Of a stretch of 64,000 nucleotides of DNA, positions 1 through 64,000 are shown piece after piece. Under the pieces are notes generated by a model. That model did no database searches and had not been told where the DNA came from. It saw only the letters and a program-made list of their open reading frames with translations. How positions within the stretch are numbered: position 1 is the first letter of the stretch; each line of letters begins with the position of its first letter. Source of the DNA: Candidatus Altimarinota bacterium (GTDB taxonomy: Bacteria > Patescibacteriota > Gracilibacteria > CAIRYL01); NCBI GenBank assembly GCA_965250085.1, contig OZ252287.1:288001-352000 (forward strand), given 5' to 3'. Made by a program: the position numbers and the translations under genes.

Positions 1-2242
1 TATTACTTCAACTGATGATGGCGAAGACAATACGGAAAGCTACACATACTCGCTCACTTGTACCGTAGCTGGAGTTGATGACGCCCACTTTAATATCTTA
101 GGTACTGATCTTCGCAACACAACAGTCTTTGACTTCCTTATCCCCGTTGATGACAATACCGACAATGACTACGAGATTTGTCTACGAGTTACGGAAACCA
201 ATGGAGGTCTCACCTATGATGAAAACTTCACCATCACCGTGACTGACACAAACTCTGCTCCAACTGATATCCAAATTGATGGAGGGAACACCGACAGTAT
301 TGATGAAAACACTTCCTCTGGAACAACAGTTGGAACCTTAACAACAACTGACGCTGATGGAGGAGATACTCACACATACACTTTTGTTGCTGGTACGGGA
401 GATGAAGACAATGCACTCTTCACTATCGGAGGTGCAGGGTCTGACGAAGTGAAGCTTGCCTTCGTGCCTGACTTTGAAACTCCAGTGGATGACAATACCG
501 ACAATACATACAACCTGCGTATTCAAACGGATGATGGTAATGGTGGCACTTATGTAGAAGCTATTACTGTGACAGTTAATGACCTTAACACTGCTCCAAC
601 CAACATTGATATTGATGGTGGCAATACTGACTCACAGTCAGAAGGAACAGCTGCAAACACTGTGATCTCTGCTATTACTTCAACTGATGATGGCGAAGAC
701 AATACGGAAAGCTACACATACTCGCTCACTTGTACCGTAGCTGGAGTTGATGACGCCCACTTTAATATCTTAGGTACTGATCTTCGCAACACAACAGTCT
801 TTGACTTCCTTATCCCCGTTGATGACAATACCGACAATGACTACGAGATTTGTCTACGAGTTACGGAAACCAATGGAGGTCTCACCTATGATGAAAACTT
901 CACCATCACCGTGACTGACACAAACTCTGCTCCAACTGATATCCAAATTGATGGAGGGAACACCGACAGTATTGATGAAAACACTTCCTCTGGAACAACA
1001 GTTGGAACCTTAACAACAACTGACGCTGATGGAGGAGATACTCACACATACACTTTTGTTGCTGGTACGGGAGATGAAGACAATGCACTCTTCACTATCG
1101 GAGGTGCAGGGTCTGACGAAGTGAAGCTTGCCTTCGTGCCTGACTTTGAAACTCCAGTGGATGACAATACCGACAATACATACAACCTGCGTATTCAAAC
1201 GGATGATGGTAATGGTGGCACTTATGTAGAAGCTATTACTGTGACAGTTAATGACCTTAACACTGCTCCAACCAACATTGATATTGATGGTGGCAATACT
1301 GACTCACAGTCAGAAGGAACAGCTGCAAACACTGTGATCTCTGCTATTACTTCAACTGATGATGGCGAAGACAATACGGAAAGCTACACATACTCGCTCA
1401 CTTGTACCGTAGCTGGAGTTGATGACGCCCACTTTAATATCTTAGGTACTGATCTTCGCAACACAACAGTCTTTGACTTCCTTATCCCCGTTGATGACAA
1501 TACCGACAATGACTACGAGATTTGTCTACGAGTTACGGAAACCAATGGAGGTCTCACCTATGATGAAAACTTCACCATCACCGTGACTGACACAAACTCT
1601 GCTCCAACTGATATCCAAATTGATGGAGGGAACACCGACAGTATTGATGAAAACACTTCCTCTGGAACAACAGTTGGAACCTTAACAACAACTGACGCTG
1701 ATGGAGGAGATACTCACACATACACTTTTGTTGCTGGTACGGGAGATGAAGACAATGCACTCTTCACTATCGGAGGTGCAGGGTCTGACGAAGTGAAGCT
1801 TGCCTTCGTGCCTGACTTTGAAACTCCAGTGGATGACAATACCGACAATACATACAACCTGCGTATTCAAACGGATGATGGTAATGGTGGCACTTATGTA
1901 GAAGCTATTACTGTGACAGTTAATGACCTTAACACTGCTCCAACCAACATTGATATTGATGGTGGCAATACTGACTCACAGTCAGAAGGAACAGCTGCAA
2001 ACACTGTGATCTCTGCTATTACTTCAACTGATGATGGCGAAGACAATACGGAAAGCTACACATACTCGCTCACTTGTACCGTAGCTGGAGTTGATGACGC
2101 CCACTTTAATATCTTAGGTACTGATCTTCGCAACACAACAGTCTTTGACTTCCTTATCCCCGTTGATGACAATACCGACAATGACTACGAGATTTGTCTA
2201 CGAGTTACGGAAACCAATGGAGGTCTCACCTATGATGAAAAC
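1..2242 (+). repeat. 672-bp tandem repeat, about 3.3 apparently identical copies, continuing upstream of the window
   Basis: tattacttcaactgatgatggcgaag recurs at 1, 673, 1345 and 2017. Identical shadow ORFs sit at 234, 906 and 1578. Confidence 0.95.
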
Positions 2243-2947
2243 CTTACTGTGGGTATAAATAGTCTTGGTGATACAGTAGCTCCAAGAGGTAGTGGGAGTA
2301 ACAGACGAATTCGTGAAAGTTTTGCACGGAAAGAAGAAGAGTTAAGGACCAGTGCTTCTGAAGAAGATACTTCAGAAGAAGACTCATGTACAACAAAGTT
2401 TCGAGATACACAAGAGCACTGGGGAGAAAGGTATATTACCAAACTCGAATGTCTGGATATTGTTCATGGAAGAAGTAATAATCTGGAGATCTTTGAACCA
2501 GATGATGAGATCATGAGAGCTGAGCTTGCTAAGATAGCTGTTCTTATTGCTGGTTACAGTCCTGATTTGAATGCTGTTGATGCATTTCCTGATGTGAGAA
2601 AGGATCATTGGGGACTCCCCTACATCTCTGTGGCAAGAGAAAAAGGAATTCTGCGGGGATACAAAGATGGATACTTCAGACCATCACAGTTTGTTACCAG
2701 AGCTGAAGCTCTCAAGATGCTTCTTCTTGCCGGAGGGTTTGATCTGGGTTCTTTGAGAAAAAGGATTTCTCAGTTCAGAGATGTGGAGGACTTTGCTTGG
2801 TACAGAGATATTATTGACTTTGGAATTGAGAAAGGGATTATTGAGGGATATTCTTCCAAAGTATTTAAGCCTAATGAGTACATCACAAGAACAGAAGCAG
2901 CAAGGATGGCAGTTTTGGTATTGGAGTTTATGGAAGCAAATCAGTAA
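2..2947 (+). CDS. Large surface protein (5'-partial): tandem cadherin/Ig-like acidic repeats plus C-terminal S-layer homology (SLH) domains
   Basis: Frame is open from base 2. The 224-aa unit has cadherin-like motifs (DENT, DxD, TVTVNDLNTAP). The C-terminus has three SLH-like motifs (FRDTQEHW..RAEL; FPDV..HW..GYKDGYFRP..VTRAE; FRDV..AWY..GYSSKVFKPNEYITRTE). Confidence 0.85.
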   Translation: MTSTDDGEDNTESYTYSLTCTVAGVDDAHFNILGTDLRNTTVFDFLIPVDDNTDNDYEICLRVTETNGGLTYDENFTITVTDTNSAPTDIQIDGGNTDSIDENTSSGTTVGTLTTTDADGGDTHTYTFVAGTGDEDNALFTIGGAGSDEVKLAFVPDFETPVDDNTDNTYNLRIQTDDGNGGTYVEAITVTVNDLNTAPTNIDIDGGNTDSQSEGTAANTVISAITSTDDGEDNTESYTYSLTCTVAGVDDAHFNILGTDLRNTTVFDFLIPVDDNTDNDYEICLRVTETNGGLTYDENFTITVTDTNSAPTDIQIDGGNTDSIDENTSSGTTVGTLTTTDADGGDTHTYTFVAGTGDEDNALFTIGGAGSDEVKLAFVPDFETPVDDNTDNTYNLRIQTDDGNGGTYVEAITVTVNDLNTAPTNIDIDGGNTDSQSEGTAANTVISAITSTDDGEDNTESYTYSLTCTVAGVDDAHFNILGTDLRNTTVFDFLIPVDDNTDNDYEICLRVTETNGGLTYDENFTITVTDTNSAPTDIQIDGGNTDSIDENTSSGTTVGTLTTTDADGGDTHTYTFVAGTGDEDNALFTIGGAGSDEVKLAFVPDFETPVDDNTDNTYNLRIQTDDGNGGTYVEAITVTVNDLNTAPTNIDIDGGNTDSQSEGTAANTVISAITSTDDGEDNTESYTYSLTCTVAGVDDAHFNILGTDLRNTTVFDFLIPVDDNTDNDYEICLRVTETNGGLTYDENLTVGINSLGDTVAPRGSGSNRRIRESFARKEEELRTSASEEDTSEEDSCTTKFRDTQEHWGERYITKLECLDIVHGRSNNLEIFEPDDEIMRAELAKIAVLIAGYSPDLNAVDAFPDVRKDHWGLPYISVAREKGILRGYKDGYFRPSQFVTRAEALKMLLLAGGFDLGSLRKRISQFRDVEDFAWYRDIIDFGIEKGIIEGYSSKVFKPNEYITRTEAARMAVLVLEFMEANQ

Positions 2948-3069
2948 GATGCGAGGGGGGAGGAGATGGTGAGGTTTTATTGGAACTGACGTAATAATAC
3001 AACAGATCACATTGAACCTTACAGTTAGGTATTATAGAATTCCTTGGCTTCTGTGAGTTATATTTTTTT

Positions 3070-3146
3070 GCCCGTGTAGCTCAATTGGATAGAGTACCTG
3101 GCTTCGAACCAGTAGGTTGGGGGTTCGAGTCCCTCCACGGGCACCA
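3070..3146 (+). tRNA. tRNA-Arg(UCG)
   Basis: Acceptor stem GCCCGTG/CACGGGC, D-arm TAGCTCAATTGGATAGAGT, anticodon loop CT-TCG-AA, T-loop GTTCGAGTC, encoded CCA. Confidence 0.93.
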
Positions 3147-3253
3147 CACAGTTGAATTTACTACCAACGAGGAATGGAATGAGGAAGTGAGCAAGGAAAG
3201 ATACTGAGTCAGGAGCAAAGCGAATGGCGAAGGATTAAAATTTTACCCTCAAA

Positions 3254-3805
3254 ATGAAAAATTTTCTTCAAAAACCTCTTTCTGTCAGGAACGCTGGTTT
3301 CACTCTTGTAGGATTCTCTATTGTTTTTGTAGTTATCGGTCTTTTGATGACCACTACTTTTGTGACGTTCGTAAATATGAAAGAGCGATCTCGAGATGTG
3401 CGACGTGTTTCAGACATGGCAGGTATCAGTGGTGCTCTACACCTCTTTTTTAATGATAAAGGACATTATCCTGGCCCCACACGAATGAAGGAGTTTTAGA
3501 TACAGGAGAAATGATCGGTGACGATAAAAATGGTGCCTTTGAGATATCTATTAGACAATACATAACCTACGTTCCCAGAGATCCCCGACATGGATGGTAC
3601 GACATATTACTATGCATATGATCCAGAGCATCTGGTGGATAATCCACAAGAAAGTTGTAATAGCTCTGGAGGGTTCAAAGCAATATTGAGCTTCCAAACA
3701 TCTTAATCTTCTAAAACAGAATTGGAAAAAGAGACTTGCAGTGACAGTGAGATGGGAATTGATGCTTCTGCCTATAACGTTGGATTTTATCCTCCAGGTT
3801 CGTAA
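3254..3805 (+). pseudogene. Type IV pilin/pseudopilin paralog, disrupted by two frameshifts and one internal TAA
   Basis: AGFTLVG prepilin-like start and HYPGP motif. Shifted frames continue with YVPRDP, YYYAYDPEH..NPQESCN and ETCS..DASAYN, colinear with the intact pilin at 3815. Confidence 0.8.
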
Positions 3806-3814
3806 AATAAGCCT

Positions 3815-4327
3815 ATGAGAAAGAATGGTTTTACACTTATTGAGCTCTTGGTGGTCATTGCAATCATTGGAGTCCTCGCTGTTGGAGCAGTTTCTGTGTT
3901 TAATGAAATACAAAAAAAATCTCGCGATACACACCGCCTTGCTGACATGCAACACATCCGAAAGGCACTTCAGCTCTTCTTTACAGAAAATGAACACTAT
4001 CCAGGACCCACTGGAGAAAGTGTTTCTACCAGTGCTGAAGAACTGGGAGATGATATGGGAAACATAGAGACGGTTCTCGCTCCTTACTTTCAGCGCATTC
4101 CAAAAGATCCTATCGATGATGCAGATCATTACTATAGTTATGATCCACAACATAATACTGATGATCCACAAGGAAGTTGCAATGCTGCTGGTGTGCAAGC
4201 GGTTGTATTTGGATTTAACCGCGCAGAAGCTTCGAGCACTACGCTTATAAAAGACACCTGCAGCGGGAGTGATCAAAATTTAGACGATGCCGACTATAAC
4301 ATAGCACTGAGGTCTATAGGGCCATAG
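3815..4327 (+). CDS. Type IV pilin / type II secretion pseudopilin
   Basis: Class III signal peptide G|FTLIELLVVIAIIG, then SRDxxRxAD helix, P.DP motif and C-terminal Cys pair. Confidence 0.9.
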   Translation: MRKNGFTLIELLVVIAIIGVLAVGAVSVFNEIQKKSRDTHRLADMQHIRKALQLFFTENEHYPGPTGESVSTSAEELGDDMGNIETVLAPYFQRIPKDPIDDADHYYSYDPQHNTDDPQGSCNAAGVQAVVFGFNRAEASSTTLIKDTCSGSDQNLDDADYNIALRSIGP

Positions 4328-4330
4328 GGA

Positions 4331-6139
4331 TTATTCTTCTCTCTTGAGAATCGCGAGAAACGCTTCCTGCGGAAGTGCCACTTTTCCAATAGCCTTCATT
4401 CGTTTTTTCCCTGCTTTTTGCTTTTTGAGGAGCTTGTTTTTACGCGTAACGTCACCACCATAGAGTTTTGCGGTCACATCTTTTCGGTATGCAGGTATGG
4501 TCTCTCTGGCGATGATACGAGATCCAATAGCCGCTTGCAATGCTATGGGAAAGTTGGCTCTCGGGATAATATCTTTGAGCTTTTTGACAACTGCCGATCC
4601 GGCATTTTGCGCCTCATCTCTATGCAGGATTTGCGCCAGTGGTGGCACCGCATCCCCTGCGACAAGTATATCCATTTTGACCAATGCATCTGTCCGCATT
4701 TCCAAAAACTCATAACTGAGTGATGCATATCCAGAGCTTAGACTTTTGAGACGATCATAAAAGTCAACTACTAGGTTTGCCATGGGGACCTCGGCAGTGA
4801 TCACAGCTCTTTCAGTATTCAAATACAAAATATTTTTAAATTTTCCTCTTTTTTTCTGAATGAGCTCCATCATCGCTCCAACATATTCTTTAGGAGTAAT
4901 AATCTCTATTTTGGCGATAGGTTCTGCAAGAGATTCAATATGACTCGGATCTGGGAGTTCTGCTGCAGAAGAGATTTCCAAACACTCTTCTTTTTTTCCA
5001 TGCACCGTATATCCGACACTTGGAGCCGTTACAATCAAATCCAAATTGTATTCTCTTTCCAGGCGTTCTTGAACGATATCTAAGTGTAAGAGTCCCAAAA
5101 ATCCACATCGAAATCCATTTCCAAGTGCTACAGAGTTTTCTGGTTCAAATGAAAGAGCAGAATCTGAAAGTGAAAGTTTTTCAAGTGCATCCCTCAGGAG
5201 TGGATAATCCCCTCCTTCAGTACAAAAAATGCCAGAAAAAACCATTGGCTTGACCGATTCATATCCTGGTAGAGGACTTACTGTATCTGTATCTTTGCCT
5301 CCATAAATAGTATCCCCCACCCTTGCCTCTCGCGTTGATTTGAGTCCTGTCACGACATACCCCACTTCCCCAGCAGAAAGAGAACTAAGGGGTACATATT
5401 TTGGCGTAAATTTTCCGACCTCCAATATATCAATTTGCTTTTTAGTTTTCAGAAGCAAGACTTTGTCTTTTCTCTTGAGTTCTCCAGATACCACACGGAC
5501 AAACGCCATTACTCCTTTGTATGAGTCATAGACAGAGTCAAATATAAGAGCTCTTGCTTCTTTGTCATCCGTAATATTTTCTTTTTTCCTCATTCCTGCA
5601 TCTTCAGGATTTGGTATTTTTTCTACAATGCGATCTAAAACGCTCTCTATATTCGTTCCATCTTTGGCAGAAATAGCGATAATATCTTCTTTTGGAATGC
5701 CAATTGCGTTTTCAACTTCAGTACTCACGCGCTCTATATCCGCTGCTGGCAAATCTATTTTGTTAATAATAGGAATGATTTCAAGATCGTATGCAAGTGC
5801 GAGATAAAGATTGGAGAGCGTCTGTGCTTCAATTCCCTGTGTTGCATCAACTACCAATATGGCTCCTTCACACGCGGCAAGTGAGCGGGATACTTCATAT
5901 TGGAAATCTACATGCCCAGGAGTATCAATGAGGTTGAGTTGATAGTTGTTCCATTCCATTCTCACTGGTTGCAACTTGATAGTGATCCCTCGTTCTTGCT
6001 CAAGCTCCATCGTATCCAAAAACTGTTTTTTCATATCCCGCTTTGCAACCGTATTTGTAAGTTCCAAAAATCGATCAGCAAGAGTTGATTTGCCATGATC
6101 AATATGCGCAATGATGCAAAAATTTCGGATGTTTTTCAT
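4331..6139 (-). CDS. lepA: Elongation factor 4 (LepA)
   Basis: IRNFCIIAHIDHGKSTLADR, RGITIK, DTPGHVDF, and C-terminal RKDVTAKLYGGDVTRK. Confidence 0.98.
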   Translation of the reverse strand: MKNIRNFCIIAHIDHGKSTLADRFLELTNTVAKRDMKKQFLDTMELEQERGITIKLQPVRMEWNNYQLNLIDTPGHVDFQYEVSRSLAACEGAILVVDATQGIEAQTLSNLYLALAYDLEIIPIINKIDLPAADIERVSTEVENAIGIPKEDIIAISAKDGTNIESVLDRIVEKIPNPEDAGMRKKENITDDKEARALIFDSVYDSYKGVMAFVRVVSGELKRKDKVLLLKTKKQIDILEVGKFTPKYVPLSSLSAGEVGYVVTGLKSTREARVGDTIYGGKDTDTVSPLPGYESVKPMVFSGIFCTEGGDYPLLRDALEKLSLSDSALSFEPENSVALGNGFRCGFLGLLHLDIVQERLEREYNLDLIVTAPSVGYTVHGKKEECLEISSAAELPDPSHIESLAEPIAKIEIITPKEYVGAMMELIQKKRGKFKNILYLNTERAVITAEVPMANLVVDFYDRLKSLSSGYASLSYEFLEMRTDALVKMDILVAGDAVPPLAQILHRDEAQNAGSAVVKKLKDIIPRANFPIALQAAIGSRIIARETIPAYRKDVTAKLYGGDVTRKNKLLKKQKAGKKRMKAIGKVALPQEAFLAILKREE

Positions 6140-6156
6140 GAGCAATGCTTTATCTT

Positions 6157-6218
6157 TCCCCCTTGAAAAGGGGGACCAAGGGGGTTAAAGCCCACCTAGC
6201 CTCCCTTTGCAAGGGAGG
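6157..6218. repeat. Short palindromic dispersed repeat pair (CCCCCTT-N-AAGGGGG family)
   Basis: tcccccttgaaaaggggga and cctccctttgcaagggagg; related copies at 7345-7428, 8365-8396 and 21442-21512. Confidence 0.7.
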
Positions 6219-6381
6219 AACTAGAAATACTTCTTCGGAATATCCCTCCAATACGGTCGGGATGACGCGACCGATTGTAGACAAAAAAAGACCGTTTCAC
6301 AATTTCTTCACGAATCATGTATCATAGAGCACACAACACTCACAATTTATAATCTATAATTTAAAATTTATAATTTCGTAA

Positions 6382-7335
6382 ATGGCTTCCAAAAATATTC
6401 GCATCTTTGCCGCTAACTCTCATCCTCATCTCGCCGAAAGCATAGGGAAAAGCATGGGATGCAAGCTGTCATCAGTAGAGATCAAAAAATTCTCGTGTGG
6501 CGAGATGTATGTGCGATTTGGAGAAACAGTCAGAGGAAGAGATGTGTTTGTGGTGGGGACATGCAATGCTGGCAATGTGAATGAAGATCTTATGGAACTC
6601 TTTCTTCTCTGTGATGCTGCCAAGCAAAGTTTTGCAAGATCTATCCACGTCATACTCCCCTTCTATGGATACTGCCGTCAGGACAAAGTGCACGAGGCTC
6701 GAGAAGGGATCTCCGCACGACTTATGGCAAATCTTTTGGTCAAAAGCGGAGCAGATCACATTATCACCGTGCAACTCCATTCAGATCAGATCCAAGGATT
6801 TTTTGATGTACCGGTGGATAATCTGCATATCAGAAAAATGATTGCCAAGTATTTTATCGGTCAAAAGATAGAGGGTGATCTGGTCGTGGTGTCTCCAGAT
6901 GCCGGTGGAGCGAAGCCGGCAAAAAAGGTGGCGGATATTCTCGGAGCCAGACTGGCCATCATGCACAAAACCAGACCAAGACACAATGAATCATCTGTTA
7001 CACACGTAGTAGGAGATGTAGAGGGAAAGACAGCAATCCTTCTGGACGATATGGTAGACACTGCCGGAAGTGTGGCAGGAGCACGGCAGGCTCTGCTCGA
7101 TGCCGGAGCAAATGAAAAAGTATATCTCTGCGCAACACATCCGGTCTTCTCCGGACCCGCAGTAGAAAGACTGAGCAAAGCAGGATTTCACAAAATAGTA
7201 GTGAGTAACTCCATACCGCTTTCAAAAGAGGCTCAAAAAAAATTGGATATCGATGTGATCGATATCGCTCCCCTTCTCGCACAAGTCATCAAAAGTGTTA
7301 TGGAAGATACTTCCGCTTCAAAGTGGTTTTCTTAG
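6382..7335 (+). CDS. prs: Ribose-phosphate pyrophosphokinase
   Basis: Motifs LPFYGYCRQDK, LHSDQIQGFF, VVSPDAGG and LDDMVDTAGS. Confidence 0.97.
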   Translation: MASKNIRIFAANSHPHLAESIGKSMGCKLSSVEIKKFSCGEMYVRFGETVRGRDVFVVGTCNAGNVNEDLMELFLLCDAAKQSFARSIHVILPFYGYCRQDKVHEAREGISARLMANLLVKSGADHIITVQLHSDQIQGFFDVPVDNLHIRKMIAKYFIGQKIEGDLVVVSPDAGGAKPAKKVADILGARLAIMHKTRPRHNESSVTHVVGDVEGKTAILLDDMVDTAGSVAGARQALLDAGANEKVYLCATHPVFSGPAVERLSKAGFHKIVVSNSIPLSKEAQKKLDIDVIDIAPLLAQVIKSVMEDTSASKWFS

Positions 7336-7344
7336 TATAAGCCA

Positions 7345-7428
7345 AAAAATCTCCTCTACTCCCTCTTTTTTAAAGAGGGGAAGTAAAAATTCTCCCTCCC
7401 TTTGTAAAAGGGAGGCTAGGAGGGATTT
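7345..7428. repeat. Inverted pair of CCCTT-N-AAGGG palindromic repeats between convergent genes
   Basis: ccctctttttaaagaggg and cctccctttgtaaaagggaggctaggagggatt. Confidence 0.65.
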
Positions 7429-7967
7429 TTTAATATCACTTTCAAAAGCTCTGGAAATTCCGTATATCCAAATTCTGTATTCAAATGTCCTCCCTTTGGA
7501 ATGACTGTACACTCTGCCCTTAAATTATGAGCCAATTGCTGGGCACTTTGGAGTGAATTATAGGGATCGTTATCAGCGTGGAATATAAAGAATTTTTTGC
7601 AGTATTTTTGAATATTTTCAAAATTATATGGAGTATTCACAAATGTTTGGGGACTAAATTCCACCGGAGTCTCCTTTCCTGCTGGAGCGGTCAAAAAACA
7701 AGCAGAAATACTTTTTTTCGTATTCTCCAAAATCCTCAAAGAAAATGGACATCCCAAGCTATGGGCAACAAAAATCGAGTCCTTGTGAATATAAGATTCG
7801 TATTCTTCAAATATTGTGCACCAATTTTCAAAAGTTTGATGCTCAGGAGTTGGGAATCGAGGAATAAAAACCGTATGACCTTCAGGTTCCAATTTATCCC
7901 GAAGCCATGGAAACCAGTTTTCATCTGAATGTCCGTGAGCGCCGTGAAAAATAAATATATGTGCCAT
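7416..7967 (-). CDS. RBBP9/YdeN-family alpha/beta hydrolase
   Basis: FIFHG..ENWFPW, nucleophile motif VAHSLG, DNDPY and GGH catalytic-triad motifs. Confidence 0.9.
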   Translation of the reverse strand: MAHIFIFHGAHGHSDENWFPWLRDKLEPEGHTVFIPRFPTPEHQTFENWCTIFEEYESYIHKDSIFVAHSLGCPFSLRILENTKKSISACFLTAPAGKETPVEFSPQTFVNTPYNFENIQKYCKKFFIFHADNDPYNSLQSAQQLAHNLRAECTVIPKGGHLNTEFGYTEFPELLKVILKNPS

Positions 7968-7982
7968 ACAAGAAGCATACTC

Positions 7983-8612
7983 TTAACTCAAAAACTCCTC
8001 CATCATTTGAAGAAAAGTTGGAATGGGAAATCCCACAATATTCCAAAGGTTTCCTTTTATTTCTTTAATAAACACTGAGCTCTTGCCTTCTACGCAAATG
8101 GAGCCACTTCTCCCCTGCCACTCATTGCAGGAAAGCATATATTCCGCTTCATCATCACCAATATGTCCAAATACAATTTCCGCCTTCTCATACCGCACAA
8201 GACATTTTTCTGAACTCATGACACAGATACCAGATATGACTTGCTCCGTAGTATTCGATTTTTGCAAAATCATTCTTTTTGCATCTTCCTCATTCTCTGG
8301 CTTTCCAAGAATTTCTCCATCTTCAGAAACTACCAGTGTATCTACTCCCACAGAAACCATTCTGCCTCCCTGATCAAGAGGGTTAAGGGGGTTCTTAGAA
8401 TTCAGTCGTGCAAACACCGCCTTCGTCTTCCCTTCCGCAAAATCTTTCGCGTTCTGTTCTGGTGAAAGATGAAGATTCACCATTTCTTCAAAATCACTCG
8501 TCACAACTCTGAATGGAACATTCATCATTTCCAAAATTCTCTTCCGCTGAGGGCTTGCGGAGGCGAGTATGAGAGGGGTTTTCTCAAAAAAACTATGAAG
8601 ATTGTGTGTCAT
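7983..8612 (-). CDS. maf: Maf-family nucleoside triphosphate pyrophosphatase
   Basis: LILASASPQRK, GVDTLV, ILGKP and NIVGFP motifs. Confidence 0.9.
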   Translation of the reverse strand: MTHNLHSFFEKTPLILASASPQRKRILEMMNVPFRVVTSDFEEMVNLHLSPEQNAKDFAEGKTKAVFARLNSKNPLNPLDQGGRMVSVGVDTLVVSEDGEILGKPENEEDAKRMILQKSNTTEQVISGICVMSSEKCLVRYEKAEIVFGHIGDDEAEYMLSCNEWQGRSGSICVEGKSSVFIKEIKGNLWNIVGFPIPTFLQMMEEFLS

Positions 8613-9204
8613 CAGCTATATCTTCTCCTGATTTTAATACTTCTTCAAGTATTGTTAAAAAATCTCCGCATCTTTCATAAGCAAAATCAATGTCTGCCCC
8701 CATCTTACTTTTATCAGGCAAAAGATCGGCTTCATACTCATCGGGTACTATTTCTTCGTAGCGATTGAGTACTCGAGAAAATACTAATCCACCTTCATCG
8801 TACACACAGGTGTTATCTGGCGTTGCAATTCCCTTTCCACGGAGAAAATAATGGTGGAATCCGATGTTTCCATTGTTTCCAATTAAAGCAAATATTTCTC
8901 CATAAACCCCTTTTTTTATCCCTTGTATTCCAATGCAATTGATAAGAACCTCAGTATTGCGGAAAAAATCTGGTGATGCTGAATGGCATTTTCCATCACT
9001 CTCTTCTAATGCAGCGATTTTCTTTATTTCCTCTCCAATTTTTATAAGTACAGGTTTTTGTTGTTCCCATTTTTTCACAACCTGAGTCCTTTCTGCCTCA
9101 AAGACTATCTCTTTATCAGGCTCTATTCCTTCTGTGCAAGCACTTAAAGCCGACGTGAGTGCAACAACTTGGGCACACCTTTTAAGTGATTCTTTGAGAG
9201 GCAT
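8593..9204 (-). CDS. Hypothetical lipoprotein
   Basis: 203-aa ORF with lipobox-like ALSAC after a short hydrophobic stretch; no recognised family. Confidence 0.6.
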   Translation of the reverse strand: MPLKESLKRCAQVVALTSALSACTEGIEPDKEIVFEAERTQVVKKWEQQKPVLIKIGEEIKKIAALEESDGKCHSASPDFFRNTEVLINCIGIQGIKKGVYGEIFALIGNNGNIGFHHYFLRGKGIATPDNTCVYDEGGLVFSRVLNRYEEIVPDEYEADLLPDKSKMGADIDFAYERCGDFLTILEEVLKSGEDIADDTQSS

Positions 9205-9214
9205 AATAAAATAA

Positions 9215-10256
9215 CCTCAATTCGAGTTTGAAGTGCACCACCTCGGAAGAATTTAATACTCTAGGTGCATGAACAACTATGAACACTTCAGTAAGAGCGA
9301 GAGACAAGAACTCTTAATACTCCACTCCAAAGGGTATTCGATGAGATCGATAGCCAAAGCGATGAACAGGAGTCACTCTACAATCATCAGAGAGCTCAAG
9401 CGGAAGATGAAGAGAGGAGGATACGATGCGTGTAAGGCTCATCAAAAAGCACAGAACAAAAGAAGATTTAGTAAATACCAAGGAATGAAGGTACGTGAGG
9501 ATGATGAGATAGAGAAGTATATGCGAGAAAAGATGTTGTTAAAATGGTCACCAGAGAAGATTGCAGGAGTACTGTACTTGGAGAAGAGAGTTCGTATTGG
9601 GAAAGATGCCATCTATACATATCTCTACAGTGCACACGGACAAGACCTATGTCCTCTTCTTTATCGCAAGAGATATAGGAAGCGTAAACGGAGAAAGAAG
9701 AAATCAAAGCATGAAATCATCAAAGATAGAGTGTTTATTGCCCAAAGACCTCAGCATATCAACCAGAAGAAAAGATTTGGACACTACGAAGGAGATACCA
9801 TGGGCAGACCCAAGAAAGCTTCCCCACAAACTCTTGTCATCGTTAGAGAACGACTCTCTCGTAAAATATTCGTGAAGAAGGTGTCTCGGCTCAGAGAATC
9901 CATGCAGGGATTTGGAGACATTCTGCACCAACTCCCTGCATACTCACTTACCTTGGACAACGGTGTAGAAAACACCAGATATAAAGACTTAAGAATCCCT
10001 ATTTATTTTTGTGACCCCTACTCTTCTTGGCAAAAAGGCTCTGTAGAAAACGCCATTGGAAAACTTAGAAAATTTGTCCCTAAGAAAGCTGACCTCAAGA
10101 ATTTCTCTCAAAACCAGTTACAATCCTTTGTTGATACTCTTAACAACACTCCCATGAAAGTTCTCGGCTTTAGAACTCCCACCCATGTCTTTGACTTCTA
10201 TAACAATCTCTAATATCTTTTTATCCCAAGTGGTGCACTTCACCACAGAATGCGGG
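9215..10256 (+). mobile_element. IS30-family insertion sequence, 1042 bp
   Basis: Imperfect 27-bp terminal IRs (cctcaattcgagtttgaagtgcaccac / gtggtgcacttcaccacagaatgcggg), flanked on both sides by TAA (3-bp TSD). Confidence 0.88.
9269..10213 (+). CDS. IS30-family transposase
   Basis: N-terminal HTH (SMRSIAKAMNRSHSTIIREL), WSPEKIAG, GHYEGDT, TLDNGVE, PYSSWQKGSVEN and LNNTPMKVLGFRTP. Confidence 0.95.
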   Translation: MNNYEHFSKSERQELLILHSKGYSMRSIAKAMNRSHSTIIRELKRKMKRGGYDACKAHQKAQNKRRFSKYQGMKVREDDEIEKYMREKMLLKWSPEKIAGVLYLEKRVRIGKDAIYTYLYSAHGQDLCPLLYRKRYRKRKRRKKKSKHEIIKDRVFIAQRPQHINQKKRFGHYEGDTMGRPKKASPQTLVIVRERLSRKIFVKKVSRLRESMQGFGDILHQLPAYSLTLDNGVENTRYKDLRIPIYFCDPYSSWQKGSVENAIGKLRKFVPKKADLKNFSQNQLQSFVDTLNNTPMKVLGFRTPTHVFDFYNNL

Positions 10257-10307
10257 TAATAAAGTATATAATTTTTATATACTTTAATTTACTTTTTGTC
10301 AATATTT

Positions 10308-11516
10308 TTAAATACCGAGGATTTCTTTTACTATCTCTTTATCATTCCACGGCACTTCCATTCCACCAATGTTTCGTGATTCTTCAGCTCCCAATCCCGG
10401 AATGACCACGACGTCTCCCGGTTTTGCTCGCTGCAAAGCAAATTCTATCGCATTACGACGATCAGGGATTTCCCAGAAGTGCACGGAGTCATCACCATCG
10501 TTCCATACCTTTGTCTTTTGAATCCCCTCTCTCACCTGTTCACGAATCATATCTGCAGATTCTGTATAGGGTTCATCATCAGTAAGCACTACAAAATCAG
10601 CAATTTCTCCCGCAAGTTTTCCCATTTCTGGGCGCCTCTTTTTGTCCACATCTCCATAGCATCCAAACACCACCCAGAGGTGATTTTGAGTGAGCTCTTT
10701 GGCTGATTCTAGAAGATGTTTAAAGGCATTGCTCGTAACCGCAAAGTCTATATATACATCAAAATTTTGACCACAGTCTATTTTTTCCAGTCGCCCCTCT
10801 ACTCCAACAAAATTCTTCAGTGCCTTTGCAATATCGATATTGGAAACTCCATATGACTCGGCTACTGCAGATGCAACAGCTGCATTTTCTTTGTTAAATT
10901 CTCCAGGAATACCAAGTTTTTCAATATATGGAGAAGAAATTGCTATCTTCTGAGCAGATATGTCTTCTTTCCAAGAGGAGACCACTGTATCATTCATATT
11001 CAGCACCGCAGCTCCACTTGTTTTAAGGTATTTGGTAAAGAGAAGTTTTTTAGCATTGGCATATTTCTCAAAACTTCCATGATCATCTACATGTCCTTCG
11101 CTCACATTGATAATACCCGCAATATCACATCTTATTCCAAAAATTCGTCTTTGTTCTGTCGCGTGAGATGAAATTTCCAATATCGCCACTTCTGATTTTT
11201 TTTGAACCGCTCTTCTCAAGAGTTTTTGCATCTGCCACGGAGAGAGTGTGGTGCGCTTGGTGGCATTCTTTGAGTGTTTTTCATTAAGAAAGATCGACAC
11301 TGTGGAAATTTTCAAATGTAAAATTTTTGCTGTTTGAAAAATATGAGAAATCATTTCTACAGTAGTGGTTTTTCCATCAGTTCCGGTGATGCCAATGATT
11401 TGTATTTTTTTTGCAGGAAATCTGTACCAAAAAGCGGCGAGTACTGCTTTAAACATATACCATACTTTTCGCACTGGTGAATTTTTGGGAAATAAATTCC
11501 TGAGAAAGCCCATCAT
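10308..11516 (-). CDS. murE: Mur ligase, MurE-like (UDP-MurNAc-dipeptide amino-acid ligase)
   Basis: GITGTDGKTTT P-loop, LEISSHA, GVEGRLE, VVFGC.G, KRRPEMG and DRRNAIEFA. Confidence 0.8.
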   Translation of the reverse strand: MMGFLRNLFPKNSPVRKVWYMFKAVLAAFWYRFPAKKIQIIGITGTDGKTTTVEMISHIFQTAKILHLKISTVSIFLNEKHSKNATKRTTLSPWQMQKLLRRAVQKKSEVAILEISSHATEQRRIFGIRCDIAGIINVSEGHVDDHGSFEKYANAKKLLFTKYLKTSGAAVLNMNDTVVSSWKEDISAQKIAISSPYIEKLGIPGEFNKENAAVASAVAESYGVSNIDIAKALKNFVGVEGRLEKIDCGQNFDVYIDFAVTSNAFKHLLESAKELTQNHLWVVFGCYGDVDKKRRPEMGKLAGEIADFVVLTDDEPYTESADMIREQVREGIQKTKVWNDGDDSVHFWEIPDRRNAIEFALQRAKPGDVVVIPGLGAEESRNIGGMEVPWNDKEIVKEILGI

Positions 11517-11613
11517 AAAGACAATTTTGTGAATCTTGCCAAGTAATTATAGATACCAATTTTATTCCCTCCAAGAGATATTTCCTACAGAAGAAAAAAC
11601 ATACGAAAAACCT

Positions 11614-11642
11614 TTGACATAGCGGCGGCGGATTGATAAAAT
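11614..11642 (+). promoter_or_regulatory. Sigma70 promoter of tuf
   Basis: TTGACA-17 bp-TAAAAT with an extended -10 TG, 38 bp before the tuf ATG. Confidence 0.7.
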
Positions 11643-11680
11643 CCCTCTGCTATTTTTTCAGATATTTTTTTATTTTTTTT

Positions 11681-12862
11681 ATGGCTGATGCATTTCAGCG
11701 GACCAAACCGCACGTAAACGTAGGTACGATTGGACACGTCGATCACGGAAAAACAACTCTTACAGCTGCTATTACCACCGTTTTAGCGAAGAAAGGTGGA
11801 GCCGAAGCGAAAGCTTTTGATGCGATTGATAACGCTCCTGAGGAGAAGGCTCGTGGTATTACTATTGCCACTTCTCACGTAGAATATGAAACCGATAACA
11901 GGCACTACGCTCACGTAGATTGCCCAGGCCATGCCGATTATGTAAAAAACATGATCACTGGCGCTGCTCAAATGGATGGAGCCATCCTCGTTTGCTCTGC
12001 AGCCGATGGACCTATGCCTCAAACTCGAGAGCATATCGTCCTTGCTCGTCAGGTAGGAGTCCCTTCTATTGTTGTGTTTTTGAATAAGATAGATCAAGTA
12101 GATGATGCTGAACTTCTTGATCTCGTAGAAATGGAGCTTCGTGAGCTTCTTTCAAAATATGAATTTCCAGGAGATGATATTCCTTTTATTAAAGGATCAG
12201 CCCTCAAGGCTCTCGAAGGCGATGCTGAAGCAGAAAAAGCAATTGAAGAACTTGCTGCAGCACTTGATAGCTACATTCCTGAGCCAGTTCGCGAACTCGA
12301 TAAACCATTCCTCATGCCGGTAGAAGATGTTTTCTCTATTAAGGGTCGTGGTACCGTTGCAACCGGTCGTATCGAACAAGGAATTGTAAAGGTAAACGAT
12401 GATATTGAAATTGTGGGTATCCGTGAAACTCAAAAGATTACTGTGACCGGAGTGGAAATGTTTAAGAAGTTGCTCGATCAGGGACAGGCAGGAGACAATG
12501 TCGGTATCCTTCTCCGTGGTATTGAGCGTGAAGATATTGAACGCGGTCAGGTTTTGGCAAAGCCAGGATCTATCACTCCTCATACTGAGTTTGAGTCAGA
12601 GGTATATGTCCTCTCCAAAGAAGAAGGTGGACGACACACTCCGTTCTTCAAAGGATACAAGCCTCAGTTCTACATTCGTACAACTGATGTAACTGGTGAG
12701 ATAGAACTTCCTGACGGAGTGGAGATGGTAATGCCGGGCGATAATATCAAGATGACCGTAAAACTCGGCTCTGAAATTGCTCTTGCAGACCAAACCAAAT
12801 TCGCGATTCGTGAAGGAGGTCGTACCGTTGGAGCTGGAGTCGTTACTAAAATCTTAAAGTAG
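11681..12862 (+). CDS. tuf: Elongation factor Tu
   Basis: [38 protein letters not shown] and [10 protein letters not shown]. Confidence 0.99.
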
Positions 12863-12937
12863 ATTTCTCGGTCCCTCACTCTTGATATCAAAAGTGAGGG
12901 GTGGAAAGTTTATTTCACTCTTTGATCTTTAAAACGT

Positions 12938-13282
12938 ATGGCAACCAAAAAAGCTGCATCACCTGCAGGTCAAAAAATTAGAATTACGCTCAAAAGCTTT
13001 GATCACACTGTGATCGACAAAGCGTGTAAAACTATTCTTGAAACTGCTGAACGAACAGGGGCTATAATTTCTGGACCGATCCCTCTTCCGGTAAAGATCA
13101 GAAAAATAACCCTCAATAAATCCACGTTCGTCCACAAAGACTCTCGAGAGCAATATGAAATTCGCATCCACAAAAGGCTTATTGATTTAGATGAAGCTAC
13201 TCCTCAAACGGTAGAAGCCCTCTCCAATCTTCACTTACCAGCTGGGGTTGATGTTTCTATAAAAATGGTTGCTGAAAAGTGA
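12938..13282 (+). CDS. rpsJ: 30S ribosomal protein S10
   Basis: KIRITLKSFD, GPIPLP, SREQYEIRIHKRLID and LPAGVDV. Confidence 0.97.
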   Translation: MATKKAASPAGQKIRITLKSFDHTVIDKACKTILETAERTGAIISGPIPLPVKIRKITLNKSTFVHKDSREQYEIRIHKRLIDLDEATPQTVEALSNLHLPAGVDVSIKMVAEK

Positions 13283-13306
13283 TAGACTTTGTAGTCAATG
13301 ACTTTC

Positions 13307-13335
13307 AAAAGCCTCACTTTCTTGAGGCTTTTTTT
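13307..13335 (+). terminator. Intrinsic terminator after rpsJ
   Basis: aaaagcctca-ctttct-tgaggctttt followed by a T tract. Confidence 0.75.
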
Positions 13336-13384
13336 GTGTTTTTAAAAAAGATACAATACTTCTCGGATTTTCTCAAAACATACC

Positions 13385-14440
13385 ATGCCTTCAATAGATA
13401 TCAAAAAATCTTCTGATGCACCCTTGCGGGTTATTCTCGAAAAATCTCGATCAGAAAAAATAATAGGAGGGATTTGGACTTTTGCAAAAATATTTTTCTT
13501 TTTTCTTATTCTCTCTACATTTTTTCAAGCTTCTCAATTTGAATATAACTTGAGTGGAGTTCAGAAAAACTATTTTGATAATTACTATGGACCATCTCAA
13601 AAAGATATTACTGCCAAAGAGGTGGCAGTGATTCCTCTCTTCGGAGAAATCGTCGATACTCCTCCAGCCTCTTCTCTTGCGTCCAGTAATACTATATTTG
13701 CTGATGACGTTATTCATTTGCTGAACAAAGCAATGAATGATGAAGAGGTCGCTGCTGTACTTCTCCGGATTGATTCCCCCGGAGGCACAGTGCTCGCCTC
13801 TGAAAAAATAGCTCATATGATCAATGTGGTCCGAGAAAAAAAACCTGTTTTTTCACTCCTTGAAGCAAGTGCTACAAGTGGAGGATATTATATCGCCAGT
13901 GCATCAAATAAAATCTACGCATATCGAAATACTCTTACTGGTAACATTGGCGTCATCATTTTGCTCCCTAAGGCCAAAGAGCTTTTTGAAAAAATTGGGA
14001 TAGAGATGAGGACTCTCAAATCTGGTGAGTATAAAGACATGGGGAGTTCTTTTCGAGATTTGACATCAAAAGAGCAGCAGATTTTTGAAGATCTGATTAC
14101 GGAAAGTTACGAAGGATTTGTAAGCGCCGTTGCTAAAGGAAGAGATATGCCTGTAGAAGAAATCAAAAAACTGGCAGATGGAAGAGTCTATTCTGGGACT
14201 GAAGCTGCAAAAAATGGGCTCATCGATAGCACTGTTTATTCATTTGCAGAAGTTATGGATGCTCTTTCTGCGGAACTCAGTGGTACAAAACTCCAAGCTG
14301 TTTCGTTCAAACTCCCCTTCACTCCTTGGTGGGAAGAGTTTTTGCTGGGAATAAAAACAGGAAACCTTGACCCTGAAAGCATTTCTCAATTTTTTAAAAG
14401 AAGCATTTTGGGAAGTGGTCCGCGACTTCTCTCAATATAA
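13385..14440 (+). CDS. sppA: Signal peptide peptidase SppA (S49)
   Basis: LRIDSPGG, ATSGGYYIAS, TGNIGV, KSGEYKDMGS and ADGRVYSG. Confidence 0.93.
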   Translation: MPSIDIKKSSDAPLRVILEKSRSEKIIGGIWTFAKIFFFFLILSTFFQASQFEYNLSGVQKNYFDNYYGPSQKDITAKEVAVIPLFGEIVDTPPASSLASSNTIFADDVIHLLNKAMNDEEVAAVLLRIDSPGGTVLASEKIAHMINVVREKKPVFSLLEASATSGGYYIASASNKIYAYRNTLTGNIGVIILLPKAKELFEKIGIEMRTLKSGEYKDMGSSFRDLTSKEQQIFEDLITESYEGFVSAVAKGRDMPVEEIKKLADGRVYSGTEAAKNGLIDSTVYSFAEVMDALSAELSGTKLQAVSFKLPFTPWWEEFLLGIKTGNLDPESISQFFKRSILGSGPRLLSI

Positions 14441-15814
14441 AGATTCTTTATCAATGCTCCCCAGTGGTCCGATAATTCCCATTACTTTTTCAATTGATTC
14501 TTCATATTCTCGTTCGGCAGTAGAATCTATCACAATCCCTCCTCCTGCTCTGACCTCTAATTTGGGGCCTATTTTCTGAAGCGTGCGTATCAAAATATTA
14601 AAATCCGCATTTCCATTGAACGAAATATATCCCGCACTTCCGCAATATACACCACGTGATGAGGGTTCAAGTTTCGAAATAATATCCATGGTTTCTACTT
14701 TGGGTGCACCAGTGATACTTCCTCCTGGGAAGAGTGCTTTCACAACATCCAATGCATCCTTTTCTGGTCGCAATTGAGCATACACATCAGATACTAAGTG
14801 GATAACTGTTACATATTTTTCAACTCGCAAAAAATTTCTGACCTCTACACTTCCAAACTCTGCAATCCGCCCAAAATCATTGCGAATCAAATCTACAATC
14901 ATGGAATGTTCTGCTTTTTCCTTTGCATCATCCAAAAGGTCCTGAATAAGCTGTGTGTCCTCTCTTGAGTCTTCTCCTCTTCTTCTGGTTCCCTTGATAG
15001 GCTGTGCAAACAGAGTGTCTTTTTGCAACGAAAAAAGCCGCTCTGGGGTACAGGAAATAACAGCTCCATCATTGTGTTCACAAAAAAACATCATTGGAGC
15101 AGGATTTTTTTGTACGAGATGAGAAAAAAGCGTAAATGCGTCTTGATTCGTCTGAGTCGTCCATTTTTGCGAAAAGTTGACCTGATATGTATTTCCAGTC
15201 ACAAGCTCATTCTTGATGTTCTCAATTGCTTTGGTGTATTCATCTTGAGAGATCTCAGGCAAAAACACATGGCGCTCTACTGACGTACTCGTATCAGTCA
15301 TAAGTCCTTCCACTGTCAGAAAATTACTTTCAAAATGTGAGAAAAATATTTGCGCTTCTTGTGACGAATCAAACCAGCCTCCTACATATGCTTTTTTTTT
15401 ATGATGATCAAAAGCGCAAAGAGTTTCAAATAACTCAAAAAATCCGAGTGGGATAGATTTTTTCTCCTTTTGTGACCAAGCAAATTGTTCAAATTCATGT
15501 CCAAACTCATATGAAAAAAATCCAGCTAGACCACCACAGAAGTGATGAAATGCTTCTGGAGCGTTCATTGGGATTTTTCTTTTTCTTCCAAGGTTCTTTC
15601 TCAAAAGTTTAAGAAAATCACTTCCCTCCCTATAAAGAAGAATTTTTTGAGGTTCAAATGGAAGAAATGAATACTTCCCTCCATTTTGCTCAGGATTAGT
15701 AACTCCTGAAAACAGAAGAATTGGCTTTTTTTTCTTTTCTCGAAGAAAACGATACAGGACAAGAGGTGAAACCCAAGGGATTTGATGCCAATAAAATGAT
15801 TGTTGTTGCATCAA
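14432..15814 (-). CDS. pabB: Aminodeoxychorismate synthase / anthranilate synthase component I family
   Basis: GFFSYE, YQVNFS, PIKGTRRR, EKAEHSMIVDLIRND and FPGGSITGAPK; the PIKGT motif favours PabB over TrpE. Confidence 0.82.
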   Translation of the reverse strand: MMQQQSFYWHQIPWVSPLVLYRFLREKKKKPILLFSGVTNPEQNGGKYSFLPFEPQKILLYREGSDFLKLLRKNLGRKRKIPMNAPEAFHHFCGGLAGFFSYEFGHEFEQFAWSQKEKKSIPLGFFELFETLCAFDHHKKKAYVGGWFDSSQEAQIFFSHFESNFLTVEGLMTDTSTSVERHVFLPEISQDEYTKAIENIKNELVTGNTYQVNFSQKWTTQTNQDAFTLFSHLVQKNPAPMMFFCEHNDGAVISCTPERLFSLQKDTLFAQPIKGTRRRGEDSREDTQLIQDLLDDAKEKAEHSMIVDLIRNDFGRIAEFGSVEVRNFLRVEKYVTVIHLVSDVYAQLRPEKDALDVVKALFPGGSITGAPKVETMDIISKLEPSSRGVYCGSAGYISFNGNADFNILIRTLQKIGPKLEVRAGGGIVIDSTAEREYEESIEKVMGIIGPLGSIDKESLY

Positions 15815-16083
15815 AGCTTATTCTGTTGATGTTTTTCCCATATCTTTCGAAGCGAAGGAATCGTAAGCGTTGAAAAAAGGAATGCAAGAGCGGGTACAAG
15901 AGATGAAAACAAAAGAACCCTCATGTCTGATGTAATTCCAGCTATCGAAAGGAAAGTAAATGCTGATAAAAATGTTATGGTCATAATAAAAATTCTGCGC
16001 ACAAAAGATGTTTCCCATGCTTTGTGCATTTCTACCTCTTTATTTCGTTGGTGGAGCCTCCGTATTTCTTCTTCAAAGTTCAT
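15811..16083 (-). CDS. Small conserved membrane protein
   Basis: RNKEVEMHKAWETSFVRR followed by two hydrophobic helices; its stop overlaps the pabB start. Confidence 0.7.
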   Translation of the reverse strand: MNFEEEIRRLHQRNKEVEMHKAWETSFVRRIFIMTITFLSAFTFLSIAGITSDMRVLLFSSLVPALAFLFSTLTIPSLRKIWEKHQQNKL

Positions 16084-16142
16084 GCTTCTATTATACCCTT
16101 TCCCTTTTTTGATACTCAAGTTTTTGGCATTATTACATCTGT

Positions 16143-17075
16143 ATGCTTTTCGATGATATACAAAATTTTCTGGCAAAAAAGTCTATAAAGCCGAAACTCG
16201 TAGCAGTGATTGGTCCAACTGCAAGTGGCAAGACGGACATCTCAGTGCAAATAGCAAAAAAGTATGATGGAGAGATTATCAATGCCGACTCTCGGCAAAT
16301 GTACAAATATCTCAGTATCGGGACGGCAAGTCCTACGGAAAAGGAAAAAAGCGGTGTTCCACACCATCTTTTTGATTTTTTAGACCCAAAAGATGAATGT
16401 AACGTCGCCGAATGGAGAGAGTTTGCAGAAAAAAAAATATATGAAATTACACAAAAAGATAAATTGCCGATTTTGTGTGGAGGTACTGGGCTTTTTGTAA
16501 ACGCTCTTACCCAAAATTTCTCCCTCCCCAGCATTCCTCCTAATGCTGAGTTCCGTAAAAAAATGGAGCAAAAAAATTCTGAAGAGCTTTGGAAAAATCT
16601 TAAAGAGAAAGATCCGGAAGAAGCCAGTCGCATCGATCCCCAGAATAAAAAATATATTATTCGTGCGCTTGAAATATATGAATTCTCTGGAGAAAAAAAG
16701 TCTCAAATAATGAATACAGGAGAAGCTCTCTATGACACCTTCGTTGTGGGAATAACACTTCCGAGAGATCTATTGTATAAAAAAATTGATCAAAGAACAG
16801 ATACCATGGAAAACATGGGATTTTTGGACGAAGTAAAAGAACTTCTTCACAAAGGATATTCAAAAGAAGATCCTGCCATGATGAGCCATGGATATAGAGA
16901 AGCTCTTGAATATCTTGAAGGAGCCAGATCTTTAGAATCTCTGTTGGAAATAATGAAAAAAAATACCAGGAATTACGCCAAAAGACAGCTTACTTGGTGG
17001 AGACGAGATACAAGAGTACACTGGTATAATTCATATTCTCAAGAAGCAATTATCACTATGGATTCAGAATTTTAA
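16143..17075 (+). CDS. miaA: tRNA dimethylallyltransferase
   Basis: GPTASGKT, INADSRQMY, GGTGLF, IRALEI and TRNYAKRQLTW. Confidence 0.97.
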   Translation: MLFDDIQNFLAKKSIKPKLVAVIGPTASGKTDISVQIAKKYDGEIINADSRQMYKYLSIGTASPTEKEKSGVPHHLFDFLDPKDECNVAEWREFAEKKIYEITQKDKLPILCGGTGLFVNALTQNFSLPSIPPNAEFRKKMEQKNSEELWKNLKEKDPEEASRIDPQNKKYIIRALEIYEFSGEKKSQIMNTGEALYDTFVVGITLPRDLLYKKIDQRTDTMENMGFLDEVKELLHKGYSKEDPAMMSHGYREALEYLEGARSLESLLEIMKKNTRNYAKRQLTWWRRDTRVHWYNSYSQEAIITMDSEF

Positions 17076-17164
17076 AAAATCACTTGATTCTCAGTCTTAA
17101 CTCCCAGTACAATCTTGACGGAGCCCCGAGAGAGGCTTTTTTTAAGCGTTATTTTTAGATACAC

Positions 17165-17338
17165 ATGAAAACCATCGCTGAGTATTTTAAGGGAGCCGTA
17201 CATGAGATCAAAAATGTAACATGGCCCACACAAAGGCAAGCTATTCGTCTGAGTATCATCACCATAGGGTTTGTACTGGTTTCAGCTCTGGTTTTTGGAG
17301 CTTTTGATGCCCTTTTGAATCTCCTTCTCCTTTCATAA
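17165..17338 (+). CDS. secE: Preprotein translocase subunit SecE (57 aa, below the ORF-track cutoff)
   Basis: MKTIAEYFKGAVHEIKNVTWPT..., with the ExxxVxWP motif and one TM helix, directly upstream of nusG. Confidence 0.9.
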   Translation: MKTIAEYFKGAVHEIKNVTWPTQRQAIRLSIITIGFVLVSALVFGAFDALLNLLLLS

Positions 17339-17343
17339 GAACT

Positions 17344-18303
17344 ATGACCGACATTACCCCTTCTGACACACCAGAAGATCAAGCTCTTCAAGATCTTGAA
17401 GAAAAAAAATTAGACGCTGCTGACCTAGAATCTCTAGATAATAAAGAAACTCCTAAGAGCGAGTCTCCAGAGGATATAGTTCTCGATGAAGCCCTTTCTT
17501 CTCCTGAAGAAGAGTCTTCTGAGAATCAAAATAGTGAAACGACAGAACATATGGACAAAAGCTCTGAAACCCAAGAATCATCCGATGAAGCCGAACAGGT
17601 AGAAAATCCTCAGGAGAATGATCTTCCCGCTGAGCAAAAAGAGGAAAAGAAATCTCCATCTGAAAAAGAAGATGTTTCAATTGACGATGCTCCCTCAAAG
17701 GTAGCTGGAGTTTTTGAACTGGATGAAGAGGATCAAAAGAAAGAATTGGAAAAAATGGAAAAAGGCAGACAGCCAAAGCAAGGGCGTAATTGGTATGCTA
17801 TTCACACCTACTCAGGGTACGAAGACTCTGTGGAAAAGGCCCTAAGGCAGAGAATTGAAACACTCAATATGCAAGACAAAATATTTGATGTTTTGGTGCC
17901 AAAAGAAACACAGATTGTGATGCGAAGAGGGAAACCTGTGGAAATAAAAAAGTGTTTGTTTCCTGGATATGCTTTGGTAGATATGACGGTAACCGATGAC
18001 TCATGGTATGTGGTGCGAAACACTCCAAATGTCACTGGGTTTGTAGGATCAGGAAATATTCCCGTCGCGGTCACTCTTGAAGAATTTGGCGTGGTGCAAT
18101 CACGAATGGGAACCGATGAGCCGAAGTTTAAATCTGACTTTAATAGTGGGGATATTGTCAAAATAATGAAGGGACCCTTTGCAACTTTTGAAGGGAAGGT
18201 AGATCAGGTAGATACGGGAAAAGGAAAGCTCACCGTTCTCGTGACCGTATTTGATCGTGAAACCCCGGTAGAACTGGACTTTGATCAAGTAATAAAGAAA
18301 TAG
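17344..18303 (+). CDS. nusG: Transcription termination/antitermination factor NusG with a long acidic N-terminal extension
   Basis: WYAIHTYSGYE, FPGY, VRNTPNVTGFVG and KOW motif GPF..FDRETPVELDF. Confidence 0.95.
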   Translation: MTDITPSDTPEDQALQDLEEKKLDAADLESLDNKETPKSESPEDIVLDEALSSPEEESSENQNSETTEHMDKSSETQESSDEAEQVENPQENDLPAEQKEEKKSPSEKEDVSIDDAPSKVAGVFELDEEDQKKELEKMEKGRQPKQGRNWYAIHTYSGYEDSVEKALRQRIETLNMQDKIFDVLVPKETQIVMRRGKPVEIKKCLFPGYALVDMTVTDDSWYVVRNTPNVTGFVGSGNIPVAVTLEEFGVVQSRMGTDEPKFKSDFNSGDIVKIMKGPFATFEGKVDQVDTGKGKLTVLVTVFDRETPVELDFDQVIKK

Positions 18304-18329
18304 ACTTCCTGTTTTTTTGAATTTTTCAG

Positions 18330-18941
18330 ATGAATAAAACCGTTATTGCTATTGTTCTCACGGTTATTATAGGAGTGATTATCTCTCTCGAATATTTTTT
18401 GCATCCAGAAAGATCCTTACCTGTCTCGGGATCAAAAAACATTTCCACTGAAGAACGCGTCACTCCATACCAGAAGAAAAAAACATATATGCTCCCCCCA
18501 TCTCAAATAGATTTAGAAAGTGTGAGTATTGCTAGCATTCAGAATGTATATAAAAAAAGGTCAAACCCTATCTCACATATATTTGGCGCCGTTCAATTCG
18601 ATGTAGAAGTAGATGGTGTGCAGATTCTCAAAACAGACATTGCCGACAAAGCATCTGATCGGGTTTTAATAAGTGTATATGAGATTTTCCCCATAGAAGA
18701 CACTACTGTGTCACGGCTCTTTTCCTTTTTGGAACAAAAATTTGAGTCTCGTTTTGTGAATGATCCAGAAACAAGTGTCAATCGCACTGATGAATTTGGA
18801 TTATATTCGTTCTATTTCAATCCTTCTCAATCACCTGAAAAGGCTTTTCTTTTAGTCGCGAAAGAACAAAGGGTCTTTGGTTTTGAATATATAAAGGCAA
18901 ATCACAATCTTCTCGTTCCTTTCTTTGAAGATCTTTCTTAA
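18330..18941 (+). CDS. Hypothetical protein with N-terminal membrane anchor
   Basis: 203-aa ORF between nusG and rplK with a hydrophobic N-terminus. Confidence 0.65.
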   Translation: MNKTVIAIVLTVIIGVIISLEYFLHPERSLPVSGSKNISTEERVTPYQKKKTYMLPPSQIDLESVSIASIQNVYKKRSNPISHIFGAVQFDVEVDGVQILKTDIADKASDRVLISVYEIFPIEDTTVSRLFSFLEQKFESRFVNDPETSVNRTDEFGLYSFYFNPSQSPEKAFLLVAKEQRVFGFEYIKANHNLLVPFFEDLS

Positions 18942-19020
18942 AAAAAGCTGGTACTTTTGAGAGAAGCATTCTATACTCCATTGCCCGTTTTTTCGTTCAT
19001 TATTTAATTACAGTAGAGAT

Positions 19021-19446
19021 ATGGTCAAAGAAATTTCACGCGTCATAACACTGCAAATCCCTGCAGGAAAAGCAAATCCAGCACCGCCAATTGGTACTGT
19101 TTTGGGGCCTACAGGAATTGATATGCAGCAGTTGTGCCAGCAGTTTAATGATCAAACCAAAGAGATGGGAGACACTATTATTCCTGCAGAAATTACGATT
19201 TATGAGGATCGCTCATTTACTTTTATACTCAAATCTTCTCCTGCAGCGATCCTTCTCAAAAAAGCGGCTGGAATCTCAAAAGGGTCTGGTGTCCCTCATA
19301 CCGAAAAAGTAGCAAGTGTGAGTTGGGCTCAAATTGAAAAAATCGCTGAAGAGAAAATGAGAGATCTCAGTGCAAATGATTTGGAAGGAGCAAAAAAAAT
19401 CATAGCAGGGACTGCCCGATCTATGGGGATTGAGGTCAAAGGATAG
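19021..19446 (+). CDS. rplK: 50S ribosomal protein L11
   Basis: AGKANPAPPIG, FNDQT, YEDRSFTF and IAGTARSMGI. Confidence 0.98.
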   Translation: MVKEISRVITLQIPAGKANPAPPIGTVLGPTGIDMQQLCQQFNDQTKEMGDTIIPAEITIYEDRSFTFILKSSPAAILLKKAAGISKGSGVPHTEKVASVSWAQIEKIAEEKMRDLSANDLEGAKKIIAGTARSMGIEVKG

Positions 19447-19615
19447 CGTCTAAAAATTCCAACCATCAAAGCAAAAAATCCTAAGTAATTTCAAAGTTTT
19501 CTTTTTTGAGTACTTGTTTTCTTATTTGAGCATTATAATTTTGGTATTGTTTGTTTTTTCGATATTTAAACTTAGAACTTTGGAAGTTTTCTAGGATAAA
19601 AAATATTTACAAAAT

Positions 19616-20473
19616 ATGCGTATGGATAAACGACAACTTCTTTCTCCAGCAAAAATAAATCTTTCCCTTACGATTGAGGAAGCACTCCCCTGCTCCATTC
19701 GGAGTAATGAGATGCTCCATACACTTCTCAGCACATTCATTTCCATTCCTATATATGATGAAATCGTAGTAGAAAAAATAGCTCGGAAAAAAATAGAAAT
19801 GTTTTTCTCAGGACCATATTCAAAAGGAATTCCTAATAATGATCACAATAGTATTTATAGGGCCGCAAAGCTCTTTTTCACAGAAACTGGATTTTCAGAA
19901 GGAATACGAATTCACGTTGTCAAAAACATTCCCCTCGCATCAGGTCTTGGTGGTGCGAGTTCCAATGCCGCAACCATATTAATAGCGCTCATAAGAATTT
20001 TTCCAGAAAAGTCACAAAAGATTGGAATACAAAGGTGGAGAGAAATGTGTCTCTCGCTTGGAAGTGACGTTCCCTTTTTCTTTTCTGAAGAAAATGTCGC
20101 AGAAGTTTCCGGCTTTGGTGAAAAAATAAAAAAGATTTCATTCCCTTTTTCAAAGCCAATATACGGAGTCGTTGCGATGCTCCCAAAAATTGCAATAAAA
20201 ACTCCATGGGCATATGAAACCCTTGATTCTTTTAGAAAAAAAGGAGAAAGAGAAGAAAAAGGAAAGAATGACTTTGAACCTTGCATATTTTTTCATTTTC
20301 CAAATTTGGAGAAATTACGAGATAATTTGCTTTCTTTTGGAGCGCTGCAAGCAGGGCTCACCGGTTCAGGAGGAGCTATTTTTGCACTTTTTGAGGAAAA
20401 AAAGAATTCCCTGCTAGCGGAGCAAAAAATACGGTCAAAATGTGAGTATTGGAAAACATTTGAAATCATTTGA
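19616..20473 (+). CDS. ispE: 4-diphosphocytidyl-2-C-methyl-D-erythritol kinase
   Basis: SPAKINLSL, KNIPLASGLGGASSNAA, LGSDVPFF, NDFE and LTGSG. Confidence 0.92.
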   Translation: MRMDKRQLLSPAKINLSLTIEEALPCSIRSNEMLHTLLSTFISIPIYDEIVVEKIARKKIEMFFSGPYSKGIPNNDHNSIYRAAKLFFTETGFSEGIRIHVVKNIPLASGLGGASSNAATILIALIRIFPEKSQKIGIQRWREMCLSLGSDVPFFFSEENVAEVSGFGEKIKKISFPFSKPIYGVVAMLPKIAIKTPWAYETLDSFRKKGEREEKGKNDFEPCIFFHFPNLEKLRDNLLSFGALQAGLTGSGGAIFALFEEKKNSLLAEQKIRSKCEYWKTFEII

Positions 20474-20531
20474 TTTGTCCAAATTTCAAAAATTCTCTAT
20501 TCTCTGCTGTGCATGTATTTTTATGTAGTAT

Positions 20532-21443
20532 ATGAAAAAAATTGCTCTTTTCCTCAGTCTTGTTCTTTTTCTCTTTGGATGCACCTTCCCAAAATTTATA
20601 CCTGGAGAAACTTCTGACGAGGAGCCATTGGAAGGTCCTTCAGATCAACTTGAGCTAAATCAGAGCCCAGATGATCTTTTGGAAAACATACATTTGGAAG
20701 AAATATCTGAAATTGAAGGAGTTTCTGCCTCTGAAAAAGAAAGTACCGATCAAGAAAACAGTTCTGAAATACTTCCGGAAGACCCCATTGCAGAAATTGA
20801 TCTCAGTTTATTAGACGAATCAGAAAATCTTCTACCACCTTCGGAGCACATTGCCCTCGACGTAAACCCTCCTTTTGAGCAGCTCCAGCCTGGAGCAGAA
20901 GATGAAACAGAAGCAAGTTTCGAAGAGATTCCCCCTGAAGGAGCTCCTGCCCCTGAAACTGAGGGAACATTGACTGGCGAAATAGAGATTTTTGAAGACT
21001 ATCAATGTCCATATTGCAAACAATTTGAAAAAGAAGCCCTTATTCCTCTCCGAAACAAACACCTTGGAGTAAGCATTGTTTTCCGGCATTTTCCTCTTTC
21101 TTCCATCCATCCGAATGCTTATGAATCTGCCAAGTTTTCTGTGTGTGCAGAAAATCAGGGAAAATTCGTAGAGGTGAGTGACGCACTCTTTTTAGCTTCT
21201 GATCTATCTACAGAAAATCTCTGGACCCTCGCTGGCAATTTGCAACTCGATACAGAACTCCTTACCACATGCTTGGACTCCTCAGATACCGTCAATAGAA
21301 TCGAGGCTGATCGTACACGCGGACAATCTTTAGGCGTCACTGGCACTCCCACGTTTTTTATAAATGGCAACAAATTCAAAGGAGCGTACCCATTAGAAAA
21401 TGTAGAAATGGAGCTAAGGAAATTTCAGAAAAATAAAAAATAA
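20532..21443 (+). CDS. DsbA/thioredoxin-like lipoprotein with an acidic linker
   Basis: Lipobox LFGC, DYQCPYC, FRHFPL..H and GVTGTPTFFING. Confidence 0.88.
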   Translation: MKKIALFLSLVLFLFGCTFPKFIPGETSDEEPLEGPSDQLELNQSPDDLLENIHLEEISEIEGVSASEKESTDQENSSEILPEDPIAEIDLSLLDESENLLPPSEHIALDVNPPFEQLQPGAEDETEASFEEIPPEGAPAPETEGTLTGEIEIFEDYQCPYCKQFEKEALIPLRNKHLGVSIVFRHFPLSSIHPNAYESAKFSVCAENQGKFVEVSDALFLASDLSTENLWTLAGNLQLDTELLTTCLDSSDTVNRIEADRTRGQSLGVTGTPTFFINGNKFKGAYPLENVEMELRKFQKNKK

Positions 21444-21512
21444 ATCCCCCTTTGATAAAGGGGGAGATTTTATTTTTCCCCTCTTTGATAAAGAGGGGCT
21501 AGGGGAGATTTT
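21442..21512. repeat. Pair of CCCCTTTGATAAAGGGG palindromic repeats
   Basis: tccccctttgataaagggggag and cccctctttgataaagaggggctaggggagatt. Confidence 0.7.
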
Positions 21513-21553
21513 AGGAAGATTTTTTCAAAAAACTTACATACAATCGTCATATC

Positions 21554-22666
21554 ATGAACAACTTTGATATTATTCAAACGGCATTTACAGAATATCCCCG
21601 AGAAGCAATCGTAACAACTCTTCTGGTCCTCCTTCCCGTCATTGGATGGGGATTTGCCTTTACCAGACGAAAAACACCTGGGAAGAAGGTCATATTTCTC
21701 ACGTTTGGAGCCGGTATTATTTCGGCGCTCATTATGTTTCTCTACCAATATTATTGGGAAACGAAGCTGGATTTTGGATTCTTTGAACTCACACCGGTAG
21801 ATTTTCAAGAAAACATAGGTGGATGGGTGCAAAACAGGCTTCTTTCTATTTTTTTGGTCGCCATGTCTATCGGTCTTATAGAAGAATATTTGAAACATTG
21901 GGTCGTCAAAAAATCAGATCATAACTATTTTGATTCTGTAAATGATGTGATAGAGCTTTCCATCATCGCCGCCTTGGGGTTTGCATTTACAGAAAATATG
22001 ATTTATCTCCTTCGAGAAATCATCACTCATGGCATGACTCAGAAATTTTTTTCTCTCTTTATTTTGAGATCGCTCTTTGTGGTCTTTGTGCATGTGCTGT
22101 GTTCCGGTATTTATGGATACTACTATGGGGTGGGATATTACGCGAGACCGATACTTGAAGAAGACGAACACGAAGGTCGTAAAAGGTGGATCCCTAATTT
22201 TCTTCATCGACTCATTCATTGGAAAAAAGCACGCATCTTTCATGATGAAATGATTGCCTTGGGACTCATTATCTCGGTAGTAATACATGGATTATTCGAC
22301 TTTTTCATGTCTGTCAATTGGAGTGTGGGAAGTATGCTCGGCGTTGCGAGTCTCGAAAAAGTGGGGATCCATATCATCGTTCTGCCCGCATACCTTATCT
22401 TTGGACTCTTATACTTGGCAAAAATATTTCAAAAAAAGAGATATCATGAGCATTTTGGCCATCTCACAGTACAAAAAGTCTATGGCGAATACGATCTCAA
22501 ACAAAATATTGAAAAACTCCGTGAAGTCGAAGAAGCAGTAGAAGAAAACTACCGCCACAAAAATGAGGGAAAATCTGAGGAAAACTTAGAAGAAAACCTC
22601 AAAAAAATGAGAGATATGGAAGAGACAATTGAAGATCATTATAAGAATCAGAGAAAAGATTCATAA
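21554..22666 (+). CDS. PrsW-family intramembrane metalloprotease
   Basis: IEEYLK, ALGFAFTEN, H..CSG..GYY and IHGLFD motifs; multiple TM helices. Confidence 0.88.
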   Translation: MNNFDIIQTAFTEYPREAIVTTLLVLLPVIGWGFAFTRRKTPGKKVIFLTFGAGIISALIMFLYQYYWETKLDFGFFELTPVDFQENIGGWVQNRLLSIFLVAMSIGLIEEYLKHWVVKKSDHNYFDSVNDVIELSIIAALGFAFTENMIYLLREIITHGMTQKFFSLFILRSLFVVFVHVLCSGIYGYYYGVGYYARPILEEDEHEGRKRWIPNFLHRLIHWKKARIFHDEMIALGLIISVVIHGLFDFFMSVNWSVGSMLGVASLEKVGIHIIVLPAYLIFGLLYLAKIFQKKRYHEHFGHLTVQKVYGEYDLKQNIEKLREVEEAVEENYRHKNEGKSEENLEENLKKMRDMEETIEDHYKNQRKDS

Positions 22667-22796
22667 GGCATGAAAAAGTCCCTAGAAGGGGGTGATAGGC
22701 TACTGGTTTAATTCCAGTATGGATCAAGTCTCCCATCTCTGAATTTATCTCTCTTCCATTGTTCTCGTGCATATTTCTCTGCTATGTCTTCATCTG

Positions 22797-23723
22797 TTAA
22801 GATATCCATGGAACCCTGAGTGAGCCGCGCCATCCTAGGTTTTTGCTCCAATCTTCAACGTTTCGTAAGCATACGTTAGTCCCCCCAGTCCCCATTAAAG
22901 CTCTATCACTCATTCTTATATTGATATCTGTATTGAGCCAACAAGAATCATTTTGATCAAGACGATTCCCACCAGAATGTGGATGAGAGCCTGCATCATA
23001 CTTTGGTCCAAGAACATATAGGTAGTGATGTTCACTCATAAGTTTTACACCCATTGCCTCAGCTTGTTCTACAGCACCATTTTTATTGAGGCGTTTTGAA
23101 GCTAATTTCTTTTCTCGTTCGCTTAGTTTTCTTGACCTCCTGACATGCTCAAGTGCAGTATTGTCGAACACGCAAAAAGAAGAATCTATAGGAGTATCCA
23201 GGGAACAAGTACCAACATTAAACCCAAATTCATCTGAATGATAGATATTTGGCTCATGGCCTGCTTGTTCCATTTGACGAATGCTCCAGATAAACCTTGG
23301 GTCCTCCTCAATAGAACCTTTAACTTTGTACAATTGTAAATCTTCTTGACCTTTATGTAAGTTTTCACATCTTCTATATCTTTTAGATAGGATTCGAAAG
23401 GTCTCTTCTTTTTTTTCTGAAGTGAGTTCATATGATTGATCTTCATTTGACTCAGAGGTTTCTGAAGGAAGATGTTGTAAAGCTATCCTTAATGCTTCAT
23501 TACTCACGTTTTTCTTTATTTTATTCACATCACTTTCCGATGAAAGGTTTATTCTACCTCCAATGTCATCAATAGTAGCATCTCCCAAAAGTGCCATTCT
23601 CTCTAGGAGGAATATGGTCCTTTCTTCAGATGATTCCTCTGGTTTTCTACTGTCTTTGTCCTCTTGAGTAGCGGTATGCACTATTGGAGTTTTGGTGGAA
23701 GATGAATCTGGTAGCTCTGACAT
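22797..23723 (-). CDS. DUF4256-like protein
   Basis: IWSIRQMEQAGHEP, AEAMGVKLMSE..Y, WL.T..IR and GWRGSLRV resemble the DUF4256 pattern; recognised by eye. Confidence 0.65.
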   Translation of the reverse strand: MSELPDSSSTKTPIVHTATQEDKDSRKPEESSEERTIFLLERMALLGDATIDDIGGRINLSSESDVNKIKKNVSNEALRIALQHLPSETSESNEDQSYELTSEKKEETFRILSKRYRRCENLHKGQEDLQLYKVKGSIEEDPRFIWSIRQMEQAGHEPNIYHSDEFGFNVGTCSLDTPIDSSFCVFDNTALEHVRRSRKLSEREKKLASKRLNKNGAVEQAEAMGVKLMSEHHYLYVLGPKYDAGSHPHSGGNRLDQNDSCWLNTDINIRMSDRALMGTGGTNVCLRNVEDWSKNLGWRGSLRVPWIS

Positions 23724-24424
23724 TAGGATGTTGTAAAATAATTTAAGCTAAGAGCAGAAAAGGATTGTGGGGTATTTCTGACATCTTCATTTTAGTATAC
23801 ATTTTACTTTATGTCAATACCTAGTCTTGTCTAATACAAGATTGCCCTGAACAAAGGATCGATTTCTAACGCAGAATTGCCCTGAATGGTCTAAAATGGA
23901 CAGCTTTATCACTCCATTTAATGACTTTCATGTTTAATGACCGTAAAATTCGACGGGTACAGGATCTACTTCCATTTCTGAATACTCTGTTGGTTCAGGT
24001 TTGCAACCTGAATCCCTCTGTTTCCATCGCTTTTTTATGCTGAAATGCCCTCCTTCGAAGGGGTCCCTTTGGGACAAGGGTTCTCTCATGGAGAACGGGA
24101 AGACAGAGACATCAGAAGTAAGTTACAAACTTGCTCCAACGGAAGATGAATATTTCAATCAAGTAGAGGACGGGTTGCGACCCGTCCCTTCCATAAGAGT
24201 GTCGTGAGCCTAAGGCTGGTTCAACTCTCGTGAGTTGAATCATGATGTTTCGGTTGCTCCAAATTCTTTCCCCCAAAGTAAGAAGCGCAATGGATCGTAT
24301 CTCTTTTCTGTCCTCGAAATAAGGGGAGCAACTCAGAGAGATTGCTCCAGCTTAACTTTCGAGTAGTCCCTACAAAAACTGACAACTGACTTGACTACGA
24401 AGCGACCCCTTTGGGGCTTACTCC

Positions 24425-26380
24425 TTATTTCTTCTTTTTCTTCTTCTCTTCTTTTTTCTCTTTTTTATCCTCCTTTTTCTTATCATCATCTACCACTTCT
24501 GCATCTTCGACATCATCCTTTTTTTCGTCTGAAGCATCAGAGCTCTTCTTGTCTTCTTCTGCTTTTGCCTCTTCAGCGGCCTTCTGATAGATCTCAGCAC
24601 CACCTTTTTGAAGCGCTTCCATAAGAGTGTCGTGAGCCTTTTTGAGTTCTTCTCCAGAGGCTTTTTCATTTTTGAGCACCTCTCCAGCTGATGTGAGCTC
24701 TTTTTGAATCGCTTCTACATTTTCTTTGGATATCTTATCTTCATCATCTTTTATCATTTTTTCTCCTTGAAACACAGCAGCATCCAAGTGATTGCGGGCT
24801 TCTATCAATTCTTTCTTCTGCTTGTCTTCATCAGCATGTGCTTCAGCATCTTTTTGCATCTTCTCGACTTCTTCTTCACTGAGACCAGATGATCCTTGGA
24901 TCGTAATATGCTGCTCCTTTCCAGTGCCCTTATCCTTTGCTTTGACATTCAAGATACCATTAGCATCGATATCAAAGGTGACCTCAATTTGGGGTACGCC
25001 ACGCGGAGCTGGAGGAATTCCATCCAAGATGAATCTTCCAAGTGATTTGTTATCTACGGCCATTTCGCGCTCTCCTTGAGACACATGCACCTCCACACTG
25101 CCCTGGTTATCAGCAGCAGTAGAAAAAATCTGAGATTTTGATGTGGGGATAGTGGTGTTTCGTTCAATGAGTTTGGTGGCAATTCCTCCCAGAGTTTCAA
25201 TACCGAGAGAAAGCGGAGTCACATCCAGAAGTACGACATCCTTTACATCACCAGTAAGGACTCCTCCTTGGATAGCGGCCCCAATAGCAACCACTTCATC
25301 AGGATTGACTCCTTTGTGTGGATCTTTTCCAAAAAACTTCTTTACCGCCTCTTGCACTGCTGGCATACGCGTCATTCCTCCTACGAGAATCACCTCATCG
25401 ATGTCACTTGCTTTGAGCTTGGCGTCTTTGAGGGCTTTTTCGCAGGGTGTGATTGACCTTTCGATCAGATCTGAAACCATGCTTTCGAGCTTGGCTCGTG
25501 AGAGTTTGTGCACAAAGTGCTTTGGCCCACTACTATCGGCGGTAATAAAGGGCAAATTAATCTCCGTCTCGGTATTAGAAGAAAGTTCTATTTTTGCCTT
25601 TTCTGCACCTTCTTTCAGTCTCTGGAGTGCCATTTGGTCCTTGGAGAGATCAATGCCTTCCGATTTTTTGAATTCTGCGAGGAGATGATCAATGATTGCC
25701 TGATCAAAGTCGTCACCTCCAAGATGAGTATCTCCATTCGTGGCGATTACTTCAAAAACTCCATCTCCGAGTTCAAGAAGAGAAATATCAAAAGTTCCTC
25801 CTCCCAGATCATAAACGGCGATTTTTTCATTTTTATGCTTTTTTTCCAGTCCATATGCGAGTGCAGCAGCGGTTGGTTCGTTGATAATACGCTCTACTTC
25901 GAGTCCAGCAATCTTTCCGGCATCCTTGGTGGCTTGGCGCTGTGAATCATTAAAATATGCTGGAACAGTGATCACTGCTTTTGTTACTGGCTGACCCAGA
26001 AAACTCTCTGCATCTACTTTGAGTTTTTGCAAAATCATAGCCGCAATTTCTGCTGGTTGTTTTTCTTTGCCATCAAACATAATGCGCACATCACCATCTT
26101 TTCCCTTTGTAATGTCATAGGGCATTTCTTTCATTTCTTGTTTTACTTCGTCGTACTTACGACCGACAAAACGTTTGGAAGAAAAAATAGTGTTTTTGGG
26201 GTTGGTGACTGCTTGGCGTTTTGCAGGGATCCCTACCAGACGCTCAGCATCTTTTTGTGCGACGACAGATGGAGTCGTTCTCCCTCCTTCTGCATTGGGG
26301 ATAACCGTTGGCTCTCCACCTTCCATCACGGCAACGCATGAGTTGGTGGTCCCGAGATCGATTCCTATAATTTTTGACAT
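24425..26380 (-). CDS. dnaK: Chaperone DnaK
   Basis: [35 protein letters not shown] and [15 protein letters not shown]. Confidence 0.99.
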
Positions 26381-26406
26381 TTTGAAATAAAATAAAAAAT
26401 AAAAAC

Positions 26407-26433
26407 TTAGCACTCTCCATTTTAGAGTGCTAA
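26407..26433. promoter_or_regulatory. CIRCE element (HrcA operator) overlapping the dnaK promoter
   Basis: Perfect TTAGCACTC-N9-GAGTGCTAA. A minus-strand TTGACG (26442-47)-17 bp-TAAAAT (26419-24) promoter overlaps it. Confidence 0.95.
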
Positions 26434-26480
26434 AGAAGATGCGTCAAGAACTTTTTTTTAGATTTTATATTTTTTGTCGT

Positions 26481-26738
26481 CTATTCCACAGAGATATTCG
26501 TTCCTGTTGATTCTTGGAATGCGGTTATTTTCCGATAAAAATTAGGATCAATTTTATTATGATTTTTAAGTGTTATTGTTGTAGAAATCCCATCTCTCAC
26601 TATCTCTACAAGAGTAGCTGAGCTCTCTTCTAAAGCGACACAGAAGTGTGTATTTGAAAGGATGCTTTCAACATTCTGATGATCGGTTGTAATGGTGATC
26701 GTTTCCGTTTCTTGATTTTCAAATATTTCTGTTGGCAT
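26481..26738 (-). CDS. Small hypothetical protein
   Basis: 85-aa ORF; similar layout to the neighbouring 82-aa ORF. Confidence 0.6.
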   Translation of the reverse strand: MPTEIFENQETETITITTDHQNVESILSNTHFCVALEESSATLVEIVRDGISTTITLKNHNKIDPNFYRKITAFQESTGTNISVE

Positions 26739-26767
26739 ATGGACTAAAAAAAAATATGTTCCCCAAA

Positions 26768-27016
26768 TTATTGCACCGTGACATACGCTCCCCTAGTATT
26801 TTGAAGTTTTCTTATCTGGGAATTAAAATCAGGATGAATTCCTGCACTGCTCCCAAATTGAACCTTAAATTGTCCAGAATCTGGATCTAAGGTCGCTGCT
26901 ACTTCAGAATTTGAGTTCATTATGAGTCCAGTGATAATATCTTCCTCATGTTCCCCCGTCTCGTGCCTGCTTACAATAGTGACAGTATCCCATTCTTTTG
27001 GTACTTCTCTAGGCAT
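26768..27016 (-). CDS. Small hypothetical protein
   Basis: 82-aa ORF in tandem with 26481-26738. Confidence 0.6.
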   Translation of the reverse strand: MPREVPKEWDTVTIVSRHETGEHEEDIITGLIMNSNSEVAATLDPDSGQFKVQFGSSAGIHPDFNSQIRKLQNTRGAYVTVQ

Positions 27017-27026
27017 ATTAAATATA

Positions 27027-27736
27027 GGCTCTTGAGTAGAATAATTACTTCAATTATTCTCTTAACATGCTTAAACACAGTAAAATATCGAATTATAAGA
27101 TCAAAAAAATATTGAAGTGTTTTTGTGAAGATCTCAATGCATCAAAAACAGCAAATATTCTAGATCTCAATCGGAGAACGGTTGATCGATATTTTAATAT
27201 TTTTAGAGAAAAGATTGCAAAGTTCTCTTTAGCACAGTCAAAGAGTTTTGGAGAATTTGAACTTGATGAAAGTTACTTTGGAGCAAAGAGAATGAGAGGA
27301 AAGAGAGGAAGAGGAGCCGCAGGAAAGACTCCTGTCTTTGGAATCCTTCAAAGAGAAGGAAGGGTATTTGTTTCTATTGTAAAAGATTGCTCCAGAAAAG
27401 AGCTCCTACCTATTATTCAAGGAAAAATACTAGAAGGATCAACTATTCATACTGATGGATGGAGAGCTTATGATGGACTCATTCTCAATGGATATGATCA
27501 CTATCGTATTCATCACTCAGAAAATGAATTTGCACGAGGAAAATGTCATGTAAATGGTATTGAATCCTTTTGGTCTTTTGCGAAAAGAAGACTCTCTAAG
27601 TTTAACGGAATTGCTTCTCACAAGTTTAACTTTCACCTCAAAGAATGTGAGTGGCGATGGAACTATAAAGATCAAGATATTTTTGTTATAATGTCCAAAA
27701 TTATCAGAGATTTTTAAAATCTCCTACTCTAGAGCC
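27027..27736 (+). mobile_element. IS1595-family (IS1016-like) insertion sequence, 710 bp
   Basis: IRs ggctcttgagtag / ctactctagagcc, with 8-bp TSD TAAATATA at 27019-27026 and 27737-27744. Confidence 0.92.
27067..27717 (+). CDS. IS1595/IS1016 transposase
   Basis: ELDESYFG, GKRGRGAAGKTPVFG, IHTDGWRAY, HVNGIESFW and LKECEWR. Confidence 0.96.
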   Translation: MLKHSKISNYKIKKILKCFCEDLNASKTANILDLNRRTVDRYFNIFREKIAKFSLAQSKSFGEFELDESYFGAKRMRGKRGRGAAGKTPVFGILQREGRVFVSIVKDCSRKELLPIIQGKILEGSTIHTDGWRAYDGLILNGYDHYRIHHSENEFARGKCHVNGIESFWSFAKRRLSKFNGIASHKFNFHLKECEWRWNYKDQDIFVIMSKIIRDF

Positions 27737-27828
27737 TAAATATATTAAAGAATAATTTATTTTAGTATTAAACTTCTGCATATATTTGTCAAGAAAATTC
27801 CGTATTTATCACGCTTTTTACTAGATAA

Positions 27829-29871
<2,043 letters not shown>

Positions 29872-29944
29872 GAAAATATATTTTAAGTAATTTTTAATAT
29901 TCTTTGCTTCAAGGGGAGTTTTTTTGTGTTTTAAAAATTATTTA

Positions 29945-30595
29945 ATGAAAATCCTTTCAAAAACAATTTCCTTCCTTTTTCCTCCCGAATGTCTTGGGTG
30001 TTCACAGGAAGGAAATTTTGTCTGTCAGAAATGTGTAAACCTTATTCCCAGAAAAGTCTCTAAACGATCTTTTGACCTCAAGTATTTTGAAAAAATATGG
30101 GTACTCACCGATTACGAAAATCCAATTGTAGAAAAATCTATAGCGCAATTTAAATTCAAGCTTTCAAAAAAAATATTAGATGATTTGTCTCTGTTTTTTG
30201 AAAAATCACTCCCAAAGAAGAAAATTCCAGAAGGCGCTATATTTGTCCCTGTCCCACTTCATCCATTTCGCCAAAACAAGAGAGGATATAACCAAAGTTT
30301 ACTGTTGGCAGAAACATTTTCCAATATTTGCTTTGGAGAAAATCGTGTACAGAATATCTTAAAACGCATCAGAAATACTCGCCAGCAAGTAAAACTTTCA
30401 AAGGCTGAAAGGAAAGAAAACGTAAAGAACGCTTTTCAGGTGGATACACAAAAAACAAAAATTCCACTCAAAACACCAATTATTTTGATAGATGATGTGG
30501 CAACAACCGGATCAACGCTCCTTGAATGTGCAAAAGCACTAAAGCAATATGGCTATGATTATGTCTGGGGACTCGTCATTGCCAGAGGAAGATAA
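29945..30595 (+). CDS. comF: ComF-family competence protein (double Zn ribbon plus PRTase)
   Basis: CxxC..CxxC, VPVPLH..RGYNQ and LIDDVATTGSTL. Confidence 0.9.
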   Translation: MKILSKTISFLFPPECLGCSQEGNFVCQKCVNLIPRKVSKRSFDLKYFEKIWVLTDYENPIVEKSIAQFKFKLSKKILDDLSLFFEKSLPKKKIPEGAIFVPVPLHPFRQNKRGYNQSLLLAETFSNICFGENRVQNILKRIRNTRQQVKLSKAERKENVKNAFQVDTQKTKIPLKTPIILIDDVATTGSTLLECAKALKQYGYDYVWGLVIARGR

Positions 30596-30662
30596 TGAGT
30601 TACGAATTACGAATGGGGAAGTTACGAATAAAAAAATTCGTAATTGTTACATTCGTAATTGA

Positions 30663-32087
30663 TTAGTCTGCCCCTTTTTGTGACAGCACAACTCCAATAG
30701 TTCTCAGCAGAATTTTGAGATCCATCCAAAAACTCCAGTTCTTCATATAATACAAATCCAATTTTGCTTCTTCTTCAAAGGCAAGGTCGGACCTTCCAGA
30801 AACTTGGGCAAGTCCCGTTATACCCGGTTTCATCATGAGGACTCGTTTTTGCCAATTTTTATATTTTTTGATTTCTTCGGGAAGATGAGGTCTCGGGCCA
30901 ATAAGAGACATCTCTCCCTTAAATACATTGATGAGATTGGGGAGCTCATCGAGAGAAAATCGGCGTAAAAATTTTCCAAATCGCGTGATACGGGGGTCAT
31001 TTTTTACTTTAAAAAGTGGACCTTTCCGATGGTTCTTGTTCTGTAAGGTGCTTTTTTGAATTTCAGCATTTTGAACCATGGAGCGAAATTTCCAGAGGAG
31101 AAATGGTTTCCCTTCCCTTCCCAGACGAGGGCTTTTGAAAAACACAGGGCCTTCCGAATCAAGCCTAATACCCAACGCAAAAAGGAGAAAAGCGGGAGAA
31201 AGAATGAGAAGCAAAGCAAAAGACACAAAAATATCAAAGCCTCTTTTTATAATTCTCTGCCACGCGGTTAAGGTAGCCGGAAGAGCAAGAATAAGAGGAA
31301 TCCCCGCAATAAGAGCAAATTCCATTCGTGCAGAAAAGAGACTCTGTTGACTTGCTGCAAAACGAAAGAGGAGATGTTTTTCATCACAAATAGATTGTAG
31401 TTTTTTGAGCACCAATTCTGAGATGCCTGTGTCGCAACACCAGAGCTCATCCATTTTTCTTTTTACATGTCGAATATGGCTCAATTCATTTTCTCCAAAT
31501 GATCCATATACCAAAAATTGATCGTCATTTTTGAGCGCCTTTGAAAGTTCTTTTGTGTATTTCCTAGATCCAAAGAGGACAATTCGTTTTTGATTTTTTC
31601 CTGTTTTCCAATTGAGCATTTGGGTAAGTCTCAGGAGGAGTCGGGTACTAAAACTGAGAAAAAGTGTAAAAATCATTGCCTGCATGAGGATGATTCGTGA
31701 AAAAATAAGTTCATGACGAAAGAGAGCGTACCACGCTACAATGAGCATCCCCCAGATAAAGACTGAAAACATGAGAGTAAAAAATTCTCTTACTGGCTCA
31801 AAAGTATCGGAAAAATGATATTTGCCGAGGAATCCTTGTAAAAAAACAAAAGCAAGAGCAGAAAATACTGCAAATGGAACAAAAAATGACATAAGTGGCA
31901 GATTCTCTGCTGGGAAATATCGCTGTACCCAAGGAATAAGATCCGTAGAAGGCCTCAGGGCATACGCAAAAAACCAAGCCGAAGCAGCTGATACAAAATC
32001 AAATGGTATTCGCCAGAGGAGGAGGGCTATATCCCCTTTTTTCACTCCGAAAAAATAAAAAGTCTTCGCGGAGAATACCGGATGCAC
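30663..32087 (-). CDS. Polyprenyl-phosphate glycosylphosphotransferase (bacterial sugar transferase)
   Basis: N-terminal TM helices; KRGFD, KFRSM, DPRIT, SLDELP, SLIGPRP, KPGITGLAQV and DLYY. Confidence 0.93.
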   Translation of the reverse strand: MHPVFSAKTFYFFGVKKGDIALLLWRIPFDFVSAASAWFFAYALRPSTDLIPWVQRYFPAENLPLMSFFVPFAVFSALAFVFLQGFLGKYHFSDTFEPVREFFTLMFSVFIWGMLIVAWYALFRHELIFSRIILMQAMIFTLFLSFSTRLLLRLTQMLNWKTGKNQKRIVLFGSRKYTKELSKALKNDDQFLVYGSFGENELSHIRHVKRKMDELWCCDTGISELVLKKLQSICDEKHLLFRFAASQQSLFSARMEFALIAGIPLILALPATLTAWQRIIKRGFDIFVSFALLLILSPAFLLFALGIRLDSEGPVFFKSPRLGREGKPFLLWKFRSMVQNAEIQKSTLQNKNHRKGPLFKVKNDPRITRFGKFLRRFSLDELPNLINVFKGEMSLIGPRPHLPEEIKKYKNWQKRVLMMKPGITGLAQVSGRSDLAFEEEAKLDLYYMKNWSFWMDLKILLRTIGVVLSQKGAD

Positions 32088-32357
32088 GCTGAAAAAGGAA
32101 GCAATAACAACGCCTTTTTGCCAAAAGAAGTTTTTCTTTTAAAAAACTCTTGACGATGAACAAAAAAAGAGTACACTGCTTCACAGTTTCATGTTCCCCC
32201 TCGTGAATAATACAATCTTTTGCAAGATTCTCTTCTAAACACTCCCTTTTGAGAAAGAGGCATGGGTTTTCTTGTGAATATCTATAAGCAAAACTTCTCG
32301 TCTCTTTTCTTCAGAAATGGTAGAAGGCTTTTCTCTCTAAAATCTCACAGAAAACAC

Positions 32358-32387
32358 TTGACATTATGTTAATAAATATTTTATAAT
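32358..32387 (+). promoter_or_regulatory. Consensus sigma70 promoter
   Basis: TTGACA-18 bp-TATAAT upstream of the ORF at 32411. Confidence 0.6.
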
Positions 32388-32410
32388 TATTATCTATTGT
32401 TCTTATTCCT

Positions 32411-32680
32411 ATGAAAGCACCTTCTGATCGTTTTTCCCATGAAAGGCAGCTACCCAATGCTCATACAACAGATGGTGATGAACGCAATGGAATAAGTAAT
32501 ACAACGAGAATGGGGACAGGTAGAATTCTCAGTTGGAGACCAGAAGAAGGAGTCAACGTAGTAATATTTGATAAGAACGGAAACAGAACTACGAACACAT
32601 GTCCATCATATTCTTCTCCTTCCAGAAGGTCTCGAAAGATACCACAAGGAGGTGGATTTCCCTACGGAACTCTCAGATAA
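32411..32680 (+). CDS. Hypothetical protein
   Basis: 89-aa ATG ORF immediately after a consensus promoter. Confidence 0.45.
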   Translation: MKAPSDRFSHERQLPNAHTTDGDERNGISNTTRMGTGRILSWRPEEGVNVVIFDKNGNRTTNTCPSYSSPSRRSRKIPQGGGFPYGTLR

Positions 32681-32724
32681 AAACCATTTATTTCTTCTTT
32701 TTCTCTCTTTTACCCCTTTTCCCT

Positions 32725-33294
32725 ATGGATCCAGAACAAAACAACCCTGCCGATCGCTCACCTAAATTAGAAATTATCTCCACCAATCAGCAAGGCTCAA
32801 GAGATCCTGTTGTAGATGCTTTTTTAGCTGGAGCTTCGCCCGATGCGCTCGACCAGATTTCAGCAATAGGTATAGATTTGACGAATACTTCTGGGTCGCA
32901 AACTCCTGTTACTGTTGACCAAAACCGAAGTTTCTTTCATCGAGCAAGTACGCAGCTTCTCAGATGGAATACATTAGAAGCTGCTTACAGAACGGCAGTT
33001 CAAGATAATCCTGATGATGAAGGTTTGGAAAGAGATGCAAATACTCTTAACGATGCAATCACAATGCTAAAATGCGCAATGAAGAGCGATGATCACAAAG
33101 CATCTCGAATGGCAATTTCAATGGTAAAAAGTGGTCAAATGCCTACACTCAATAGGGTTCGCAAATTTTTAAAGTTAAAGTCAGGAAAGCCAAATATAAG
33201 ACCTACTAAGCACGATCTCCATGGAATGAGAGAAGAAGTTCCTTCTGATCTCGACTTATTACAAGAAGGCTATGGAGATAAGATGAGCCAATAA
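32725..33294 (+). CDS. Hypothetical protein
   Basis: Probable start MDPEQNNP within ORF 32599-33294; no recognised motif. Confidence 0.6.
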   Translation: MDPEQNNPADRSPKLEIISTNQQGSRDPVVDAFLAGASPDALDQISAIGIDLTNTSGSQTPVTVDQNRSFFHRASTQLLRWNTLEAAYRTAVQDNPDDEGLERDANTLNDAITMLKCAMKSDDHKASRMAISMVKSGQMPTLNRVRKFLKLKSGKPNIRPTKHDLHGMREEVPSDLDLLQEGYGDKMSQ

Positions 33295-33413
33295 ACAATG
33301 AGAGGAGTCACTTTCTCATTTAACTTGAATTTCTTTGTTAAAATTATACGTTGCTGACTGAAGCCGAGTACGAACACTTGGCTTCTTTATTTTTAATAGA
33401 AAAAAGGGAGATT

Positions 33414-34340
33414 TTATCCTCCAAATGCTTCCTGCAGTCTCTGAATTCTATTTTCCGGAAGTGGATGGGTAGAGAACCACTCACGAAAGAAGCTTCGATG
33501 TTTCTTTTCTGAAAATGGAGTACAAAAAAACAGGTGCGCTGTCGCAGTGCCCGCTCGTTTCATACGACTGTCATCAGCTGTTATTTTTTGAAGTGCCCCA
33601 ATAAGTCCATCTGGATATCGAGTGATTTCTACCGCAGAAGCATCTGCCAGATATTCCCGCTGACGTGTCATAGCAAGCTGGATAAGTTTGGCAATTATTG
33701 GTGAGAGAAGCATAAATGCGATGCCCACAAAAATCAGTATCCCATTTTCTCGCGTGCCACCTCGACTATTTCGTTGCCTCCCTTGCCCATGCCACATGAG
33801 TCTCATAGCAGTATCTCCGAGCATGGCAATTATTCCTACAAATACCACGACAATAGTTCCGATGCGAATATCATAATTTTTGATATGACTGATTTCATGC
33901 GCTATCACGCCTTCAAGTTCACTTTTTTCTAGCATATCAAGGAGTCCTGTACTCACCGCGATAGCCGCATTTTCCGGATTTCTTCCCGTGGCAAATGCAT
34001 TAGGTGATTGATCGTCTATTACACACACTTTTGGCTTGGGGATTCCTGCTGTAATGCAAATATTTTCTACAATGCGATGAAGCTCTCGAAATTGTCCTTC
34101 TTTTAATACCTCCTTCGCACCAGTAGAAAGAAGTGCTATTTGCATAGAAGAATAATATCCTACAAATGCACTGACAAATGACACCGCCCCTACTGTTCCG
34201 AGCAATGAAACCTGCTCCGCGCCCTGGAGTCCAAACATGTAGGAATACAGCCATCCTCCCAGAACAACAAAGCCAATAAAAAAGAGAATTATGAGCGCTG
34301 AGTTGCGTTTATTTCGCCGAATTTGCTGATACAAGAGCAT
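33414..34340 (-). CDS. htpX: HtpX-family M48 zinc metalloprotease
   Basis: PNAFATG, GVIAHEISHI, REYLADA and STHP; downstream of lemA. Confidence 0.93.
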   Translation of the reverse strand: MLLYQQIRRNKRNSALIILFFIGFVVLGGWLYSYMFGLQGAEQVSLLGTVGAVSFVSAFVGYYSSMQIALLSTGAKEVLKEGQFRELHRIVENICITAGIPKPKVCVIDDQSPNAFATGRNPENAAIAVSTGLLDMLEKSELEGVIAHEISHIKNYDIRIGTIVVVFVGIIAMLGDTAMRLMWHGQGRQRNSRGGTRENGILIFVGIAFMLLSPIIAKLIQLAMTRQREYLADASAVEITRYPDGLIGALQKITADDSRMKRAGTATAHLFFCTPFSEKKHRSFFREWFSTHPLPENRIQRLQEAFGG

Positions 34341-34362
34341 AGTTCAATTACAAATTTGCGAA

Positions 34363-34570
34363 TTACGCAATAGTCATTTTTGCAAAAAAATCTTTCTTCG
34401 ATTGAGCTCCTACAGCTTCCTCTACGTTCGCTCCAATTGAAGTCCCACTTTTCAATATTTGTTTTGAAAGCACGAATTCTTTTTTTTTTCACTAAAAACT
34501 GATATAGCTTTACTATTCGTAAAGCAAATTCATAGCTTTTATCCCGAATAACATTGTCTTGGCTGCTCAT
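34363..34570 (-). pseudogene. Four-helix-bundle (23S rRNA IVP-like) protein remnant, frameshifted and truncated
   Basis: DKSYEFALRIVKLY, then after an A10 run the shifted frame reads LSKQILKSGTSIGANVEEA..QSKKDF..KM.IA-stop. Flanked by heptamer-like repeats. Confidence 0.8.
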
Positions 34571-34601
34571 GAAGAATTAATTGTACATTGCGCATTGCAC
34601 A

Positions 34602-35159
34602 TTAAAAATTGACTTTTACATTTTCTCGTTCTTCTTTATTCTCAAGTTCAAAAAACTCAAACTTTGGAAATGAAGGAAAAAATCGAACGATGATATTATT
34701 AGGAAATACCTCAATCTTGGTATTGAACTGCTCCACCATAGAATTGTAAAACCTGCGTGCCGCTTGAATCTTATCTTCTGTGTCCGTCAATTCTCTCTGA
34801 AGTTCTATAAAGTTTTCATTTGCTTTGAGATCTGGATAAGCTTCTGCCACAGCAAAGAGGCTTTTGAGCGCACCAGTCAGCATATTTTCTGCCTTGGCTT
34901 GCCCTTCCACGCTTCCAGCGCCCATGGCAGCTGTACGAGCTTTTGTGACATTTTCAAAAACCTCTTTTTCATGCCCCGCATATCCTTTTACTGCTTCAAG
35001 AAGATTGGGGATGAGGTCGTATCGACGTTTGAGCTGCACGTCAATATCGCTCCACGCTGCTTTCGTTTTATTCTTGAGGCGAATAAGACCGTTGTACACT
35101 CCCACCACAAAAAGCGCGATTACTCCAACGATGAGAAGAAGAATCCAAAAGAAATTCAT
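34602..35159 (-). CDS. lemA: LemA family protein
   Basis: YN.L..AWSDIDVQLKRRYDLIPNL, EAYPDLKANENF and ARRFYN. Confidence 0.96.
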   Translation of the reverse strand: MNFFWILLLIVGVIALFVVGVYNGLIRLKNKTKAAWSDIDVQLKRRYDLIPNLLEAVKGYAGHEKEVFENVTKARTAAMGAGSVEGQAKAENMLTGALKSLFAVAEAYPDLKANENFIELQRELTDTEDKIQAARRFYNSMVEQFNTKIEVFPNNIIVRFFPSFPKFEFFELENKEERENVKVNF

Positions 35160-35248
35160 AGTATTTTATAATGAAATAGAAAAACTACTTCCATTGTAGA
35201 TGAAATTAAAAAATTAGGAAATTATCAATTTTTTAAGAAAATTTTTCC

Positions 35249-35857
35249 TTACTTTTCGTTATGTCGTGATTCGAGTTCCTCAAGAATACTATCAAGAGAG
35301 ATCTCTTTTTCCGCTAAAAGCACAAAAAGATGAAAAAGAAGGTCAGAACTTTCCTCAATTATTCTTTTCTTGCTCTTATTTTTTGCTGCAATAACTACTT
35401 CCGTCGCTTCTTCGCCGACTTTTTGCACAATCCGATCGAGTCCTTCTTTGAAGAGACTGGTCGTATATGAACCTTCAGACGGTTCCTTTTTCCGTTTTTG
35501 AATCAATTTAAAGAGATACTGCAGGAAGTAGATACTTTCTTCCTCACCAAAGCAGGAAGTCTGACCAGTGTGACATGTCGCACCTTTTGGAATAACAGAA
35601 ATAAGAATCGCATCATTGTCACAATCTAATTCCGCATCAATAAATTCCAAGGTATTACCACTGGTTTCACCTTTCATCCAAAGTCGCTTTTTAGATCTGC
35701 TGTAAAACCAAACCTTCTTTGCTTTAAGTGTTTTTTGGAGTGATTCTTTATTCATATAGCCCAGCATCAAAACCTGTTTTGTCTGGTTATTTTGAATAAT
35801 TGCCGGAATTAAACCGTTACTTTTGGCAAAATCAGTATTGTTGAGAAGAGATTTCAT
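35249..35857 (-). CDS. hisIE: Bifunctional phosphoribosyl-AMP cyclohydrolase / phosphoribosyl-ATP pyrophosphatase
   Basis: SRSK.RLWMKGETSGN, DCDND, CHTG..SCF, SYT..LF and KVGEEATE. Confidence 0.96.
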   Translation of the reverse strand: MKSLLNNTDFAKSNGLIPAIIQNNQTKQVLMLGYMNKESLQKTLKAKKVWFYSRSKKRLWMKGETSGNTLEFIDAELDCDNDAILISVIPKGATCHTGQTSCFGEEESIYFLQYLFKLIQKRKKEPSEGSYTTSLFKEGLDRIVQKVGEEATEVVIAAKNKSKKRIIEESSDLLFHLFVLLAEKEISLDSILEELESRHNEK

Positions 35858-37965
35858 AAACGAAGAGAAATATTTTGAGAAAAAAGATATTGTTTGAGTT
35901 CAGGAATCTGGAGTTCCTCAGAATGAAATATGCCAGCGGCAAGTGCTGCATCACATTTTCCTTCTGTAAAAGCCTGTAAGAAGTGCTCTTTTTTGCCTGC
36001 TCCGCTAGAAGCTATTACGGGAATATTTACTGCTTCTGAGATTGCCTTGAGGAGCTGAAGATCATAGCCACTTTTCATGCCATCTCGATCAAGTGAATTT
36101 ATGAGAAGCTCCCCAGCCCCAAGTGTTTCCATCTGTTTGACAAACTTAATTGCATCAATGCCAGTATTTTTTTTACCACCATTAATATAGATTTCCCATT
36201 TGTCCCCTGATCTTTTTGGAGAAAGGGAGATCACAATACATTGAGAGCCAAAAGTTTGAGCAGCTTCCGCCACGAGATCAGGGGTATTTACGGCAGATGA
36301 CTCAATGGCGACTTTATCAGCTCCATTGGCAAGTACTGTCCTGATATCATCAATGCTTCTAATTCCTCCACCAACAGTAAAAGGAATATTGATGTTTCGA
36401 GAGATTTTTTCCACAAGTTCAACCAGGGTTTTTCTTTTTTCTGTTGTTGCGGTGATATCAAGAAATACGAGCTCATCAATACCCATATCACTATACATTG
36501 TTCCCAGATCTACCGGATCACCAGCATCTTTTAGATTTTTATAATTCGTTCCTTTCACTACACGACCTTTATCAATATCCATACAAGCGATAATGCGCTT
36601 AGCGATACCAGAAGATTTTGTAGAGGAGGGTTTGAAACCCTCCCTTACGATCTCTGCAAGATCAATCTTTCCTTCATATATGGCTTTACCAATAATCACT
36701 CCATTAACATTCATCTTTCTCAATTTTTCTACATCTTGCTCAGAAGAAATTCCACCAGCGACAATTATACTCAATCCTGATTCTTGAACTTCGGAAACAC
36801 TCTTAAAGCTTGGACCGCTCAGCATTCCATCTTGTGCAATATCAGTGAAGATAACTGTAGTAACGCCAAGTGTTTTCAATTCTGCGAAAAAATTAGAAAT
36901 AAGGATTGTGCTTACCTCTTTCCAGCCATTAGTTGCCACCACGCCATCTCTGGCATCAACGGAGACAATAATTCGATCAGAGTTAAAATTCTTCACCAAT
37001 TTCTTAATGAGTGCTGGATTTTTTACGGCAGAAGTACTGAGGATGATTCGCTCTATCCCATTCTCAAGAAGCATTTGAGCATCTTTGTATGTACGAATTC
37101 CTCCACCAGTTTGCACAGGGATATTCACTGTCCTTGCCACCTTTAGAATTATTTTTGAATTACAGAGTTGACCCTGCTTCGCTCCATCGAGGTCAATAAC
37201 ATGAATTACCGAAGCACCTTGTTTTTCAAATTTCTTTGCCATTTCGAGTGGATCAGTGTTGTATTCAGTTTTTCGTCTGTAATTTCCTTGGCTGAGTCGA
37301 ACACACTTTCCATCGATAAGATCAATTGCTGGGATAATCTCCATAGGCTTTTGTTTTTTCGATACTGATTCATTCTCTAGTTTGCAAAAGTTCTCCAGGA
37401 ACTGTAGGCCCATTTTTCCAGATTTCTCAGGGTGAAATTGAACTCCATAGAAATTATCTCTCCGAATAAGAGCAGCGAATGTATCACTATGTTTTCCCAT
37501 TCCAAGTACATATTCGCTGCTCACTTGAACATAATATGAATTTGCAAAGTAAAAATAACTTTCAGATGGAACACCATTCAAAATAGGGTCATTTTGAGGA
37601 GAACATATACTATTCCAGCCCATTTGTGGCACCTTGAAACCCACCTTGCTGCTGAACCTTTTGACCCTTCCGGGGATAATGTTAAGCCCTTTGGTGTCAT
37701 CTTCTTCGGACGCAATACAAAGGAGCTGCATCCCTAAACAGATGCCAAGAAATGGTACCTTGATTTGAGGAATTACATCCCAAACCCCGAGCTTTTGAAG
37801 CTCCTGCTTTGCTTGTGCAGCACGACCCTGTCCAGGGAAGATTACTTTGTCTGCACTGAGAATCTCCTCAGGATCGGAAGTCACAATAAATTTTACTCCA
37901 AGCGTGCCCAAGGCATTCGTTATGGAACAAATGTTGCCAGCGTTGTAGTTAATAATAGCAATCAT
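35854..37965 (-). CDS. hisHAF: Trifunctional HisH-HisA-HisF fusion (glutamine amidotransferase + ProFAR isomerase + cyclase)
   Basis: One 703-aa ORF: HisH (FPGQG, GICLGMQ, QFHPEKS), HisA (IIPAIDL..G.CVRL.QG, DLDGA, DG.LSG), HisF (KRIIACMD..GRVVKG, DELVFLDITA, PVIASSGAG). Confidence 0.93.
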   Translation of the reverse strand: MIAIINYNAGNICSITNALGTLGVKFIVTSDPEEILSADKVIFPGQGRAAQAKQELQKLGVWDVIPQIKVPFLGICLGMQLLCIASEEDDTKGLNIIPGRVKRFSSKVGFKVPQMGWNSICSPQNDPILNGVPSESYFYFANSYYVQVSSEYVLGMGKHSDTFAALIRRDNFYGVQFHPEKSGKMGLQFLENFCKLENESVSKKQKPMEIIPAIDLIDGKCVRLSQGNYRRKTEYNTDPLEMAKKFEKQGASVIHVIDLDGAKQGQLCNSKIILKVARTVNIPVQTGGGIRTYKDAQMLLENGIERIILSTSAVKNPALIKKLVKNFNSDRIIVSVDARDGVVATNGWKEVSTILISNFFAELKTLGVTTVIFTDIAQDGMLSGPSFKSVSEVQESGLSIIVAGGISSEQDVEKLRKMNVNGVIIGKAIYEGKIDLAEIVREGFKPSSTKSSGIAKRIIACMDIDKGRVVKGTNYKNLKDAGDPVDLGTMYSDMGIDELVFLDITATTEKRKTLVELVEKISRNINIPFTVGGGIRSIDDIRTVLANGADKVAIESSAVNTPDLVAEAAQTFGSQCIVISLSPKRSGDKWEIYINGGKKNTGIDAIKFVKQMETLGAGELLINSLDRDGMKSGYDLQLLKAISEAVNIPVIASSGAGKKEHFLQAFTEGKCDAALAAGIFHSEELQIPELKQYLFSQNISLRL
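36620..36648. repeat. GTAG-type REP-like palindrome, in frame in the HisA/HisF linker
   Basis: gtagaggagggtttgaaaccctcccttac; one mismatch to the intergenic copy at 40141. Confidence 0.8.
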
Positions 37966-39050
37966 AAGAGTCCTTTTGTGGAAGGTAAAATTTTGGTAGT
38001 TCTGGAATTTCTCTCAGCAGCCATTTTAAGAGCTCTGGCAAGTGCCTTAAATGAAGATTCGATCATATGGTGCTCATTTTTTCCTGTTATCCTGACGCTC
38101 AGTGTTGCTTTGAGACCGTCAGCGAAGGAACGAAAAAAGTGTTCGAGCATTTCTGTCGGCATATCACCGACTTTTTCTCTTTTAAACTTTGCGTTGAATG
38201 TCGTATAGCTCCTGCCTGAGAGATCGAGGGAAACTTCTGCTAACGATTCATCCATAGGCATGCGCACACCAAATCGCTCAATACCTTTTTTATCTCCAAG
38301 TGCTTTTGTAATCGCTTTACTCAGGGTAATGCCGGTATCTTCTATGGTGTGGTGCTCATCAATGTGCAGATCACCTTTGACTTTGATATTCATATCGATC
38401 AGAGAGTGTTTGGAAAGTTGTTCCAGCATGTGGTCAAAGAAGCTAAGACCCGTAGATATCTTGTATTTTCCGGTTCCATCAAGATTCACACTGACTGAAA
38501 TATCAGTTTCTTTCGTCTTTCGTTCAAGTATTGCTTTTCGCTCCAAAATTTTGGCAGCAATCTTTATCCAACCATTCCGAGGACTGATCTTTATCCCCTT
38601 GCATCCAATATTTTTGCCAAGATCCATATCACTTCGCCTGTCTCCAATTACATATGAGCACTGCAGATCAATCTTATTCTCCCGAAGGTATTTTTTCAGA
38701 AGCCCTGTCTTTGGTTTTCGACAATCACAATTTTCTTTTGGTAGGTGCGGACAGATAAAAATCTCTTCAAACTCAATTCCCTCACCTCGCAGAGTATTCA
38801 GAATCAAATTTTGCGGTGCATCAAAATCCTTCTGTGGAAATATCTTTTGCCCAAGCCCGTCTTGATTAGAAATCATGACCAGTGTAAATCCGGCATCATA
38901 AAGCATCTTAAGCGAACTAATAGCGTACGGAATAAACTCCAGTTTTTCTAAGCAGTCGAGCTGATAATCGATCCATTTTGGGTCATTTGGACGAGATTCT
39001 GGTTCTTTGACGATGCAGCCATCTCGATCAATAAAGAGTATTTTTTTCAT
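37962..39050 (-). CDS. hisB: Bifunctional histidinol-phosphatase / imidazoleglycerol-phosphate dehydratase
   Basis: HAD motif FIDRDG, CDCRKPK, GDR..D; IGPD motifs RKTKET, FFDHML, DEHHTIED, PMDE, NEHH and PSTKG. Confidence 0.96.
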   Translation of the reverse strand: MKKILFIDRDGCIVKEPESRPNDPKWIDYQLDCLEKLEFIPYAISSLKMLYDAGFTLVMISNQDGLGQKIFPQKDFDAPQNLILNTLRGEGIEFEEIFICPHLPKENCDCRKPKTGLLKKYLRENKIDLQCSYVIGDRRSDMDLGKNIGCKGIKISPRNGWIKIAAKILERKAILERKTKETDISVSVNLDGTGKYKISTGLSFFDHMLEQLSKHSLIDMNIKVKGDLHIDEHHTIEDTGITLSKAITKALGDKKGIERFGVRMPMDESLAEVSLDLSGRSYTTFNAKFKREKVGDMPTEMLEHFFRSFADGLKATLSVRITGKNEHHMIESSFKALARALKMAAERNSRTTKILPSTKGLL

Positions 39051-40120
39051 AGGAATGGAGAAAAAATGGTAATAAAATCTTCCATTTGTTTTTTTGTTCC
39101 AATACTCAGTCGTAGAGTGTTTCCTAAATACCCTTTTCGAGGTCTGAGCAAACACCCATCTTGTTTTAGCTTTTTAAAAAGTTTTTGAGGATTACTTTTT
39201 GGGAAAAAAAGAAGGAAGTTAGCAGTGCTTTCGAAGAATTGAATTCCATTTTCTGTAAAAAACTTTTCCATAAGTGGCTTTGCCCTGTTCATCACTTCCT
39301 CTACATATTTTTCCAAATCTTCAATGTCATCCAATGCTCCTGTGGCAGCATAATATGCGAGAGAATTTATATCATACGGTCCTCGAACTTTTAACATTTG
39401 CTCAATATTTTGCTGTCCGGAGAGCACATATCCAACTCGTAATGCCGCGAGTCCAAAGGCTTTTGAGAAGGTTCTGGTAATTATAAGATTTGGGTATTTT
39501 GAAATAAGTCCCGCAGCAGTAACGCCCGAAAACTCATAATAGGCTTCGTCCACATACACGATTGCATTTGGTGCTTTTTGAATAATTGCCTCAATTTGTT
39601 CAAGTGATATGGGTGTTCCCGTTGGATTATTTGGGCTGCATAAAACAATAAGTTTTGTTTTTGAGGTAATGGCACCCAATATTTCTTTACACGGAAATCG
39701 TAGAGGCTGAAAATTTTCAGCCCCTACAGCACAATATTCAGGTTTTATAATTTTATTCCCCATAATTCCAGCACATTGATAAAACATAGCAAAGCTCGGA
39801 GAAGGAATAATCACTTCATCATCTTTTTGGGTAAAGGTGCGAAAAATCAGATCAATACCCTGGTCTGAACCATTGGTCACCATTGCCTGCTCAGGAGAAA
39901 CTTTGGCGTACGCAGCAATGCGTTCACAGAAGTCGAAATATTCGGGATAGAGATTGAGTTTTTTCCCTTCTATAAAATTTGTAATAGCATCGAGTGCTTT
40001 CTGACTTGGGGACACTGTCCGTTCATTAAAATCAAGTAGCATGCCTGGATAACCACTTCTTCCTTCGAGTGGAGGAGAATAGGGTGTAAGTGCCTGAATG
40101 TGAGGATTTGCAAAGTTCAT
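39047..40120 (-). CDS. hisC: Histidinol-phosphate aminotransferase
   Basis: LDFNE, NGSDQ, CSPNNPTG, VDEAY and RTFSKAFGLAALRVGY. Confidence 0.95.
   Translation of the reverse strand: MNFANPHIQALTPYSPPLEGRSGYPGMLLDFNERTVSPSQKALDAITNFIEGKKLNLYPEYFDFCERIAAYAKVSPEQAMVTNGSDQGIDLIFRTFTQKDDEVIIPSPSFAMFYQCAGIMGNKIIKPEYCAVGAENFQPLRFPCKEILGAITSKTKLIVLCSPNNPTGTPISLEQIEAIIQKAPNAIVYVDEAYYEFSGVTAAGLISKYPNLIITRTFSKAFGLAALRVGYVLSGQQNIEQMLKVRGPYDINSLAYYAATGALDDIEDLEKYVEEVMNRAKPLMEKFFTENGIQFFESTANFLLFFPKSNPQKLFKKLKQDGCLLRPRKGYLGNTLRLSIGTKKQMEDFITIFSPFL
39700..39727. repeat. GTAG-type REP-like palindrome inside hisC
   Basis: gtagaggctgaaaattttcagcccctac, translated as VGAENFQPL. Confidence 0.7.
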
Positions 40121-40140
40121 AAAGTAAAGTTGAATATTTC

Positions 40141-40169
40141 GTAGGGGAGGGTTTGAAACCCTCCCTTAC
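40141..40169. repeat. GTAG-type REP-like palindrome between hisD and hisC
   Basis: gtaggggagggtttgaaaccctcccttac. Confidence 0.8.
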
Positions 40170-40172
40170 AAT

Positions 40173-41456
40173 TTATAATCGTATTTTGACAGCATCAGCA
40201 TGAGCTTGAAGTTCTTCCGCTTCAGCCATAGTGATTACTGTTTGAGAAATATTCTTGAGTCCTTCCTCAGTAAGTTCTTGAAAGGTAATTTTTCTCAGAA
40301 AGCTTTCGACCGATATGCCACTGTAGCTACGAGCGTAGCCAGAGGTTGGAAGAGTGTGATTTGTTCCAGAAGCGTAATCTCCAACTGACTCAGGACTATA
40401 GGGTCCAAGAAACACAGAACCCGCATTTCGAATAAGTGGGAGATACTTTCTTGAATTCTGGAGACTCAAGATCAAGTGTTCTGGAGCGTATTGATTGCTG
40501 AAGTCAAAAGACTCTTCAATGGTGTCAGTAATCAGGATAAGGCTGTTTTGAAGTGCTGCTTCTGCAATACTCCTTCGAGGCAATGCCTGCAGTTGTTTCT
40601 TCATTTCTGATTGTACTTGTGCTGCTAATTGCTCGTCCGTGAGCATTAAAACAACCTGGCTATCCTCTCCGTGTTCTGCTTGGGAAAGAAGATCAGCAGC
40701 AATAAAGGCAGGATTGGAATCTCCATCAGCAATAACAAGGACTTCAGAGGGTCCAGCTGGCATATCAATTGCTGATCCGTTTGGATCAATCGAGATAAGC
40801 ATCTTGGCAGCAGTAACATATTGATTTCCAGGACCAAATATTTTATCTACTTTGGAAATACTTTCCGTCCCATATGCCATAGCAGCAATCGCCTGTGCCC
40901 CGCCTACTTTGTATATTTCAGTTACGCCATTTGCCTTTGTTGCAAAGAGAATTTCAGGAGCAATATTTCCTCTTTTATTTGGAGGAGTACAAAGAATAAT
41001 ATTTTTACATCCAGCAATCCGAGCTGGTATTGCCAGCATTAAGACCGTAGAAAAGAGCGGTGCGGTTCCTCCTGGTACATAGAGTCCCACTTTTTCAATT
41101 GCCCTACTTTCTCGGAAGCACATCACTCCTGGCATAATCTCAACAGGAGCTTCTTGCTGCAACTGAGCACTGTGAAACTTTTGAATGTTTTGTGCGGCAA
41201 TCTGAATTGCGTTCTTTATTTCTGGTGTGAGGCTCTTTTCTGCATCAATAAATTCTTGCTCAGAAACTTTGAAATCATTCATTTTTACACCATCAAATCT
41301 CAGGGCGTATTCCTTGAGAGCAGTATCTTCATTTTCTTGTACCTTTTGAAGCACCGCTTTCACTATCTCAGAAACATCTTGCACATCAGAAGAGGGTCGT
41401 TTGACGAGGTTTTTGATTTCTTCAGCCGATAGATTGTTTAAAAAATAGGTTTTCAT
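40173..41456 (-). CDS. hisD: Histidinol dehydrogenase
   Basis: [42 protein letters not shown] and GTNHTLPT. Confidence 0.98.
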
Positions 41457-42055
41457 AGTTTTGAGAGAAATTCAGATTTAGCAGGATTGGAGAAGGGGCT
41501 TTCAATTAAGATAGCTTCTGATTCCATAATTGTTGTTAGTTCCACAAGGTTGTGAGCACTCAGCGTATTTCCTGTTTGTGTAATGTCACAAATAGCATCA
41601 GCCAGCCCAAGTTCTGGTGTTACTTCGACTGATCCAGCGATAGGCACAAGAGATGAGTGTATGCCCTTTTTACTCAGAAATTGAGAAAGTACACGAGAAT
41701 AAGATGTAGCGATACGCTCTCCTTCCAAGTCTTGTAGTGTTTTGATTGGTGAATTTTTTGGCAAAGCAAGAACCAGTCGACACTGTGCAAATCCAAGTCG
41801 CTTTATGATCTTTGCCGGTGCATCTTTTTCTGCGAGTACATTTGCACCAGCGATTCCAAAATCAGCCACTCCTCCGCTCACATATTCAGGGATGTCATTA
41901 CTGCGGAGGAGGAAGATATCAATATTCGCATTTGTGCAGGAAGTCATGAGATTCCTTCCATTTCGTTCAAATTCAAGTCCTACAGATTGGAGGAATTTAC
42001 TACTTTCATCACTGAGACGACCTTTGCTTTGTATTGCAATGCGTAATGCACTCAT
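41453..42055 (-). CDS. hisG: ATP phosphoribosyltransferase, short form (200 aa)
   Basis: RIAIQSKGRL, DIPEYV..G.AD.GI, RIATSY and GSVEVTPELGLADAICD; lacks the C-terminal regulatory domain. Confidence 0.95.
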   Translation of the reverse strand: MSALRIAIQSKGRLSDESSKFLQSVGLEFERNGRNLMTSCTNANIDIFLLRSNDIPEYVSGGVADFGIAGANVLAEKDAPAKIIKRLGFAQCRLVLALPKNSPIKTLQDLEGERIATSYSRVLSQFLSKKGIHSSLVPIAGSVEVTPELGLADAICDITQTGNTLSAHNLVELTTIMESEAILIESPFSNPAKSEFLSKL

Positions 42056-43350
42056 GATTTTCCGAGATAAAGACCTTCAAAATATGGAATAAGCTGATTT
42101 CTTGGAATTTGCTTCTCTGTGCCATTCTTCATCATTTTCACCTTTACTTGGTTCTGTGTAATTTCCTCTTGTCCACAAAAAACAACAAAAGGAATTCCTT
42201 TCTTGTTGGCGTATTTCATCTGTTTTCCGAGTTTTACTGGATCAAAATAGATTTCAGCAGGAATTTGAGCTTCTCTAAGTTCCTCCACCACTTTTAATGA
42301 ACTCTGAAGAGTGGAGTTATCAAAATAAGTCACCAGAACTTGAGTACTCAGACCAATATCTTGAAGTATTCCTTTCTCCTCTAGAGCCATGACAATACGG
42401 TAAAAGCCAAAGGCAATGCCTACGCCAGATATTTTCTTTTGAGCAAATCTACTGCAGAGATCGTCATATCTTCCTCCGCCACAAATAGACCCTATATCTA
42501 CATCTGGCAGAATAATTTCATAAATTATCCCTGTATAATAATCGAGCCCTCTTGCAAGACCGAGATTAAATTGTAGATTTTTTTCGGGAATTTGGAGTCC
42601 ATTGCAAAGATCAAAGAACTCTTTTACTTCATCTACTTTATATTTTTGAGCAGCTTTGATTTTTTCCGCATTAGACCCCTTCGTAAGAACAATCTCCAGA
42701 AGCTCTTCTGCTCTTTTTGAATCAACTATTTTTGCGAGTTCAACTGCTACAGTCTCCCGAGGAATCTTATCAAGTTTGTCGAGAACTCGAATGACAGGTA
42801 TTTGATTTTTTGATGGTATTTCGAGTTTTTCAAGAATGGCATTAATGAGTCGACGGCTGTTGACCTTGATAATAAAATTATCAAATCCAAGTTCTTCGCA
42901 AACACTCCAAATAAGTTTTGCTATTTCTGCATCTGCAACAAGGCTTTCGGTGCCAATAACATCCGCATCGCATTGATAAAATTCTCGATAACGACCTTTG
43001 GCAGGTCTATCAGCACGCCAAACACGACTGATTTGGTATCGCTTAAAAGGCATTGGGAGCTCTTGATAGTTTTTAGCAACCACTCGAGCAGTGGGAACAG
43101 TTTGGTCATACCGAAGGGCAATTTTACGACCTCCATTATCTTCAAACTTATACATAAGCTTGTTGCCTTCGTCACCATATGAACCAGTCAGAGTTTTAAG
43201 ATACTCAATGGCTGGAGTTTCAATGGTGTCATATCCAAAGCGAATAAAGATTTTTTTGATAATCTCCATGACATACTGGCGTTTTGCCATATCTTCAGGA
43301 AGGAAATCACGAGTGCCACGAAGGATCTCTGGTGTAATAATGTCGGTCAT
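42052..43350 (-). CDS. hisS: Histidine--tRNA ligase
   Basis: RGTRDF, LRYDQT, WRADRP.KGRYREFYQCD, LARGLDYYTG, GGGRYD and C-terminal anticodon-binding domain (KQMKYA). Confidence 0.9.
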   Translation of the reverse strand: MTDIITPEILRGTRDFLPEDMAKRQYVMEIIKKIFIRFGYDTIETPAIEYLKTLTGSYGDEGNKLMYKFEDNGGRKIALRYDQTVPTARVVAKNYQELPMPFKRYQISRVWRADRPAKGRYREFYQCDADVIGTESLVADAEIAKLIWSVCEELGFDNFIIKVNSRRLINAILEKLEIPSKNQIPVIRVLDKLDKIPRETVAVELAKIVDSKRAEELLEIVLTKGSNAEKIKAAQKYKVDEVKEFFDLCNGLQIPEKNLQFNLGLARGLDYYTGIIYEIILPDVDIGSICGGGRYDDLCSRFAQKKISGVGIAFGFYRIVMALEEKGILQDIGLSTQVLVTYFDNSTLQSSLKVVEELREAQIPAEIYFDPVKLGKQMKYANKKGIPFVVFCGQEEITQNQVKVKMMKNGTEKQIPRNQLIPYFEGLYLGKS

Positions 43351-43376
43351 ATAAAAATGTTTGAAAAAATAAAATA

Positions 43377-43406
43377 CAAAAAAATCCCGAAGGGAATCGC
43401 GGGATT
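43377..43406 (-). terminator. Intrinsic terminator-like hairpin between the yerC-like gene and hisS
   Basis: Minus strand reads aatcccg-cgattccctt-cgggatt followed by a T run. Confidence 0.55.
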
Positions 43407-43444
43407 GAGGGATTGAGGGAAGATAGAAACGATGCTGAGGAAAT

Positions 43445-43732
43445 TTATTTTCTTGTTTTCTCAAGCACACGCTTATATCCACCCTCTCCATGATGCAACC
43501 AATGGGCTACTCTGGATACAGTGGTTGTAGAGAGTCCAGTTGTTTCAGCAATACTACGATAAGGCATCTTTTTCTGAAGCATTCGTGCAGCCTGCCATCT
43601 TTTAGACATTATGGTTATTTCATCTATGGTAGCCACATCCCTCATAAACGCAGCTGCTTCAGAAGCATTTTTCAGTTTTGAAATAACCTGAAACAAATCT
43701 TTCATCGCCGATGTTTGCCAGTCACCTTTCAT
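43445..43732 (-). CDS. YerC/YecD (TrpR-like) regulator, probable his-operon repressor
   Basis: F..D..T..E...M..RW.AA.ML...PYR.IA..TG.STTTVSRV...L..G.GGY pattern; first gene of the his cluster. Confidence 0.88.
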   Translation of the reverse strand: MKGDWQTSAMKDLFQVISKLKNASEAAAFMRDVATIDEITIMSKRWQAARMLQKKMPYRSIAETTGLSTTTVSRVAHWLHHGEGGYKRVLEKTRK

Positions 43733-43764
43733 AAAAAGTAAAAAATATTCTCAGTGTCACGTAT

Positions 43765-43805
43765 TAATGTGTTAACACATTAGCAAAAATATAAAAATGC
43801 GTCAA
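43765..43805 (-). promoter_or_regulatory. his-operon promoter with an overlapping 18-bp palindromic operator
   Basis: TTGACG (43800-05)-17 bp-TAATGT (43777-82) with extended TG; perfect palindrome TAATGTGTTAACACATTA at 43765-43782. Confidence 0.7.
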
Positions 43806-43859
43806 GAGAAAATCACGAATGAGAAGTGAGGAGTTAAAAATTCGTAATTTGTAATTGAT

Positions 43860-45062
43860 TTATTCGTAATTGAGTATGTGCCCCATTTTTTCCTTCTTTG
43901 TTTTTAAGTACTTTTTATTTCCTTCGTGTGCAGGAATTTCAATAGGAATCCTTTTTACAATTTCTAATCCGTGTCCTGAAATTCCAGAGATTTTCTTAGG
44001 ATTGTTGGTGAGGAGCTTGATTCTTTGAATACCCAAATAATTGAGTATCTGAGCTCCTATTCCATAGTCCCTGAGATCTCCCTTAAATCCTAGTTCTTTA
44101 TTTGCTTCTACGGTATCGAGTCCTTTTTCCTGTTGGAGTGCATATGCTTTTATTTTGTTCCCCAAACCAATCCCTCTCCCCTCCTCTCGCATGTACAGAA
44201 TGATTCCACTGCCTTCTTCTTCAATCATTTTCATGGCAGTTTGAAGTTGGGATCCACAATCACAGTGACGAGAGGCAAATACATCTCCTGTAATACATTC
44301 TGAATGAGCCCTAAGCAACATCGGATCTTTTGAAGAAATTTCACCTTTGACTAGAACAACATGCTCCTTATGAGCAATGAGGTCTTCAAATACATGAATT
44401 CGAAACATTCCATACTCTGTCTGAAGATCAGTTTCTGAAACATGAATAACCATTTTTTCTGTCTTTTTGCGATATGCAATAAGATCTGCAATGGTGAGAA
44501 TATTCAAACTGTGTTTTTGAGCTATCTTTTTGAGATCTGGCATTCTTGCCATGGTTCCGTCTGCATTCATGATCTCACACACTACTCCTACTTCTTTCAT
44601 CTCTGCGAGCCGGCAAAGGTCTGTAGCGGCTTCTGTATGTCCAGCGCGAACAAGGACTCCTCCTTCTTTGGCAACTAATGGAAATACATGCCCCGGACGT
44701 ACAAAGTCCTGTGGAGTGCTGTATTCGCTGCAAATTTCCTGCACTGTGCGCGCTCTCTCTGCTGCAGAAATACCAGTGGTCATGCCTTTACGAAAATCAA
44801 TAGAAACCGTGAAATTACACAAGTTGGAATCTGCATCTGGCACCATGGGATGAAATCCAAGCTTATCCGCAATATTTTTGATCACTGGTGCACAAATAAG
44901 CCCTTTTCCATGCGTTGCCATAAAATTAATTCCATCAGCTGTAATTTTTTCACCTGCAAGGAAAAAATCTCCCTCATTCTCACGATCTTCATCATCGACA
45001 AGGATAACAGGTTTCCCTTTTTTAATATCTGTAAGAGCAGCAGTGACTCGAGCGAAAGGCAT
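43860..45062 (-). CDS. ribBA: Bifunctional DHBP synthase / GTP cyclohydrolase II
   Basis: [51 protein letters not shown] and LTNNP. Confidence 0.98.
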
Positions 45063-45077
45063 TTTGAAAATAAAATA

Positions 45078-45347
45078 CTAATGTTTTTTCCATCTCTCTA
45101 GCTTTGGAATACTGCGAGTGAATATCCAAGCTACAAATTTTGGCATATTGCTTTTGTTCATCATTTCCATACAGAATTTTTGCATTTTTTGAGGTGTATT
45201 AATTTCAGGATTCAAAAATTCGCCATTTTTATAGCAATAGGAACAGTATTTTTTGCTTCTTTCGCCTTCTTTCTCAGTTCCTCCATTTTCTGGATCTTTT
45301 TTGAATGGCATACCGCAACTTTGGCAAAATTTATATTTTTGAGACAT
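45078..45347 (-). CDS. Zinc-ribbon domain protein
   Basis: [16 protein letters not shown] and IPKLERW (Zn_ribbon_2-like). Confidence 0.85.
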
Positions 45348-45538
45348 GATTTGAGAAAAAGAATTATGGTGGACCTTGTAACGTCGCAGATAAACCCGGT
45401 AGCCGAGGAGTTGCGGCGATGGGAAATCGTGCTGCGAGGAGAGAAACCGGCCGCCTGAATCTGGTTTGTAGACCGGCAGCGGGAAGACCGAGGACGTTCT
45501 CCAGACTACGCTTGAGTACCATGGAAGTCCATGGAGAA

Positions 45539-45811
45539 TGGTTACTCAGTGGTTACTTCACTCTTTCCTATCTTTTGGAGATATTTTATAAGATCTTGAT
45601 TCTAAAGAAGAAAAATGGAGCCGACGAGCGGATTTGAACCGCTGACCTATTGATTACGAATCAGGTATTTCCCTATTCTTCTTTCTTCGATCTGATACGA
45701 TGCGGTGCGATAACTCTTCATAAAACAGGGTGTTACCGGTCGTTAGTGAAATCACATGCTACGATGGAAAACGCTGTGAGATCATTCCTCGTGGTTACTC
45801 AGCGGTTACTT
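45539..45811. other. attP-like site for the tyrosine integrase: tRNA-Thr(CGU) 3'-half core flanked by arm-type repeats
   Basis: 45616-45664 is the reverse complement of ctgattCGTaatcaataggtcagcggttcaaatccgctcgtcggctcca. TGGTTACTCAG(T/C)GGTTACTT occurs at 45539-58 and 45792-811. Confidence 0.78.
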
Positions 45812-45854
45812 TTTGCCAGAACTCGGATCAAAGCGTGGAGAAGAGAGGAAGGAA

Positions 45855-47036
45855 ATGAAGCTGACAAAGCGAGCCATTGATGCGGCGAAGTTTTCTTCCG
45901 CGTCTTCGTCTTCCTCGAACAACAACACACCGGATTACCGATGGGATGACGCTATGCCCGGTTTTGGTGTGAGGATTTATCGAAGCGGGAAGAAATCGTT
46001 TGTGGTGTCGTACCGGGTTCAGGGTCGCAAACGGATCATGGTGCTCGGCAAATACGGAGTTCTCACGCTGGACGAAGCCCGCAAAAAAGCCCGCAAGGTT
46101 CTGGGGAAAGTAACGGACGGAAGAGATCCGAGTCGTGAGCGAATGGATTTGCTGAAGTCTCCAACAATGTCGGATTTGGCGAAGCGGTATCTGTCCGATC
46201 ATGCGCCGAAGAAAAAAGCGAGTAGTGCGAAAACAGATGAGCGAATGTGGGAACTACATATATTGCCGCGTCTCGGAAGCCGGAAAGTGTCTGCCATTAC
46301 GCGAGAAGATATTGATCGTCTGCATACAGGCATGAAGGACACGCCCTACGCGGCCAACAGAACACTTGCCCTTCTCTCAAAATCTCTTCACTTGGCAGAG
46401 GTTTGGGGTTGGCGTCAGGACAGTACAAATCCGTGCCGGCATATCCAGAAATATACGGAAGAAAAGCGGGAACGATTTCTGAGCGTGGAGGAACTCAAAC
46501 GATTGGGTGCCGTGCTGGATGAAGTGGAACGGGAAGCCACCGAGCTTCCTGGTGTTGTCCCCGCTCTGCGTCTCCTCCTTCTCACCGGCTGTCGTCTCAA
46601 TGAGATTCTGCGTCTTCGTTGGGAAGATATCGATGAGGTCAATCGGTGTTTCTATTTACCGGACAGTAAAACAGGGAAACGAATAGTCGTGGTCAGTGAA
46701 GGAGTTTTCTCAGTTCTGGAGAAGATGGAATGTGTTAAAGGAAACCCGTATGTGATTGCGGGAGCCAGAGAAGGTCAGCATCTGGTGAATCTCTCGAAGC
46801 CCTGGGGGCGTATCCGGAAGAGAGCGAATCTCGCAGATGTCCGGCTGCATGATTTGCGGCATACCTATGCCAGCTTCGGAGCTGGTGCTGGATTATCACT
46901 TCCACTTATTGGAAAAATGCTGGGGCATACACAAGCATCAACCACGGCTCGATATGCACACTTGGCGAATGATCCGGTACGACGGGCGGTCGACCTGGTG
47001 GGTGATGAACTGCTCAGTGCCCTTCATCAGAAATGA
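45855..47036 (+). CDS. Tyrosine recombinase/integrase with N-terminal arm-binding domain
   Basis: WD..PGFGVRI..SGKKSF arm domain; catalytic LLTGCR, SKTG, LHDLRH, LGH and TARY; SD present. Confidence 0.95.
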   Translation: MKLTKRAIDAAKFSSASSSSSNNNTPDYRWDDAMPGFGVRIYRSGKKSFVVSYRVQGRKRIMVLGKYGVLTLDEARKKARKVLGKVTDGRDPSRERMDLLKSPTMSDLAKRYLSDHAPKKKASSAKTDERMWELHILPRLGSRKVSAITREDIDRLHTGMKDTPYAANRTLALLSKSLHLAEVWGWRQDSTNPCRHIQKYTEEKRERFLSVEELKRLGAVLDEVEREATELPGVVPALRLLLLTGCRLNEILRLRWEDIDEVNRCFYLPDSKTGKRIVVVSEGVFSVLEKMECVKGNPYVIAGAREGQHLVNLSKPWGRIRKRANLADVRLHDLRHTYASFGAGAGLSLPLIGKMLGHTQASTTARYAHLANDPVRRAVDLVGDELLSALHQK

Positions 47037-47529
47037 GCACGAAGAAGGAGGATATCGGGATAGAGGACAGGAAGGATCGATCGATAGGGTGCGAAACTAA
47101 TACTCCGCTCACCCACTGGCACAACCTGCCATTGTGCAAGGAGTTTCCGTCCTCCCGATCTTTGCAGTCGGGAGAACTCCAACTTTGCACGAATGCTTTG
47201 TTGTGCTCAGCGAGTCAAGTGACAGAACAAGAAATTCCTCCAACCTCCCCGCCACCAACCATCAGCCTCGGCTGACAGGTCTTCCACGGCTGACAGCTCT
47301 TCAACGACTCTTCCTACCGTTTCTTTTTTCTGTCATCTGTATGAAGTCTGTCTCTGGTGCACATTCAGAAGATACTGAAGAAGCCCTGGAAGTACTTGGA
47401 AGTTCTTTGTTTCCAGGAGTATGAGGATTCCTTGCGTACCCGTTGACTCTACCCGCTTCCTCTGCCCGAATGACGGGTACGGCAAACGGATACTGAATCC
47501 GGGTACGGCTTGCCGTGTGTCTTGGGACC

Positions 47530-48789
47530 CTACGGATTTTTGTCGAGCAGGCGTTCCAGTTCGTCGGCGAGATCCTGGTCAATCACAAGGTGGGTCACGC
47601 AGCATTTCTTCACAGCCGTAAGAGCAACCTTCGCTTTGAGCTTGCCATTGGCAACGGCAACGACTCCCATCCGTTCATTTAGTGCGATGCTCCTAAAACA
47701 ACGGTAGCGGATTCCCAAGCAGGCCGTGTTAAATGGCTTAATCCATTCATCGAACTCGCTGTCGGATATGGATGGATGGGAAAGGATCACGCCACCGATG
47801 TCCCCCGCAATGTACCGAGAGAGATCTCGCTGTTGCCGGCGTGTTAATCGTGCTCGCAACGTTGGCGTGGGATTATCACCAAGAGCCCCCATGCCACAAA
47901 TCAAACCCTCGGCTTGATGAATCAGAGCGTCGGGATCGTTCTTGTCTGATCCAAAGACGCGTCGATAACCAAAGCCTTCTTGGTAGAACTTCCGCAAGAG
48001 ATCCATAACTTCGAGGCGATCGAGGCGAAGGGGCTTATTACCCCCCTCTATAGCTCTGTCCATGTCCTCTGTGAAGTCCAGGAAAGCGGGTACAGCCGCA
48101 AGACTGGGCGGAGAGTCACTCCCCCAGATGAGAGCAAGGCGCTTAGCAATAACCGAGGCGCTTTGACCGATATCTCTTGGGCGACCACGGAAAATGACTT
48201 CTCCAGCCGCCGGAAAGACAATCGGCGGATTTGAAGGTTTCCGATCTGTCAGCTGCGCGAGGCGTGCAGCGAGGTATTGTGGTGTCTCGCCCCAAGTGAC
48301 TCCGACGACCTGAGGCTGGTTTCTCATCAGCCAAGCGACTACTTCAGCCGCTTTGAATGCCGTATCCTTCTTCCCCCCTCCATCCACAGGAGCAATATGA
48401 ACGGCTCGAAGAGAACCTGGACGTCTTGATTTGGGCTCCTGCAATTCCTTCAGCTTGTCGACCAAAGAGATCTCACGCTCTCGATGGCGCAGGACTCCAT
48501 CGCAGATCTCTCTGAGCTTCTCTTCGTGTTTTTCTGAAAACTCTCCTGTCCAGCGCTTCTGGAGACCAAACCGATCCACCAGCTTGGAGACCATGCGAGA
48601 CACGGTGGCTTGGCTGACCCCTCTTGGATCATCGCCGGTCTGACCAGCAGCTTCCAGTCGCCTTGCCAACTCTGCCTGCGAAAGATCATCAAACAGAAGA
48701 AGCGCCAATAGCTGCAGCTCCTTTTCACTGAGTTCCGGGAACAACTCTTCGACCGGCTCTTGGTCTGTGTCTGTGTGCTCATCACTCAT
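47530..48789 (-). CDS. SorC/DeoR-like transcriptional regulator (HTH plus sugar-binding domain)
   Basis: LSQAELA..VSQATVSRM HTH; VGVTWGET, GDIGG, VAVANG..KA and THLVIDQDLA. Confidence 0.75.
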   Translation of the reverse strand: MSDEHTDTDQEPVEELFPELSEKELQLLALLLFDDLSQAELARRLEAAGQTGDDPRGVSQATVSRMVSKLVDRFGLQKRWTGEFSEKHEEKLREICDGVLRHREREISLVDKLKELQEPKSRRPGSLRAVHIAPVDGGGKKDTAFKAAEVVAWLMRNQPQVVGVTWGETPQYLAARLAQLTDRKPSNPPIVFPAAGEVIFRGRPRDIGQSASVIAKRLALIWGSDSPPSLAAVPAFLDFTEDMDRAIEGGNKPLRLDRLEVMDLLRKFYQEGFGYRRVFGSDKNDPDALIHQAEGLICGMGALGDNPTPTLRARLTRRQQRDLSRYIAGDIGGVILSHPSISDSEFDEWIKPFNTACLGIRYRCFRSIALNERMGVVAVANGKLKAKVALTAVKKCCVTHLVIDQDLADELERLLDKNP

Positions 48790-48936
48790 ATGGCGGAGTT
48801 TATCCTACCGCCATGATGCAAATCTGTTTCGCCATTGAATTGACAATTCATCGCATTGTATCCTACGATGCCATCTACGGAGATAACCGATGCCGCAAAG
48901 CAACCAATTCCAGACCTGTTTTCTTGGAGAAACAAC

Positions 48937-49806
48937 ATGACAAAACTCGCAATTGTCGCCAGCGGACTCATCCTCACCCTGTTCTCAGGAGTGCTGAGCG
49001 CAAAGCCGGCCATGGAATGTGAGCCGAGGAAGTTGGAACTAGAGCCGGTTCTCGGCCACGAGATGACCGAGACGATTACATGCACGGCCACACGAGATCT
49101 TGGTCGTACTCATCCGTGGGTCAGCTCGGAGGGTCAGTCCTACATCACCCATATCGAGCCCAATAGCCCGATCGAGGTATTGAAGGGTGACGAGATCATC
49201 TACGAGATCTCGTTCTTCGTCCCTGAAGATGACATACATGCCACTGTCGATCTGACTTTCCATGTTCGTGAGTATCGCCCTGGAAGGAAAGGAAGGACGT
49301 ACTCGGGACCGGTGCCGGCCAAGTTGAATTTGGTTGAAAAGAACTGGATTCCGTTAGAAGGAGATAGGTTCAGTTTTTTTTATCCTCCGGTCTTAGATTT
49401 CGACTTTCCTCTCGTGATTACCGAAGGTAGCCATGTCAATCAAACAAAGGTGAATATATCCGATGCGGTCGATAGCGTATCGCCTTATTTTTTCGTGTTG
49501 TCAATGCACTCAACGGAAGCTGAGACGATTATCGAGATTAATCCGAAATTAGATTTCCTCGCCAGACACCACGGAACAGAGGTACTCGCGAATGGGAATG
49601 AACTCCTGACCGTTGACCCCGCCAATCATGTGAGTGACGAGCGTTTCGGACCCTACCCTTCAACGTTTATTTTGGATAGAAGCAGAGAAATCGCCTTTAC
49701 GGTAAACCTGTCTCAAGACCCCAACCCAGATCTATACGATGAGTTTGGAGATCACGAATTACATCGGATTCTGGTCGAAATCTCGAGAACCTTAGTAGCG
49801 GAATAA
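48937..49806 (+). CDS. Secreted hypothetical protein
   Basis: GGAG SD; signal peptide MTKLAIVASGLILTLFSGVLSA; beta-rich N-terminal domain. Confidence 0.7.
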   Translation: MTKLAIVASGLILTLFSGVLSAKPAMECEPRKLELEPVLGHEMTETITCTATRDLGRTHPWVSSEGQSYITHIEPNSPIEVLKGDEIIYEISFFVPEDDIHATVDLTFHVREYRPGRKGRTYSGPVPAKLNLVEKNWIPLEGDRFSFFYPPVLDFDFPLVITEGSHVNQTKVNISDAVDSVSPYFFVLSMHSTEAETIIEINPKLDFLARHHGTEVLANGNELLTVDPANHVSDERFGPYPSTFILDRSREIAFTVNLSQDPNPDLYDEFGDHELHRILVEISRTLVAE

Positions 49807-49818
49807 GAGGAGAAGCAA

Positions 49819-50502
49819 ATGAACGGAAATCGTCAGGCAATAATCGTCATGATTCTTTCAACCGTTCCGGTCTTAGCCAGCGGTGAAACACCTGAGTGCC
49901 ATGAAGAAATGGCTCGCCTCGATGGTGTGGCTGCCTATTCCAACGAAGTCATACCTTCGCCGGTGTCGTGTGGCGGTCGAGGGACGTATGGCAACCAATA
50001 TCAATGCGTGGAATTCATCGACCGTTACTACGCCGAGGCTCTTGGAGTTTCTGGTACCGAAGGCTGGATTGCTAATGGTGGCGACTATTTTGGAAAGGCA
50101 AGCGAATTTGGCCTTGAAGCATACAAGAATGGAGATGCTGGAACGCCTCCCAGAAAGGGTGACATCTTAGATTTTGGCCGGCCAGGGACGGAAATCGGTC
50201 ACGCTGCAATTGTGAGCGGTTTTGACCGGGACTCAATGCTTGTCCACATTATTGAGCAGAACTGGTCGTTTGATGGTGTCGCTAGACTTAGCATTGAGCA
50301 AAAAGCCGATGGGAAGTGGTACATGCCACCGAGGGGGAATAGCACTCCTTATGAGATTCTTGGGTGGCTCCGGCTCCCAGGCTCGACACCACCACCCGCC
50401 GACTGCACGCCAGCTTTACGGAGGGCGAAGCAATGCGTGGCAGCTGTAGAGGAGCGTCTGGCACTCCCCGAATTTGGTGTCAGGTCTTCTGAGGAAGCAT
50501 GA
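49819..50502 (+). CDS. CHAP-domain peptidoglycan amidase/endopeptidase
   Basis: Signal peptide; YQCVEFIDRY (catalytic Cys), GHAAIV (His), IEQNW and LGWLR. Confidence 0.88.
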   Translation: MNGNRQAIIVMILSTVPVLASGETPECHEEMARLDGVAAYSNEVIPSPVSCGGRGTYGNQYQCVEFIDRYYAEALGVSGTEGWIANGGDYFGKASEFGLEAYKNGDAGTPPRKGDILDFGRPGTEIGHAAIVSGFDRDSMLVHIIEQNWSFDGVARLSIEQKADGKWYMPPRGNSTPYEILGWLRLPGSTPPPADCTPALRRAKQCVAAVEERLALPEFGVRSSEEA

Positions 50503-51008
50503 TGCCTGAATATCCATCCAGAATTTTGATAGAGCAGTCGATTCGATGCTGGGAAGCTCAAACAGAAATATCGGGAAAGCTTTCTTCTGAGTTAAGATCT
50601 CTTTGGATCGCTTCACTATCCGCGATCGCCGTTTGCGGAAATTTTCTCTCTTCTAGAGATCCTCTAAATTCAGAATGGCAGATAGGGAGACTATTGGTTG
50701 TTGGCGGGCTTTGTCTATTTGGGGTATGCCTCTTGACGTTGTCTTTTTGGAGACAAGGTAGCCGCGACTCCAACAAGGACGAACTACCGTTCTATAATCG
50801 CCAAGAAATAATGCTTCAGGATCAAGTGTGGAATGAGCTTGCACCCTTGGAGCAAATGGCGGTCCTTAAACAGTACACTATAGCCTTGAAATTGGCAGAC
50901 GAAAATTGTTGGGTCGAAAGCGTAGTTCGACGAAGAGCGCGAGCTTTCTTTTCGGGAGGCATTTTCCTAGTCCTTATAAGTGTTGTTGGCGGGTTTCTCT
51001 ACGCGTAA
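50499..51008 (+). CDS. Hypothetical membrane protein (about 3 TM)
   Basis: ATGA overlap with the CHAP gene; three hydrophobic segments. Confidence 0.6.
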   Translation: MMPEYPSRILIEQSIRCWEAQTEISGKLSSELRSLWIASLSAIAVCGNFLSSRDPLNSEWQIGRLLVVGGLCLFGVCLLTLSFWRQGSRDSNKDELPFYNRQEIMLQDQVWNELAPLEQMAVLKQYTIALKLADENCWVESVVRRRARAFFSGGIFLVLISVVGGFLYA

Positions 51009-51039
51009 AAGGGGGTATCAATGAACACAGGCGGAGTAG

Positions 51040-51387
51040 ATGGGTAGTTTGCATCAAATAAATGGTGGGGTTCGTGGAGGAGAGAGCCCTCAAGATGAAG
51101 TTGCCTTGACAACAAAGCTTATCATTGATAAGCTCTTTTCACATATTAAGCAACTTTTGGTCGAATACGAAAAACACAAACCGGCAGCGGAAGAGCTCAA
51201 AACGGAATCTCCGTCACAGGCACCGACTGTGCCCTTGGCCACGGGACACGAGACGATGATCAGGGAGGAAATTCAAGCAAGTATCAATAACCTGATCTTA
51301 CAGGAAGAAGCAGGCAGGCGCAGACATAGGCAAATCGAGGAGCGAAAGAGCAACAGTCTTTTTTTTAGACTTTGGTGCCGGATCTAA
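51040..51387 (+). CDS. Hypothetical protein
   Basis: 115-aa helical ORF with GGAG SD. Confidence 0.5.
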   Translation: MGSLHQINGGVRGGESPQDEVALTTKLIIDKLFSHIKQLLVEYEKHKPAAEELKTESPSQAPTVPLATGHETMIREEIQASINNLILQEEAGRRRHRQIEERKSNSLFFRLWCRI

Positions 51388-51920
51388 CGCGCTCCAAGCT
51401 ACAGATAAATGCGGCGTTGGTGGAATAGGCACGATGCGTCTTCTTATTGTTTGTCGCTAGCGTCGACTGATCTTTGCGGACCGCTTCACTTTCAAAGGGA
51501 GCGTACATCGACTGACTGACCTCGCCATCTTGCACACATCTTCCCTGTACTACTCTCCAAGGAATTCGAAGAGGGCATACCCCTTCTTCACCGCCCCCGC
51601 CCCTGGCAGACCACACACCGGAGGCAGCCCGGCAATGCAGGGCTTCCAGAGCAATTGGGCAGAGCTGTGCTCGGGGCCGCCCAATTGCAATCTTGCTCCT
51701 CGGTGCCGCAGCGCGGCATCCCGAGCACACACCGCTCACACACACGCCCACCGGCGGCCATGCCGCCTCTTCCTGCTGTCCGGGTTCTGATTCCGGTGAC
51801 GAGAATGAGAACAGATATCGGCTCTTCGGCTTCACGATCGGCAACTGAGAACCTGGACACGATGCCGTGTCATCGGAGAATGGAGGATACGCTTCCTCTT
51901 CTTTCCTTCTCGATCCTCTG

Positions 51921-52067
51921 ATGGCAGTAACGGTCTCCGAAGCACGGCAGATCCTCGGTTCTGATGCAGACCCCTTGTCGGACGAAGACATCCGAGAAAT
52001 GCTGGCGAGCTTGTACCTTCTTGCCGAAGAACTCCTTGATCTGCAGGAGAAGGGAGGATTACAGTGA
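51921..52067 (+). CDS. Small helical protein upstream of the serine recombinase
   Basis: MAVTVSEARQILG..LSDEDIREM..LY.LAE; amphipathic, immediately 5' of the recombinase. Confidence 0.55.
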   Translation: MAVTVSEARQILGSDADPLSDEDIREMLASLYLLAEELLDLQEKGGLQ

Positions 52068-52116
52068 TCGCACTGCAGATATTAGAAATTGGAAAAATCT
52101 TTCTCCCCTTGTTCGA

Positions 52117-53649
52117 GTGCCATGCGCTGTGCTCTACTGCCGGGTCTCCAGTCAGAAACAAGTTCGTGAAGGACATGGGCTCAGTTCACAGGAAACCACC
52201 TGCCGGCAATACGCTCGGGAACAAGGGTTTACGGTTGCTCGTGTTTTTACCGATGATGCTTCGGGAGGAGGCGATTTCTGGAAACGGCCGGGGATCTGTC
52301 AGCTCCTTGCATTCCTCGAAGAACAGGAAGAGAAGAAATATGCCGTTATCTTTGACGACATCAAGAGATTTGCCCGCGACACGGTCTTTCACCTGAAACT
52401 TCGGCAGGAACTGGCGGTGAGAAATGCCTATCCCCTCTGTCCCACGTTCCGCTTTGATGATTCTCCAGAAGGGGCGTTTGTAGAAACGGTCATTGCGGCG
52501 ACAGCAGAACTCGAACGCAAGCAGAACCGACGGCAGGTCATTCGTCGGATGAAGGCGCGCCTTCAAGCCGGGTACTGGGTTTTCGGTCCCCCACTCGGAT
52601 ATCGGTATGGGAAGAAACGAGGGCAGAAGATTCTTGTTCCAGATGTACCGGCGTCTGATGCCGTGACGGAGGCTTTGAAGCAATATGCTTCTGGAGAACT
52701 GCCCACGCAGCGGAGTGTCGGACGCTTTCTCCAACAACAAGGGCGCTTCCGGCGCTCGTCAACACACCGATCATTCCCGGCAGAAACCATACGGCGATTG
52801 CTCAGCAATGAGATCTATTCCGGCTGGTGTGTCTGCACCAAATGGAATCTGCGGGTGAAGGGAATTCATAGGGCTCTTATCAGCGAAGAAACGTATCGAA
52901 GGATTCTCAGCAGACTCGATCACCGGAAGAAAACGAAGGGAGTGAGATGTCTCAAGAAACGGGAAGAATTTCCCTTGCGAGGATTTCTGCGATGCACTCG
53001 ATGTGATCGGCAGATCTCTTCCTATTGGGCCAAAGGACGAAGCAAACGATACGCCTACTACGGGTGCCCGAATCCCGGATGCTTCAATCTACGGAAAGAG
53101 AAGATGGAGGACCAGTTTCTTGATCGTCTCCACGATGCCGTGCCTTCTGCAAGTTCTGTAAGACTCCTCGAAGCCGTGCTGACCGATGCCTTTCAGAACA
53201 GACTGACCACACGGGAACAGATACGAACCGCACGGCGGAAAGCAAAACCTCAGATCCAGAAGAAGATCGATTCCTGTCTTGATGCCTTGCAGAGTGCTTC
53301 AGCTCCCGCTGTCCGACAGATCTATGAAGAACGAATCGAGACCCTGCAAGCCGAACTCGACCAGCTGGCAACAGCAAGAAGCGATGAAGCGCAATACACT
53401 CTTGAACCACTCCTCACCAGTGGCAGAGATATTCTGCAAAACCCGGTGCGAACCTGGAAAAACAGCGATCTGAGTCGTCGCCAGATTATCCAGAAACTCG
53501 TCTTCACTCCGCCTATTGCCTATCACAGAGATTCAGGACTTCGAACCGCTCGATTCTCGCTTCTCTACCGTCTCATCCGACAGTCGGAAAAGGGGAAATC
53601 CTGTTTGGTGGACCCGGCTGGATTTGAACCAGCGACCAATCGGTTATGA
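52117..53649 (+). CDS. Large serine recombinase (start uncertain; ORF is open from 51964)
   Basis: YCRVSS catalytic motif, DDIKRFARD, G.W..GPPLGY recombinase domain, Zn ribbon CTRC..YYGC..C and coiled coil. The 3' end reads through the antisense strand of the tRNA. Confidence 0.93.
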   Translation: MPCAVLYCRVSSQKQVREGHGLSSQETTCRQYAREQGFTVARVFTDDASGGGDFWKRPGICQLLAFLEEQEEKKYAVIFDDIKRFARDTVFHLKLRQELAVRNAYPLCPTFRFDDSPEGAFVETVIAATAELERKQNRRQVIRRMKARLQAGYWVFGPPLGYRYGKKRGQKILVPDVPASDAVTEALKQYASGELPTQRSVGRFLQQQGRFRRSSTHRSFPAETIRRLLSNEIYSGWCVCTKWNLRVKGIHRALISEETYRRILSRLDHRKKTKGVRCLKKREEFPLRGFLRCTRCDRQISSYWAKGRSKRYAYYGCPNPGCFNLRKEKMEDQFLDRLHDAVPSASSVRLLEAVLTDAFQNRLTTREQIRTARRKAKPQIQKKIDSCLDALQSASAPAVRQIYEERIETLQAELDQLATARSDEAQYTLEPLLTSGRDILQNPVRTWKNSDLSRRQIIQKLVFTPPIAYHRDSGLRTARFSLLYRLIRQSEKGKSCLVDPAGFEPATNRL

Positions 53650-53681
53650 GCCGACTGCTCTAACCACTGAGCTACGGGTCC
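53606..53681 (-). tRNA. tRNA with CAU anticodon, most likely tRNA-Ile2 (lysidine type)
   Basis: GGACCCGTAGCTCAGTGGTTAGAGCAGTCGGCT-CAT-AACCGATTGGTCGCTGGTTCAAATCCAGCCGGGTCCACCA; paired G1-C72 excludes fMet, and the acceptor and D arms are Ile2-like. Confidence 0.88.
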
Positions 53682-53845
53682 AATGCTCGGGAAATACTAT
53701 AATGCAATGGAAGTAAATCGCAACTCATTTATGTTCACTCCAACGCTCAATCCCATTATGCGAAACTCCTCTCTTGCCCTTGAGTTACGGATTCATGGCT
53801 CAGAAAAGAGTATACGGCAGCAAATTGCTGAGAGAAAACACTTGT

Positions 53846-54358
53846 CTATTTTTTCTTCGCCACAACTTTTTTCGCCACCTTTTTCGCTTTTGTTTCTTTC
53901 TTTGGTTGTGCTTCTTCTCCTCGTACTTCCACCGCTATAGAAACGTCTACTTCTTCTCCAAGATTAAGTTGAACAGTATACGACCCTTCTTCCTTGATAT
54001 GTTCTTTCATTTTCACCTGATCAACTGAAACTTCGATCTTTTGAGATTTTTTGAGTTCTGCAACGATGTCTTTTTCTGCTACAGATCCATACAGATGTCC
54101 TTTTGCGGTAAGTTTTTTAGAAAAAGACAGGGTGATCTTCTTGAGTTGTGACACCACCTCTCGTGCCTTTTGCAGTACTTCTTCTTGTGTTTTTATGCGC
54201 TCGGATTGTATTTTTCTCGCATGAGAAAGTGCTGGTGCATTCGCACTGGTGGCAAAACGTTTTGGAAAAAGGTAATTACGTGCATATCCAGGAGAGACGT
54301 CTACTACATCTCCTGAAAATCCGAGTTTTTTTACATCTGTAAGAAGAATAACTTGCAT
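53846..54358 (-). CDS. rplI: 50S ribosomal protein L9
   Basis: MQVILL.DVKKLG..GDVV.V.PGYARNYLFP and LYGSV; Lys-rich tail. Confidence 0.96.
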   Translation of the reverse strand: MQVILLTDVKKLGFSGDVVDVSPGYARNYLFPKRFATSANAPALSHARKIQSERIKTQEEVLQKAREVVSQLKKITLSFSKKLTAKGHLYGSVAEKDIVAELKKSQKIEVSVDQVKMKEHIKEEGSYTVQLNLGEEVDVSIAVEVRGEEAQPKKETKAKKVAKKVVAKKK

Positions 54359-54373
54359 ATGGAAAGACAAAAA

Positions 54374-56617
54374 TTAGAAAAATGTATTTTTAAAAGAAGT
54401 AAAGAGCCAAGGAACAAAACTGAGCCAATTTTTTTTTGGTACAAACGTCCGACTCTCACGTATATGCCAATCCTCGACGTTAGAAAACTTGTCAGGAAAA
54501 AGTGCTATGTAATTAACTTCCAGGTTCTGCACCTTTGAGTTGACCGGCATCGTGTAATAAGGACTGAAGAGAAAAACTGCTGGTACATCTTTTTTAATGA
54601 TTTCTCTGAGTTGAGAGAGTTTTTCATTTCTTTCTTCCTCATTGTGGGTCTGGCGGATCTCTTCCAAAAGAATCCCTGCTTCAAAGCTCTTATATTTTGA
54701 GAGATTGGACCCGCCCTCATCAGCCTGGCTGAAGTGCCAGAATGAAAAAGCGTCGGGATTGTAGCCTAGGTTTTGCCCGTAAAGCAAGAGATCATAGTCC
54801 TTTTGAATGATAGCCGCTTCAACAAATTTTTCTTGATCTAATATCTCTACTTCAATGTCTATTCCTACCTCAGCCCACTGAGATTTTAAGGCAGTAGCAA
54901 CTTCAGGATAAAACGATGGAGATGAGATAGTAGTCATTCGAAGAGAGAGCCTTTCTCCTTCTTCATTTTGACGAACAACTGGAGCTTTATCTCCACCAGC
55001 AGCTGCAGCTGAAGGAAATATTTGAAAGAACGCAGATTTGGCATCTTCATCCACATACAACGTTACTACTTCTTCATCTAGTTTTTTTCCATTCTTATCA
55101 AAAAATTCTACAGTGTATGTGTTTTTCCCCTTTGTGATGGTTTCGATCTCAAAATTGAGTTTATATGAAAATCGTTGCTTTTCTGGAGTAAACAATTGGA
55201 GATTATATCCATTTACTCGAACCGTTTGAGTTCCCTCCGGAAATGATCCCAAAAGAAAATCGGCTTCTTGAGATTGAACATGTTGATTATTTTTTATGAC
55301 CGGCTGGAATACATATTTCAAGTCTTCTGCATTTGCTTCCAAAGGTGTGTCTTCATTTGCGTCTTGAGATTCTTCATTCTCTAATTCTTCCAAATCTTCA
55401 TCCTGATTATCTTGTTCATCCTGAATTTCATCAAGAGAATCATCATCGGGAAGATCTTCCTCTTCACTTAAGGAAGACTTTGGTATTTCAGGAAGAAGCC
55501 ATCCAGAATCTTTTAAGGCGCCTGCTGCTTTTTCGGTGTCAAACTCAAAAAGCCACTCAGAAAGATCTGTTTCCAGGAGAGGGGTGTCTATTCGTTTTCC
55601 AGAAACAATTTTAAGGATTTCCTCTTTATCAGTTGCCAATTGCAAAGCCAACCGCACCTTCTGGTTTTCTTCTCCAGAAAGCTTTGGGGAATCCATATTG
55701 ATAAATACAGCTGCGTATTGAGGAATAATAAAATTCAAAGGCTTAAAGTTTTTGTCGTCCTCCAAAAATTCATATTGAGACTTCAATTTGGGATGGAGGG
55801 CATCCAGCTTGGAAATATTGTTTACCATCAGGTCTACATTTGGAAACAGCTGAAACTCAAAAAATGAAATTTTTGGCTTTCCAGAAATATATTCCGGAAA
55901 TGCTTCTAAAGAAATAGTTGTGATAGGAGATTCTTCCGAAAAACCAATTCCACGAAATCGGTATGGTCCGGCTCCAATGGGGTCCTGATTGAAAACGTCG
56001 TATTGCAGGCTTTCTACCGGAACTTCTTGGAGTAAATGCTGAGGAACAAGGCCAATTGTAAAGTTGGTGAGAAAAAATTTATAGGGAACAGGAAGAGTAA
56101 ATGTAACTGTTTTATCATCTACTTTTTCTATTTCTACGCCTTTAAATGTATGATTCAGGAGCTTGTTGGGGAAATCTGGGTGCTGAATCAGAGATTTATA
56201 GGTAAATATCACATCGTCAGCAATGAGAGGCTCTCCATTATGCCATGTGAGGTTTTCTTTGAGAGTAAAGGTGTAGGTTTTTTTATCAGGAGAAAGAGTA
56301 TGATCTGCGAGATGGTCTTCTATCGTACCGGTAGATGGGTCATACCGCATGAGGCCCGCAAATATGAGTCGCGCAATATCTGCCTCTACAGAAGTCGCTT
56401 TGTTATTTCCCGTAACCAGTAATGGGTTGAGAAAAAAGTTTTGATCTACAATCGCTACTGCTCCTTCTGTAAGGGTGCCTCCTTCTGCAGAGTATGCAAC
56501 CGTATTTTCTTCATAAAATCGCCAAATAAGCCCTCCAAAAGAGATCAGAAAAATGAGCACAAAGAATGCCAGAAGTGCTTTTTGTGACTTTGAAAAATGC
56601 CAAAAAAGTCGTTTCAT
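54374..56617 (-). CDS. ABC transporter substrate-binding protein, family 5 (OppA-like), with an internal insertion
   Basis: GG.L.EG, YTFTLK...WHNG.P..ADDV.FT, PIGAGPY, VR.AL..A.DK and W..VGI. Confidence 0.88.
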   Translation of the reverse strand: MKRLFWHFSKSQKALLAFFVLIFLISFGGLIWRFYEENTVAYSAEGGTLTEGAVAIVDQNFFLNPLLVTGNNKATSVEADIARLIFAGLMRYDPSTGTIEDHLADHTLSPDKKTYTFTLKENLTWHNGEPLIADDVIFTYKSLIQHPDFPNKLLNHTFKGVEIEKVDDKTVTFTLPVPYKFFLTNFTIGLVPQHLLQEVPVESLQYDVFNQDPIGAGPYRFRGIGFSEESPITTISLEAFPEYISGKPKISFFEFQLFPNVDLMVNNISKLDALHPKLKSQYEFLEDDKNFKPLNFIIPQYAAVFINMDSPKLSGEENQKVRLALQLATDKEEILKIVSGKRIDTPLLETDLSEWLFEFDTEKAAGALKDSGWLLPEIPKSSLSEEEDLPDDDSLDEIQDEQDNQDEDLEELENEESQDANEDTPLEANAEDLKYVFQPVIKNNQHVQSQEADFLLGSFPEGTQTVRVNGYNLQLFTPEKQRFSYKLNFEIETITKGKNTYTVEFFDKNGKKLDEEVVTLYVDEDAKSAFFQIFPSAAAAGGDKAPVVRQNEEGERLSLRMTTISSPSFYPEVATALKSQWAEVGIDIEVEILDQEKFVEAAIIQKDYDLLLYGQNLGYNPDAFSFWHFSQADEGGSNLSKYKSFEAGILLEEIRQTHNEEERNEKLSQLREIIKKDVPAVFLFSPYYTMPVNSKVQNLEVNYIALFPDKFSNVEDWHIRESRTFVPKKNWLSFVPWLFTSFKNTFF

Positions 56618-56626
56618 GATTTTGTT

Positions 56627-56872
56627 TTAAACAAACAAGATTTCTATCTGTGGCCAGAATGCAACGACAAGTGCATTGAGGCAAAAGAGCACCGTGAGCG
56701 TCACTGTTGCCCGAAAAAGAAGTTTTTCTGCTCCTCTGCGAACGGCAAAAAATTCACCGCCACCACTTCCACCAATAGCACCAGAGAGTCCCTCTCCTCT
56801 GTTTTGAAGCAAAATAGCAACGAGAAGCAATACAGAAATAATAAGCTGTGTAATAAGGAAAATAGTATTCAT
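56627..56872 (-). CDS. secG: Preprotein translocase subunit SecG
   Basis: ILLQ.RG.GL.G..GG and RRG.EK.LF..T; two TM helices. Confidence 0.92.
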   Translation of the reverse strand: MNTIFLITQLIISVLLLVAILLQNRGEGLSGAIGGSGGGEFFAVRRGAEKLLFRATVTLTVLFCLNALVVAFWPQIEILFV

Positions 56873-57058
56873 TTTTCTCAAAAAAAGCGTTGTGGATAAT
56901 ACGTTTTTTGTCTCATAGCGTCAATGAAGTCGCTAGAGAGTTTAATAAAGAAAAATATGCAAACTCCCCTGAAAAACCTGAGGAAAAAATAAACATTTTC
57001 TGTTCTCAAGAGAGAATGCTCTGTCGTACAATAGAACCAATTTATAAACTTGAAACAT

Positions 57059-57313
57059 ATGGAATCTGCAGAACTTATTGGTTTTCTCGCTGGGATATTG
57101 GTCGCAATATCACTCTTTCCACAAATTCTTAAATCTTGGCGAACAAAATCAACCAAAGATATCGCCCTTGCCTGGACCCTTATCAATCTCTCAGGACAGA
57201 TCCTCTGGATTGTTTATGGTATCAAAATTGGAAGTCCGTCCTTAGTCGCTATGAGTAGTCTGACCTTGATGATGACGCTGTTTCTTATAGGCTTAAAGCT
57301 TAGATTTGGGTAA
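57059..57313 (+). CDS. SemiSWEET / PQ-loop transporter
   Basis: FPQILKSWRTKSTKDI and LWIVYG; three TM helices. Confidence 0.88.
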   Translation: MESAELIGFLAGILVAISLFPQILKSWRTKSTKDIALAWTLINLSGQILWIVYGIKIGSPSLVAMSSLTLMMTLFLIGLKLRFG

Positions 57314-57391
57314 GTAAGAAAAGTAGCTTCAGTAAGCCATAAAATAAATAGTGAAGAGAAAAGAAAATACACATCCTCTGAAAACTATTTG

Positions 57392-57730
57392 CTAGTAATG
57401 GCCTATAGTTCCTCCGATTCCAGTGCCTGGGCGATCAGTGCCATAGAAAGTGAGACCCTTCCGCCTATCTTTGTTCTGAGGAAGTCCTCCTCCTCTCATA
57501 GTGAGATCCTCCTGCCTTTTTTCTTGCTGAGAAAGTCCTCCTCTCATAGGTCGAACAGGAGGTGGAATAGGTCGTTGCCTAGCCAGTTCACGCCTTACAC
57601 TAGCCAGTTCACGCCTTACACCTCTCATTACATCTTCAGCGCCACCATTGACTCTTGAATCTTCACAATTCTGATCTTCTTCATCCACAGGAATGCTCTT
57701 CGTCTCGGTAGCAGGGGATTCTCTCGTCAT
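57392..57730 (-). CDS. Low-complexity hypothetical protein with internal repeats
   Basis: 112-aa ORF; exact 21-bp tandem duplication at 57580-57621. Confidence 0.5.
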   Translation of the reverse strand: MTRESPATETKSIPVDEEDQNCEDSRVNGGAEDVMRGVRRELASVRRELARQRPIPPPVRPMRGGLSQQEKRQEDLTMRGGGLPQNKDRRKGLTFYGTDRPGTGIGGTIGHY

Positions 57731-57818
57731 AAGAAAGCTGGATAACTTTTTAGGAAACTGCCTTTAAAACTCAATCCCAAGTATAACAGTGTAATATTCG
57801 ACTTGTCAAAAAAATATC

Positions 57819-58232
57819 CTATAATTGATCTGTTATACGTGAAAGTACAATACGCAGTGTATTTTGTATTTCCCGTATCTCTAAAATTTCTGTTACTTCC
57901 ATATCTGCTTCTCCATCTACTTGTCTTGCATACTTCATATTGACTCTATTCCCCTCTACTCGCAATTGTTGAACATCGTAATGTAGTGTTGGGAGTCTTT
58001 CAAACGCGCTTTCCCACCATTCTCTGAGTTGGTCTTTTCCTTTGACCCAACCTTGTGTTTCTGGCTGATGCTTTTGTAATTTTGGACTATAATGCTCTGC
58101 ATCATCAGCATAAAGGCTCAATAACGCTTCAATGTCATGCTTATTAAATGCCCGAAACCATTCTATGGCTACTGCCATTATTTCCTCCGCATCCAATTTG
58201 CCCGCTGTTGGGAGCTTGTCAGGTGTTCCCAT
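57819..58232 (-). CDS. SnoaL-like / NTF2-family protein
   Basis: WF.AFN.HD..ALL.LYADDA.H.SP and G...LR.WW. Confidence 0.85.
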   Translation of the reverse strand: MGTPDKLPTAGKLDAEEIMAVAIEWFRAFNKHDIEALLSLYADDAEHYSPKLQKHQPETQGWVKGKDQLREWWESAFERLPTLHYDVQQLRVEGNRVNMKYARQVDGEADMEVTEILEIREIQNTLRIVLSRITDQL

Positions 58233-58295
58233 AAAAATTTATAAAAGAAAGAAAGGGATACCTCTCATTTTAGACTTTAAGATTCTGGAAATATT

Positions 58296-59552
58296 TTACC
58301 TACTTCCTTCTTCTGCAATTTGTGCCTGATGCTCTTGCTCAGCAGTGCTTTCAATCCAGAGATAAAAGAGGTAGCCAATTATAAGGAGTAAGGATCCTAA
58401 AATAACGATAAGGAGTGTCATTATTCCCAATGCATGAGTAAAAAAAGCAAGAACAAGGAGTCCAGCTCCTATGAGTATTTTTAACATCTTTAAGAACGAA
58501 AAACTTTTTGGAGCGAGCATCAATTTTTGTGTTTCGTCAGTAAAAGAAGGTGCCATGAGCCCAATAGCGATCAAACTCACTCCAAGAGATCCCGGAAGCA
58601 GCCATAATCCGTGGAGAGTCTCTTCAGTCCCAACATGCTCAAGGATAATAATAAGTCCTGCTCCTGCCGCAGCGATTCCTGCAAAGACAAAGAGATGCAT
58701 ATACGTCCACAGCTGACGCCACCAAAGACTTGTCTTTACCGTTCGGCGAGCAACTGTGTCAAAATATATCCACCATACCGCAAAAGCTATGCTCACGCCT
58801 AACATGCCCAGCACAATATGCTGAGTACTCAGAATTTCTTGATCAGTCATTACTGTAATTACGCCAATCACGAGTTCCCCCAAAACAATGATGGACATAA
58901 GACCAAAGCGTTCTCTCATTTTTGCACTCGTTGAACCAAATGACGTTTCTCTCTTACTGATGATATGAGCAAAAACAATCGGGGTAAGAAGGTCAACAAA
59001 TAATGCCACACCCCAAAGAACAAGACGTATCTGGAGTGGAACAAAAATAGAAATGATAAAGAGTGTCGTGGAGAGACCAAAACCTATCACAGGTATTTGT
59101 ACAACACTCTTCATGTGTGGAATGTTCATATTATGTCTGCCAGCACGCAAGAACATAAGAGTACTAAATCCATGGTGCATGATGTAGGCAATAGCAAATG
59201 GGATACTGGTTTCATTCATAGCTCCACCAATAAATACCGCCATACCAGCAACAGCAATCATTTGGATATAGGTGAATACGCGAATGCTCAAATCATGAGT
59301 CTCAAAGGCATCAAAATAATACGCTCCTGTCAGCCATGCATACCAAACCGGTAGGAAAAGAAAAACGAAGACCAGAAGTCCCTTGAGATCTGGATGCATA
59401 ACGAGGTGATGAGTAAGCTGCGCAATGAGAGCTACAAAAACAAGGTCATAAAACAGCTCAAGCCATGAAACCCTTCTTTCTACATCAGGATCACGAAAAT
59501 CTGGTTTATGCCACCAAAGTCTTTTGTGATGTGTGTGTTCATGTTTTTTCAT
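58296..59552 (-). CDS. ltrA: Low temperature requirement protein A family membrane protein
   Basis: VSWLELFYDLVFV, ERFGL..IIVLGE, WWIYF and Y.HL. Confidence 0.9.
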   Translation of the reverse strand: MKKHEHTHHKRLWWHKPDFRDPDVERRVSWLELFYDLVFVALIAQLTHHLVMHPDLKGLLVFVFLFLPVWYAWLTGAYYFDAFETHDLSIRVFTYIQMIAVAGMAVFIGGAMNETSIPFAIAYIMHHGFSTLMFLRAGRHNMNIPHMKSVVQIPVIGFGLSTTLFIISIFVPLQIRLVLWGVALFVDLLTPIVFAHIISKRETSFGSTSAKMRERFGLMSIIVLGELVIGVITVMTDQEILSTQHIVLGMLGVSIAFAVWWIYFDTVARRTVKTSLWWRQLWTYMHLFVFAGIAAAGAGLIIILEHVGTEETLHGLWLLPGSLGVSLIAIGLMAPSFTDETQKLMLAPKSFSFLKMLKILIGAGLLVLAFFTHALGIMTLLIVILGSLLLIIGYLFYLWIESTAEQEHQAQIAEEGSR

Positions 59553-59653
59553 ATACTTCCTGCCCAGAGTCAAAAAATAAAAAATCCTCGTAATGATATG
59601 CTATTACAAATGTAAATTCAAAAATATAAAAAAATATAGTAACCTCATTTTTT

Positions 59654-59681
59654 TGAAAGAAAAGATATAATAGATGCGTAT
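59654..59681 (+). promoter_or_regulatory. Putative ECF-type promoter of the sigma gene
   Basis: TGAAAG-17 bp-CGTAT; the same motif occurs at 61103-61129. Confidence 0.55.
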
Positions 59682-59690
59682 CTAAAAATA

Positions 59691-60275
59691 ATGACTATTC
59701 CTTCTTTTGCTTCCCTCACCGACGAACAAATTGCAGAAAAAGCTCAGCTTCAGGATATTGCTGCTTTTGAATGCCTCGTACAGAGATATGAAAACCCTCT
59801 TCTAAGATATATTCTTCGCATTTCTCATTTCTCTCCAGAAGAAGCAGAAGAAATATTACAAGAAGTATTTCTCAAAGCTTGGAAAAATCTGAATGATTTT
59901 GATATTACTGAAAAATTTAGCAGTTGGATCTATCGCATTACTCATAACCAGACAATCTCAGAATTTCGAAAAGCAAAATCTCGTGGACTTGAACAGCAAA
60001 CAGCATGGAACGAAGAAATTTTTGGGAACTTGCCCGATAAGATTGATATTCCTGAAGAACTGAATCAAAAACTGAATTCAGAGAAAATTCACAAGATGCT
60101 TGATCTGATGCCAAAAAAATATAGCACAGTAATAATTTTAAATTTCTTAGAAGAAAAAAGTTATGACGAAATTTCTGATATATTGCACATTCCTCCCGGC
60201 ACTGTCGCTACACTTTTAAATCGGGCAAAGAAAACTTTTTATGAACTCCTTACCCGTAACCATATTTCTTTTTAA
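59691..60275 (+). CDS. ECF RNA polymerase sigma factor
   Basis: AEEILQEVFLKAW, FSSWIYRITHN and SYDEISDIL..P.GTV..L.RA. Confidence 0.93.
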   Translation: MTIPSFASLTDEQIAEKAQLQDIAAFECLVQRYENPLLRYILRISHFSPEEAEEILQEVFLKAWKNLNDFDITEKFSSWIYRITHNQTISEFRKAKSRGLEQQTAWNEEIFGNLPDKIDIPEELNQKLNSEKIHKMLDLMPKKYSTVIILNFLEEKSYDEISDILHIPPGTVATLLNRAKKTFYELLTRNHISF

Positions 60276-60278
60276 GAC

Positions 60279-61097
60279 ATGACAAAACTCTCCAAATCCA
60301 TCGCCGGCAAAATCAAAAAAGAAGAGATTCAACCAGATCCACATTGGAAATTCCTTTTAAAACACGGTTCATTCTGGGGTCTTTTTGCTGGCGCTCTTTT
60401 GATTGGAGCTGTCGCATTTTCTGTAATCCTGTTTGTATTCTCCGAGGCAGACTTTGAACTTTTGCAGCATGTCACACGAGGGAGATTCGGTGGTGCCATC
60501 ACTCATCTTTTAGTGTTTTGGGGTATCTTCTTTGGCATCTTTTTGGGACTCGCTTTCTACGGGGCCCGCCACACCAAAAAAGGATATCGGTTTCCTCTCT
60601 GGAAACTAGTCAGTGCTAATGTACTGGGAAGCATCATTTTGGGGGGGATTGCTTATGGCTTTGGTGGAGCTGAGCACTTTGAACATTCAATCGGAAAACG
60701 TATACCGGGATATACAATGTTTGAACATCATCAAACAGAAATGTGGTCCCAGCCTGAAGATGGACTCCTGGCGGGCACTATTGTAGAAATTACAGAAGAG
60801 ACCATTCTTATTTTAGAAGATTTGGGAGAAAAAAAATGGGAAGTTTCCCTCATTTTAAAGCGCCCCATGGATAGAGGAATCAGGACGGACAAAAAATTGA
60901 TCGGACGAAAGATTAAACTGATAGGAACAAAAACCAGTGACAGTACTTTTGAAGCAAATCGTATTCTGCCATGGAAACGACATCGGCCTCCATTCCGAAA
61001 AAATGGAGAACGCCCTGAAGAACACTTGATGGAGATGATGAGGATTCAAGGAGGAGAAGAACCGATCATTCCTCTGCCTCCTCAGGAAAGAAAATAA
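60279..61097 (+). CDS. Membrane protein, probable anti-sigma partner
   Basis: Starts 3 bp after the ECF gene; three TM helices plus an extracytoplasmic domain. Confidence 0.65.
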   Translation: MTKLSKSIAGKIKKEEIQPDPHWKFLLKHGSFWGLFAGALLIGAVAFSVILFVFSEADFELLQHVTRGRFGGAITHLLVFWGIFFGIFLGLAFYGARHTKKGYRFPLWKLVSANVLGSIILGGIAYGFGGAEHFEHSIGKRIPGYTMFEHHQTEMWSQPEDGLLAGTIVEITEETILILEDLGEKKWEVSLILKRPMDRGIRTDKKLIGRKIKLIGTKTSDSTFEANRILPWKRHRPPFRKNGERPEEHLMEMMRIQGGEEPIIPLPPQERK

Positions 61098-61102
61098 TTT
61101 TT

Positions 61103-61129
61103 TGAAAGGAATAAAATTCGTATGCGTAT
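61103..61129 (+). promoter_or_regulatory. Putative ECF-type promoter
   Basis: TGAAAG-16 bp-CGTAT upstream of the gene at 61183. Confidence 0.55.
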
Positions 61130-61182
61130 CAAGGGGTGGACTAGCCCACTTCATATATTTTTTTCTTTTAATTATTTTTACT

Positions 61183-61953
61183 ATGAAAGCATTTACATTA
61201 TTCCGAACTGGAATCGTTGCCATCATCATGATGGCAATTCTTATCACCGGCATGAGCGTGTCAGCTCAGGAGGAAATCATCCCTGAAAACTTTGGTCTTA
61301 ATATCACAGCAGACCAGCTAAGCGAAATCAAAACCGCTATGCAAAATAGAGACAAAGAAACCGTACAAGCACTTTTTGAAGAATATGATATCAGCATGGG
61401 GGACCTTATGAAATTTCGCCAAGCTTATAAGAAAGGCCACCGTGGACCTTCTGAAGAAGTGAAAGCGGCTCTTGAATCTGGAGACTATGCCGCATTTCAA
61501 GAAGCAATAAGAGAAGATGGTCCTTTCGCAGAAGCCATCGATAGCGAAGATAAATTTGCTCAACTCATCGCTCTTCACGAAGCAAAACAAGATGGAGATC
61601 GAGAAACCGCTCAGCAAATTGCTGATGAGCTCGGACTCAAAAAGCCAGGACGCTCACACAAGGGTTTTGGATCTCAACTTTCTGAAGAAGAACGCGCTGC
61701 TGCTAAAGAAGCAGTTCAGAATGGAGATTACAACGCTTGGATCTCGATAGTGGGATCAGACAGTAAGATTGCAGAGAAGGTGACCACAGAAAATTTTAGT
61801 GATTTTCAGGCACTCCACGAAGCCAGAGAAAATGGAGACAAAGAAACAGCCCGGAAAATCGCTGATGAACTTGAACTCAAGCGCCATGGACATGGACACG
61901 GAGGAAAGGGTGGTCGCTTTAAAGGACCAAACGACCAAAGCGATACCAACTAA
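61183..61953 (+). CDS. Secreted helical protein with two internal repeats
   Basis: Signal peptide (..VSA|QEE); repeated A..GDY.A..(F/W)..LHEA..GD.ETA..IADEL.LK. Confidence 0.8.
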   Translation: MKAFTLFRTGIVAIIMMAILITGMSVSAQEEIIPENFGLNITADQLSEIKTAMQNRDKETVQALFEEYDISMGDLMKFRQAYKKGHRGPSEEVKAALESGDYAAFQEAIREDGPFAEAIDSEDKFAQLIALHEAKQDGDRETAQQIADELGLKKPGRSHKGFGSQLSEEERAAAKEAVQNGDYNAWISIVGSDSKIAEKVTTENFSDFQALHEARENGDKETARKIADELELKRHGHGHGGKGGRFKGPNDQSDTN

Positions 61954-61989
61954 GCATACTTCTCTTTTGGGGAAAAGAGAAAAGGGATA

Positions 61990-62019
61990 AAAAAGAGGTC
62001 AGTAAATGACCTCTTTTTT
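61990..62019 (+). terminator. Intrinsic terminator
   Basis: aaaagaggtca-gtaaa-tgacctctttttt. Confidence 0.75.
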
Positions 62020-62388
62020 GTAAAACACGGAAAATAGCTTACATAAACCATAAAACAAAACTGCCCTTCGACAAGCTCAGGACATTCGACTCGATAAAAA
62101 CGATTCTATGGTTGGAAACCATGAGCGAATCCGCTTTAGCAGATGAGTCGAATGGTGGAGCAGTTGCACAAATCTTAGAACCGCTTATTGACCTATTCCG
62201 ACTAGATAGAAAAGTGCTTACCTTAGTCAATGGGTTTACTGCCTACTGTCAGAATACCTTTGTGCTAAAAATCCCGCAACCCGTTGTATCGCCAATTGAT
62301 GGGTATTATTATCCATAACCTCAGGGGGACTAGAACTTATAGTAATAGATAGTATAATAGAGATAGAAGACTACAATTATCAATTTCT

Positions 62389-62601
62389 ATGACTAAACCA
62401 AAAAGATACACAACCGAACTTGCGCCAGAAGGTTTTCAATACAAGCCTGCCTGTGGAACTGTAAATGGTGACGGGAGTGTTACTGTTTCTGGATACAATA
62501 TGCAGCAGAAGGATATTGATGAGTATGGAGCTTCATACAAGAATCTTGATGATGTATTCAAAGAGATTGAAGAAGGTATGGAAAGTGAAGGAAAAAAGTA
62601 A
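62389..62601 (+). CDS. Small hypothetical protein
   Basis: 70-aa ORF with protein-like composition. Confidence 0.55.
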   Translation: MTKPKRYTTELAPEGFQYKPACGTVNGDGSVTVSGYNMQQKDIDEYGASYKNLDDVFKEIEEGMESEGKK

Positions 62602-62950
62602 TAAGTGTCGGAAGCCTAAAAATTTCCCAACATGGGGTTTGTGGCTAAAACAAAACAAAAACTCCTGTTTTTGAGAAAATGATAAGTGTTGGAAAAGACA
62701 GTTATTTGCACTTTTTCACCTATTTCAACAACCCAGAATAACTATGAATAAAACAAACCTATCCAGACGCCAAAAGTGACAAAAATCCATCTGCCAAAAC
62801 TAACAAAAACGTGTTTTTTGCACAGCCGTTAGCCAAAAAAGCTTTACGTTCGAAGTTGCCGCCTGCTAAAGTTTACTTAGAACAACCAAAAACTACGCCT
62901 ACGAAAGAGGGCGTCTTTTCAATGTAACCTAAGTTTTAACCTTCAAACCT

Positions 62951-63547
62951 ATGAAATTTCAACTAAGAACCAAGAACGACTATCCGTTATTTGAAGTAAC
63001 CTCTGCTTTCCAGAAGTCTGTTCGTAGAGGATTAGAAGAGGAAGCAATGTACTGGGCGATGGAGATGGAAGAAAAATACCATGCCTATCTTTGGAAGCGT
63101 GTCACAGTTATTGCTTCGGAAGATATTGGATTAGCTGATAACGGTATGGCAATCCTTATCAGTTCCCTTAAAGCCAATTATGAAGAAGCAAAGAAAAAGG
63201 ATAGAGACGAACGTCTTCTCTTTGTATCGCATGCAATTCTTGCTCTTTGTCGGTCACGAAAGTCCAGAGAGGTAGATGAGTTCATTCATCATTACATCAT
63301 CAATCACACCAGTCTTTACAAAACACCCGAGAAAATGTCCATTCCTGAGTTCGCATACGATAAGCACACAGCTAAGGGTAAACGCATGGGCAAAGGAATG
63401 GCTCACTTTTGGACTGAAGGTGCAACGCTTGCAAATGATATCGGAGGAAGCCAGTACAAAGATTTTGTTACAGAGTTTTACAAGACAGAGCCAAAGCCAA
63501 AAGAGAAAGTTGAATTAGAAGAAAAACAAAATAAATTGTTTGAATAA
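62951..63547 (+). CDS. Stand-alone RarA/MgsA C-terminal-like helical domain protein
   Basis: SAFQKSVRRG..EAMYW, LWKR..VIASEDIG and DKHT..G; no Walker A motif. Confidence 0.7.
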   Translation: MKFQLRTKNDYPLFEVTSAFQKSVRRGLEEEAMYWAMEMEEKYHAYLWKRVTVIASEDIGLADNGMAILISSLKANYEEAKKKDRDERLLFVSHAILALCRSRKSREVDEFIHHYIINHTSLYKTPEKMSIPEFAYDKHTAKGKRMGKGMAHFWTEGATLANDIGGSQYKDFVTEFYKTEPKPKEKVELEEKQNKLFE

Positions 63548-63564
63548 CATTAACCTTTAATCCT

Positions 63565-64000
63565 ATGAAAACCGCAATCTATGCACGTATTTCGACCACA
63601 GACAAAGGTCAGGATGTTGATACTCAGCTCATACCACTCAAAGAATATATAGAACGTAGAGGCTGGGAAACATTCAATATCTACGTTGATGAAATGAGTG
63701 GGAGTAAAGAAAATCGACCTTCCCTTAATGAATTGATGAAGGATGCACATAAGAAAAAGTTCGATGTTGTACTTTGTTTCCGCTTCGACCGTTTTGCACG
63801 GTCTACAAAGCAGTTAATCAATGCGCTCGATACTTTTAACAGTCTGGGAGTCGATTTCGTAAGCTATCAGGAAGCCATTGATACAACTACACCAGCCGGT
63901 CAGATGATGTTTACTATGATTGCTGGATTCGCAACTTTCGAGAGACAAATTATACAAGAGCGAGTCAAAGCAGGTCTTATTAAGGCAAGGGCTAAAGGTA
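63565..64000 (+). CDS. Serine recombinase / resolvase (3'-partial; absent from the ORF track)
   Basis: My translation: MKTAIYARISTTDKGQDVDTQL..SGSKENRPSL..FDRFARS..IDTTTPAG..FERQIIQERVKAGL. Confidence 0.92.
   Translation, partial: MKTAIYARISTTDKGQDVDTQLIPLKEYIERRGWETFNIYVDEMSGSKENRPSLNELMKDAHKKKFDVVLCFRFDRFARSTKQLINALDTFNSLGVDFVSYQEAIDTTTPAGQMMFTMIAGFATFERQIIQERVKAGLIKARAKG

What the first reader, a model, noticed from the sequence alone, without database searches (positions are those of the whole stretch)
45367..53649. Attachment site inside the serine recombinase gene: integration and excision swap the enzyme's C-terminus
Seen in sequence: the recombinase ORF crosses the right-hand 9-bp core (ttg gtg gac c) and finishes in antisense tRNA-Ile2 as ..KSCLVD-PAGFEPATNRL*. 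At the left core the same bases continue in the same frame for 27 codons, LVTSQINPVAEELRRWEIVLRGEKPAA* (45375-45458). Circularisation would therefore produce a different, longer enzyme with an amphipathic helix ending in -AA. Established: C-terminal -AA is the core of the ssrA/ClpXP degron; att-split genes are known for SSV1-type archaeal tyrosine integrases and for mycobacteriophage BPs-type repressors. Inference: this is a self-editing recombinase whose circular and integrated isoforms differ in activity, directionality or stability, giving a state switch that may not need a classical RDF.
Basis: partly seen in the sequence, partly recalled or inferred. Interest (0 to 1): 0.88.

Follow-up and report, generated by a model that had tools for sequence, protein, structure and literature searches.

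The report
Serine integrase split by tRNA insertion
An 8-kb mobile element sits at the end of a tRNA gene, and its own large serine integrase gene spans the junction, so insertion and excision swap the enzyme's last two helices; hundreds of related integrases at tRNA and tmRNA genes show the same layout.

Summary
An 8.2-kb, GC-rich island (window 45367-53614) is bounded by TGGTGGACC, which is the 3' end of tRNA(CAT). The large serine recombinase (LSR) ORF crosses the right copy and ends in antisense tRNA. The 27 codons after the left copy are its native tail. A 91%-identical homologue (P0002/L023) carries body and tail as one gene. About 50%-identical homologues keep the tail motif NPVAEELRRW.

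The layout holds across the family. In 73 of 80 homologous genomic loci the LSR ends in an antisense tRNA, 72 of 73 in the same codon register. Relatives in the host's own class end in tmRNA genes.

- a second, decayed copy at tRNA-Ala;
- a P4-like tyrosine integrase with its own tRNA-Thr-type attP, so the element has two integration modes;
- prior art: Dehalococcoides DsiB (2011), an LSR gene overlapping its att site at ssrA.

AlphaFold2 models the tail as two confident helices. They are lost in the integrated isoform.

Not shown: that the swap controls direction or stability. The -AA end is not conserved in the close clade, though it recurs in 4 of 35 intact tails.

Verdict: a real feature and a new variant of a known kind.

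The parts
45367..45375 (+). attL core: a displaced copy of the tRNA 3' end (TGGTGGACC)
   Evidence: Homology with the second copy E2 and with L023 begins exactly here.
45375..45458 (+). Displaced last 27 codons plus stop of the serine recombinase (LVTSQINPVAEELRRWEIVLRGEKPAA*)
   Evidence: The tail is contiguous with the body in P0002/L023. Between E1 and L023 it shows 5 synonymous and 1 non-synonymous codon change. It is modelled as helices 494-503 and 505-519 with pLDDT 85-93.
45616..45664 (-). 49-nt tRNA-Thr(CGT)-like 3' part, the presumed attP core of the tyrosine integrase, unrecombined here
   Evidence: In L023, L024 and L025 the related elements are flanked by 65-, 50- and 48-bp tRNA repeats. 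Several different contig flanks join at 45616 in the sample's contigs.
45813..47036 (+). P4-like tyrosine integrase. The probable ATG is at 45855, my arithmetic from the ORF translation.
   Evidence: Pfam Arm-DNA-bind_3 1.2e-17, Phage_int_SAM_3 and Phage_integrase 2.3e-20. PHROG 1 integrase 2e-64. It is 97.6% identical at DNA level in E2.
47530..48789 (-). 419-aa cargo protein of unknown function, possibly a regulator
   Evidence: Only weak Pfam Sugar-bind (4e-07) and Sigma70_r4_2 (0.008) matches. No match in PHROGs or NCBIfam. 95% identical in L023.
48856..49806 (+). 316-aa cargo protein of unknown function
   Evidence: No family match. 97% identical in L023.
49819..50502 (+). CHAP-domain protein, a putative peptidoglycan hydrolase
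   Evidence: Pfam CHAP 7e-10. PHROG endolysin 1.5e-06.
50499..51387 (+). Two small ORFs (169 aa and 115 aa) of unknown function in a variable segment
   Evidence: No family match. Contigs of the sample skip 50415 to 51675, and L023 differs here.
52117..53649 (+). Large serine recombinase, integrated isoform (510 aa from the GTG start; the open frame runs from 51964). Its last 11 residues are encoded by antisense tRNA.
   Evidence: Pfam Resolvase 7e-23, Recombinase 1e-06, Zn_ribbon_recom 3e-05. PHROG 95 integrase 4e-64. The model has the fold of solved serine integrases. Residues 494-510 have pLDDT below 50.
53606..53614 (+). attR core (TGGTGGACC), inside codons L-V-D of the recombinase and forming the tRNA 3' end
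53606..53681 (-). Intact tRNA(CAT), probably Ile2; this is the attB target
   Evidence: ARAGORN. Rfam tRNA 76.3 bits. Its 3' end is compared with the genome's other tRNAs.

Best explanation
E1 (window 45367-53614) is a small integrative element with two site-specific integration modules. It entered the CCA/acceptor end of tRNA(CAT) through its large serine recombinase (LSR). The LSR's attP core (..CCTGTT TGGTGGACC TTGTAACG..) lies inside its own codons L497-V498-D499.

Shown:
- Integration leaves 499 codons at attR. These read on into antisense tRNA, adding 11 arbitrary residues.
- The last 27 codons, a conserved two-helix tail, end up 8.2 kb away at attL.
- The uninterrupted 526-aa gene exists in nature.
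- The same split, in the same codon register, is the rule in a large LSR family that targets tRNA and tmRNA 3' ends.

Inferred (about 0.4): the tail-bearing enzyme, made only when attP is intact, is the integration-competent form. Losing the tail on integration changes how the enzyme controls synapsis, so the integrated isoform no longer re-integrates and may favour or permit attL x attR excision.

Inferred alternatives: the truncated enzyme is simply weaker or locked (about 0.3), or the swap is neutral (about 0.3).

The tyrosine integrase is a second, alternative entry route into tRNA-Thr-type sites. It is used by relatives in other phyla and is unused in this genome.
For: Boundaries:
- A 9-bp repeat and a GC step mark the island.
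- The second copy E2, at tRNA-Ala(GGC), shares only TGGTGGA at its two ends. Homology with E1 starts and stops at that core.

The joined gene exists in nature:
- P0002/L023 is 91% identical at protein level and 85-93% at DNA level, with the tail contiguous.

The tail is selected:
- The motif is kept in P0003-P0019.
- Conservation of positions 500-519 is 0.61, against 0.65 for the whole protein and 0.48 for the coiled coil.
- The tail shows 5 synonymous and 1 non-synonymous change.

The pattern holds across the family:
- 73 of 80 genomic loci end in an antisense tRNA, 72 of 73 in the same register, over 14 isoacceptor types.
- The signature V-x3-[GRSCW][FLIVM]E[PLHQR] occurs in 76 of 120 and 76 of 150 homologues, against 6 of 843 control windows.
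- Displaced tails follow 14- and 10-bp repeats in L066 and L081.
- In the host's class, 5 loci are at tmRNA 3' ends and 2 at tRNAs, of 9 examined.

The LSR, not a tyrosine enzyme, is the integrase:
- A homologue of the E1 tyrosine integrase is found in 0 of 73 tRNA-abutting loci.
- No PF00589 gene lies within 100 kb on the element side in 4 complete records.
- E1's own tyrosine-type attP is intact.

Structure:
- The intact form has pLDDT 92.3, with tail blocks at 85, 92 and 93.
- The integrated form has pLDDT below 50 over residues 494-510.

Established knowledge:
- In the SPbeta integrase the RDF helix packs beside F532, and an 'extreme C-terminal element' has been linked to directionality (PMC11722253, passages and reference list read).
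Against: - No isoform has been assayed.
- No circle junction or empty attB for E1 was seen in the sample's contigs, and contigs drop rare forms.
- No same-genus genome is held that could show an empty site.
- I had no model coordinates, so where the tail packs (coiled-coil hinge or elsewhere) is unknown.
- In the close clade most sampled genes are in the intact state: 18 of 18 proteins P0002-P0019 and 3 of 3 loci, the loci integrated through the tyrosine route. LSR-mode insertion may therefore be the rarer route there.
- E2's LSR is frameshifted, and 5 of 73 LSRs are interrupted. That fits decay after a one-way insertion.
- Dyad symmetry of the att sites is weak, at most 10 of 25 positions.
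Confidence: 0.8

Rival explanations
1. The att/gene overlap is real but functionally neutral. The attP site happens to overlap the 3' end of the integrase gene, the tail is dispensable, and both isoforms work alike.
For: Integrated-form tails are arbitrary and range from one residue (..SEMVL*) to more than 60. Even so, 68 of 73 integrated LSR genes keep at least 400 uninterrupted codons. McMurdie et al. also list a 'trivial explanation' of a variable C-terminus.
Against: The tail is as conserved as the DNA-binding domains. It shows mostly synonymous change. It is modelled as two confident helices that vanish in the integrated form. A dispensable tail should drift.
Confidence: 0.3
2. One-way lock. 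Integration truncates and disables the LSR, as with SSV1-type split integrases (recalled), so the element is fixed unless a full-length enzyme is supplied in trans.
For: E2's LSR has decayed to frameshifted pieces. 5 of 73 LSRs are interrupted. 73 of 80 genomic loci are found in the integrated state. The junction helix is lost in the model.
Against: Most integrated genes are still intact up to the junction. LSR phylogeny shows frequent change of target tRNA: 31 label changes on 68 tips, against 38-48 for shuffled labels. That implies continuing mobility. The displaced tails in E1, E2, L066 and L081 are still open.
Confidence: 0.3
3. The tyrosine integrase, not the LSR, inserted E1 at the tRNA. 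The LSR frame crossing the junction is incidental.
For: P4-like tyrosine integrases are the classical tRNA-targeting enzymes (Islander paper, PMC4383910, passages read). One lies about 440 bp from attL. A 7-bp identity block resembles a tyrosine-recombinase overlap region (recalled).
Against: Its own tRNA-Thr-like attP (45616-45664) is intact. Relatives that use that route have 48-65-bp repeats, not 7-9 bp. The junction falls on the same LSR codon in 72 of 73 loci that lack this integrase.
Confidence: 0.03
4. Chance repeat or assembly artefact.
For: A 9-bp repeat alone is weak: 2 of 100 shuffles give two copies. A 27-codon open frame alone is unremarkable.
Against: Three independent contexts break at the same base. 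A 17.7-kb contig in three runs of the same sample bridges attL; that sample may be the source of the assembly, so this is not independent support. E2's outer flank carries the host's usual post-tRNA motif ttcgactc.
Confidence: 0.01

Closest known systems
DsiB, the ssrA-specific large serine recombinase of Dehalococcoides genomic islands (McMurdie et al. 2011, PMC3146451; passages read)
   Same: It is an LSR of about 540 aa and the integrase of small non-conjugative islands at a tDNA 3' end. [quoted passage not shown] The authors already suggested it may be fully functional only on the circle. Relatives of the E1 LSR in the host's own class sit at tmRNA genes in the same way.
   Different: E1 and 73 of 80 homologous loci target tRNA genes. 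The repeat is 7-14 bp at the CCA/acceptor end, not 20 bp reaching the T-loop. No DsiA, ParB or Mom-type module was found in E1. E1 adds a tyrosine integrase. The conserved native tail is shown here and was not shown there.
SSV1-type archaeal tyrosine integrases with attP inside int (recalled; review PMC8371274 seen only in a search listing)
   Same: Integration into a tRNA gene splits the integrase gene itself.
   Different: It is a different enzyme family (tyrosine). The split there is in the body of the gene; here only the last 27 codons are exchanged.
Integration-dependent immunity of mycobacteriophages BPs and Brujita (recalled; no paper read)
   Same: attP lies inside a gene, so the integrated and free forms encode different C-termini. 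An ssrA-like degron is removed by integration.
   Different: There the split gene is the repressor and the integrase is a tyrosine enzyme. Here the recombinase itself is split, and a degron is unproven.
Canonical phage serine integrases (SPbeta SprA, Bxb1, phiC31, LI/A118)
   Same: Same domain order and fold. Foldseek gives E 5e-17 to 1e-11 against 9dxd, 9dxh, 9iu2 and 9tep. Direction is set by the coiled coil and an RDF, and the extreme C-terminus of SprA has been implicated.
   Different: Those enzymes have attP outside the gene (recalled). [quoted passage not shown] The main text of Durrant et al. 2022 contains no occurrence of 'tRNA'.
P4-like tyrosine-integrase tRNA islands (Islander type)
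   Same: The second module of E1 has an Arm-DNA-bind_3 plus Phage_integrase protein beside a 49-nt tRNA 3' copy. Relatives L023-L025 are flanked by 48-65-bp tRNA repeats.
   Different: In this genome that module is not the one that made the junctions.

Membership tests
Large serine recombinase (serine integrase) | N-terminal resolvase catalytic domain with the serine nucleophile | tested here: met
   PF00239 7.3e-23 over residues 55-204. Y58 C59 R60 V61 S62 are invariant across 50 sequences.
Large serine recombinase (serine integrase) | Recombinase domain plus zinc ribbon with an inserted coiled coil | tested here: met
   PF07508 scores 29.0 bits against a cut-off of 21.1. PF13408 scores 24.8 bits, just under its 25.3 cut-off. 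Cysteines C293, C296, C317 and C322 are nearly invariant. The model has long helices at 345-393 and 397-419. Foldseek matches full-length integrase structures.
Large serine recombinase (serine integrase) | Short att sites exchanged at a 2-bp crossover, leaving only a few shared bases | tested here: inconclusive
   Shared cores are 9, 7, 14 and 10 bp, which is compatible. The crossover dinucleotide and the half-site symmetry are not resolved.
DsiB-type tDNA islands (McMurdie 2011) | The LSR gene overlaps the att site at its 3' end and reads into the antisense tDNA | tested here: met
DsiB-type tDNA islands (McMurdie 2011) | The target is ssrA, with a 20-bp repeat and insertion in the T-loop | tested here: not met
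   E1 and E2 are at tRNA genes with 9- and 7-bp repeats at the acceptor/CCA end. Class relatives L107, L108, L110, L113 and L115 are at tmRNA genes.
DsiB-type tDNA islands (McMurdie 2011) | Integration module with the small serine recombinase DsiA plus RecF-like, ParB and Mom genes | tested here: not met
   None of these domains was found in E1's ORFs.
DsiB-type tDNA islands (McMurdie 2011) | Sequence homology to DsiB (ACZ62382) | not tested
Ten tmRNA-type representatives looked up by name returned no organism names.
P4-like tyrosine integrase module | Arm-binding domain plus catalytic domain, next to an attP that copies a tRNA 3' part | tested here: met
   Related elements are inserted in this mode.
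ssrA-like C-terminal degron | C-terminal -AA conserved and needed for ClpXP turnover | tested here: inconclusive
   The -PAA end occurs in E1, E2 and L023. Only 1 of 20 close-clade tails has it. It occurs in 4 of 35 intact tails overall, against 0.6% expected. Proteolysis cannot be tested here.

The most novel reading that the evidence does not exclude
A very large family of serine integrases (873 clusters at E<=1e-30) are generalist integrases for tRNA and tmRNA 3' ends. Each cuts inside its own coding sequence. The reaction it catalyses therefore removes or restores a two-helix C-terminal module that acts as a built-in directionality switch, so integration and excision are governed by which isoform the DNA state encodes rather than by a separate RDF. 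Because the core is the near-universal CCA/acceptor end, such enzymes could be natural landing tools for tRNA genes across phyla. In this case a near-identical element is shared between an Acidobacteriota MAG and a Patescibacteria genome.
Probability: 0.25. Interest if true: 0.9.

Novelty: new variant of a known kind. Interest (0 to 1): 0.75.

Why it matters
Serine integrases are the main tools for unidirectional DNA insertion, and how they choose direction is an active structural question.

This is a natural family in which the recombination event rewrites the enzyme's own C-terminus. It offers a directly testable, RDF-independent way of setting direction: two isoforms and four att substrates.

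It also contradicts the working rule that only tyrosine integrases target tRNA genes (PMC4383910, 2014). Island finders that require a tyrosine integrase at tDNAs will therefore miss these elements, and gene callers will report chimeric C-termini made of antisense tRNA.

The two-integrase design, and the about 90% identical copy in another phylum, suggest a bet-hedging strategy for broad host range, reaching even a small Patescibacteria genome.

Tried and rejected
Empty site in relatives. 30 relatives all have the tRNA, but none is of the same genus. Only the right flank is syntenic, in 3 loci. This gives no test.

Reads. 4 runs from one sample, held as Logan contigs only. No joint for an empty attB or a circle junction of E1 was listed, and attR is bridged by fewer than 31 letters. 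This is no evidence either way.

att-site dyad symmetry. The best score is 10 of 25 positions, which is uninformative.

Target specificity from the LSR tree. The association with tRNA type is only weak: 31 changes against 38-48 in shuffles (FastTree, 68 rows; L056, L071, L079, L096 and L100 dropped as shorter than 400 aa). I read this as frequent target switching, not as proof of specificity.

Phage and plasmid collections. There was no tblastn match for P0002, at E<=1e-20 in phages and E<=1e-40 in plasmids. IMG/VR gave 3 loci of 17 pattern matches. The elements are not evidently phages or plasmids.

Rfam. It found only the tRNA. The 'Plastid-ycf2' hit on the opposite strand is below its threshold and is an artefact.

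Cargo function. Nothing beyond the CHAP domain.

Literature. Searches found no report of serine integrases at tRNA genes. One search found the DsiB paper. One search found no later dsiB work in the held library. PMC7192596 (the TIGER paper) is not held. Supplements are closed, so the att tables of Durrant 2022, the TIGER/Islander database and McMurdie's additional files may already list such cases.

I could not read model coordinates, so the tail's contacts are unknown.

Full report
THE SEQUENCE

The window lies in a single-contig genome of 1.37 Mb (G000). Host GC is 0.35-0.44. Between about 45,500 and 53,999 it rises to 0.45-0.59.

ARAGORN finds a tRNA with anticodon CAT at 53606-53681 on the minus strand. 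Rfam agrees at 76.3 bits. Its last nine bases, read on the plus strand as TGGTGGACC, occur only once more in the window, at 45367-45375 (0.21 expected, 2 of 100 shuffles reach two).

The ORF 51964-53649 is a large serine recombinase (LSR) with Resolvase, Recombinase and Zn-ribbon domains. It runs through the right copy and ends ..KSCLVD-PAGFEPATNRL*. After the left copy the same frame reads LVTSQINPVAEELRRWEIVLRGEKPAA*.

The real start is probably the GTG at 52117, by alignment with homologues. That gives 510 aa for the integrated form and 526 aa for the joined form.

THREE INDEPENDENT CONTEXTS FIX THE BOUNDARIES

(a) A second element in the same genome. E2 (G000:C1:603159-612475, opposite orientation) abuts tRNA-Ala(GGC). 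Its left 1,672 bp are 97.6% identical to E1, beginning exactly at the core. Its LSR end is 83.8% identical up to the core. The two E2 junctions share only TGGTGGA: ATGGTGGACCTTGT on the left and TTTGGTGGAGCATATGG on the right. The crossover therefore lies within the last 7 nt (TCCACCA) of the tRNA. E2's outer flank reads ttcgactcg, a motif that follows several other tRNAs of this host. E2's LSR is broken by frameshifts and a stop.

(b) A relative in another phylum. L023, on a 3.3-Mb contig of a Candidatus Multivoradales (Acidobacteriota) MAG, holds a relative that is 85-93% identical at DNA level. There the LSR body and the tail are one continuous gene (..CCTGTTTGGTGGACCTCGTTACATCG..).

(c) The protein P0002 from that record. 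It is 526 aa long, 91% identical to E1's LSR, and ends ..KSCLVDLVTSQINPVAEELHRWEIVLRGEKPAA.

THE TAIL IS A SELECTED PART OF THE PROTEIN

The 18 closest homologues (P0002-P0019, 48-91% identical) all carry ..[LMV]V[DE]-x5-6-N/H-P-x-x-E-E-L-x-R-W...

In that clade of 20 sequences the majority-residue frequency over tail positions 500-519 is 0.61. The corresponding values are 0.65 for the whole protein, 0.61-0.64 for the recombinase and zinc domains, and 0.48 for the coiled coil. The last seven residues score 0.2.

Between E1 and L023 the 27 tail codons differ by 5 synonymous and 1 non-synonymous change. The body has 67 synonymous and 44 non-synonymous changes in 499 codons.

AlphaFold2 on P0002 with 67 aligned sequences gives mean pLDDT 92.3. 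The junction lies in helix 494-503, the tail forms helix 505-519, and the 10-residue blocks there score 85, 92 and 93. The E1 integrated isoform, modelled with the same alignment, keeps the rest of the fold but has pLDDT below 50 over residues 494-510.

The model matches full-length serine-integrase cryo-EM structures (9dxd, 9dxh, 9iu2, 9tep; E 5e-17 to 1e-12). By sequence, only catalytic domains of solved structures are found.

THE SPLIT IS A FAMILY TRAIT

More distant homologues (about 40% identical, mostly Alphaproteobacteria) end in ..SEMV followed by peptides such as EPRGIEPLTS or LLERIELSTSPLPRECSTSEL.

I fetched DNA for the best 80 of 578 relatives in one-genome-per-species contigs. In 73 of the 80 loci the 3' end of an antisense tRNA gene lies at the end of LSR homology. 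In 72 of those 73 it is in the same codon register, xTG GTG, which is the complement of CACCA. The tRNAs are Thr(GGT) 21, Ala(GGC) 17, Ala(CGC) 8, Met/CAT 5, Tyr 5, Arg 8, Leu 5, Val 2, Ser 1 and Lys 1. The seven others are L023-L025 (intact tails), L027 (runs off its contig) and L058, L086 and L095 (unclear).

From tRNA geometry I derived a signature for an antisense T-arm in this register: V-x3-[GRSCW][FLIVM]E[PLHQR]. It is found in the last 110 residues of 76 of 120 homologues from the word-indexed search and 76 of 150 representatives from the exhaustive search. It occurs in 6 of 843 other 110-residue windows of the same proteins.

The exhaustive search counts 873 clusters (at 50% identity) with E<=1e-30.

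Two alphaproteobacterial loci are short enough to show the other end. L066 has a 14-bp repeat 7.1 kb upstream, followed in frame by ARPEGQTSNSLLDTLTGW... L081 has a 10-bp repeat 10.1 kb upstream, followed by VLLERENLNSLFETLQEWERHL... These resemble the intact tails of P0085 and others.

In the host's own class, 15 of 200 other genomes carry the family. Of 9 loci examined, 5 abut the 3' end of a tmRNA gene: L107, L108, L110 and L113 by Rfam, and L115 by ARAGORN. Two abut tRNAs: L109 at Ala and L114 at Lys.

WHICH ENZYME MADE THE JUNCTION

E1 also encodes a P4-like tyrosine integrase at 45813-47036 (Arm-DNA-bind_3 and Phage_integrase). Four results argue against it:
- Just upstream of it lies an intact 49-nt copy of the 3' part of a tRNA-Thr(CGT)-like gene (45616-45664, minus strand). 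That is a classical tyrosine-type attP and it is unrecombined here.
- The three chromosomal loci with intact LSR genes all carry a homologue of this tyrosine integrase (88, 55 and 49% identical). Each is flanked by a long tRNA repeat: 65 bp at tRNA-Thr(TGT) in L023, 50 bp at tRNA-Arg(ACG) in L024, and 48 bp at tRNA-Ala(GGC) in L025. That is the tyrosine mode of insertion.
- None of the 73 tRNA-abutting loci has a homologue of this integrase within the fetched flanks (tblastn E<1e-6).
- In four complete chromosomes (G201-G204) the nearest PF00589 gene on the element side is 186 kb or further from the LSR. This assumes that C1 coordinates equal those of the record. For G205 I could not map the contigs.

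So the LSR is the enzyme linked to the CCA-end junction. E1 belongs to a two-integrase lineage that can enter tRNA genes in two ways.

In G000 all 40 tRNA genes encode CCA. Five end in TCCACCA, and two of those five are occupied, by E1 and E2.

On an LSR tree of 68 loci, tRNA identity changes 31 times, against 38-48 changes for shuffled labels (five interrupted genes dropped). This points to frequent target switching, as expected if common tRNA features are recognised.

WHAT THE SWAP DOES IS NOT SHOWN

My preferred reading (about 0.4) is that the tail-bearing enzyme, encoded only when attP is intact, is the integration form, and that loss of the two helices alters control of synapsis.

The basis is indirect. 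In the SPbeta integrase the RDF helix packs between the second DNA-binding domain and the coiled-coil hinge, next to F532. [quoted passage not shown] This comes from passages and the reference list of PMC11722253; the Abe et al. paper itself was not read. I could not see where the tail packs in my model.

A lock model and a neutral model remain open, each at about 0.3.

The degron idea fares as follows. -PAA is confined to E1, E2 and L023 within the close clade. However, 4 of 35 intact tails end in -AA, three of them as -LAA, where 0.6% would be expected from composition. None of the tRNA-type ends does. This is a hint for some lineages only.

COMPARISON WITH WHAT IS KNOWN

[quoted passage not shown] The main text of the large LSR survey by Durrant et al. 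contains no 'tRNA'. Seven searches found no report of LSRs at tRNA genes.

The principle is nevertheless in print. McMurdie et al. [quoted passage not shown] Those islands have a 20-bp repeat and insertion in the T-loop.

What is added here:
- tRNA targets, at the CCA/acceptor end.
- Direct evidence for a conserved, structured native tail.
- The size and phyletic spread of the family.
- The two-integrase design.

I could not test whether DsiB is a sequence relative.

No match was found in phage or plasmid collections.

LIMITS

- No empty site is available from a close relative.
- The only sequencing data are contigs from one sample, possibly the source of the assembly. They show neither a circle nor an empty site.
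- They do show several different flanks joining at 45616, the tyrosine-type junction, and an L023-like variant in the same sample (loose end at 45467).
- Supplements were closed.

VERDICT

The finding is a new variant of a known kind, with interest 0.75.

Noticed in passing
G000:C1:603159-612475 (outside the window): A second, related element (E2) sits at tRNA-Ala(GGC). Its tyrosine-integrase end is 97.6% identical to E1, its LSR end only 83.8%, so it is a mosaic. Its LSR is broken by frameshifts and a TAG stop.
   Followed up: yes
L023 (Acidobacteriota MAG) against window 45367-53614; loose end at window 45467: An element 85-93% identical in DNA sits in a Thermoanaerobaculia MAG. The window's host looks like a Patescibacteria of the Gracilibacteria/Peregrinibacteria group. 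An L023-like variant is present in the same sample's contigs. This suggests recent transfer between phyla, perhaps between an epibiont and its host.
   Followed up: partly
Downstream of many tRNA genes of G000: Two short motifs recur directly after the CCA end: ttcgactc (after Arg-CCT, Leu-CAG, Glu-TTC, Leu-CAA, and at the original tRNA-Ala site of E2) and (c/g)agttgaatt (after Arg-TCG, Thr-TGT, Gly-TCC, Ser-TGA, Ser-GCT). Their function is unknown.
   Followed up: no
G052, G059, G089, G098, G107, G080, G175: LSR homologues in class relatives contain 5-21 in-frame TGA codons yet align over their full length. This is consistent with TGA recoding in those genomes. L114 reads through under table 25 and ends at tRNA-Lys.
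   Followed up: partly
Window about 27325 and at least 13 other places in G000 (through L019:1708-2160): A stretch of about 450 bp from a relative's locus matches many places in G000 by tblastx. It may be a multicopy gene or an insertion sequence.
   Followed up: no
Window 50415-51675: Contigs from three of the four runs, all from the same sample, join 50415 to 51675, skipping 1,259 bases. L023 also differs in this segment. The small-ORF region next to the LSR is variable cargo.
   Followed up: partly
C-termini of P0244, P0298, P0332: Three divergent intact-tail integrases end in -LAA, like the tmRNA tag, in a family that itself targets tmRNA and tRNA genes.
   Followed up: partly
Window 51388-52116: About 730 bp upstream of the LSR start have the highest GC of the island (0.59). 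They hold only a doubtful 208-aa minus-strand ORF, which is poorly conserved in L023. This may be a regulatory region.
   Followed up: no
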